A DNA stretch of 64,000 bases, taken from assembly GCA_964016885.1 (NCBI GenBank), contig OZ024753.1, positions 34,286,001-34,350,000 of the forward strand, read 5' to 3'. The stretch comes from Eledone cirrhosa (taxonomy: Eukaryota). Below are positions 1 through 64,000 of this stretch, piece after piece (position 1 is the stretch's first letter; each line of letters begins with the position of its first letter). Made by a program: the position numbers and the translations under genes. The notes beneath the pieces were generated by a model. That model was not told the origin of the DNA. It saw only the letters and a program-made list of their open reading frames with translations, and did no database searches.

Positions 1-87
1 ATATGGCGCATGTCTCGGACATGACTCCCTTAATTTAATTTAATTAAATTAATTTTGGATATATATATATATATATATATATATATC

Positions 88-685
88 GTTTCTGAATTTG
101 TTTAGCAAGATTCTTTATCTGAAATCGTGTGTTGAAACCGATATTGTTATACTTTGGGAGGGTCATGTTGCCAATAAGAAACACACGCACCAGTTGCTTT
201 CACTTCAATTTAATTTAATATATATTTATAAATTTACAAATTTATAAATTTCTGGTTGGTTGGTTGGTTCCACAACCAGATAGTTGTTTATATATATATA
301 GTCATAGTTCTTTCGTCACACACTCTGTGACCTCTTCAGTGACTGGGGATTTCTTTCTTCGTTTCTGTGCCTTTCCTTTCTTCTATCCTACGCCATTTTG
401 TTTGTGTGTGGGTTGCGTGCTCAGTTTGCGCATGCGCCACATCCGGGTGTCTGTGTGTGTTTGTGTTCATTTTTCTATTTTTTTATTTTTCTATTTATAT
501 TTGTGTGTGACGAAAGAACTATGACTATATATATATAAACAACTATCTGGTTGTGGAACCAACCAACCAACCAGAAATTTATAAATTTGTAAATTTATAA
601 ATATATATTAAATTAAATTGAAGTGAAAGCAACTGGTGCGTGTGTTTCTTATTGGCAACATGACCCTCCCAAAGTATAACAATAT
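88..685. mobile_element. Penelope-like pLTR fold-back cassette, family A
   Basis: 183-bp inverted arms at 141-323 and 503-685, flanked by (TA)n; one arm has an extra ~55-nt tail; carries an HHR on the - strand; homologs at 50319-50566 and ~54310-54405. Confidence 0.7.
300..344 (-). ncRNA. Minimal type I hammerhead ribozyme
   Basis: - strand: AGUCA-CUGAAGA-G-GUCACA(gagug)UGUGAC-GAA-AG(aa)CU-A/UGACU; 5-bp stem I, 6-bp stem II, 2-bp stem III, CUA cleavage triplet. Confidence 0.75.
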
Positions 686-697
686 ATATATATATAT

Positions 698-982
698 ACG
701 TGGGAAAGTAAAAATCGGAGAAGAGACCGTTAAAACATGTTTATTTAAAATATCACCTACGTACGTGATATTTTAAATAAACATGTTTTAACGGTCTCTT
801 CTCCGATTTTTACTTTCCCACGTGCTTAGGCTCTGCTAACTCTCTAGCCCACTAAATATTAACACTTCGAATATTTAATACTGCCGGCACTAGTATCGAG
901 CACCTTTGGCATACGCTACTTGGCAAATAACTATATGTATCACCTATCCCCCCTTTTTTTCTCTTTCTCGATACGTAAATAC
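698..982. mobile_element. Fold-back cassette in (TA)n: 59-bp perfect inverted arms plus a one-sided tail
   Basis: Arms 698-756 and 765-823, loop CTACGTAC, tail 824-982; same layout as the HHR-bearing cassettes, but no HHR core is retained. Confidence 0.5.
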
Positions 983-1766
983 TATATATATATATATATA
1001 TATATATTTGTTACAAATGCCATTTTGAGTAATTCCGTCCAATTTATTTGTCAATTGATTGAAATACCATGTATTTCATGAGATATATTGTCACAGAAGA
1101 GTAAAATACAGTTTAGGTTTGTACTAACATATGGGCCAATAAAGATCATATTTTTAAACATCTTACATATTAACACAGATAAAAAAACACTACTTTTTTT
1201 GTTCAAGAAGCCATCTCTTTTTATTCAAGTTAAGCTCTATTGAATTTATTATGACAAAGCAAGAGTCACCACCTACTACAAACAATCCTATTGCATAAAT
1301 TATCATATATTCAATATTTAGTTTGCTGTGTGTATCTGGTTTAGATTAGGTACATTTGCATGTATCCTTGCATGTCATAAGAAGTAACTGTAGGAGTTGG
1401 CACCACAAACAATACCCAGTTGTAAAACATTGCCCCATAAATGACACCATGATAATTATTCAACCTGTCATGGGGCCAGCAAGGCTAACCCCCTGCTTTA
1501 GTTGGGAAAATGGTTTTAAAACACTTGTATGTCTGTCTATGTGTATTTGATACTTAGTTGCGTTCTCTGATGTACGTCTTCTCGCAAGTTTTAGTTCAAT
1601 TGCCTCAGATTATATTAATCTGCTAAGGATTAGGATTAAATATATTTCTGTTTTGTTGACTTGAACATTTAATTCATCTTCACTTTGTCAACTCACGTAA
1701 GCTCTCTTCTTCTGTTATGGCAATGTTCTGGTATCTGTTGAATTATTTCCTCTTTATATATTTTAA

Positions 1767-1972
1767 CCCTTTAGCATTTACATTACTCTATGTTTACTAT
1801 TATATTTTCACACTAAAGGCTTTACCTCGCATAATATCAAATGTGAGATTTTGATATTATTTATTTTGGGAACAATATCTTAACATAAGCATGAGCAGCT
1901 GGTTACAGCCAGTTTTAGTAGAAAGAGGTGAGAGAATTCTTGCCGGATATGGCCGGTTTAAATGCTAAAGGG
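1767..1972. mobile_element. piggyBac-type MITE
   Basis: TTAA|CCCTTTAGCATTTA...TAAATGCTAAAGGG|TTAA: 14-bp TIRs starting with CCC, TTAA target-site duplication. Partial copy at ~5288-5395. Confidence 0.8.
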
Positions 1973-2535
1973 TTAAATGAATACATTGCATTTCTAGTCT
2001 TCAATGGTTAGCATTTACATATCATTATTGACCCTCTCAGGAATAAGTGGGCAAAGAAAAAGATTATTGTCATTTGTAACGATTTTGCTCTGATATACGA
2101 AAAGAGTGAGCCATAGCAAATGGCCAAAGGTCCTTTAGATCATTCCTTTTCCTTCAATTTTCCAACACCCTTCATATTATTATTATTAGGGCATTGGATT
2201 GGCAGTATTGGCAGAGCTTCAGACAAAATGCTTTGCAACATTTAGTGAAGTCTTTATAACATGATGAGTTCAAAATCCCACCGTGGTCAATGAAATAGAA
2301 TATGAGTCAAGTACTGTGGTCACCCTTCCCCACAAAAAAAGTTGGTAGCCTTGTACTAAAATTAGAGATTTTTGTTGTTATTGTTATTCTCCTCCAAAAA
2401 ATGTTGGTAGCTTTGTACTAAAAATGAAGTCCCCTTGCTCCTTCTTATCATTATTTTATTATTGTCCTGTATTGTCCTGTACTGTCCTTAATGTCTACTT
2501 TGTGTAAACTCTTGTGGTTAATAAAGATAGCATTA

Positions 2536-2915
2536 GTGGATTGGCAGTATCGGTAGAGGGTCGGACGCCATGCTTTCCAGTATAGTTACGTCCCTTTACG
2601 ATCTGAGTTCAAATCCCGCCGAGGTTGACTTTGCCTTTCATCCTTACGGGGTCGATAAAATAAAATACCAGTAATGCACTGGGTAATTGCTGGCCTTGTG
2701 CCTAAAGTAGAAACAATTATTTTATTATTATGGGCAGTGAATTAGCAGTATCGATAGAGGGTCGGACATGCTTTCCAGCATAGTTACGTCCTTTTATGAT
2801 CTGAGTTCAAATCTCGCCGAGGTTAACTTTGCCTTTCATCCTTACGGGGTCAATAAATTAAAGTACCAGTAATCTACTGAGTAATTGCTGGCCTTGTGTC
2901 AAAAGTAGAAACAAT
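2536..2915 (+). mobile_element. Two tandem tRNA-derived SINEs (family 1)
   Basis: TGGCAGTATCGG (A-box-like), GAGTTCAAATCCC (B-box), core CTTTCATCCTTACGGGGTCGATAAAATAAAGTACCAG, end AGTAGAAACAATTAT; more than 20 copies in the window. Confidence 0.85.
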
Positions 2916-3126
2916 TATTTTATTATTATTATTATTCATTGATATTCATGCATAGTTTATTTTATATTTTTTATATTTTCATTGTTAAATTAGTTTTGCC
3001 ATTGTGCACTTTTACTTGAACTTATTGTAAACCCCCACTGTCCATGTCTTTGTATTGTCCCCTACATGTCGGCCCTTTTGGCCAATAAATGAAATCATTA
3101 TTATTATTGATTTTGTTTACTTGCAG

Positions 3127-3150
3127 GAATCAATGGATGCCAGTATGAAG
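3127..3150 (+). other. Candidate 24-nt upstream microexon of the zinc-finger gene
   Basis: ttttgtttacttgcag|GAATCAATGGATGCCAGTATGAAG|gtatga; good acceptor and donor; no transcript evidence. Confidence 0.45.
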
Positions 3151-3676
3151 GTATGATTGATTATTTTAAATAAACTTATTATGTGTATATGTATGTCTGT
3201 GTATATATCTATGTGTGTGTATCTCTGTGTGAACCTGTGTTTGACTAATTTGTTTGTCTAGGTGAGTTTGGTAACGATGTGTTTTATTAATTTGTTTACT
3301 TAGGTGAGTTTGGTAACTATGGCAATGGAGTGTATTTACCAAGTCTGTCTGTTAGGAATATGGGGGACATGTATGTTTTGTAAATAGTTTCAAAATATGA
3401 TAAATAATCATATTCTGAGGTCTTATTAATTTTTCAGATTTTTTGTACCCACCATGCTTGTATTCCAACCCCCCTGCTTATTTCTGCGACAATTTTCTTT
3501 ATACATTAAAAAACATTATACATGCCAAAAAATAAGTACATTACTAGAAATCCCATACGTTATAAAATAAATAGGATGGGTTGGGGTCTCAAAATGTAAA
3601 ATAAACGACTAATTCTAGTTTTTAAAACAATCAATGGGGACAACCTAGAAAAATGACTGATTTTAGTTTATATATG

Positions 3677-4230
3677 CAATTGTTCCCCGGTATTCATGGG
3701 AGTTATGTTCCCAGGGTACCCGCAAAGAGTGAAAATCCATGAATATTGGACGTAGTCCATAAAAATGCAGGTGTGAGCCCCGCGAGTTGGAGTGGCTTTT
3801 CCAGCGCGTCTCTCTTGCCGTCCTCCGGGGAAACGCCTTCTCCATTCTGTCCACTGGGGCTGTGGGTGGTCCCCATGGCGTACCGTTGTAGTTGTTGTAT
3901 ACAGATATTAACTCATCAATCCCATTTAATATATATATATTTTTATATATAATGCTATTTCTATTTTTCAAAAATGCCTACAAACATCAAAACATAACGT
4001 AAAGTATAGTCAGGCAAATATGGTATATTGTTATTAATATTTTAGCGTTAAAAAGTGTGAAAAAATATATATTGCTATGAAAAAAATCCATAAAAAAATC
4101 ATGGAAGATATTTACGATTCTGCAAATATGTGGTGGTTTCTACGAACAATTCCTAGTTAGGTTCTAAGGAAAATTCTGCGAATAACTGGGACCTGTGAAT
4201 GCCAGGACCACAAATGTCGGGGGTACACTG
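3677..4230. mobile_element. Degenerate Tc1/pogo(Tigger)-like non-autonomous DNA transposon
   Basis: Right end GTCGGGGGTACACTG|TA; imperfect left end CAATTGTTCCCCGG; no transposase. Confidence 0.45.
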
Positions 4231-4950
4231 TATATATGTATATATATGCCATCATGGAAAGCGAGGGGAAAAGGTTGGTGAGTGAATGTGTGTGTGTGCA
4301 CCAATCTGATAAAAAGAACCAATCCCATTGACCTTTGGTGATCAGTTGTATCCCTCAATGGGTGAGCAACCTTACTGATTTCAGGAAAGAATGGAATGGA
4401 AGAATATTCTAAATGAGTTAATAAATATACACTGTAAAGTGGTCGTGTAGGCACCACGGTAAAGAAGCAACCAGTCCACACTGTAAATGAGGTTGGTGTT
4501 AGGAAGGGCATCCAGCTGTAGAAATCAAGCCAGAATCAGTTCTGTATGAGCAAGACATGGTCACCTGACCTGGCATTGCCTACAACAGGACAACCCCTCT
4601 AACTCATGCTAGTGTGGAAGAATGGATGTAAAATGATGATGATGATGATGATGATGATCAAAAGAAACCCAATAACACAATAACTGTTATGGGTAAATGA
4701 AACCTGGCCACCATTTTAGATTGTAGCATGTTTATATTCTATCCCATATCATCTGCCACCATTATAAGATGCTTTATTATATTATTTTACCAAATAGCTT
4801 CCATTCTCCTCTCTCTGTTATTGCCATGTCAAGTGTAAAGGTTGAACTCTTTTTTGTAGATTCGGTAATATGATCACATGCATATTCATGCATACACACT
4901 TGCTCATACACAAACACACGCACATGCTTCACATACACATATAAGTGGGT

Positions 4951-4983
<33 letters not shown>

Positions 4984-5536
4984 GGTTCATAAAAACACAC
5001 ACAAATATGTGAGTACACAGACAAACACACAAATATACAGGTTCTTAAAAACACACACACACACACAAATATGTGAGTACACATTGACACACAGACAAAT
5101 ATATGGGTAGACATATATATACACATACACACACACTGTAAACAATGTAACAAAGCCACAATTGTTAGAAGCCAAATGACACCATTGAATGAACTTGATT
5201 AGTTTGTAATTTAAAACTACAAATGAAAAGTTCTAAACTAGCAGATATAATGACTAGATAAATGCAAGTATGACTGTATTGTTAAGAAGAACAATACCTT
5301 AACATAAGCATGAGCGGCCGGTCACAGCCAGTTTCAACAGAAAGAGGTGAGAGAATTCTGGCCGGATCTGGCCGGTTTAAATGCTAAAGGGTTAAGGGAG
5401 TGAAAGAGACACAAGCACACGTTTATAAACAATACAGCAACACCTGTATGTAAGATTTATACACACATACACACACATGTAGCAAAATAATTCAGTATTT
5501 GGAAGAATAAAGATATATATATATATATAAACATAT

Positions 5537-6395
5537 ACCTCTCCAAGACAATGTCACTACTGAGATCTTTGGTGCTACGCAGTAATACAGAAGACTCGCC
5601 TTGCCTATGTACAAAGCGAAACCTCTTAACCAAAAATACACCCCCATTCCACCCCCATCAACACCACCCCTTCCTCTGTAAAGTTATGTTGGTACCACAA
5701 CATCCAGTCCTAAATAAATGAGGTCGTGTATGTGTCACGACAAAAAAAACACGGTAAAAACCTCCCAGTCCCACACTGCAAACGTGGTTGGTGTTAGGTA
5801 GGGCATCCAGCCGTAGAAAACCTGCCAGACAGCCCGATACGAGCAATCTTGCCTCAAGTAGGACAATTCCTGTCTAACCCATGCTAGCGTGGAAGATGGT
5901 CACTAAACGAAGATGATGATGATGAATATATATATATATCATCATCATCACCGTTTTACGTCCGTTCTTCTACGCTAGCATGGGTTAGACGGGTTGTCCT
6001 GTTGTGTGCAGTGTCTGGTCGGCTGACCATGCCTTGCTCATACAGGAACTGATTTGGCTTGATTTCTACAGCTGGATGCCCTTCCTAACACCAACCTCAT
6101 TTACAGTAAGTGCTGGGTGCTTTTTCGTGGTGCCTACACATCCACTTTACAGTGTGGGCTGGGTGCTTTTTTGCCGTGGCACCTCCACGACCACCTTGCA
6201 GTGGGGGGTGTGGGGGCATATTGTCTATATGCTTCAGCTTGTACCCATGGGAGGTCGAGTACTCTGTATTACTGCGTGACGCCAGAGGTCACGGTCGTGT
6301 GTCATCGCCTTTGAGAGGTGTAATTGGGTAAGGTCGGCTTTTATCACCTCATCCCAGGTCATCTTGGGTCTCCCCACTCCGCGGTTTCCATCGAC
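5537..6395. mobile_element. Two RTE LINE 3' fragments, tail-to-tail (5537-5925 +, 5940-6395 -)
   Basis: C-terminal GRPKMTWDEVIKADL..DRDLWR, shared 3' UTR (GTTAGGAAGGGCATCCAGC) and (GAT)n tails. Confidence 0.8.
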
Positions 6396-6619
6396 ATATA
6401 TGTACGTAAAATTTAAACAGAAATAACAACCCAATCGGTACAGTATATGGAAGGAGTATATTAGGTTAATATTTGATAAAGCAGATGTATGTATATATAT
6501 ATATGTATGTATGTATGTGTGTGTATGTTGATATTGAAATGCTGTAGATTTTCAAGTTTTCACTGATAAAATGATATCTTTTAACTTTTTTCAGATGGTT
6601 TGGCACTTTGGTTGGAGGA

Positions 6620-9600
6620 ATGGAGGATACAAGTTCCCCACAAGTTTTTTACCCCAATAATACATTAACGATAGCAATCCAACCCTCTGCTAGTATGCCG
6701 AGCAACCCTCAGCCCAATATGCTGCAATCCACGCAGACATATACAACAATGCGCCAGGCAACAGTACCAACTGAGCAGATTTTTAATTCTCAAAGTCAGT
6801 CTTCTGCAACAAGAACTAACAGTCGTGCCAGTAATGGATTTGAGCTATCCCGTTTACCAGGACCTTATGCCAATGGTATTAATGTCGGTTCTGTTGCCAA
6901 TTTTTCAACTGCAGATGTTAACCAAATCATTACACCTGGAAAACAGTCATATATAACAACAGGATTACCAAATATCACCAGTTTGAGTGATCCAATCCAC
7001 TTCCTTCCTTCAACAACTCTAAATACCTGTGCCCCAGGATCCTTCATAGAGAAGATTGAGCGTTTACCAAGCTTTAGTACAATTGTTGCCTCAGCAGCTT
7101 CCAGCAACCCTATGATAGGTTTACAGTGTCAATTCCCCAATGTTGCACAGTCTTCAATCGATCAGCTAACATCCACATCCACTACATCATTGCCTGTCCA
7201 GACCAACAACACTAACGCCACCATGCTGACAACTACCAACATTCCTGTTTCCAGCACGCCATCGCAAGTTGACAGCTTCCAGTCTGTTTCACCTAATTTC
7301 ACTAACTACTATGCTGGTCGTAACACACAGCAACAGCTACACCAAACTGTGATCCAGCATCTCCCTGCTGGAACATCAAAGGTGATGACTTCACAGGGTC
7401 CTGTCACTGATGCGACAGTATCTCAACTGTCATGTTCACCTTCTTTGTCTACAAGCCCTTCTCAATCTCCAGTATCAGTTTCACCCCATTACCAAAATAA
7501 TACTAAAGCTAGATCTTCTTCTTCTGTTGTCTCTTTGTCTGTATGCATGGGTGGTCAGATGAGCTCGAATGTAACCAGTGAAGACTGTCTGACAAAGGCA
7601 TCAAAAATGTCCCATGGTAAAATAACTATGGAACATCCAGATAATTCTGTTAGCAAAAACAAAAACTCAAAATCTGATAAGCTAGGTGAAATTTGTGAGC
7701 AGAATATTTCTAAGTTAAAATGTAAATTCTCTCAGCCATCTTTACAACAGCAGTCTACAATGTCTTCAAACACTGTTCACCAAATATCTGCTGGTAACCT
7801 CAATAAAATGATAGAGAAAACCTGCAAACAAACTCAGAAGATTGCTATATCTGACCAGGTTTCAAAACCTTGCACGAGAAACTCAGTTAAAAATAGTGCG
7901 GCCAAAAAGGAAATTGTCATTGTAGCACCATCACAGTTAACCATGGTGGCAAAGCCTGATACGACACCACTTTATGTGGATGCCACTGGTCAAGCATCTG
8001 TAATGGCTAACCAAAATAACAGTATTGAAAAATCTAAAGGAGTCCAGTTTTTTGTGATGGGTGCACTGGAAGGAAAAGCTACATGTATGGATAACTTTCC
8101 ATATCATGACACTCCTCCGGAAATGGAATCTGCCATTGCTGATCTTCCGCCAACATTTGACCGACAACCTACTGTTGATGGCATCTTGATGAAATCTCAT
8201 GCAATGCCGATTTCCTTTGATCTACTGAGTAGGGAGCAGCTTGAATTTGTATCATGTGACAGTGAGAAAGTGAAGCAAGAGCCATCGGAAAAAAGAGTGG
8301 ATGATTCTCAGAGTCAACCAGCAGACTTTCAACTTCTGCTTCAACAGCAGCAGCAACAGCTAACTCTGCAGCAATCTGTGCAACAAATCCAAGCTGTGCA
8401 GCAATCTCAACAGGTATCATTACAGCCAGCAGCACCACAAACACTTCAGCAGTTTCAGTCGTTTACACCAGAACAATTTCAAGGGACTCAGTTCCGACAA
8501 TTACAACCCCAGCAATCAGAATTTCAACAGATACAAACCCCTGGTCCACAGCAACAACAACAACCACAACAGCAGCCGCAACAGCAACAGCAACCACAAC
8601 CACAACCACAACCACAGCCGCAACAACAGGTGGTAGCCCAGCCCCAACCTCAGTTGCAATTAAACATGTTAATATTTGCAGATGCACAGACACAAATACA
8701 ACAACAGCAGCAGGATAATTTAGCGCAGTTTACACAGCAAGTTCAACAAGCATCTCAGCAACTACAACAACAGCAGCAGCAGCAACAACAGCAACAACAA
8801 CAGCAGCAACAACAGCAGCAACAACAGCAACAACAACAGCAACAACAACAGCAGCAACAACAGCAACAACAACAGCAGCAACAGCCACAAACTCATATAT
8901 TACCACAGCAGATTCACCAACAGATACAACCAGCTCCTGGTCAACAGCAACCCCAAGTTGCCGGTACAGTTGTTACTGTTCAACAGCCCCTTCTCTCCCC
9001 ATGTCCGCAAATTAACCCCACTCTTCCTATTGAAACATCGCCAAGTAACCCCCGTAAAAGCCCTCGTCAGAAACAGGCGTTGACTTTCATGGAATCTGCA
9101 GCGAAAGCAGTCGTGACAACAACAGTTGTTGACAGTGCCACCTTTGTGACTGTTTCAATTCGGAATAATCGCAAGGTGCCACTGACAGTGCAAGCAAAAA
9201 CTAACACCACAAACAGCAACCTTGCATCCGGAGGTTTACCGTCTGTGTCTCAATGGTCAGGGGAGGCAACTCCTGTTTCAGTGAAGCGAAAACATTCTGA
9301 CTGCAGTGATAATGCTGACTCCGAAGGCAGCGATGTAGATAGTGGTGAGGACAAAAGAAATGATAGTGGGGATTTATCCCTGGAGGAAAACCTAGAATCT
9401 AATTTGTACACACTTAAACCTCCGTCTGTTCTACCCAACCTCAGCACTCTTGGTTCCCCAGCACCTCCACCCACTCCTGCTACTCTAGCAGAGGATAACA
9501 TTGAAACTAAGGACATCAAAGAAGAATTAGATCGGACAGAAGTGGAGATTCGCATTGATGATTCCCAGTGTGTTCTCCACGGTGAGCAGAAGCGATGGCA

Positions 9601-10132
9601 GTGTTGTCATTGTCCAAAATCTTATACCACAAAACATAATTTGGTGACCCATATTCTTGACCATCAGGGTATTAAGCCCCACTTATGTATGATTTGTCAT
9701 AAGTATTTCAAGCAGTTGAGCCATCTAAATACACACATGCTGACCCATGAGAACATTAAGCCTCATGTGTGTCAAATATGTAAGAAAGGTTTCACACAAA
9801 TCTCTCACTTAAAACGGCATCAAGCTGTACACTTAGACAGCAAACCTCACTTGTGTGATAAATGTAATCGTGGCTTTGCTTACCCCAGCGAGCTACGGGT
9901 GCACAAAGAGAAGCATGATCTTGGTCGTGACAAATGTCACGACTGCGGAGAGGACTTTTCTAGTCAGCGACTCCTCCGACAGCATCAGGTGAAACATGAG
10001 CACCGAGAAGACTTAACTTGTAAAATATGCACAAAAATATTCCGATATCCAAGTCAATTAAAGGATCATATGATTACTCATTCCGGTACAAGACCCCATA
10101 TTTGTCCTGAGTGTGGAATGGACTTCATGAAG
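6620..10132 (+). CDS. ZNF710: ZNF366/ZNF710-like C2H2 zinc-finger protein, first coding exon (exon starts at 6595; S/T/Q/P-rich N-terminus, fingers 1-6 and first half of finger 7)
   Basis: Acceptor ttttttcag|A6595; first in-frame ATG at 6620; donor AAG|gtaaga at 10132 (phase 0). RIDDSQ..QKRWQCCHCPKSYTTKHNLVTHILDHQGIKPH..FTQISHLKRH..GFAYPSEL matches my recollection of the ZNF366/ZNF710 finger array. True start codon is uncertain. Confidence 0.88.
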
Positions 10133-10320
10133 GTAAGATTTCAGCTTGGCTTATTTTTATTGCTTTACTACTGTATATATGAAATTTGAAATGTGTACAT
10201 GACAACGTAAATGACCATAAAACATTTATAAAGGTCTATTTTGCTGTTCTAGATGACCTGTAAAGGCCTTGGACACTGTCCTCTGGTCCTATCAAGTAAA
10301 AAAAAAAAATGACTGCTTAA

Positions 10321-10678
10321 TCTTTTAGCATTTACATTGCTGTTAGGAAGGGCATCCAACTGTAGAAATCAAGCCAAAATCAGTTCCGTATGAGCAAGAC
10401 ATTGTCACCTGACCTGGTGTTGCCCACAACAGGACAACCCGTCTAACCCATGCTAGCGTGGAAGAATGGATGTAAAACGGTGATGATGATGATTACTCTA
10501 TGTTTAGTATTGTATTTTCACAGTAAAGGCTTTATCTCACAAAATATCGAATTTATGAGATTTTGATATTATTTATTTTGAGAACAATACCTTAATGTCA
10601 GTATGAGCTGCCAGTTGGAACAGAAAGAGGTGAGAGAATTGTGGCCGAATACGGCCAGTTTAAATGTTAAAGTGTAAA
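10321..10678. mobile_element. piggyBac-type MITE interrupted by an RTE/SINE 3' tail (10342-10492)
   Basis: Homologous to 1767-1972 on both sides of the insert. Confidence 0.65.
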
Positions 10679-10754
10679 GGAAATTGACGGTCTCAGTTAT
10701 ATATGTGTGTATGACATATCTTGATACTGTGTTGACTGAGTTCCTCATCAGACA

Positions 10755-10853
10755 CACACATGTATGCACACTTATGTAATCACATACACATATATATGCA
10801 CACACACACACACATGTACAGACGTACCAGCACAGGCATATACACACATGTAT

Positions 10854-10895
<42 letters not shown>

Positions 10896-11808
10896 ATGTA
10901 TGCATGCACACCGTCAAACATATTTATAGGATTCATACAGATGAATGTATGCACACACACACACATGTACAGACGTACCAGCACAGGCATATACACACAT
11001 GTATACACACACATGTACAGACATACAAGCACAGGCATATATACACATCTATGCACACACACACACACACACACACATGTACAGACGTACCAGCACAGGC
11101 ATATACACACACATATTCATGCGCACACACACACACACGTATGTATGCATGCCCACCTTCAAACATATTTATAGGATTCATACATATGAATGTATGCACA
11201 CACACACACGTACAGACGTACCAGCACAGGCATATACACACATGTATGCACACACATATTCATGCACACACACACACACACGTATGTATGCATGCACACC
11301 TTCAAACATATTTATAGGATTCATACATATGAATGTATGCACACACACACACGTACAGACGTACCAGCACAGGCATATACACACATGTATGCACACACAT
11401 ATTCATGCACACACACACACACACACACACACGTATGTATGCATGCACACCGTCAAACATATTTATAGGATTCATACAGATGAATGTATGCACACACACA
11501 CACATGTACAGACGTACCAGCACAGGCATATATACACATGTATACACACACATGTACAGACATACAAGCACAGGCATATATACACATGTATGCACACACA
11601 CACACACACACACACATGTACAGACGTACCAGCACAGGCATATACACACACATATTCATGCGCACACACACACACACGTACGTATGCATGCCCACCTTCA
11701 AACATTTATAGGATTCATACAGATGAATGTATGCACACACACACACGTACAGACGTACCAGCACAGGCATATACACACATGTATGCACACACATATTCAT
11801 GCACACAC

Positions 11809-11868
<60 letters not shown>

Positions 11869-12110
11869 ATGTATGCATGCCCACCTTCAAACATATTTAT
11901 AGGATTCATACAGATGAATATATGCACACACACACACACACACGTACAGACGTACCAGCACAGGCATATACACACATGTACACACACACACACACACACA
12001 CACACACGTATGTATGCATGCACACCTTCAAACATTTATAGGATTCATACAGATGAATGTATGCACACACACACACACATAGACATTCATATACACACAC
12101 ACACATACAT
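10755..12110. repeat. Compound (CA)n-containing minisatellite
   Basis: Recurring ACAGACGTACCAGCACAGGCATATA and CAAACATATTTATAGGATTCATAC modules. Confidence 0.9.
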
Positions 12111-12323
12111 TTTATATACGAACAGATCATTTAAAAAAAAAATAAATACAGTTATAAAAATATTTTGCAAAGATGTGGTGAGTGTCACTGTCAACAGTGA
12201 CAGTTGTTGACTATTTCAGTTGAAAACAGCTCAACACAGTCAAAGACGAACTAAACCATATTTTATCATCTTGATCTAAATCTACATTTTGTAGTTTTTG
12301 AATTTCTGTTTGAAATCAGGAAG

Positions 12324-13560
12324 TGGCCTTTCTCATTATGTAGAGAGGGGTGGTGGTGGTGGTGGTGGTGTTGGTGTTGGCCTTTCTCATTATGTAGAGA
12401 GGGGTGGTGGTGGTGGTGGTGGTGGTGTTGGCCTTTCTCATTATGTAGAGAGGGGTGGTGGTGGTGGTGGTGGTGGTGTCGGCCTTTCTCATTATGTAGA
12501 GAGGGGTGGTGGTGGTGGTGGTGGTGGTGTTGGCCTTTCTCATTATGTAGAGAGGGGTGGTGGTGGTGGTGGTGGTGGTGTTGGCCTTTCTCATTATGTA
12601 GAGAGTGGTGGTGGTGGTGGTGTTGGCCTTTCTCATTATGTAGAGAGGGGTGGTGGTGGTGGTGGTGGTGTTGGCCTTTCTCATTATGTAGAGAGGGGTG
12701 GTGGTGGTGGTGGTGGTGTCGGCCTTTCTCATTATGTAGAGAGTGGTGGTGGTGGTGGTGTTGGCCTTTCTCATTATGTAGAGAGCGGCGGTGGTGGTGG
12801 CCTTTCTCATTATGTAGAGAGCGGCGGTGGTGGTGGCCTTTCTCATTATGTAGAGAAGTAGTGGGTGGGGGTGGCCTTGCTCATTATGTAGAGGGGTGGT
12901 GGCCTTTCTCATTATGTAGAGGGGTGGTGGTGGCCTTGCCCATTATGTAGGGAGGGGTGGTGGTGGCCTTGCCCATTATGTAGAGAGGGGGTGGGTGGGG
13001 ATGGTCTTGCTCATTAAGTAGAGTGGGGTGGGTGGGGGTGGCTTTGCTCATTAAGTAGAGTGGGGGTGGTCTTGCTCATTATGTAGAGAGGGGTGGTGGT
13101 GGTCTTGCTCATTATGTAGAGAGGGGTGGTGGTGGCCTTGCTCATTATGTAGAGAGGGGTGGTAGTGGCCTTGCTCATTATGTAGAGAGGTAGTGGGTGG
13201 GGGTGGCCTTGCTCATTAAGTAGAGTGGGGGTGGTCTTGCTCATTATGTAGAGAGGTAGTTGGTGGGGGTGGCCTTGCTCATTAAGTAGAGTGAGGTGGG
13301 CAGTGGTGGTCTTGCTCATTTGGTGGGGGTGGCCTTGCTCATTATGTAGAGAGGGGTGGTAGTGGCCTTGCTCATTATGTAGAGAGGGGTGGTAGTGGCC
13401 TTGCTCATTATGTAGAGAGGTGGTGGAGGCCTTGCTCATTATGAGAGGGGTAGAGGTGGCCTAGCTCATGTAGAGAGGTAGTGTGTAGTGGTGGATTTGC
13501 TCATTATGTAGAGAGGGTAGTAGATGGAGATGGCCGAGCTCATGTAGAGAAGTAGTGGGT
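12324..13560. repeat. G-rich minisatellite, unit GGCCTTTCTCATTATGTAGAGAGG(GGT)n
   Basis: About 30 units, 30-51 bp long, homogeneous at left and degenerate at right. Confidence 0.92.
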
Positions 13561-14269
13561 AGAAAGACAACATTATTATGTAGCTAGTGAAAGCACTGGG
13601 TATACAAAATGTGCTGTTAATGTCAGGTCTTAGGTATATTTCATGGGAACTATAGATTTAGATATGTATTAATTTATGCAATCTCGGTTACTTCTATTCT
13701 ATATACAAGGTGGGTGGAAAGAAACTCCCCATAGTTATTACTTATAACTATTGACCTACTATGACCTCATATATCTATATAAATGTACACATCTTTAATC
13801 ATCATCGTTTAATGTCTATTTTCCACGCTAGCATGGGTTAGACGGGTTGTCCCATTAGAAGCAAGTTGGGTCAGGTGACTGTCTTGCTCATATAGGGCTC
13901 TTTCTGGCTAGATTTCTATGGCTGGATGCCCTTCTTAACGCCAACCACATTTACAATGTGTGCTCGGTGCTTTTTGTCATGACACCTACACAACCACTTA
14001 ATATATATATATTAAATATGTAGAAATTTATATACATGTTTACAGTCTTGGTTACTTCCATTTTGTATATAAGCAGATATAACTTTATCATACATTTAGT
14101 ACTAGATATATGTGGGAGTAGTCACAGATAGAGGCCACGATGGCACAAAGGCCACAAGTTTCTCAGATTGTTGAGTCTACGTCAACCTGAATTGAGCAAG
14201 ACTATGATCTAAGGCATTCCAGCCATGACTATCCTATCTTTTTATAATTTTATTATTTCTTTGATAACA

Positions 14270-14915
14270 AGGGCGATGGATTGACAGTATCGGTAGAGGG
14301 CTGGATGCCATGCTTTGTAGCATAGAATTACGGCCCTTTATGATCTGAGTTCAAATCCCGCCGAGGTTAACTTTGCCTTTCATCCTTACGGGGTCGATAA
14401 AATAAAGTACCAGTCACGCACTGGGGTCGATTTAATCAACTTTCCCCTCCCCCAAAATTACTGGCCTTGTGCCTAGATAAGAAATAATAAGGGCGGTGGA
14501 TTGGCAGTATCGGTAGAGGGTTGGACGCCATGCTTTCCAGCATAGTTACGTCCCTTTACGATCTGAGCTCAAATCCCGCCGAGGTTGACTTTGCCTTTCA
14601 TCCTTAAGGGGTCGATAAAATAAAGTACCAGTAATGCACTGGGTAATTGCTGGCCTTGTGCCTAAAGTAGAAACCATTATTTCTTTGATAAGAGGGCGGT
14701 GGATTGGCAATATTGGTAAAGGGCCGGACATTATGCCTTGCAGCATAGATTACGGCCCTTTACATTCTGAGTTCAAACCCCACCAAAGTTAGCTTTGCCT
14801 TTCATCCTTACGGAGTTGATGATGAAATAAAGTACCAGTAATGTACTATGGTCGAATTAATCGATTTTCCCCTCTCCCATAATTGCTGGCCTTGTGCCTA
14901 AAGTAGAAACAATTA
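14270..14915 (+). mobile_element. Three tandem family-1 tRNA SINEs
   Basis: Three consecutive copies with A/B boxes and the common core. Confidence 0.85.
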
Positions 14916-15157
14916 TTTCTTGGATAACATAGATGAAGGCATGGCTGAGAGGTTAAGGAGTTTGTTTAGCTACCTTTTGATTCTGGGTTCAGTCCTACTG
15001 TATAGCACCTTGGATGCCTGTCTATATCAAGCGTTAAACTAATATATAACACTTTGTGTTTTTGTTTTTTCTTATGATTGAAAGCGGGGCTGGAGGAGGA
15101 AGTAGATGTTAAATGACAACGATGATGACATATATATACACACACACGCACACACAC

Positions 15158-15204
<47 letters not shown>

Positions 15205-15276
15205 GCACACACATACATACATGACATATATATATACACACGCACATATTATATATATATTTATATATATATATAT

Positions 15277-16649
15277 GTCTCCTCTGTGTCACTTTTGAGC
15301 TGACTTTTGGGATGCTCCCATACAGCTCTGAGTTTTTCATCCTCAGTGTATACTGATTAATGTTCAAAGCCATCCTCAGCATTCTCGTGTAGCACCCATC
15401 CACCATCTGAGTGAGTTTCTTGGTCAGTGTCCAAGTCTCAGACCCGTACAGCAGCACAGACTCCACTACAGCAACAAAGAGACGGATTTTCAGGTCTTTA
15501 CGAAGGTCCGATTTCCACACCGATCTCAAGCTGTGGCACACTGCCCAGGCTTTGCTCTTCCTCTCAACCACATCATCTTCTGTATTCCAAATCTTTGCTC
15601 CCAAATACAGGAAGCCCTCAACCAATTCTAGCGGCTTCCCGCCTACATTAGTGATCCTCTCTGGCTTCTCAACATTCTCTACCAGATATTTTATTTTAGT
15701 CTCATTCATTCTCAGCCCCACACTCATCGACACAGTCTCAACCTCCCGCATCAAATCCTCTGCCTCCTTCACTGTATTTGTCACCAAAACTATGTCGTCG
15801 GCAAATTCAGCATCCGATACCTTTTTCGCCTTAACTCTCCTGCTCTGAGCCGATGCTACAGTAAAGCCAGAGTCCTGGTGTTTCTCCAGTGCAAGGCGCA
15901 TACAATAGTCCACTACGATGATAAAAAGGTAGGGAGCCAATGTATCTCCCTGGAGCACTCCAGCCAGTATCTCAAAGAACTCTGTCATCCCATCAGGTGT
16001 AATGACTTGGGCTTTGGTATTGGTGTAGAGCAGTGATATCAGGTCCACTATCTTCTTGGGGATTCCATAAGCCTGTAAGATCTTCATCAGTGAAAACCAT
16101 GACCGCAGGAAGGCACTTTGCTCTAGCTCCCTCTAATATCCTCCTCAGCATCAGGATGTGACTGGTGGTTGATCTTCCCGCTCTGAAGCCGTTCTGGTTG
16201 TCCCTGAGCTTCTTCTCCATCTCAGGCTGGATCCTGTTAAGAATCATCCTGTTGAGGGTCTTTGCCACAAGTGACGTCAGTGAGATCCCCCTGTAGTTGT
16301 TGGTGTTAGAGAGATCTCCCTTCTTTGGCGCTGGGACGATGTTACTGATCCTCCACTGATTCGGGGCAACTCCTTTCTCCAGTGCCCGGTTACAGAACCC
16401 CAGGATGATATCATCAAAATCACATCTCTTCATCACCTCTGATGCCACTCCATCTTCTCTATGAGCCTTGCCCTCTTACATGGACACACTAGAAGAGGAA
16501 GACCAAGGTTAACGTATGTTGATGCCCTAAGGACAGATATTGGTCTGTTGGAGACGCAGGACATGGCAGCGATAATGAGGGACAGAGACCGCTGGAGAGA
16601 ACTCGTCCATGGATCTCGGGAATTTTACCTGCCTTAGATAGATAGATAG
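15277..16649. mobile_element. RTE-clade LINE fragment with inverted 5' part (RT on - strand 15277-16477; 3' end on + strand 16478-16649)
   Basis: - strand: KKGDLSNTNNYRGISL, QNGFRAGRS, GVLQGDTLAPYLF, FADD, LLYGSETW, with a frameshifting deletion. + strand: HGHTRRGRPRLTYVD..DRDRWR..* plus a (GATA)n tail. Confidence 0.85.
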
Positions 16650-16680
<31 letters not shown>

Positions 16681-16772
16681 TATTATATATATATATACAC
16701 ACACATTATATACATATATATATACACACACATATATATATATATACACACATATATATATATATATATATA

Positions 16773-17229
16773 CACCTCTCCAAGACAATGTCACTGGACC
16801 GAGATCTTTGGCGCTACACAGTAATACAGAGAAGACCCGCCTTACCAAAGTACAAAGTGAAACCTACTACAGTCAGTAGGCACATCTAACAAAAATACAC
16901 CCCCGTCAAACTACCCCCACCCCATCCACACCACCCCTTTCAATGTAAAGTTATGTTGGTATCACAACATCCAGTCCGAAACAAATGAGGTCGTGTAGGT
17001 GTCACGACAAAAAAACACACAGTCCACGCTGTAATGTGGCCGTGTAGGTAACACGGTAAAAACCTCCCAGTCCACACTGTAAACGTGGTTGGTGTTAGGA
17101 AGGGCATCCAGCCGTAGAAAATCTGCCAGACAGTCCTATGCGAGCAAGACGACCAATCTTGCCTCAAGTGGGAAAATTCCCGTCCAAACCCATGCAAGCG
17201 TGGAAGATGGACGTTAAACGATGATGATG

Positions 17230-17230
<1 letters not shown>
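16773..17230 (+). mobile_element. RTE LINE 3' end
   Basis: Near-identical to 20695-21158; (GAT)n tail. Confidence 0.85.
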
Positions 17231-18329
<1,099 letters not shown>

Positions 18330-18330
<1 letters not shown>

Positions 18331-19058
18331 ATCATCATCATCATCATCATCAACGTTTAACGTCCGTGTTCCACGCTTGCATGGGTTTGGACGGGGGTAG
18401 TCCCACTTGAGGCAAGAGTGATTGTCTTGCTCGCATAGGACTGTCTGGCAGGTTTTCTACAGTTGGATGCCCTTCCTAACACCAACCACATTTACAGTGT
18501 GGGTCTGGGAGGTTTTTACCGTGTTGCCTACACGGCCACATTACAGCGTGGACTGTGTGTTTTTTTGTCGTGACACCTACACGATCTCATTTGTTTCGGC
18601 CTCGATGGCGCGGCACCAACATAACTTTACATAGAACGGGGTGGTGTGGATCGGGTGGGGGTGGGGGTGGTGGGACGGGGTGTATTTTGTTAGAGATGCC
18701 TACTGGCTGGAGTAAGTTTTACTATATATTTAGGTAAGGCGGGTCTTCTCTGTTACTGAGTACCGCCAAAGGTCTCGGTCCAGTGACATTGTCTTGGAGA
18801 GGTGTAAGTGTGTGATGTCGGAGTTTATCAGCTCGTCCCAGGTTTTTCTAGGTCTGCCTATTCCGTGACTACCGTCTATCTTTATTGCCCTGCACTTTGT
18901 TATACAGCTATCGACTTTCATGCGCATCACGTGTCCATACCAACGTAGCCTTCTCTCGAGTAAACAACATCTGATCCCTCTTATCTCTAATTTATTCCTT
19001 AGTTCGTTTATGCTTTGCCGTTCACGTATATTACTGTTACACATCCAGCGGAGCATGC
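18330..19058 (-). mobile_element. 5'-truncated RTE LINE
   Basis: MLRWMC..RRLRWYGHVMRM..GRPRKTW plus 3' UTR on the - strand. Confidence 0.9.
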
Positions 19059-19090
19059 ATATATGCATATATATATATATATATATATGC

Positions 19091-19145
<55 letters not shown>

Positions 19146-19160
19146 ATATATATATATAAT

Positions 19161-19500
19161 GAAGGCACATGGCTTAGTGGTTAGAGATTGGCCTAGCAAT
19201 CGAAAGGTCGTGAGTTCAATTTTTAGACCGGGTGATGTATTGTTTCCTTGATCAAGATACTTTATTTCACATTGCTCCAGTTTACTCAGCTGTAGAAATG
19301 AGATGATAGGGACTGGGGTCCCTATCATTCCACTGTAAAGTGGACGTGGAGGTGCCACGGGAAAAAAACCCCCACCACTCACTGTAAATAAGGTTGGTGT
19401 TAGGAAGGGCATCCAGCTGTAGAAATCAAGCCAGAATCAGTTCCCGTCCCACCCTTGCAAGCAGGGAAAAGCGGACGTAAAAATGAAATGAAATGAAATG
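19161..19500 (+). mobile_element. tRNA-derived CORE-type SINE with RTE-like tail (family 2)
   Basis: TGGCTTAGTGG A-box, GTTCAATT B-box, CORE-like TCCTTGA.CAAGA.ACTTTATTTCAC, RTE-shared 3' end; second full copy at 49564-49897. Confidence 0.75.
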
Positions 19501-19534
19501 ATATATACACACACATACATGATATATATATATA

Positions 19535-21158
19535 TAGCTTTTGTTGACTTGGAGAAAGCCTTCGACAGAGTCCCCTGTTCCATTATCTGGTGGGCTCTTA
19601 GAAAACTAGGTGTTGATGAATGGCTTGTGAGAGCTATACAAGCCATGTATAAAGAAACAGTCAGCAAGGTTAGAATTAACAACGAATATAGTGAAGAGTT
19701 TAGCGTAAAAGTTGGTGTTCATCAGGGCTCTGTTCTTAGCCCCCTAATATTTATTATTGCCCTACAGGCTATAACAGTGGAGTTCAAGACCGGCTGCCCA
19801 TGGGAACTCCTATACGCAGACGACCTGACACTCATAGCGGAATCAATGACCGAGCTAGAGAAGAAATTCCAAACATGGAAGCACGGCCTAGAATCAAAAG
19901 GCCTTAAAATTAACCTGGCTAAGACTAAAGTTCTAGTTTGTAGGAAGGAAAATAGGGCATCGGTCCCATCTGGGAAATAGCAATGCTCAGTGTGTAGGAA
20001 AGGCGTAGGTAGAAACTCCATTTTATGTCCCAAATGCAAAGTATGGGTGCATAAAAGATGTAGTGGGATCACAGGTAAGCTAACTAAGAACATAGATTTT
20101 ACATGTGGCCGGTGCTCTGGTGCAATAAGTAGCAGCAAGTGCCCACAAAATACTAGCTCTTTCAATTGCGCAGAGGGTTCTATAGAAATAGTGGACAGCT
20201 TCCGTTACCTGGGTGACAAAATCAGCAGTGGGGGAGGGTGCTCTGAAAGTACAGTAGCTAGAGTCAGAACTGGATGGAAAAAGTTCAGAGAGCTTATACC
20301 GCTATTAGCTGCTAAAGGGTTCTCCCTAAAAATGAAAGGCAGGTTGTACGATGCCTGCATACGAACAGCAATGTTGCATGGCAGTGAGACCTGAGCATTG
20401 TCTACAGAGGATATACGCAGACTAGAGAGGAACGAAGCTTGCATGCTCCGCTGGATGTGTAATAGTAATATACGTGAACGGCAAAGCATAAACGAACTAA
20501 GGGAAAAATTAGAAATAAGAGGGACCAGATGTTGTTTACTCGAGAGAAGGCTACGTTGGTATGGTCACGTGATGCGCATGAAAGACGACAGCTGTATAAA
20601 AAAGTGCAGGGCAATAAAGATAGACGGTAGCCACGGAGTAGGCAGACCCAGAAAAACCTGGGACGACCTGATAAATTCCGACCTCACACACTTACACCTC
20701 TCCAAGACAATGTCACTGGACCGAGATCTTTGGCAGTACTCAGTAATAGAGAAGACCCGCCTTACCTGAATTCAAAGTAAAACCTACTACAGTCAGTAGG
20801 CATCTCTAACAAAACACACCCCCGTCCCACCACTCCCACCCCATCCACACCGCCCCTTTCAATGTAAAGTTATGTTGGTGCCACAACATCCAGGCCGAAA
20901 CAAATGAGATCGTGTAGGTGTCACGACAAAAAAACACACAGTCCACGCTGTAATGTGGCCGTGTAGGCAACACGGTAAAAACCTCCCAGTCCCACACTGT
21001 AAATGTGGTTGGTGTTAGGAAGGGCATCCAGCCGTAGAAAACCCTCCAGACAGTCCTATGCGAGCAAGACAATCACTCTTGCCTCAAGTGGGAAAACTCC
21101 CGTCCAAACCCATGCAAGCGTGGAAAATGGACGTTAAACGATGATGATGATGATGATG
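19535..21158 (+). pseudogene. 5'-truncated RTE LINE reverse transcriptase with two nonsense codons
   Basis: FVDLEKAFD, GVHQGSVLSP, LYADD; Trp-to-stop at 19978 and 20392 relative to the neighbouring copy. Confidence 0.92.
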
Positions 21159-21279
21159 ATATATATATATATACACACACATACATGACATATATATATA
21201 TATATACACCCACATACATGATATATATATATATATACACACACATGATATATATATATATATACACACACATACACAT

Positions 21280-21313
<34 letters not shown>

Positions 21314-21563
21314 TACACATGATATATATATATATACACACACACATACACATGATATATATATATATATACACACACATATACATGATATATATATATA
21401 TATACACACACACATACATGACATATATATACACACACATACATGATATATATATATATATACACATACATGATATATATATATATATATATACACATAC
21501 ATGACATATATATATATATATACACATACATGACATATATATATATATATACACATACATGAC

Positions 21564-21598
<35 letters not shown>

Positions 21599-21658
21599 TG
21601 ACATATATACATATACACACACACACATACATGACATATATATACACACATACATGAC

Positions 21659-21692
<34 letters not shown>

Positions 21693-21763
21693 ATGACATA
21701 TATATATATATATATACACACATACATGACATATATATATATATATATACACACATACATGAC

Positions 21764-21794
<31 letters not shown>

Positions 21795-21879
21795 TACATG
21801 ACATATATATATACACACATACATGACATATATATATACACACACATACATGACATATATATATATACACACACACATA

Positions 21880-23620
21880 CATGAAGGTCATGAAGGTCAC
21901 AGAAAAAGTAATAGCGCAACTAATCAGAGAGAGAATTGATCTAGATGAAATGCAGTTCGGATTTGTGTCAGGCAAAAGTACCACAGACGCTCTTTTCATT
22001 GTACGACAACTACAGGAGAAGTACCTAGCTAAAAGTAAACCCCTATACTTAGCTTTTGTTGACTTGGAGAAAGCCTTCGACAGAGTCCCCCGTTCCATTA
22101 TCTGGTGGGCTCTTAGAAAACTAGGTGTTGACGAATGGCTTGTGAGAGCTATACAAGCCATGTATAAAGAAACAGTCAGCAAGATTAGAATTAACAACGA
22201 ATATAGTGAAGAGTTTAGCGTAAACGTTGGTGTCCATCAGGGCTCTGTTCTTAGCCCCCTACTATTTATTATTGCCCTACAGGCTATAACAGAGGAGTTC
22301 AAGACAGGCTGCCCATGGGAACTCCTATACGCAGACGACCTGACACTCATAGCGGAATCAATGACCGAGCTAGAGAAGAAATTCCAAACATGGAAGCACG
22401 GCCTAGAATCAAAAGGCCTTAAAATTAACCTGGCTAAGACTAAAGTTCTAGTTTGTAGGAAAGAAAATAAGGCGGCGGTCCCTTCCGGGAAATGGCCATG
22501 CTCGGTGTGTAGGAAAGGCGTAGGTAGAAACTCCATTTTATGTCCCAAATGCAAAGTATGGGTGCATAAAAGATGTAGTGGGATCACAGGTAAGCTAACT
22601 AAGAACATAGATTTTACATGTGGCCGGTGCTCTGGTGCAATAAGTAGCAGCAAGTGCCCACAAAATACTAGCTCTTTCAATTGCGCAGAGGGTTCTATAG
22701 AAATAGTGGACAGCTTCCGTTACCTGGGTGACAAAATCAGCAGTGGGGGAGGGTGCTCTGAAAGTACAGTAGCTAGAGTCAGAACTGGATGGAAAAAGTT
22801 CAGAGAGCTTATACCACTATTAGCCGCTAAAGGGTTCTCCCTAAAAATGAAAGGCAGGTTATATGATGCCTGCATACAAACAGCAATGTTGCATGGCAGT
22901 GAGACCTGGGCATTGTGTGCAGAGGATATACGCAGACTAGAGAGGAACGAAGCTTGCATGCTCCGCTGGATGTGTAATAGTAATATACGTGAACGGCTAA
23001 GCATAAATGAACTAAGGAAAAAATTAGAAATAAGAGGGATCAGATGTTGTTTACTCGAGAGAAGGCTACGTTGGTATGGTCACGTGATGCGCATGAAAGA
23101 CGACAGCTGTATAAAAAAGTGCAGGGCAATAAAGATAGACGGTAGCCACGGAGTAGGCAGACCCAGAAAAACCTGGGACGACATGATACATTCCGACCTC
23201 ACACGCTTACACCTCTCCAAGACAATGTCACTGGACCGAGACCTTTGGCAGTACTCAGTAGGCATCTCTAACAAAACACACCCCCGTCACACCACCCCCA
23301 ACCCATCCACACCGCCCCTTACAATGTAAAGTTATGTTGGTGCCACACCATCCAGGCCGAAACAAATGAGATTGTGTAGGTGTCACGACAAAAAACACAC
23401 AGTCCACGCTGTAATGTGGCCGTGTAGGCAACACGGTAAAAACCTCCCAGCCCCACACTGTAAATGTGGTTGGTGTTAGGAAGGGCATCCAGCTGTAGAA
23501 GACCTGCCAGACAGTCCTATGCGAGCAAGACAACCACTCTTGCCTCAAGTGGGAAAACCCCCGTCCAAACCCATGCAAGCGTGGAACACGGACGTTAAAC
23601 GTTGATGATGATGATGATGA
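21880..23620 (+). mobile_element. 5'-truncated RTE LINE with open RT frame (ORF 21881-23329)
   Basis: QFGFVSGKSTTDA, FVDLEKAFD, YADD, Cys-rich insert, MLHGSETW; no endonuclease; native stop lost by a deletion at ~23260. Confidence 0.93.
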
Positions 23621-23804
23621 TACATGACATATATATATATATATATATACACACATACCTGACATATATATATATATATATACACACATACCTGACATAT
23701 TTATATACACACATACATGACATATATATATATATATATATACACACACATACATGATATATATATATATATATACACACATACATGACATATATATATA
23801 TATA

Positions 23805-25091
23805 CAGGGTGCGGACGATATTTGTTCGCAAGATTACTGTCTAGGAAAAAATAACAGTAGTTTTATTTTTTAAGATATATTTATCAAACTTGGGTCAGTT
23901 TGTCTTCATGACTTGTTCTTTCGATCTCACTCGATAAACACGCCATTGGCTTTGATGACGGCCTCAAGGCGGCGTCGGAACCGGCTACAGGCCTTCGTCA
24001 CTGTCCCCCGACTTAGGACCCTAAAGGCACTTGTGATCCTGGCCTTCAGATCGTCTTTCGTATTGCAGCTAGATCTGTTGGTGTCTCGTTCCACTGCGCC
24101 CCACACAAAGAAGTCGAGGGGGTGGGAGGCTAGATGTCAGGTGAAGTGTGGTCAACGAAGTTCTCTGACAGCCAGGCTTAGGTCTTCCGGCTGGTATGGC
24201 AGGGCGCTGAGTTTTGCTGCCACACGTACGGCCTACCTGCAGATACCTGGTGGATCCAGGGCTTTACTACCTCGCTCAGAATGCGGATGTAGCCATCAGT
24301 GTTCAGCTTGAGGCCCTCAGAGAAGAAGTGAGGTGGCATGACGTCACCTTGACTGCTGACGACACCTAAGACCAATGTTGTCGTTGGCAACTTTATCTGC
24401 ATGACTCTGGGCATGTCTTTGGATGAGACAGCGAGCCACCTGTTGTTCTGGGAGTTGATCTTCTGGTCTTGGCAGAAGTTTTTCTCGTCGGAGAAAAAAC
24501 ACAGCATGTCTGGCTCCAGTGGGTGTTTCAACTTGTTGATCAGCTTCTTTGCGCGTTTGTCGCTTTTCTTGCATCGCCTTTGACAGAAATTGTCCTTTCC
24601 TCATCTTGTAGGAAACATAGCGAATGTCTTCATGTACCACCAGCCTAATGAGCTTTTCATCCACACCTTTCTCCCTTGCAATGGCATACATCGACTTGCT
24701 AGGTTCATTGTTGATGATATCCTGAACTTCAGTGACGAACTCGGGTGTTCTGAAGGTGTCGGATCGTCGATCATGTGTTTTCCTCTCTGATGTTGCTTCG
24801 TAGTCGAATCCTGAATCTTCCAATTCCTTTCTGACCTTTTCCACCATTCTCCTGCTGACGCTGAGAAAGTCTGAAATTTCCTTATTTGTCCTCCCGGCAC
24901 AGATTCCAAGAAGAACTCCGTGTCTCTTCCACAAATTTGGAGGTTCAAAATTATTCATAATCAATTATTCTGAAAATAAATAGTGGAAATATAGTCACTG
25001 TTTTTATGAAGACAAGAGTGACAACGGAAGTAAAACAAATTTGCATAAAATTAGCAGTTGAAAATTGCGAACAAATATCGTCCACACCCTG
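23805..25091 (-). mobile_element. Full-length, inactivated Tc1/mariner-superfamily transposon (probably DD37D/maT-like)
   Basis: 27-bp TIRs CAGGGTG(C/T)GGACGATATTTGTTCGCAA, TA duplications. Frameshifted transposase ~24960-23915 with HTH region, FFSDEKNF, WQQNSAPCH (catalytic D to N) and PLDFFVWG. Confidence 0.92.
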
Positions 25092-26539
25092 TAGAAATAT
25101 ACACACACATACATGACATATATATATATATAAATATGACATATATATATACATATATATATATACACACACATACATATATATATATGTCTGGAGATTC
25201 TCTCAGTATCTTTTATGCTTTAGAAGAAACAGTAAATCTTCAATATGACATTTTACACTAGTTGTCACTTTTGACATTTGTTAAGAATTAAGAGTCTTTC
25301 TCTCCCTGTCTCTCCTCCTTGCTTCTGTTTTCTTTAATTGTTTACATGTAAATGTTTATATTAGAGATGTTAAACTAATGAATTAACTGGTTTTCATTTA
25401 TTAAGAGGTTGTTTTTCAGATATTAGTGTAAGGTTTGAAAAACTTATCTCAGTTCTAGTGAGCTGTTGTAAAATTATGTTTATCTATAAAGGATAACATC
25501 TTCCAGGTTGTAAAAATATCATTGTTCAAACATGGATTTTAAGTATGTGTTTAATATTGAAACTGAATTGCTTGGTAACTATAATGTCAATGACTTTTTT
25601 TTTTAAGAGTATGTCTTCTTTAAGTAGTGGAATTAGTATAAAGGTTAGGAATAGAGTCTCAGCTAGTTTGATCCACAGGCTGTGACATGTTTTCAGCTTT
25701 TAACCTTGTCACTTCGGCCACAAATCTGGACACAGTCACCTGTAAAGCTGAGTAGTGGAAGGTAGCCAAATACTGGGACTTGACCGGCTGCTTCTTTTTT
25801 GTGCTAGCTGCTGCCTTCAGGGCCTCAGGGGTACTTGATCCCTGCACTAGCGTTTTCCTCAGCAAAATTAGGAGGAATGTATCCTATCTGAGGAAGGAGC
25901 CCCTTTAAGGTGGAGTGGCTGATAAACTGGGTTTGTTCTCCATGGCATTGCCTTCACTATTTTGTCAGTGGGGTACAGCTGAGGTATAGTGTCTGCTGCT
26001 CCCCGCCTTTCCTTTTACTTCCATTATTTGCTGGCCTTGTGCTTAAATTTTTCTTTTTCTTCACCCACTTATTCCTGAGAGGGTTGTGGGAGTAGGAACA
26101 GAGTTCTCAAATGCTCCTTCTGGCAGGTCTTGTCAGAAGCAACCATCTCCAACTGATCCAGCTGGATCCCCAAGTGTGATTATCCAAGCTCATGTATTTA
26201 TATCCAACGATCTTCCTTGGCCTCTACCCGTTGGGTCTCCTAAATTAGAAATCAATATTTCTCATGCTGATTGGTGTCTGAAATTACTGCTCTAATCAAT
26301 TATTATCCTCTCATATTAGCTTATATAGTCAGATTTCCTTTTATTTTTATGCCAATTGCTGCAGCTTTTGAGCTGCCCGAGAAAATAGAAAATATGGGTG
26401 ATAGAACAATTAATTGTGATGGCAACTGCTGTATCCCGCTGTTTGTAAATTTCCTTTGGTGTGTGTGTTTTTCTGGTTATTAAATGTAATCAATAAAGAC
26501 AATCACCATCAGTAGTTCCAATCTGACCAGATAGTTTAA

Positions 26540-26815
26540 CCCTTTAGTATTTAAACCAGCCATATCTGATCAGAACTCTCTCACCTCTTACTGTTTAAAT
26601 CAGTTGTTCATACTGACATTAAGGTATTGTTCTCAAAATATAAAATAACATCATCAGAATCTCGTAGATTCGATATTATGTGAGGTAAAGCCTTTGCCAT
26701 GAAAATACAATAGTGAATATAGAGTAATGTAAATGTTATGTGAGATACTATGTGAGGTAAAGCCTTTACCATGAAAATACAATAGTATATATAGAGTAAT
26801 GTAAACGCTAAAGGG
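26540..26815. mobile_element. piggyBac-type MITE (opposite orientation, internal duplication)
   Basis: TTAA|CCCTTTAG...CTAAAGGG|TTAA; homologous to 1767-1972. Confidence 0.78.
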
Positions 26816-27277
26816 TTAAAATGACTTTATGTAACACTAACATAAGCTCTGTCTCAATGAATAGCTATTAGAATAATATTATCTCACCAACTGGTTTAAA
26901 TAATTATATATGTAACCAAATAACTATGGTGGTATAAGGAAAAGCATCTAGTCTGCACTGAAAGGTGGTGGTGGTGGTGGTGGTGGTGCTGGTGTCATGA
27001 CAAAACGCACCTAGTCCACTCTGTAAAATGATAGTGCTGGAGTCATGATAAAATGTTTCCAGTATATGCTGTGAAGTTGTTGGCATTAGGAAGGACATCT
27101 AGCTGTAGAAATTAAGCCAAAAATGGTGAGTATGAGTCAGAGTTGGTGACCTGGCTAGTCTGACCACAGTTTGTGTCAACCTGTCTAACCAAACACAAGC
27201 ATGGAAAATAGATTTAAACAGTGATGATGATGATGATGAATATACTCTGCCATTAGCTTTTGTCATAATGAAGCATT

Positions 27278-27651
27278 ATTGGCAGTATCGGTAGAGAGTC
27301 GGACGCCATGCTTTCTAGCATAGTTACGTCCCTTTACAGTCTGAGTTCAAATCCCGCCGAGGTTAACTTTGCCTTTCATCCTTACGAAGTCGATAAAATA
27401 AAGTACCAGTAATGTACTGGGTAATTGCTGGCCTTGTACCTAAAGTAGAAACAATTATTAAAATAAATAATTGTTTCTACTTTTGGCACAAGGCCAGCAA
27501 TTATCCAGTACATTACTGGTACTTTATTTTTTCGACTTCGTAAGGATGAAAGGCAAAGTTGACCTCGGCGGGATTTGAACTCAGAATGGAAAGGGCCGTA
27601 ACTCTATGCGTCAAAGCATGACGTCCGACCCTCTACCGATACTGCCAATCC
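27278..27651. mobile_element. Tail-to-tail inverted pair of family-1 SINEs
   Basis: 27278-27458 (+) and 27467-27651 (-). Confidence 0.85.
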
Positions 27652-28167
27652 AATAATATTGTCAGATATTTAGTACTGCTTTTATTAGTGACAGCATGTG
27701 GCCTATTGGTGAAGTACTTGTTTGGTGTTTACCCAGAATGGGTCGAACCAGCTACAATCAATGATCCACAGCGTCACATGGAACCAGAATAAGCTCTAGT
27801 CTGATGAACTTCTAGGATAATATTATTAGTGTAAAGGGCCATAACTAAAATTTGCAAAACATTATGTCTGATGCTCTACTGATTCTGCCAATTGACTGCC
27901 CTTTCATCTCAGAAATTCAGACAAAATTAATCAGAATTGTTGTTATTTGAGGATAAATATTGCTTTATTTTTGTTTTTGTCATAAATGAATTCTATGTAC
28001 ATGCATTTGTATCTATCTATCTATCTATAGTTGCATTTTCAATTTCTTTTCCTTATATATATATATATATATATATATAAAGAATGAATAATAACAGGTA
28101 GACATCATAAAAAGGTAATTTATTCCGTGTGCTTGCTTACATTACTACATCTTGGGTAATCCTATAC

Positions 28168-28234
<67 letters not shown>

Positions 28235-28237
<3 letters not shown>

Positions 28238-28678
28238 AACCAGTAAGACCCCGACGGCTGAGCTCAAGCCGTTTCGACGGCTAATTCTGGACTAAATGAA
28301 AATTTATCCTGGTATTTAAATAGCCGAGCTTCTCAAGGGGTAATTCCATATATGGTCAAAGTGATTGTCACAAGGATTGGTCACAAGTTAGTAGTAATTC
28401 TGTGATGGCAAATTAGTGGGGGAAGGGGTAGCTAAACCTGCCAGTAGGAGAAAAAGGGGAGGGGGTGGAGTAGACCCATTCATGCGTTGGTGGTACCGGC
28501 TACAGCTGGGCGTGAGGTCAAAGAAGATACTAGGGAGAGGGAGGAAGTCGAAACGGTAAGTAGAACAAAGTTATATAAGGAAAATCTTTTAAGAATATTT
28601 ATTTATTTACTTTATCGGTTCCACAGTTCTTATGATTTTCAAAAGTAAAATTGAGATGGAGTGTTTGTGTTTCTGTTT

Positions 28679-28683
<5 letters not shown>
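28235..28683 (-). mobile_element. Penelope-like pLTR cassette, family B, in (TA)n
   Basis: Flanked by (TA)n; contains an HHR; homologous to 44641-44822, 48755-48968 and 50882-51031. Confidence 0.65.
28248..28341 (-). ncRNA. Type I hammerhead ribozyme, U3:A8 core variant
   Basis: - strand: ACCCC-UUGAGAA-GcuCGGCUA(37 nt)UAGCCGuC-GAA-ACGGCU(ugagcuc)AGCCGU-C/GGGGU; GUC triplet; predicted cut between 28253 and 28252. Confidence 0.78.
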
Positions 28684-28722
<39 letters not shown>

Positions 28723-28747
28723 ATTTTGATAAATCTGTTTCTTGTAG

Positions 28748-28982
28748 GAACATCATTTAAAAGCTCACCAATTCACTCATACTGGCCTACAACCATTCAT
28801 ATGTCCGATATGTCGCCGAGCATTTAATCAGAAGGCCAATATGCAGCGGCATTTGCTTATACATAATGCTGAAAGAGCTTTTCGCTGTTTTACATGTTCC
28901 AAAACATTTACTCAACCACAAACCCTCAAAGCCCACATGGTTGTACATGCTGATTCAAAACCTTACCGTTGTAACCTCTGCT
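28748..28982 (+). CDS. ZNF710: ZNF366/ZNF710-like gene, coding exon 2 (end of finger 7, fingers 8-9, start of finger 10)
   Basis: cttgtag|GAACATCAT..; EHHLKAHQFTHTGLQPFICPICRRAFNQKANMQRHLLIH..PYRCNLC completes finger 7 in phase 0; donor T|gtaagt (phase 1). Confidence 0.93.
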
Positions 28983-29053
28983 GTAAGTATTTTAGTATTT
29001 CACTGTATTATGAGGGAGAAACATTCTATTTCTCCATTTTGAAAATATATATA

Positions 29054-29154
29054 CAGGATGTTTCCCAAAAATGTATACACACTTCAACAACATTTTAATA
29101 AATATTGCCTGTACAGGTAATCAAAGTATGTATGCATTTTTTGGGGACAGCCTG
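29054..29154. mobile_element. 101-bp Tc1/mariner-type MITE
   Basis: TA|CAGGATGTTTCCCAAAAATGTATACA...TGTATGCATTTTTTGGGGACAGCCTG|TA, imperfect TIRs. Confidence 0.6.
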
Positions 29155-29782
29155 TATATTTATGTATGTATACACACACACATATCTCTCTCTCTCTAAT
29201 ATATATATTTATATATATATATATATATGAAACTAAACATAACTACCACACTAAGGACAGTTATTTAATTAAGTAATGGAGAAAAAAAATAATATCTGAA
29301 TGTAAACAGGGTAATGTTTGAAAGATTTTTTAGTGTTTTCTTGTCCATTTTGCATACATTTTGTTAAAGTTAACTTTGTATAGAATAGTTCTAAAAAAGG
29401 AAGTGGTATATGATTTGATGTCATATGTATTTCTATAGCAAAATATCTTTCTTACTGCTAACCATTCAAGAGAATGGTATCTAATTTATAGAGAATGGTA
29501 TCTAATTTATAGAGAATGGTATCTAATTTATTGAATACATAGTATAGGATTAATGTTGCGGTAATGATGTTAGTTTTACAGTCCAAGGTTTGAATTTAAA
29601 TTTGAATACTTTAATAGGGGTGGTTTTGGATGAGTTGGTATTAAAAGGGTTAACCCTCTTATAATTCTAGCTTCATCATCTATTATTACTTCAGCTAAAG
29701 AGTTTGGTATTAAAAGGGTTAATTCTCTCATAATTCTAGCTTCATCTTATTAATTTGCCTTTTGTATCTATTATTATTTCAG

Positions 29783-29884
29783 CTAAAGAGTTTGGTCGAC
29801 TTCATAACCTTCAGGGTCATATGCACATGCATAACAACTCCAAGCCGTTCGTATGTTTCTGTGGGAGTTCCTTCACACTAAAAG
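29783..29884 (+). CDS. ZNF710: ZNF366/ZNF710-like gene, coding exon 3 (finger 10, start of finger 11)
   Basis: atttcag|CTAAAGAG..; (S)KEFGRLHNLQGHMHMHNNSKPFVCFCGSSFTLK; donor G|gtaaat; phases 1/1 fit both neighbours. Not in the ORF track. Confidence 0.92.
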
Positions 29885-30988
29885 GTAAATCTGTCTGTCT
29901 TTCTTTCTTCAAATTTTGAAATGTTGCTATAAAGCTCGGGATGCAATCATTGCTGAGTATATTAGGCGTGTATACAATTCATCTAGATTTGAAGGTTTTT
30001 CAATCTCTTCTCCTCTTCTTGAGAGGGTCGTGGGGGGCAGAGTCCTCAAACATTCCTTCCAAGCTCATGGATGTTGTTTGGAGTCTACCCCTGGATCTCC
30101 TACTTTTTAGTTTTGCCTGTAAAATCTGCCCAGCGATTCATTAAATGAGAGGATGTGATCGCTGGGTCATGTCTTGAATTAGGATGAAAGTAACGAAGTG
30201 AGAGGAAAGATAGGAATAAATGTGGAAAGATAAAGACTAAAAGCAAGGGAAATAACTTATGTTCACTGATCGAAGGGACATGATTAAACAAAATTACTTG
30301 ACAAATTTCAATTGAAATATATAATGTCTTCAATAAAAATAGAAAAGGGAAGAAAAAAAAAATTAAATAACGGTAGTAATGGGGAAATTAGCGACAAATT
30401 CTACACCTCAGTCTAGGAGGTAGAGCTCAACGACTCCTACTGTATCAGCGACTTGTATCACTTGAGGCTCTTTCCTCAGACGGGATGCACTTCTTCAAAT
30501 TTTACAAATACTGTTGCTCCTCATGTGGATACTGATGAGGATGTGAGAAATATTCATATCATCATCCAGTTTTTGATTATGCAGGATGCAATTAAGCCCT
30601 AAGTAGGGGTGGTTCCTGCCTGACAGTGCTCCTTAGCGTCCCACTCCATGTGTTTCTGTCCACATTTGGGCCAGACCAAGCCTAGCTTGTTCCTGACAGA
30701 TATCCTCCATCTAAGTCCTTTTTGATCTTCCTGGGCTTCTGCTGCCTCCTCGATCGACATTCATCACTTTGCTGATCCAGCCCTTTGGGAGAATCTACTG
30801 TAAGTTCCGTTTTAATGGGAGCTTACCATCTTAAAATAAACAGTTGTGTAACCTAGACTCATAGAACTAGGGGCACTTTCAGACATTTTGGTACCAAAAG
30901 GGTAAAACTGATGTTTGGAATATAATTTAATACAGGTTCTTACATAAAATTATGATTGAAGGTTTTTAGATGAATATAAACACCTTAA

Positions 30989-31403
30989 CCCTTTAGCATT
31001 TACATAACTTTATATTTACTATCCATGCTTCCCGAGATTCGCCAACACTACACCTAATGTTCCCCCTCCACACACATGCATACGTGCATATCATGACTCA
31101 TACACTGTTCACTTCCCTGACATTTGTATATTATTCTATGTACTATACATGCACCTTTGACGAGTTGTTGTGCACCTGAGCACTTTACACAATAATTTCA
31201 TTATTATTATTATTATTATATTTTCACGGTAAAGACTTTATTTCACATAATTATCTCACATAATATTAAATCCACAAGATTTTGATATTATCTATTTTGA
31301 GAACAATACCTTAACATAAGTATGAACTGCTGGTTATGGCCAGTTTGAACGGGATAAGGTGAGAGAATTCTGGCCGGATATGGCCAGTTTAAATGCTAAA
31401 GAG
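30989..31403. mobile_element. piggyBac-type MITE with an internal ~195-bp retroelement 3'-end insertion
   Basis: TTAACCCTTTAGCATTTA start; body resumes at ~31216; insert ends in (ATT)n. Confidence 0.65.
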
Positions 31404-31493
31404 TTTTGTATCATAAAAGCTGAGCCGGTTTCAGGTAACTTGGCATAAAAAGGGTTAATAATTCTATTCTCACAATTTATATTTATTTATATA

Positions 31494-31738
31494 AAACACA
31501 CACAGTCCACGCTGTAATGTGGTTGTGTAGGTAACACGGTAAAAAGTTCCCAGTTCCACACTGTAAATGTGGTTGGTGTTAGGAAGGGCATCCAGCCGTA
31601 GAAAACCTGCCAGATAGTCCTATATGAGCGAGACACGGTCACCCGACCAACCTTGCCTCAAGTAGGACAACTCCCGTCTAACTCATGCTAGCATGGAAAA
31701 TGGACGTTAAACGAAGATGATGATGATGATGATGATGA
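31494..31738 (+). mobile_element. RTE 3' UTR fragment just upstream of the last exon acceptor
   Basis: Homologous to 20930-21158. Confidence 0.8.
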
Positions 31739-31798
31739 TATATATTTATAAAATTGATTAAATAATTTTTTTATCTTTTTTTTTTTAATTATTTTCAG

Positions 31799-32391
31799 GA
31801 AATCTCAATAGACATAAGAAAGTGAAACATGGTCTTAATGAAACTACGGAAAGTATGGAGGAAGATGCTGTGAATTTTCTCACAGAGCGATGCCGTGACT
31901 CTGAAGGTGACAAAGACTCCAGTGTTGAAAAATTAGGTGACAATGAAGGAACGTCTAGTGGTCGGAAACAACGGAAAAATACAAAGAGCGGTCAGAAAAA
32001 GCGAGCGAAGACAGCTTCGAAAGCCAGAGCATCAAAAAGTCTCTCTGCTATTGTTAGGAATTGTAGTGTTGTAGATAGCAGCGATGCTGCAGCAAATGAA
32101 CTGAAGGATGATGTTTCTACTGTAGCTTTGATGACTGTTGATGACTTGGTGCCTACTGTAGCCAGTATTTCTACTGCTAACTGCAGCAGCAGCAACAACA
32201 ACAACAACAACAGCAACAACAACAACAACAACAGCAACAACAACAGCAACAACAACAGCAACAGCAACATCAACAACAACAGCAGCAACCTCATCACTGA
32301 CAACAACAGTAACAGCGACATTACTTGCAGTGTGAGTGTCGTTAGCGGCGTCAACAACATGAACAACAACAGCAACAACAACAACAACAAC

Positions 32392-32429
<38 letters not shown>

Positions 32430-33063
32430 CAGTAGCAGTAGCAGCAACGGCAACAACTGTGCTGGCGGCAAGAGCTTTCAAGAGGAAGAGAGAGCGAGGA
32501 GAGAGGCAGAGGAGGAAGTGGAAGCTGATGACGAGGAAGAGGATGAGGATGAAGACTGTGTAGCCGATGAGGATGGTGATGGTGATGACGAAGCTGAAGA
32601 CGAGGTGGAGGAGACAGCTGCTGAAGTCGAAGTGGCCGCGCAGCAACAGTTGATAGGCGTGGCCGCCGCCGCTGCCGCTGCCGAAGCACAAGAAGAAGAA
32701 GAAGAGGAAGAGGAGGAGGAGGACGATGACAATGAAAACGAAGAAGAAGACGAGGAAGAAGAAGAAGAGGAGGAGGAGGTGGAAGAGGTGGTGGAGGAGG
32801 AGGAGAATGATGATGACGTTGATGATGGTGACAAGGCTGGAGAAGGAGGAGAAGGTGGAGGAGGAGGAGTGGGAAGAGGAGGAGGAGGAGTAGGAAGAGG
32901 AGGAGGAGGAGGAGGCAGGACTGGACAACCACCGGCCGTGCGCATGGTGAGCCCACGGGAAAATACGCAGATGGTAAGTGGAACGAAAGAATGCAAGGCC
33001 AATAGTATTGTGACTAAGTACTTCCGGAACAATTCCGACCGTCGCTCGGAGGGCAGCAGCAGC

Positions 33064-33097
<34 letters not shown>

Positions 33098-33369
33098 GCA
33101 GCAGCAGCAGCAGCAAACGTCACGACGATCTCAGGAGCAAAGTGTCGCTGATGCAGGACACCTACCTGTTCACATCTACGGACAGTGACTCCGACAGCAG
33201 CAGTGCCAGTAACAATAACACAGGCTTCTCGGATAGCGAAAAGGATGACGGGGCCAAAGATGACCACACAGATGCTGATTGGCTGCCTTCCCGCACCAAG
33301 AGACGTCGTCGCTGTCCCACAACCAGCAGGGGAGCATCGGCAACACAAACGAAGTCGAAAGAAGGTTGA
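31799..33369 (+). CDS. ZNF710: ZNF366/ZNF710-like gene, last coding exon (end of finger 11; acidic, low-complexity C-terminus)
   Basis: Polypyrimidine tract plus ttttcag|GA AAT CTC..: (G)NLNRHKKVKHG completes finger 11; frame open to TGA at 33367-33369; poly-N/S/E/G tracts. Confidence 0.9.
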
Positions 33370-33971
33370 TGTTGATATGTGATTAGGCTGTGCCCGTAAA
33401 GGTTTTTTTGGTGAAAATAAATTACTTCTTCACCCCATACACTCGGTATGTCAGTCGTTCCAAGCCTCTACAAAAAAAAAAACAAAAAAAAAAAAAAACA
33501 TCTGCTTATTTATTTTCGTCTGTCTCGCTGCCCCTAAAACCTCTTATGGCCATATATAAATTTTTTGTTTGTTTTGGGCTGCTGGTCTGACTGTGTTAAC
33601 CCCTTGCTCTGATATTATTCACTGCGTAGCTTGTCAAAATGTGATAATGAGTGGTGCTACACATACACATCATCATACACATGAATAAATACTTGTACAA
33701 ACACACACTCACAGATACACGGGCACACTCACACGCAAACACACACCTCTTACCCCACACATGCATGCTAAAGGATTTGTACATACAAATAGATGTGCAG
33801 GAACATTCCACTATGCCCACATGCATATTGTATGTGTGTGCGTGTGTAAATATATATATTTATAGTATATGTGTATATATATGTGTATATATATGTATAT
33901 ATATATGTATGTATATATATATGTATATATGTATGTATATCTATATGTATGTATATATATATGTATGTATA

Positions 33972-34851
33972 GTTGGTGCTACTGGTAACATGTATCCCAG
34001 TACAACCTGTCTCATGGTCGGGTCGTTGGCGACTAAACTGGTAACCCCACCAAGGTTTCTTGGTGAGGAGGGTGACTGGACATCCTGCAGGTCTAAAGAC
34101 AAAACCTGTCAAAGGGCAAAGGAGCTCTTAAGAGTCAATGGCCATCCAAAATCACCGGGAGAGATGACTCCTTAGCCTTTGTCAAGGCAGAATTCTAGGA
34201 GAAGGAAAACTCTGATATAACACCTGCAACCCTGATGGTATCCAATGATGTTGACTTGTTCTTCTTTTTGGTAAATATCATCTTGGTTAAGAGAGTGGGA
34301 CTGGCTTTGTGCAGTGCCTTGGCTCACTATAAAAGCTTCACGGCACAGGCATTGCTTTATATCTGGAGACCTCTCTGCACTTCTCGTCACATGGTACCAT
34401 GGGCCCAGCACTATGTGTCAATAATTGTCACAAGTGTAGTGTTTGTACCAGAGTTTTCAAGTCGCTGGCTGGACTAAAAAGTCACACTCATTCAGCGCAT
34501 CGGTAGGGGTTCTCCTACATGGATATAAAGTAGTGGCCGTACTCGAAAACGGGTTGGCAGCCACCATATATATATATATGTATATATGTATGTATGTATG
34601 TATATATATGTATGTATGTATATATATATATGTATGTATGTATATATATGTATGTATGTATATATATATGTATGTATATATATATGGGCCCAGCACTATG
34701 TATCAATAATTGTCACAAGTGTAGTGTTTGTACCAGAGTTTTCAAGTCGCTGGCTGGACTAAAAAGTCACACTCGTTCAGCGCATCGGTAGGGGTTCTCC
34801 TACATGGATATAAAGTAGTGGCCGTACTCGAAAACGGGTTGGCAGCTACCA
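33972..34851 (+). mobile_element. Internally deleted (bipartite) RTE/BovB-like element plus a duplicated 3' end (34684-34851)
   Basis: RTE 5'-UTR-like motif GGAGAAGGAAAACTCTGA; C-terminal [23 protein letters not shown] present twice. Confidence 0.55.
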
Positions 34852-42485
<7,634 letters not shown>

Positions 42486-42941
42486 AATGTGTGAGTGTAT
42501 GCACTGTAGCTAAATTATTATGTTTGTAATGTAAGATTATCAGAAACTAAATATTAGTTATTTCACATGTAAAGAAAAGGAAATGAAACTTCAACAGTCG
42601 CCAAAGTACACAGAATCTTTTGTGATAACACTAATAAAACATCAATAAAGAATTAAAAAAAAAAAAAAAAAATAATAATAATAATAAAATAATAATAAAA
42701 TAATAATAAAATAATAATTAAAAAAAAATAATAAAAAAATTGAACAAATTAGTATAAAGCAGTCTAGAAAATATCAATAGAAATTTTGAGATTTGTTACA
42801 TGGATAGCAGGGAGTTTAGTTTAATAAAAAATATGTGGAACAGCTGATTTTTTAATGATATTAAATATATATATATATATATATATTTAATATCATTAAA
42901 AAATACTATAACCTCCTCATTATATATATATATATATATAT

Positions 42942-43010
42942 AAATAATGATGAGCTTATAATATTAGCTATTCACAGAATTCTATGGCGAAAATAATATT
43001 GTAATTATTT
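42942..43010 (+). ncRNA. Degenerate hammerhead relic
   Basis: AAAUAAU-[..]GAUGA-GC..UAUGGC-GAAA-AUAAUAUUGU-A/AUUAUUU; stem I is perfect but C3U4 is missing. Confidence 0.35.
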
Positions 43011-43977
43011 CATAAGAGAAAAAAATTTCCAGCTGGAGAATATGTGTAATTCATAAATAAATTAGGAGATGTATGAAGAAAACAAAAGGAAAAATCTGAG
43101 TGAAAAATGAAATGTGAATTATATAATAGTCGAACGACAAAATCCCAGACGTCTCTCACTTAACGAGAGGTGGTGGAGCTCCTCAAATCGGATAGAGGAA
43201 ATGATGTTTCCATTGGTCTTTCCATCGCAAATCTCGGCAGCAGGAACAACGTGAAATAAAGTGTCTTGCTCAAGGACTTAACGCATCGCCTGGTCCGGGA
43301 ATCGAACTCACGATTGCGAATCTAATTCTCTAACAACTCAGCCACGCGCTTTCATGATCGATTGTTATATGAATTAAATCTTGAGGCAGCGAACTGGCAG
43401 AATCGATCGTTAGAGGCGTAGGGTTAACGATACTTTGGTATTTGTTCTGAGTTCGAATCCCACCGTGGTCAACTTGGATTTCAACCTTTCGAGGTCGATA
43501 ACTTAAATATCAATTGAATTCTTGGATCACGTCTTCTTTTAACTAACTGTATTTCTAACTCTGGAAGAAATCGGCTGTGTACCAACCTGGTGAAAGATGG
43601 GTTCTGCCAAGTTTAAAAAGCAGAAACAATTATTTAACTTGTCCCAATCATCAGATTGGGGTCACTTTGGGGCCCTACCTTCAAAGGATTTAGTCAATTA
43701 TAGTTTGGTATTCATTTTTTCGATGTCTATTTGTTGAACTGCTAATTCAGGGCTACTCACCAAAGAGTAAACGTAAATATAGATGCGGGAGACCCCCCCC
43801 CTTCCCATGTGCACACAAACACACATATACGACAGGCTCCTGTATAGTTTCCATCTACCAAATTACACCTGCAAGGTATCGGTAAAGCCAACGCTATGGT
43901 AGAAAGCGCTTGTGATGTGATCAAATTTCGAACGACGTGGTTTTGAAGCAATATTTTTCTTGTACATCTTGTACATA

Positions 43978-44158
43978 AGGTGGATTGGCAGTATCGGTAG
44001 AGGGTCGGACGCCATGCTTTCCAGCATAGTTACGTCCCTTTACGATCTGAGTTCAAATCCCGCCGAGGTTGACTTTGCCTTTCATCCTTACGGGGTCGAT
44101 AAAATAAAGTACCAGTAATGAACTGTGTAATTTCTGGCCTTGTGCCTAAAGTAGACAC
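43978..44158 (+). mobile_element. Family-1 SINE with 18-bp TSD
   Basis: ATATTTTTCTTGTACATC at 43951-43968 and 44159-44176. Confidence 0.85.
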
Positions 44159-44422
44159 ATATTTTTCTTGTACATCAGACAACCACGTTTTGAGAACATA
44201 GATAACTGTCAAGAGAAATATGTCACTGCATATTATGAGAACCATCGAGTAGCTTGAGAAAATGTATTCACGGTTCAATGCCTAAATGATTGTTACAGTC
44301 CTTTACAGCAACGTTGGAATGATTGATGCATAGAAATCTTGATATTTGATTGCAAGATTTTTACGCATTTAAGTGGTTTGGCGTTTCTGGTACATACACA
44401 TATACACACACCTGCACACACC

Positions 44423-44464
<42 letters not shown>

Positions 44465-44640
44465 GTGGGTTATATTAGAGTTTACCAATATATATCCTGG
44501 TAAAGCTGATAGAAGCTCAATGCTAATCAGTATCCTTAGTCCAGCAGTAACTCTAAAATACAAGGAAATTTCAACTTCTGTAGATTACGCTGTGTATGTG
44601 TGTAGTTGGCAGCAGCACCCCCAATTATTTATATATATAT

Positions 44641-44820
44641 AAAGAGTTAGGACCCCGACGGCTGAGCTCCGGCCGTTTCGACAGCTAGATCCGAACTAGC
44701 TGTCGAAACGGCCGGAGCTCAGCCGTCGGGGTCTTGACTCTTTTCCTATTACCCACTCTACTACCCTAAGTATCGAGTACTCTGGTGCGTTATGGTCCAC
44801 CTGGTTCCTTACCACATTTT

Positions 44821-44822
<2 letters not shown>
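44641..44822. mobile_element. Family B fold-back cassette (3' half of HHR only)
   Basis: Inverted arms 44641-44687 and 44696-44743, plus ~80-nt tail; (TA)n flanks. Confidence 0.7.
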
Positions 44823-44864
<42 letters not shown>

Positions 44865-45732
44865 GAAAGTAAAGGAAACTCCTCGATGCAGTAATATATA
44901 TTAGAAAAAAGAGAAAAAATTAGCTTCACTAGTCGTTGGTATATTTTAATAATTCAGCCACCACTGAAGTCATTCTTCTCTTTTTTCATATATATATACA
45001 TACATGTATATATACACATATATATACATAAAAGGAACGATCGACTTTCGTCAAATCGGACCGAGGAAACAATGTTTCCGTTGGTCTTTCCAGTTGCTAA
45101 TACTATCTATCGGTCGCAACTCCAGGTAGAAGGAGCAACGTGAAATAAAGTGTCTTGCTCAAGGACATAACGCATCGCCTGGTCCAGGAATCGAACTCAC
45201 AACCTTACGATTGCGAATCCAATTCTCTAACCACTCAGCCACACGCCTTCAATATACATATATATATATATACATACATACATATGTATATTTATGTGTG
45301 TGTGTACAGTTATAAACCTAAATACACTGCGGGATTAAGCAATTATATAAAAAAATATTACAATAAATATTTATTCTTATAAGACCTCTCGCACCGTTCT
45401 CTCCCTTCTCTGTCAGTTGACGCACTTGGGATACATTTTAATCTATATTTGTGTAATTCGTCTGAAGGCATAACTTGTCCTGTCTTTGTTTCTACTTGTT
45501 TTTTATGTCCCAATGTGCATTGGAATGATTGGTTGGTACGACATAATGGATCGAAGCTGTAGTGATTTCCAGAGGTTGACTGAAGAGATGGGACTGTACA
45601 ACTTTCCGTTGTCTTCGTTCAGTGTGCTCCTCATTTTCTACACACACACACACACACACACACACGTATATATATGTATATAAACACAAGTGGAAGGTTA
45701 GTAAAATCGAAGTTATTTCAGGTCGACCAAAC

Positions 45733-45770
<38 letters not shown>

Positions 45771-46466
45771 GTATATCTTTCAATGTCATTTCTTCCTGCC
45801 GTTTCGTTTTCCGCCTCATCTCCTCCAATTTCCTTCTCAGCTAGTTTTTCTATCTTTCGTCCACTTACTCTTACTTACAAGTCTACTTTCATTTTAAATT
45901 ATATAACTTGTTTAAAAAAAAAATTTCTTTGCTTTGAAAGTTCTTTCTTTTGAAAGTTCTTTCTTCCTTCATTTTTTTTTGTCTTCATTTCTGTATAATT
46001 CATTTTCTTTCAAGATATATCTTTCTTTCCTTTCGTTTTCTCATTCATTTATTCCATATTTCTCACTTACTTTGCTTTCATTCGTTTCTTTGTTCGTTTC
46101 TTCGCTCACGTTTGTATCTTTTTCTTTTCCTTTTACTTCCCTCTTTCCATTCTTCTTCTCACAACCATTCTTCTTTTTAGTTTTCTCAGGTTACATATGG
46201 CTTTTCAGAAGTGTTCCATTTTTATCAGGAAAGTCTTTTATATCAGACATTCGGAAAGAACGATTGATGAAAACGCTAAGAAGCTATTTTAGTTTGACAG
46301 AATGCTAGATGAAACGGACCTGTTAGTAAAAATACATTCCAGTTCTTTTAAAAATCCTACTACCTACCTCTATTCCATTTGTCCTCCATAAATTGACGTT
46401 TATTATTTTTATCTCTTTTTCTCATCATATCTAGTTCTAACTACCTGTATATCTGTGTTTATATAC

Positions 46467-46499
<33 letters not shown>

Positions 46500-46572
46500 C
46501 ATATACACATGTAAACATACTCATATATACATATATATACATACATATAGCTACCTGTATATCTGTGTTTAT

Positions 46573-46625
<53 letters not shown>

Positions 46626-46994
46626 CACATGTAAACATACTCATATATACATATATACATACATACATATAGCTACCTGTTTATCTCTGTGTTTATACAC
46701 ACACATATATATATACACTTCGTTTCTCTCTCTCTCGCTCTCATATATATATATATATAAGAGAGAGAGAGAGAAACGAAGTGTGTGTATATATATATAT
46801 ATATGTGTGTGTGTATAAACACAGAGATAAACAGGTAGCTATATGTATGTATGTATGTATATATGTATGTATATATGTCTTTGTTTACCTACGTTTCCCT
46901 TTTATTTCTTGTTTTTATTCCAAGACATACTTAACTAATCATGCACCTCCGATCCGAAAACAATTTTATTGTTAGTACCATAGAAACGTTGAGT

Positions 46995-47470
46995 CCTCCT
47001 TCCTCACCACCACCACGCCACTACCAATACCACCACTGCCACCACTATCCAACTCTTCTACCACCCACAATACAATCACCACCACTACCACTACCACCAC
47101 AACAACAACCACTACCAACACCACCACCACACCTACCACCACTATCCAACTCTTCTACCACAACACAATCACCACCACTACCACCACCACCACCACCACA
47201 CCTACCATCACTATCCAACTCTTCTACCACAACACAATCACCACCACCAACACCCCTACTACCACTATCCAACTCTTCTACCACAACACAATCACCACCA
47301 CTACCAACAACACCCCTACCACCACTATCCAACTCTTCTACCACAACACAATCACCACCACTACCACCACTACCACCAACACCACCACTATCCAACTCTT
47401 CTACCACAACACAATCACCACTACTGCCACTACACCACCACCACTACCACACTACACCATTACCACATTG
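46995..47470. repeat. C-rich minisatellite (CCACTATCCAACTCTTCTACCACAACACAATCACC..)
   Basis: About 6 units of ~60 bp. Confidence 0.88.
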
Positions 47471-47612
47471 TTACTATTATTATCACCATCAATTCCAAAT
47501 AATGTCTTAATACTGATAAAGCTGTCACACTGAACAAAACAAAAATGTCAACATTAAGTATTCTAGCATTATCAAACATAAACTGATTATATATATATAT
47601 ATATATATATAT

Positions 47613-47996
47613 ATGAATAAAGTTAGTCCCTCATCAGTGATCTTCCAACCATCATTGGTATTTCATCGCTTTAAAGACCATATACCTCCGGTTGGTGCGA
47701 GCAACGGCTAAAAAAAGTCGTTGGGACACGTAAATAAAGCGGGCACGAGAGTGTAAACAAACAAAGATGGTGAAGCAACGAAAAGTGAGGAAGAACGAGT
47801 CAAGTCCCAAATTTCCATGAATATAAGTTCGGTGAAATCGTGAACGAGAGAGAATAAAGACCATCAAACCTGGTTGGAATGTGAGCAAGGAAGGAATTCC
47901 GTACAGGTCTAACGGGAGGAAGAAGGAATCTAGTCTGTGAATTCGGTGAACATAAGTTCTGTGAAATCGTAGACGAGAGAGAGAAAAAAGGCGAAC

Positions 47997-47997
<1 letters not shown>
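47613..47997 (-). mobile_element. (TA)n-embedded repeat, family F, with HHR core segments
   Basis: Homologous to 61380-61730 (+). Confidence 0.6.
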
Positions 47998-48027
<30 letters not shown>

Positions 48028-48029
48028 TA

Positions 48030-48579
48030 TATTTTGAGAATAAACTCTCAGTCGTTTACAATAATTAAGCTCCAGGAAGGGGCTCTTCCGAGCAGTTAAA
48101 TACATTTAAAATATATGATAAACACGAAATGTGTTTATATTGCAACAGACAAAGTTAGCTATTAATGAAATAAACTAATTAAAGTGAATACAATTTGTCT
48201 GTCTCGATATAAGTCAATAAAGACAAGCTTATATTGGCAACGGCCATGATTCCTGGACAGATTTAAATTTCAAAATTCAAACCTGTTCTGTAGACGAATT
48301 TGAATCTCGAAACCCAAATAAGTTTCGCAACGGTGGAATGTGAATTGAAAAATAAAGAGAATCGAAATGGAATAGAAATAAAAGAGTGAAATATCCAAAT
48401 CTTCTGTGCTTATCAACAGGAATCCAGTAAAATTAGTATATCTCAATATAAGCTTGTCTTTATTGACTTATATCGAGACAGACAAATTGTATTCACTTTA
48501 ATTAGTTTATTTCATTAATAGCTAACTTTGTCTGTTGCAATATAAACACATTTCGTGTTTATCATATATTTTAAATGTA
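48030..48579. mobile_element. Family C fold-back cassette
   Basis: ~136-bp inverted arms at 48101-48236 and 48444-48579; HHR in the spacer; one-sided tail 48030-48100; (TA)n flanks. Confidence 0.72.
48248..48424 (-). ncRNA. Extended type I hammerhead, U3:A8 core variant
   Basis: - strand: GAUUCCUG-UUGAUAA-GCA(~77 nt)UGC-GAAAC(~63 nt)GUC/CAGGAAUC; 8-bp stem I. Confidence 0.72.
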
Positions 48580-48754
48580 TATATATATATATGTAGAAGT
48601 TATATTTAATTTGTTCGGATACAACAAGCACATATTTTTATAACTGATATAAAGCACTCAACAAATTATTGGAGTAAAAATACGATATATTAACAAATGG
48701 AAACTATATTTATAAAACCATATTTATTTCAATATATATATATATATATATATA

Positions 48755-48968
48755 TAGGAAAATGTATGACCCTGACGGCAGAGCTCAAGCCGTTTCGACG
48801 GCTATTTATGGACTAAATTCTGACTGAATTTAGTCCAGAAATAGCCGTGGAAACGGCTTGAGCTCTGCCTTCGGGGTCATACATTTTCCTATTACCCACT
48901 CTACTACCCTAAGTATTGAGTACTCTGGTGCGTTATGGTTCATCTGGTTCCTTACCATAACTCCTTCG
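48755..48968. mobile_element. Family B fold-back cassette
   Basis: Arms 48755-48820 and 48826-48892, plus tail. Confidence 0.72.
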
Positions 48969-49037
<69 letters not shown>

Positions 49038-49243
49038 GTAATGAGTTCTTTTACAATGAAAATAGCTCAAAGAAAGAAATATTTCTGAGCCGTGTAAAAC
49101 ATTTAAATATAAATTAATATATATGATGAAACACAAATACCAACATATCTGCATTTATATTGCAAAAGAAATTTAGTTAGTAAACCCTGTGCGTTAAACA
49201 GTCTTTTAAAATATTTAGAAGTGAAGCATATCAATTTGTTCGG

Positions 49244-49371
49244 GATGTTTACTGAAGAGAGCTGGACAAGATATCCTTACACTTATTTATCTCGAAACAT
49301 TTTTGGATTTTAAAGTTTAAACTTATCTACGGAACAGGTTTGATTTTGAAATTTAAATGTGTCTAAACATC
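49244..49371 (+). ncRNA. Extended type I hammerhead (family C relative, canonical core)
   Basis: GAUGUUUA-CUGAAGA-GAG(29 nt)CUC-GAAACAU(..)GUGUC/UAAACAUC; 8-bp stem I, GUC triplet; lies within cassette ~49032-49465. Confidence 0.78.
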
Positions 49372-49462
49372 ACGGCCATTTGGCAATACTGTTTGTCTTT
49401 GTTGATTTATTATTTTAAATCGATATAGGCAGGCTGTAATATTATAATTAGTATATTTCATT

Positions 49463-49897
<435 letters not shown>

Positions 49898-50266
49898 ATA
49901 TATAAGTTAAAACAATGAAATAAAAATTCAAGTCATTAGGAATATACTTCACTGCTTTACGATCTTTTCTAGGTGACAATAATACATCGTACGCATATTT
50001 CGTTATCGATCTATGTAAGGTTAGTTACAAAATATCAAATAAGGAATATATTTACTTACGTGTATATTGTCAGCCGTTGTCAAAAGCTATATATATATAT
50101 ATATCTGTTCACATGCCAACACAAGAGAAAGAATGAAGTGTTCATTCTACTGACATGGCTATAAAATTGAGGCTTGTTTGCATAATTGCAAACGAATCGA
50201 ATGTTATTAATATTCGAAAAACTCAGATTACATTTATTGTATTCAGCCATGAGGAGCGAAAATGTT

Positions 50267-50318
<52 letters not shown>

Positions 50319-50323
<5 letters not shown>

Positions 50324-50641
50324 ATACTTTGAGAGGGTCATATTGCCAATAATAAACACACGCACCAGTTGCTTTCACTCCAATTTATTATAAATTAAAT
50401 TTATAAATTTAAGAATTTATAAATTTCCGGTTGGTTGGTTCCACAACCAGATGATTGTTAATATATTGTCAAAGTTCTTTCGTCACACATTCTGTGACCT
50501 CTTCACTGACTGGGGATTCTTTTCTTAGTTTTTGTGCCTCTCCTTTGTTCTGTCTTACGCCATCTTAGCGTAGGACAAGATGGCGTAGGACAGAACAAAG
50601 GAGAGGCACAATAAGATATCAGTGACTGATATCTTATTGTG
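50319..50641 (-). mobile_element. Family A cassette with mutated HHR (50468-50511) and serial terminal hairpins
   Basis: Homologous to 141-395; core reads GUGAAGA (C3 to G). Confidence 0.7.
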
Positions 50642-50800
50642 TCTTTTAATTGTGATTTTAAGATGTGGGTTCGTGTCTCATGTACGTCAATATTGGACCT
50701 TTTTTCCATTCAGAGGGTTTTTTAAAAATCCCAACTAACTGACTTATTCCATGTAGTCAAATACGGCGTAAGCACATGTTACTACCCCCCCCCCCCCCCC

Positions 50801-50881
<81 letters not shown>

Positions 50882-50884
<3 letters not shown>

Positions 50885-51027
50885 GGAATTGTGGTAAGGA
50901 ACCAGATGGACCATAACGCACCAGAGTACTCAATACTTAGGGTAGTAGAGTGGGAAATAGGAAAAAGTATGACCCCGACGGCATAGCTGTCGCCGGCTTG
51001 AGCTCTGCCGTCGGGGTCATACTTTTT

Positions 51028-51031
<4 letters not shown>
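50882..51031. mobile_element. Family B fold-back cassette (reverse orientation)
   Basis: Long arm 50882-50986 (-), short arm 50994-51031 (+). Confidence 0.7.
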
Positions 51032-51102
<71 letters not shown>

Positions 51103-51176
51103 TGAAGTAAAAGTTAAATGGAAATATCCGAGAGTAAGAGCACTCAGTCCATAGGACGAGTTTAGTATAAATAATT

Positions 51177-51364
51177 GTTTCTACTTTAGGCACAAGGCGA
51201 GCAATTACCCAGTGCATTACTGGTACTTTATTTTATCGACCCCGTAAGGATGAAAGGCAAAGTCAAAGTCAACCTCGGCGGGATTTGAACTCAGATAGTA
51301 AAGGGACGTAACTATGCTGGAAAGCATGGCGTCCGACCCTCCATCGATACTGCCAATCCACCGC
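51177..51364 (-). mobile_element. Family-1 SINE with 20-bp TSD
   Basis: CGAGTTTAGTATAAATAATT at 51157-51176 and 51365-51384. Confidence 0.88.
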
Positions 51365-51399
51365 CGAGTTTAGTATAAATAATTATAACATTGACATAA

Positions 51400-51449
51400 A
51401 CAGGAACTCAAGTTTCGTTGGGTTCTGGGCCCCAATTTCTTCAGCCTGT
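51400..51449 (-). ncRNA. Minimal type I hammerhead (slightly decayed)
   Basis: - strand: ACAGG-CUGAAGA-aaUUGGG(gcccagaa)CCCAAc-GAA-ACU(ug)AGU-U/CCUGU. Confidence 0.65.
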
Positions 51450-51709
51450 CATCCTGAAGAAATTGGGGCCCAGAGAGGAGAGAGGGAGAATCAGTGATGG
51501 TGATGTGGTGGTTTGTTTACATCTACATCACTAATCTCTCCTATTGCAGCTTTATAAGTTCCAATAATAACTTCTGAAGCAACAATAGTTTCCTTTTCCT
51601 ATAGATTTATTTCCCCATAATTGTTTTTAATAATGCATATTTCTTTTAAAAATTTTGTAAAGATACGTTTTCAAATGTACAGATTACGGTAATCTTTATA
51701 AAATTAAAA

Positions 51710-51764
51710 TTATATATATATATATATATATACATTATGTATATATATATATATATATATTACA

Positions 51765-51803
<39 letters not shown>

Positions 51804-51960
51804 GTACATTATATATATTATATATATATATTATATATGTACATTATATATTATATATATATATATATATTATATATGTACATTATATATATATATATAT
51901 ATATATTATATATGTACATTATATATATTATATATATATATATATATTATATATGTACAT

Positions 51961-51994
<34 letters not shown>

Positions 51995-52218
51995 GTACAT
52001 TATATATATATATATATATATATTATATATGTACATTATATATATTATATATATATATATATATTATATATGTACATTATATATATATATATATATATAT
52101 TATATATGTACATTATATATATTATATATATATATATATGTACATTATATATATTATATATATATATATATGTACATTATATATATTATATATATATATA
52201 TATTATATATGTACATTA

Positions 52219-52257
<39 letters not shown>

Positions 52258-52312
52258 GTACATTATATATATATATTATATATATATATATATTATATAT
52301 GTACATTATATA

Positions 52313-52388
<76 letters not shown>

Positions 52389-52546
52389 GTACATTATATA
52401 TATATAATATATATATATATACATATACATTATATATGTACACTATATATATATAATATATATATATTATATATGTACATTATATATATATATATTATAT
52501 ATGTAAATTATATATATATTATATATATATATATATATATAATATA
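51710..52546. repeat. (TA)n-derived satellite with TATGTACATTA units
   Basis: Direct inspection. Confidence 0.9.
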
Positions 52547-52627
52547 GTCTATCCAGGAAGCTCCAACCGTTAAGGTTGTCTTTTTTCAGGCTATGTCAAT
52601 ATTTATTTATAAAACTAATCTGTATTG

Positions 52628-52693
52628 TATTTTATCTGATGAAAGCGCACCATAATTTGCCTTGGTGGCCCTTGAAATATGTATAATAAAATA
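52628..52693 (+). ncRNA. Minimal type I hammerhead (family D cassette 52547-52737)
   Basis: UAUUUUAU-CUGAUGA-AAGcGCACCA(10 nt)UGGUGgCcCUU-GAA-AUA(ug)UAU-A/AUAAAAUA; 8-bp stem I. Confidence 0.8.
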
Positions 52694-52731
52694 AATATGG
52701 TTTTATAAATATAGTTTCTATTTGTTAATAT

Positions 52732-52784
<53 letters not shown>

Positions 52785-52858
52785 GAAGCCTTTAAGAAGA
52801 TTTAACTTCTTTTTCCTGTCTTTTTATTCGTGTCGGATACATAAAAAATCCTTACTTT

Positions 52859-52892
<34 letters not shown>

Positions 52893-54398
52893 TATATATA
52901 TATATTTATATATTTATATATACATATATCTATATATATTTTATTATCTTTATTTATACATGCATGTATCATGCACACACACACATATGCATGTATATAT
53001 ACACACACGCGTATATTATACTTTTTTCCCCAGATATGCTTTCGAATGTGCAAATTGCGATTACATTAATAACATTACAGCATTAAAAAATTCTTTTTAT
53101 TGCTGTTGTGTTTCTTAATTGAGAAAGTGTAACGTTAAGGGCGGTAGATTGACAGTATCGTCCCTTTACGATCTGTGTTCGAATTCTACCAAAGTTAGTT
53201 TTACCTTTCATCCTTCCAGGGTCGATAAAATAAAGTACCAGTGTCGATAAAATAAAGTACTGGGGTTGATAAAATAAAGTACCAGTAACGTACTGGAGTC
53301 GATGTAAGCGACTTTCCTCTTCCCAAAAATTGTTGGCCTTGTGTCTCAATCAGAAATGATTATATTGAGCAATGTTCGATTAAAAGGTAATCATACAGGT
53401 AGGTAGCTTATTCCTCTACCGTTAATAGGAACAATTTATGAAACAGGTGATCCTAATGAAGCGAAAGCTAGGTTTACATTGGTGAAAGTAAAACCAAGAA
53501 CAGTCAAGATTGTTATAAAAATCAACTGTGAAACAAAATTATCAAGGTAGTGTATATGTTATACCATTTGGAAAAGAAAGAGTTTTCTAGATTTCGAGCA
53601 CAAAGCCTTTCTCAAGGGAAAGAACAACAAAATAACGATACTAGTAATAAAAATGAAAGAGATAGAAAAAAATCAAACACTTTGAATGTGTCATAGAACA
53701 GAAATTGTTTGCAAATGGCTAAACAGAAGTAAGTGAATACACAAAGGTAAGTAGGAGAAAAGGAAGATAAATAGAAGAGAAAAAGAGAGTGTGTGTATGT
53801 GTGTAAAGTGTGTGTGTGTGTGAAGGAGAGAGTGTGTATGTGTGAGAGAGTGAGAAAGTAAGAAATGGCTCTGTAGTAGAGAGACAGAGAACAAATAAGC
53901 AATGAACATCTTAATATAAAAAAAGAGTAAGTTTGTGTGACTACATCAGCAGTGTTTATATGTAGAAGATCCAGGGTGAAAGTATCAATGGAAAGGTAAT
54001 TGATTATTAATGTAGGCGGCAACAGACGTCCTCATATGAAGCACAGCGGAAAACGTGCTTCATTAGATAATTAAAACACGAAGTATTGAAGAAAATAAAA
54101 CCTGTCAAAGCTTTTGGTTGTGTGAATACATATTTTAGTTTGGTTACAGTTCTGTCCTTAAAATGACCTCAATATTTCTTTCTAATTTAGACACAAGGTC
54201 AGCTTCCTTTTTGCATTACATACACACACACGGATATATATATATATATATAGAGATATAAAAGATACAGAAGCGAAACCAACCAAACAGTGAGTGTGTT
54301 CTGTTATTATTTCTGGCAATATTATTACAACAATATGACCCTCCCCAAGTATAACAATATTTATTTCGACACACTATTTCATATCAAAAACCTCGCAA

Positions 54399-54464
<66 letters not shown>

Positions 54465-54596
54465 GATAGCTACGGCTTTCTAAATGTTCACCTGTAAACA
54501 TACCATGTTTCTTTAGAAATACGAAATTTCTATATATATCAGTATACAGCTATGCCTGAAGCTTAATCTTAATTCTATTCTCTCTCTCCCTCTCTC

Positions 54597-54655
<59 letters not shown>

Positions 54656-55874
54656 CAATTTCAGAATAAGTTTTTATTTATTGATGAGTGGCAGGAGTTG
54701 GAACAGAGCCAATGAGAATTAAAAAATATTTTTTTCAACTAAATTCCTATCTGACACTATCTCCAATATACGAAATAATGAAGAAGTTTCCAGAAAACCC
54801 TTATTAAGAATGGTAAAACATTAATAATGTAGATGCGATATTTTTCTACTATGAATTTCTCTTTTGGCGAAAACTTAAGTAAAAAAAAAAAATTTTTGTA
54901 AACGTTGTTAATTCCTTCGAAAAGATGATAGTTTATCAAATAAGTACACATTGTAATCTTACAGCATATAGTTACGTTCCTTAATGTTCTGAGTTCAAAT
55001 CCTTCCGTGGTTAACTTTACCTTTCATCCTCATTGGAACTTTGTTTTATCGATCCCGTAACGCACTGGGGTTGATTTAATCGATTTTCCCCTCCTCTCCA
55101 GAATTGTTGGTCTTGTGTCTAAATCAGAAACAATTATCTAAAACGAGTTAGCAAGATAAAATATCTAAGCAATGTTAGCTTATTATTTTGGCAGTATCAG
55201 TAGAGCATCAGTCACCATGCTTTACAACATAGAGTTATGACCCTTTACGTTCTGCGTTCAAATCCTGCCGAGGTTAACATTGCTTCCCATCCTTCCGGGA
55301 TCGATAAGATAAAGTACCAGTAATGCACTGGGATAATTGCCAGACTTGTGCCAAAAGTAGAAACAATTATTTCATTAGTTTCAGTCACCACACTGGGCCA
55401 CCATCTTGAAGAGATTTCGTCAATAATATCGACCACATTACCTATACTTTCAAATGTGATACAAATACTATTGATCTCATTTGTCGAAAGAGTTAGCATA
55501 AACAATCAAAGGTACACGCACACACACATATCTATGATGGGCTTCCGCACAGTTTCCATCTACCAAATTTCACTCACAAGGTATTGGTTAATACGAGCCA
55601 ATAGAAGAAAGCACTCGACTCGACCAACGTAGCATGCAGTGTGACTGAACCTGAAACCACTGGTTGCCTTAACCACACAACCAAGCCTGCGCCTATATAT
55701 TTATATCTCTAAAGTGGATGTGTGTTTGTATTTGTCTGTGCGAAGGGGGTCTATGTGTTTGCACCGTATTTGACACTTGATCAATGAGAGATGGTTGAAA
55801 GAAAAGATCTGAACTCAGAACATAGAGAAGTAAAAGAAACAACAACAAAAAGTATCTCTAGGTTTGACGTGTTT

Positions 55875-55952
<78 letters not shown>

Positions 55953-56107
55953 ATATAAGAAGCAAAGAAAATTTCAATGATACTAAAGATTTCCTGGTGG
56001 AAGTTCAGGTGCACTCCGGGTTGGTAAATCTTAATTCTATTCTCTCTCTCCCGGGGTGAAAATCCAATTAGAAAATCCAACGAATTTTTAGAGATCCACG
56101 TAAGCGT

Positions 56108-56157
<50 letters not shown>

Positions 56158-56652
56158 CTAAAAGGTAAACATAAATAACAACACAATCGGTACAGTGTAT
56201 ATATATACAATAAAGTATGCCCATAGAATCATTTGATAAGATATATACACCATCTCCTCTCCCAATCAGCATAATCAACCACACAAAAAAATAATTAAAC
56301 CAGGCTATAAGATTAAAAGGCACCTATGAAGAAATAATAGATAAATAAACGACAGCCATCTATTCGCGATCAACAGCTATAAAATATTTACCCAGCATTT
56401 CAATAGCACGTGGAAATCGATTAAATATATCAACCATACACAATTAGGTATAAAATTAAAGTTAGAAGAAAAAATGTATATAAACATACCAAGATTACGT
56501 TTCTATATATATATATCCAGGGAGTGTAACTTGGAGTTACTGTAGGTTCCCCCGAGTGAGCACTCGGTGTTTAGGTTCACTTTATTGTCGAGGTGTAGAG
56601 CTAGACAGAGTGTATTATAGTAAAATAATCATTTTTTTCATTACCATTATAA

Positions 56653-56739
56653 GGGGTCTGACGAGCTGTGGATTGCAGAGTCGGGCTAGATCGATACAGA
56701 TCGAACCTTGGGCTGATCAGTGGCGAAACGCGCACCACC
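56653..56739 (+). ncRNA. Degenerate type I hammerhead in a (TA)n-flanked cassette 56517-56790
   Basis: GGGGU-CUGACGA-GC..GC-GAAACGCG[-]C-ACCACC followed by AATAAA; U16.1 appears deleted. Confidence 0.5.
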
Positions 56740-56786
56740 AACCAATAAACGTAATGAAGGAGTAACCACTCGTCCTTGTTTTATTT

Positions 56787-56821
<35 letters not shown>

Positions 56822-58076
56822 TTTTTTTTCAGAACAAACATTTTCCTGTCCACAATGAAGTATTTTGAGTATTCTAATATTAAGTATATTCTAGGATTTT
56901 CCAATAAATACGTATATACTTGAACATGTAAACTTTTGCAACAGATGAAGAAACTAAAATAAAATAGAAGAGAGTTAAATGTAAAAGTGTTATATGATAA
57001 AGGTATTCTTCATGTAACACGATAAGAGTGCACGAAACGTAACATATAGGACATTTTTATGTTACCTCAATAGGATATACAATGGCTTACTGATAGATAA
57101 AAAAAGAAAACCAAATGAAACGAAGCAAACAAAAAAAAAATGTAAAACATAGCTACTTTATTACAAAATGTAAGATGAATCCCACATAACGAGTCATTAT
57201 TACATCGAGTTCGATCAATTGCAATCAATAAATGTATTTTGAATGCATGATAAATTCAGGAAGAAAAGCAAATGCAGAAAGAAAAATAAGATTTCAAAGA
57301 TAAGGAAATGAAGCAATTCAATAGGGAAATTGAAGAAGATCGATTTCAAAGGATTGAATAAAAACTATAAAAATCAAGTTGTGTTATTGTTTAATTGGCG
57401 CTCATAAACAAATTGTTGGAAGAACAATCTAGATACATTGACACAAACAAAGCTCACCCGAACACACAAAAACACACACACATACACACACAAAAACAGA
57501 CATCAGACATACACACATACACACACAAAAACAGACATACACATATTCATACAAAACCAGACATACACATACATACACACTGACATACACACAAAAACAC
57601 AGACATACACACATACACACAAAAACACAGACATACAAAAACACACACATACAGACATACACACTTAACATTTATACAAATTTATTTGTTGTTTGTTTTA
57701 AACTTTCTATTTAGCTAGTAATAACATGAGAGTAGTTGTAAAATTGCAATTAACGCACGAAATTAATTAATCAAACATCCATATTCGAGAAAGAATCAGA
57801 GTAGCAACTGATTTGGTAAAGTTGAAACCTTTAATGAAGGGATGAAATTAATAGTAATTACCCCCCCCCCCCCAAAAAAAAAATAAAATAAAAGGAAATT
57901 CTAAAAACAAAACAAAACAAAAGCAAATCAATTATTCCCTCTTGAATATCTTTACATAAACACACTAGTGTGTAAATACAACAAGTAGAATGTTCGAGAA
58001 AGAAAAACGATGATTAAACCCATTCCAGTTAGAAACGATACAAGTAGAAGGTCGATGATTGTATAATGGTATTATA

Positions 58077-59122
58077 TTGGCAGTATCGGTAGAGGGTCGG
58101 ACGCCATGCTTTACGGCATAGAGTTACGGCCCTTGCCATTCTGAGTTCAAATCCTGTCGAGGTTAACTTTGCCTTTCATCCTTACGGGGTCGATAAAATA
58201 AAGTACCAGTAATGTACTGGGATAATTGCTGGTCTTGTGCCAAAAGTAGAAACAATTATATAACACATTGTATTATATAATTGTTACTGATATAGGCACA
58301 AGGCCAGCAATTAACCAGTACATTACTGGTACTTTATTTTATCGACCCCGTAAGGATGAAAAAGGCAAAGTTAACCTCGGTGGAATTTTAACTCAGATCA
58401 GATCACAAAGGGCTGTAACTCTATGCTGCAAAGCATGATGTCCGACCCTCTACCGATACTGCCAATCCACCGCCCTCACATTGTATTATATAATACAAGG
58501 GCGGTGAACTGGCAGAATCGGTAGAGCGTCGAGCACCCAGCTTCGCAGCATACAGTTACGGCCCTTTTACATACTGAGTTCAAATCCTGTCGAGGTTAAC
58601 TTTGCTTTGCATCTTTACGGGGTCGATAAATTAAAGTACCAGTCATGCACTGGGGTAGATTTAATCCGCGAAAAGTGCTGGCCTTGTACCTATTTCAGTA
58701 ACCATTATATAATACATTGTAAGGGTGGTAGATTGGTAAAATTGCTAGAACATCAGTATTCAGTCCGACCCTACGTTCTGAGTTCAAATCTCAGCGAGGT
58801 CAACGTTGCCTTTCATCTTTTCGAGGTCGATAAGATAACGTACGAATCAAGTACTGGATCGATTTAATCGACTAGTCCTTCCACTAAATGGCTGGCCTTG
58901 TGATGATTAAATAAAAAATAAACCGTTATTTAACTAATTATATAATTTTCACTCAGAACGTTACGACCTTTTACGTTCTGAGTTCAAAACCCACCGAAGG
59001 GTGCCTTGTCTTTCATCCTAACGGGGTAGATGAAATAAAGCACCGGTAATGCACCAGGGTCGATTTAATTGTCTCCCCCACCCCTAAATTTGTTGGCTTT
59101 GTGCCTAAATTAGAAACCATTA
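58077..59122. mobile_element. Cluster of five family-1 SINEs (+,-,+,+,+)
   Basis: The - copy at 58282-58476 has an 18-bp TSD, CACATTGTATTATATAAT. Confidence 0.85.
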
Positions 59123-59382
59123 TATAATTAATACAATGTATTATTCAACACATTCATATTCATTGGTGTTAAACAGCCTGGCAACTTCATGTAATAAAAT
59201 AACTTTATGGATCACATCTTTGTGTTTTTTTATTTGTTAATTGTGTTAAGTCTGTGACAGGCGAGCATTGTCGCCTCCATAACCAGAGTGAATAGTTGGA
59301 TTGCAAATGACTTAATAAAGTTAGAAATAAAAATGTTATTCTCTGAACAGGTCGGATTCGAAAATTATTATTTCAAATTAAT

Positions 59383-59568
59383 TGTTTCTACTTTAGGCAC
59401 AAGGCCAGCAATTACCCAGTGCATTACTGGTACTTTATTTTATCGACCCCGTAAGGATGAAAGGCAAAGTCAACCTCGGCGGGATTTGAACTCAGATCGT
59501 AAAGGGACGTAACTATGCTGGAAAGCATGGCGTCCGACCCTCTACCGATACTGCCAATCCACCGCCCT
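59383..59568 (-). mobile_element. Young family-1 SINE with 19-bp TSD
   Basis: ATTATTATTTCAAATTAAT at 59364-59382 and 59569-59587. Confidence 0.9.
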
Positions 59569-60114
59569 ATTATTATTTCAAATTAATGCCTGCCACTTTG
59601 GTACTCAGGCATTTTAGATTATGTCCTTTGACTAATGACAGCTAATTCTGGAAAGTTAATTGGAGATTTAATAAAGCTTGGCATATGATGGAATATTTGA
59701 AAGGATTGCTTCCGTCACTCACTAAATTGCCGTCTGTATAGCTGCCATAGGCGTGTAGCAGCTTATTAGAACAACCAGACTATCAAAAGATTATAAACTG
59801 CTCAAGATTAAGCAGACCAACGAACATTCTAATCATTCACCTCAATCGAACAAACTACAGCATACATACATTTGTGATGAAATAAATGTTGAAAGAAGCA
59901 GCATTGTAGACAAAATGCCAGCGTCTATCTCCAGGTCAATAATAATAGGTAAATGAGACACAGTCTAGTCTCTAGTCTGTCTCAATCCAGGAGGTTAGTA
60001 AAGCCGGTGTTTATCTCAGCTTCGTGGCGTTAAGCGTCTGAGAGTTCAAGACTCTCCCTTGGGCAGGACACCAGTCAATCGCAGAGATAAACACCGCGGC
60101 ATTATGATCGTAAG

Positions 60115-60466
60115 AGTAGAGAGGGAAGTGCTCTCTTCCCAGCATTTTGTTGAAAGATGGGTGAGAGAAGCAAGAATGGCCCGAGTGAATGGGCCTACTC
60201 TGAGTATATATCTGTAAATTAAAGGTGGAAAACTGGGAGAGGGCACTTGCCTTGGTGGTCAGGGTCATTGTGGCCTTTTACTGGGCTTTCTCCACAAATG
60301 TCCCTCCGAAGTCTCCCCCCTATTGGGGAATTTTGCATTGTTATTTTTTGTTACATCCTCTGTTTTTGTTTTTTACACGCAGAAATGCCCATTTGTACCG
60401 TCCTGTATTGTCCTGCACTGTCCTTAATGTCTACTTTATGTAAACCCTTGTGGTTAATAAAGAAAT
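60115..60466 (+). mobile_element. 5'-truncated L1/Tx1-like LINE 3' end with 15-bp TSD
   Basis: VEREVLSSQHFVERWV..L*, then 3' UTR with AATAAA; TSD CATTATGATCGTAAG at 60100 and 60467; second copy at ~60870-61185 (-). Confidence 0.65.
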
Positions 60467-61344
60467 CATTATGATCGTAAGTCCCAAAACATTACCACTA
60501 GGCCACAAGCCTCCACATAAACGAAACACAGCTAGTTAGTATTTGGAAATTCCTCAATAATTTCAATGCAAGTGTCTGCCCAAATACACTGACCCTGATA
60601 GGTTGTTTAAACAAAAGGTTGTAATACGATTTTATATATATCCGAGAGGCTAAGATCGCATCTAAGGATTACTGAGTGATGGCGGAAACTTATAATAATT
60701 GTTTCTACTTTTGGCACAAGGCCAGCAATTATCCCAGTGCATTACTGGTACTTTATTTTATCGACCCCGTAAGGGTCCATAACATTTTATGGACCCCCAA
60801 ATATCACGTTATAATAAGGTTGCAAGATATTTGCGGAAAAGACTTCTACTTTAGTTTTTGTTATCGCATAATAATAATAATAATAATAATAATGTTTTCT
60901 TTATTAACCACAAGGGTTTACATAAAGTAGACATTAAGGACAGTACAGGACAATACAGGACGGTACAAATGGGCATTTCTGCGTGTAAAAAAAACAGAGG
61001 ATGAAATAAAATAACAAAGAAAAATTCTCCAATAGGGGGGAGACTTCCGAGGGACATTTGTGGAGAAAGCCCATTAAAAGACCTCAGTGGCCCTGACCAC
61101 CAGGGCAAGTGCCCTCTCCCAGTTTTCCACCTTTAATTTACAGACACATACTCATTCGGGCCATACTTGCTTCTCTCACCCATTAATAATAATCACAATG
61201 GTAATAATATGTAAATACATACACACATGAGTGTGTGCGCACACTAACAATTTGTACCGAGACACACAATCACACAAACACACACTTCTGTACCTACATG
61301 AGTAGACATGAGTGAATCAACAAGTTTCTACACACCACATACAA

Positions 61345-61379
<35 letters not shown>

Positions 61380-61765
61380 CTTCACAGAACTTATGTTTAC
61401 CGAATTCGCAGACCAGACCCCTTCTTCCTCCCGTTAGACCTGTGCGAAATTCCTTCCTTGCTCACATTTCAACCAGGTTTGATGGTCTTTATTCTCTCGT
61501 TCACGATTCCACCGAATTTATATTCATAGAAATCTGGGACTTGTTTCTTTCTTCTTCATCACTTTCTGCTGCTTAAACCATTTTGTTTGTTTACCCTAGC
61601 GTCCCCTTTATTTACGTGTCCCAACGACTTTTTTTAGCCGTTGCTCGCACCAACCTGAGGTATATGGCCTTTAATGCGACGAAATGCCTACGACGGTTGG
61701 AAGGCCACTGGTGAGGACAAACTTTTTCATATGTAACCCATTTGCAGAGCCGCAGCTCCATTATT

Positions 61766-61768
<3 letters not shown>
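61380..61768 (+). mobile_element. (TA)n-embedded repeat, family F, second copy
   Basis: Homologous to 47613-47997 (-). Confidence 0.6.
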
Positions 61769-61798
<30 letters not shown>

Positions 61799-61801
<3 letters not shown>

Positions 61802-62020
61802 CAAGTCGGTCTGTGTGTGTCTGTCTGTGTACAAATACTAGGCTCCTTTTAACTTTTGAAGTACAAGGCCGATTTCAACCAAATTTGGCACACTTATTGC
61901 TTATATGCTAGAGAAGGTTTTGGACAAAAACAAATTTGAAAATAAAATCGATATTGAGTGTGTATCTGTCTGTGTACAAATACTAGGCTCCTTTTAACTT
62001 TTGAAGTACTAGGCCGATTT
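61799..62020 (+). mobile_element. Possible non-autonomous Helitron/Helentron-like 5' fragment
   Basis: (GTCT/GTGT) microsatellite followed by CCGATTTCAACCAAATTTGGCACA; internal ~60-bp duplication. Confidence 0.35.
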
Positions 62021-62492
62021 GCTTCAAGGAATGATATTTCTATGTCCAGTGGGTGGTCAACGTGGTAGTGGCAGCGCCATCTTACGCATAGGGTTTAGTC
62101 TACTGAAGGACATACGGTGCGTCTATTCCATCTTTATCCCCTTCCTCATACCTACTACAGCAAGGCCGGACCTGAAATCATTCACGTCAATTAACTCAAG
62201 CTACCCCATGAATTGTTTTTATGTTGCCGTTTATTTCACTCAATCATGTCACTGTACACCCATTTTGTTAAACTGCTTTTTACAATTACATTTCAATTCT
62301 TTGCTCAACCTTTGGCTCTCTTTATACGGACAAACAGGCTGTCATTCATTTCCCGAGCAACGCCGGGTACATCTGCTAGTATATATATATAGGAGAGTAA
62401 ATAATGCATGTAATTGCTACATGATTCTTCCATAAATATATCAATATGCTCTCACACAAAACACACACTCTTTCTCTCTCTCTGTATATATA

Positions 62493-62535
<43 letters not shown>

Positions 62536-62874
62536 ATATATATTATATATATATATATAATATTATCGCCCTGTGGTCTCTCTCACACACACACAAATAC
62601 ACAAAGGATTTCTTCAATCCCTCACTGTCACAGGTAATTTCTCTTCTCTTCCATACCTTTCAATAGAACGAAGCCTTATTTATTCTCTCCTTCCATCGTT
62701 TTATTCCCAACCTTTCTCATACTTTTATTTACAGCGTTTCGTGAAACACAGAGAAATAGAGAAATGGATTCCATACATAAATATCCACAAACAACAATAA
62801 AAATAAAAGTAAAAATAAAAATAAACAATAGCCTACAACCGACATCCCCCCCTCCAGCAGACTTTCAATTACAT

Positions 62875-63990
62875 TTGTATGTGTACACTTGTGTGTATGT
62901 ATACGTATAGATTTATATGTGTATGTATACGTATAGATTAATATGTGTATGTGTAAACTTGTGTGTATGTATACGTATAGATTAATATGTGTATGTGTAA
63001 ACTTGTGTGTATGTATAAGTATAGATTAATATGTGTATGTATACGTATAGATTAATGTGTGTATGTATACGTATAGATTACTATGTGTATGTATACGTAT
63101 AGATTACTATGTGTATGTATACGTATAGATTAATATGTGTATGTGTAAACTTGTGTGTATGTATACGTATAGATTAATATGTGTATGTATACGTATAGAT
63201 TAATGTGTGTATGTATACGTATAGATTAATGTGTGTATGTGTACACTTGTGTGTATGTATACGTATAGATTACTATGTGTATGTATACGTATAGATTACT
63301 ATGTGTATGTATACGTATAGATTACTATGTGTATGTATACGTATAGATTAATATGTGTATGTGTAAACTTGTGTGTATGTATACGTATAGATTAATATGT
63401 GTATGTATACGTATAGATTAATGTGTGTATGTGTACACTTGTGTGTATGTATACGTTTAGATTAATATGTGTATGTATACGTATAGATTAATGTGTGTAT
63501 GTGTAAACTTGTGAGTATGTATACGTATAGATTAATGTGTGTATGTGTAAACTTGTGTGTATGTGTAAACTTGTGTGTATGTATACGTATAGATTAATAT
63601 GTGTATGTTTACGTATAGATTAATGTGTGTATGTATACGTATAGATTAATGTGTGTATGTGTACACTTGTGTGTATGTATACGTATAGATTAATGTGTAT
63701 GTGTACACTTGTGTGTATGTGTAAACTTGTGTGTATGTTTACGTATAGATTAATATGTGTATGTGTACACTTGTGTGTATGTATACGTATAGATTAATGT
63801 GTATGTTTACGTATAGATTAATGTGTGTATGTGTACACTTGTGTGTATGTATACGTATAGATTAATATGTGTATGTGTACGTATAGATTAATATGTGTAT
63901 GTGTACGTATAGATTAATGTGTATATGTGTACGCTTGTGTGTGTATATGTGTGTGTACGCTTGTGTGTGTATGTAGGTATAGACTAATGT
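62875..63990. repeat. Minisatellite of GTATGTATACGTATAGATTAATATGT and GTGTA(A/C)ACTTGT modules
   Basis: Direct inspection. Confidence 0.92.
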
Positions 63991-64000
63991 GTGCATTTAT

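Follow-up and report, generated by a model that had tools for sequence, protein, structure and literature searches.

Two predicted type I hammerhead ribozymes of unusual architecture carried by truncated retrozyme-like insertions in Eledone cirrhosa

Two large hammerhead motifs in a TA-rich stretch

The window, a 64-kb stretch of Eledone cirrhosa DNA, carries exons of a glutamine-rich C2H2 zinc-finger gene at 6575-10189 and 31789-33369 (+), and at 49563-49890, 50532-50612, 14966-16475, 19492-23329 and 24178-24964 lie what we take to be a tRNA-like SINE head, which matches Rfam tRNA weakly, a long hairpin, fragments of LINE reverse transcriptase and a fragment of a mariner-like transposase. Scanned with a descriptor, the window gave three hammerhead sites only, namely a small PLE-type motif at 52628-52693 and two larger motifs, A and B:

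48248..48424 (-): hammerhead A, type I, with a U3:A8 core; predicted cut between 48256 and 48255
49244..49371 (+): hammerhead B, type I, with a canonical C3:G8 core; predicted cut after 49363

On re-reading the sequence, we find the coordinates, stems, cores and cut sites of both motifs to be those given by an earlier, sequence-only reading of this DNA. Motif A has an 8-bp stem I, the core UUGAUAA (48416-48410), an 83-nt domain II with a 77-nt loop on GCA/UGC, and GAAA followed by a 67-nt stem III and GUC, with C17 at 48256. Motif B has the core CUGAAGA (49252-49258), a 35-nt domain II with a 29-nt loop on GAG/CUC, and a 66-nt stem III, with C17 at 49363. The two motifs are 81% similar across 72 nt (E 3e-13), and the compensatory changes reported for stem I are present, with both sides altered in four of the eight pairs (pairs 4, 5, 6 and 8). 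Both have the type I arrangement of three helices around the core with stem I open, and the core follows CUGANGA / GAAA / UH, canonically in B and with U3:A8 in A. Folding z-scores are -2.76 for A and -2.78 for B, each matched by 2 of 200 shuffles. Stem II is missing from the nested minimum free energy (MFE) fold of copy A, where its pair probability is 0.00 and imposing it has a penalty of 4.4 kcal/mol. We predict, with moderate confidence, that both RNAs cut themselves after GUC. The expectation that standard models would pass over hammerheads with such large stems was borne out, as Rfam gives no match to A or B: there is no hammerhead at gathering score in the 64-kb window, none among the 56 matches at E<=5 in 47900-52900, and the small PLE hammerhead at 52628 is likewise missed.

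A non-coding repeat superfamily carries the motifs

The sequence-only reading overlooked that both motifs are passengers of a mobile repeat. A and B are independent truncated insertions from two subfamilies of one superfamily of non-coding repeats, whose copies number well above a thousand in this 3.0-Gb, microsatellite-rich genome. DNA searches gave at least 43 matches to A (from the best 40 of 1,238 candidates) and at least 42 to B (from the best 40 of 1,741), the full-length matches among those listed being 96-100% identical; the window copies are 98-99% identical to many dispersed copies. The exact core patterns occur 553 (A) and 657 (B) times in the genome, and the B 3' motif has 1,564 matches. 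Tandem arrays (5x526 nt and 2x556 nt, with a maximum of five units) give unit lengths of 556 nt for A and 526 nt for B, and a length of 518 nt is also seen; the units of A and B can be aligned end to end. The units code for no protein (longest ATG-initiated ORFs of 27 and 44 aa), and neither contains a single ORF with reverse transcriptase, CxCx5C linker and C-terminal GIY-YIG domain, the hallmark of an autonomous Hydra-clade PLE.

Further subfamilies were found through a common upstream motif, and 34 subfamily representatives were analysed. This 16-17-nt motif lies ∼110-140 nt 5' of stem I (for example L039:1393-1409) in all subfamilies and in a distant sister retrozyme family; it is also present in an unrelated repeat (L133, L137, L149), and its 17-nt count of 1,947 is therefore not a copy number. 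The sister family (L141, L388-L407; 1,704 first-look candidates) has mostly a U4C core, U-U at the stem II base and an AUA cleavage triplet, and among 19 of its copies no ORF is joined to the unit, the one match lying 700 nt off past other sequence.

Insertions are head-to-head and end in (TA)n

A and B are separate insertions within one TA-rich stretch, each with two arms:

48016..48443 (-): subfamily A insertion, arm 1; 428 nt, unit 1-409 at 99% (locus L001)
48444..48583 (+): subfamily A insertion, arm 2; inverted 140 nt, unit 189-328, 99% complementary
49029..49180 (-): subfamily B insertion, inverted arm; unit 224-376, to E2 in (TA)n
49180..49465 (+): subfamily B insertion, direct arm; unit 462-523 then 1-222

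Arm 1 of A is 5'-truncated ∼20 nt upstream of stem I and runs through the ribozyme to one of two 3' ends, E2 (unit 409), in (TA)n; arm 2 starts 19 nt downstream of the predicted cut and stops at the other, E1, also in (TA)n. The direct arm of B has lost its 3' part and adjoins (GA)n. We surveyed 58 A and 57 B sites, sampled by 3' motif in genome order, and at these 115 sites arms end at E1 or E2, ∼65-85 nt apart, mostly in (TA)n. Head-to-head pairs are present at 66 of the 115; both ends are canonical in 54 pairs, every one of which combines E1 with E2 (54/54), and in the other 12 one end is neither. TATATA follows 80 of 89 arms with E1/E2 ends in A and 67 of 85 in B, and in a check for target-site duplications (>4 bp) insertion ends were found to lie in (TA)n. 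With head-to-head 5'-truncated copies, one arm bearing a tail, and (TA)n as the target, the insertions are as expected of PLE mobilisation. The published PLE pattern is a truncated copy in inverted orientation, one arm of which carries a tail (PMC8557442, PMC3846280); the tail is explained by two reverse-transcription start sites, and both target strands are reported to be cleaved and extended (PMC11167929).

We think it likely that A and B represent type I hammerhead folds in truncated non-LTR retrozymes (∼510-600 nt), probably copied into (TA)n by Hydra-type PLE proteins, with RNA predicted to be cut after GUC. Read-through or tandem transcripts would be partly cut into unit or multi-unit RNAs, possibly circularised. 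A PLE protein would bind hairpins just 3' of E1 and E2, nick both (TA)n strands, and prime a cDNA at each of E1 and E2; these would stop randomly or near a cut site and be joined head to head.

Covariation and switches of the 3:8 core pair

Across the 34 representatives, 94.8% of cells are paired compared with 12-53% in slid controls, and both sides have changed in 13 of 39 pairs; a shuffle control of this 34-row covariation is inflated by relatedness. The proposal that stem I and core positions 3 and 8 covary holds in this alignment, with six of eight stem I pairs changing on both sides and 3:8 paired in all 34 (C-G in 16, U-A in 16, U-G in two), and G5, GAAA and U16.1-C17 are invariant (34/34). 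Among listed copies, all 100 of subfamily A have U3:A8, and C3:G8 is present in 94 of the 97 of subfamily B left once three chance matches were removed. Other lineages are mixed: one has C3:G8 in 48, U3:A8 in 27, U3-G8 in 23, C3-A8 in one and G3-G8 in one of 100 listed copies (hand count), so that U3-G8 constitutes an amplified subfamily, and a second has C3:G8 in 60, U3:A8 in 39 and U3-G8 in one of 100. At least two 3:8 switches are forced by well-supported branches of a tree of 38 rows built from the flanks only, which is unrooted because the sister family is alignable over just 16-19 nt, and from which the direction of switching is not read. A U3-G8 copy with a tip length of zero sits on the branch between the C-G and U-A states.

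Other core variants are amplified too, with U4A in 18 and U4C in 24 of the 100 listed rows of the first of these lineages and A6U in 16 of the 100 of the second (hand counts), and an A9U core is present in both the A and B subfamilies. The sequence-only reading had taken covariation as selection on an active ribozyme. Selection on the hammerhead fold is supported well beyond the two copies considered there, but strict selection for activity is not, because subfamilies with core changes expected to slow cleavage (U4A, U4C, A6U, A9U) have also spread.

Truncations cluster just 3' of the predicted cut

If templates are cut, reverse transcription running off the self-cleaved end could leave 5' truncations just 3' of the cut. 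Within 50 nt 3' of the predicted cut there are 41 of 172 truncations compared with 22.4 expected (p 8e-5; 2.1-fold per nucleotide at risk), for a window that was picked after seeing A and with two arms per site that are not independent. By subfamily, there are 24 versus 11.8 expected for A and 17 versus 10.5 for B (p 0.03, a weak replication). Truncations just 5' of the cut are depleted (nine, with 18.6 expected). The best pooled 50-nt window starts 2 nt from the cut, with 18 of 2,000 simulations as high, and for B alone the best window lies elsewhere. The excess fits run-off at the self-cleaved end, and it also fits stalling of the polymerase at stem I. Many arms cross intact ribozymes, so their templates must have been uncut, partly cut or circular.

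These patterns bear on what we regard as the most serious alternative, although an unlikely one: that the mobile element is the same, but the ribozyme is slow or dispensable, its fold being kept for RNA stability or PLE-protein binding, with cleavage playing a minor part in spread. The amplification of U4A, U4C, A6U, A9U and U3-G8 cores suits such a ribozyme, as do the many arms that run through at least one intact copy and a stem II of 3 bp only that is absent from the nested MFE of A. An Anolis PLE whose hammerhead is mutated is reported to insert normally in vitro (PMC11167929), and eight of nine predicted Xenopus retrozyme dimers reportedly did not cleave (bioRxiv 10.64898/2026.07.22.740005). 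A structural role alone accounts poorly, however, for a tertiary 3:8 pair that has switched at least twice with C3-A8 appearing once in 400 listed rows, for the invariance of G5, GAAA and U16.1-C17 in all 34 representatives, and for truncations that are depleted on one side of the cut and enriched on the other.

Stem III consists of a duplicated palindrome

Each stem III is built from two copies of a 37-nt unit that starts a little ahead of GAAAC and extends to GUC:

48257..48323 (-): stem III of A, 37-nt units in tandem, 24/37 identical, pairing with each other
49297..49362 (+): stem III of B, the same duplicated-unit hairpin

The units are identical at 22-24 of 37 positions in the window copies and at 30-32 of 37 in three other subfamilies, and Tandem Repeats Finder flags a 36-nt repeat in stem III. 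In the least diverged copies each unit is near-palindromic about a central UG, which allows unit 1 to pair with unit 2; this palindrome resembles the 8-nt palindromic stem III of the small PLE hammerhead at 52628-52693. Transitions are present in 15 of 16 pair-keeping columns compared with one of seven pair-breaking columns. Stem III of the sister family is short and unduplicated. Two copies with a single-unit stem III, L144 and L164, were considered as ancestors, but nest inside the duplicated forms in the tree and are thus read as deletions.

We infer that stem III arose by tandem duplication of the palindromic GAAAC-to-GUC unit. PLE hammerheads are thought to form their stem III helix by dimerising, and an engineered helix III that mimics the dimer allows cleavage as a monomer (PMC4209133). 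A natural duplication would have made such a dimer-mimicking helix in cis, in which case the ribozyme should work as a monomer.

A predicted pseudoknot joins the upstream flank to loop II

A helix is predicted between the 22 nt directly before stem I and the first ∼20 nt of loop II:

48425..48445 (-): pseudoknot flank strand F in A, pairing with 48406-48387
48387..48406 (-): predicted pseudoknot loop II strand X in A
49222..49243 (+): pseudoknot flank strand F in B, pairing with 49262-49281

The helix is predicted at -11.8 kcal/mol in A (shuffle p 0.003) and -12.0 kcal/mol in B (p 0.023), and beats shuffles (p<=0.05) in 32 of 40 copies. Of its three junction pairs, two are kept in 36 of the 40 and one in 37, with swaps; these three are the only pseudoknot pairs recovered by RNAalifold. 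The sister family, whose sequence is unrelated, has the same 18-nt spacing, and its helix beats shuffles in 17 of 19 copies, the best of which form near-perfect 19-20-bp helices. In both families there is no spacer between the helix and either stem I or stem II. Folding indicates that stem II of copy A is unstable without the helix; the truncation of this window copy retains just the flank strand. Because the helix overlaps none of stems I-III, we read it as a putative pseudoknot of ∼20 bp. It could hold stems I and II side by side, replacing the loop-loop contact, and loop II would be large because it houses the flank-pairing strand. The stem II and III insertions noted by the sequence-only reading are of the sizes it gave; the former can be explained as one strand of the predicted pseudoknot, the latter as a tandem duplication.

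The same helix could instead be an inhibitory alternative fold, a timer or off-switch that does not stabilise the ribozyme, although we consider this improbable. When B is folded as a circle, the helix takes the place of stems I and II, albeit in a program that draws no pseudoknots, and at ∼20 bp it far exceeds the 5-6-bp examples described in passages of PMC3088659. However, its nucleotides are separate from those of stems I-III, it abuts stems I and II without spacer in both families, and pseudoknots of this class, bridging stems I and II, are said in the same source to raise hammerhead activity (PMC3088659).

Hydra-type PLEs and the end hairpins

Two nearby features bear on the type of protein that may mobilise the units:

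52545..52737 (+): 3' fragment of a coding Hydra-type PLE family, containing the small hammerhead 52628-52693
48069..48093 (-): hairpin GCTC-loop-GAGC in A where the 'tail' begins, just 3' of E1

The PLE fragment is separate from A and B, and is a candidate for the type of partner they use. This small-hammerhead family (1,496 first-look candidates; a near-complete copy at L247) targets TA and has ORF pieces with a CxCx5C linker, an RWK-like motif and, at the C-terminus, a GIY-YIG-like endonuclease domain, on the basis of which it fits the Hydra clade as characterised in PMC8557442; a related piece at L059 has a Pfam GIY-YIG match below cut-off (E 6e-4). In the coding family, too, there are two ends, with a CTC-loop-GAG hairpin lying ∼10 nt or less 3' of each, and this hairpin follows the ends in every retrozyme subfamily inspected. 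That at 48069..48093 may be a signal for the PLE protein, and we infer that the superfamily could be mobilised in trans by Hydra-type PLE proteins, a link based on common layout and short hairpins, not alignable sequence. A tblastn search of sampled loci with six PLE protein pieces for an autonomous parent returned neighbouring elements, and among the loci with matches the ORF fragments at the six read by eye (L032, L043, L050, L058, L059 and L067) were judged to be separate insertions.

We note that all of the insertion hallmarks are PLE-like, that the survey covers a few hundred loci, and that PLE ORF fragments lie near several copies, such that the units might be no more than 3' ends (pLTRs) belonging to an autonomous PLE with an unsampled ORF. 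This is highly improbable: in arrays the tail joins the start of the next unit directly, without an ORF, and the ORF fragment at the six loci belongs to a separate element, being on the opposite strand, downstream, or split off by (TA)n or unrelated sequence. That the two ribozymes are a host-domesticated pair with a function at this locus, where both are intact and ∼15 kb past the last zinc-finger exon seen, can be set aside almost entirely, as both are near-identical (98-99%) to dispersed copies, truncated, and situated among other TA-targeted insertions.

Relationship to known retrozymes and PLEs

As probable non-autonomous retrozymes, A and B belong with elements already known. Tandem non-coding units with type I hammerheads are described as non-LTR retrozymes (PMC7229834, PMC7761336), and a PLE origin of retrozymes has been argued (bioRxiv 10.64898/2026.07.22.740005). 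As in the animal elements so described, the units here are tandem, non-coding and AT-rich, each with a type I hammerhead and a PLE connection, and the predicted circle is strongly self-paired (computed z of -4.7 and -5.2). At 510-600 nt they exceed the 170-400 nt given in PMC7229834, and are within the 51-972 nt given in bioRxiv 10.64898/2026.07.22.740005. They differ in having a 66-67-nt duplicated stem III and, where the others have contacts between loops 1 and 2, a long pseudoknot by prediction, and are known here from DNA alone. On the features compared, of which all but the narrower size range agree, the superfamily appears, with moderate confidence, to work like a retrozyme.

The PLE pLTR hammerheads described in PMC4209133 are similarly of type I, with a palindromic stem III and a U3-A8 variant, and a large helix III is known in fungal and protist PLEs; what differs is the natural dimer-mimicking helix formed by duplication, the lack of an ORF, and the amplified U3-G8 subfamily. 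Hydra-clade PLEs (PMC8557442; tail in PMC11167929 and PMC3846280) share (TA)n targeting, head-to-head truncated copies and a tail on one arm, whereas the elements here are non-autonomous, with a tail of 65-85 rather than 30-40 nt and strict E1+E2 pairing (54/54). A base-paired bridge between stems I and II is found in ∼40% of the hammerhead collection of PMC3088659, in passages of which it measures 5-6 bp compared with the predicted ∼20 bp here. Natural C3-G8 to U3-A8 covariation has been reported in hammerheads (PMC3088659), as has U3:A8 in Schistosoma PLE hammerheads with ∼1,300 matches (PMC4209133).

What has already been published comprises retrozymes, an origin of these from PLEs, and the U3:A8 variant of PLE hammerheads; what is distinctive here is the predicted architecture and the core-variant series. 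A literature search, which was incomplete and excluded figures, returned no report of the family, of a duplicated stem III or of a long flank pseudoknot in retrozymes; the structures (mussel and other) in the supplement of PMC7229834 may show a pseudoknot. We raise, tentatively and as somewhat less probable than its converse, the broader possibility that these are an animal subclass of hammerheads, so far unrecognised, in which a ∼20-bp pseudoknot between flank and loop II acts as a brace, and in one lineage of which duplication created a dimer helix within a single, monomer-active molecule, and that the genome records both the crossing of 3:8 between C-G and U-A via a mobile U-G form and, in the insertion stops, template self-cleavage in Penelope retrotransposition. 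If true, this would be a rarely seen record of both events. In vitro the hammerhead of PLEs looks dispensable; thousands of insertions with a spectrum of cores offer a genome-scale test of whether cleavage shapes them. The family also amounts to a natural set of hammerhead-core mutants, the 3:8 wobble intermediate among them; it provides short candidates for the cis signals through which Hydra-type PLEs may mobilise it, and a ribozyme architecture that escapes Rfam models.

Other elements at TA tracts

Several further elements lie close to the insertions. The small-hammerhead PLE family, or one close to it, is represented by a 3' end and tail at ∼48590-48737 (-), abutting arm 2 of A. A TA-flanked foldback of ∼130 nt with an 80-nt extension on one side is present at 48758-48966 and 50887-51030; it is found also at 44741-44823, L091 and L220, and resembles a PLE-mobilised element of two arms plus tail. 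The segment 47610-47995 is purine-rich, between TA tracts, and contains a 77-nt direct repeat (spacing 129) and a minus-strand CUGAUGA near 47635; it is possibly another truncated element. Finally, at least eight further hammerhead families with a small stem III adjoin sampled loci, several with CTC-loop-GAG after the first 3' end.
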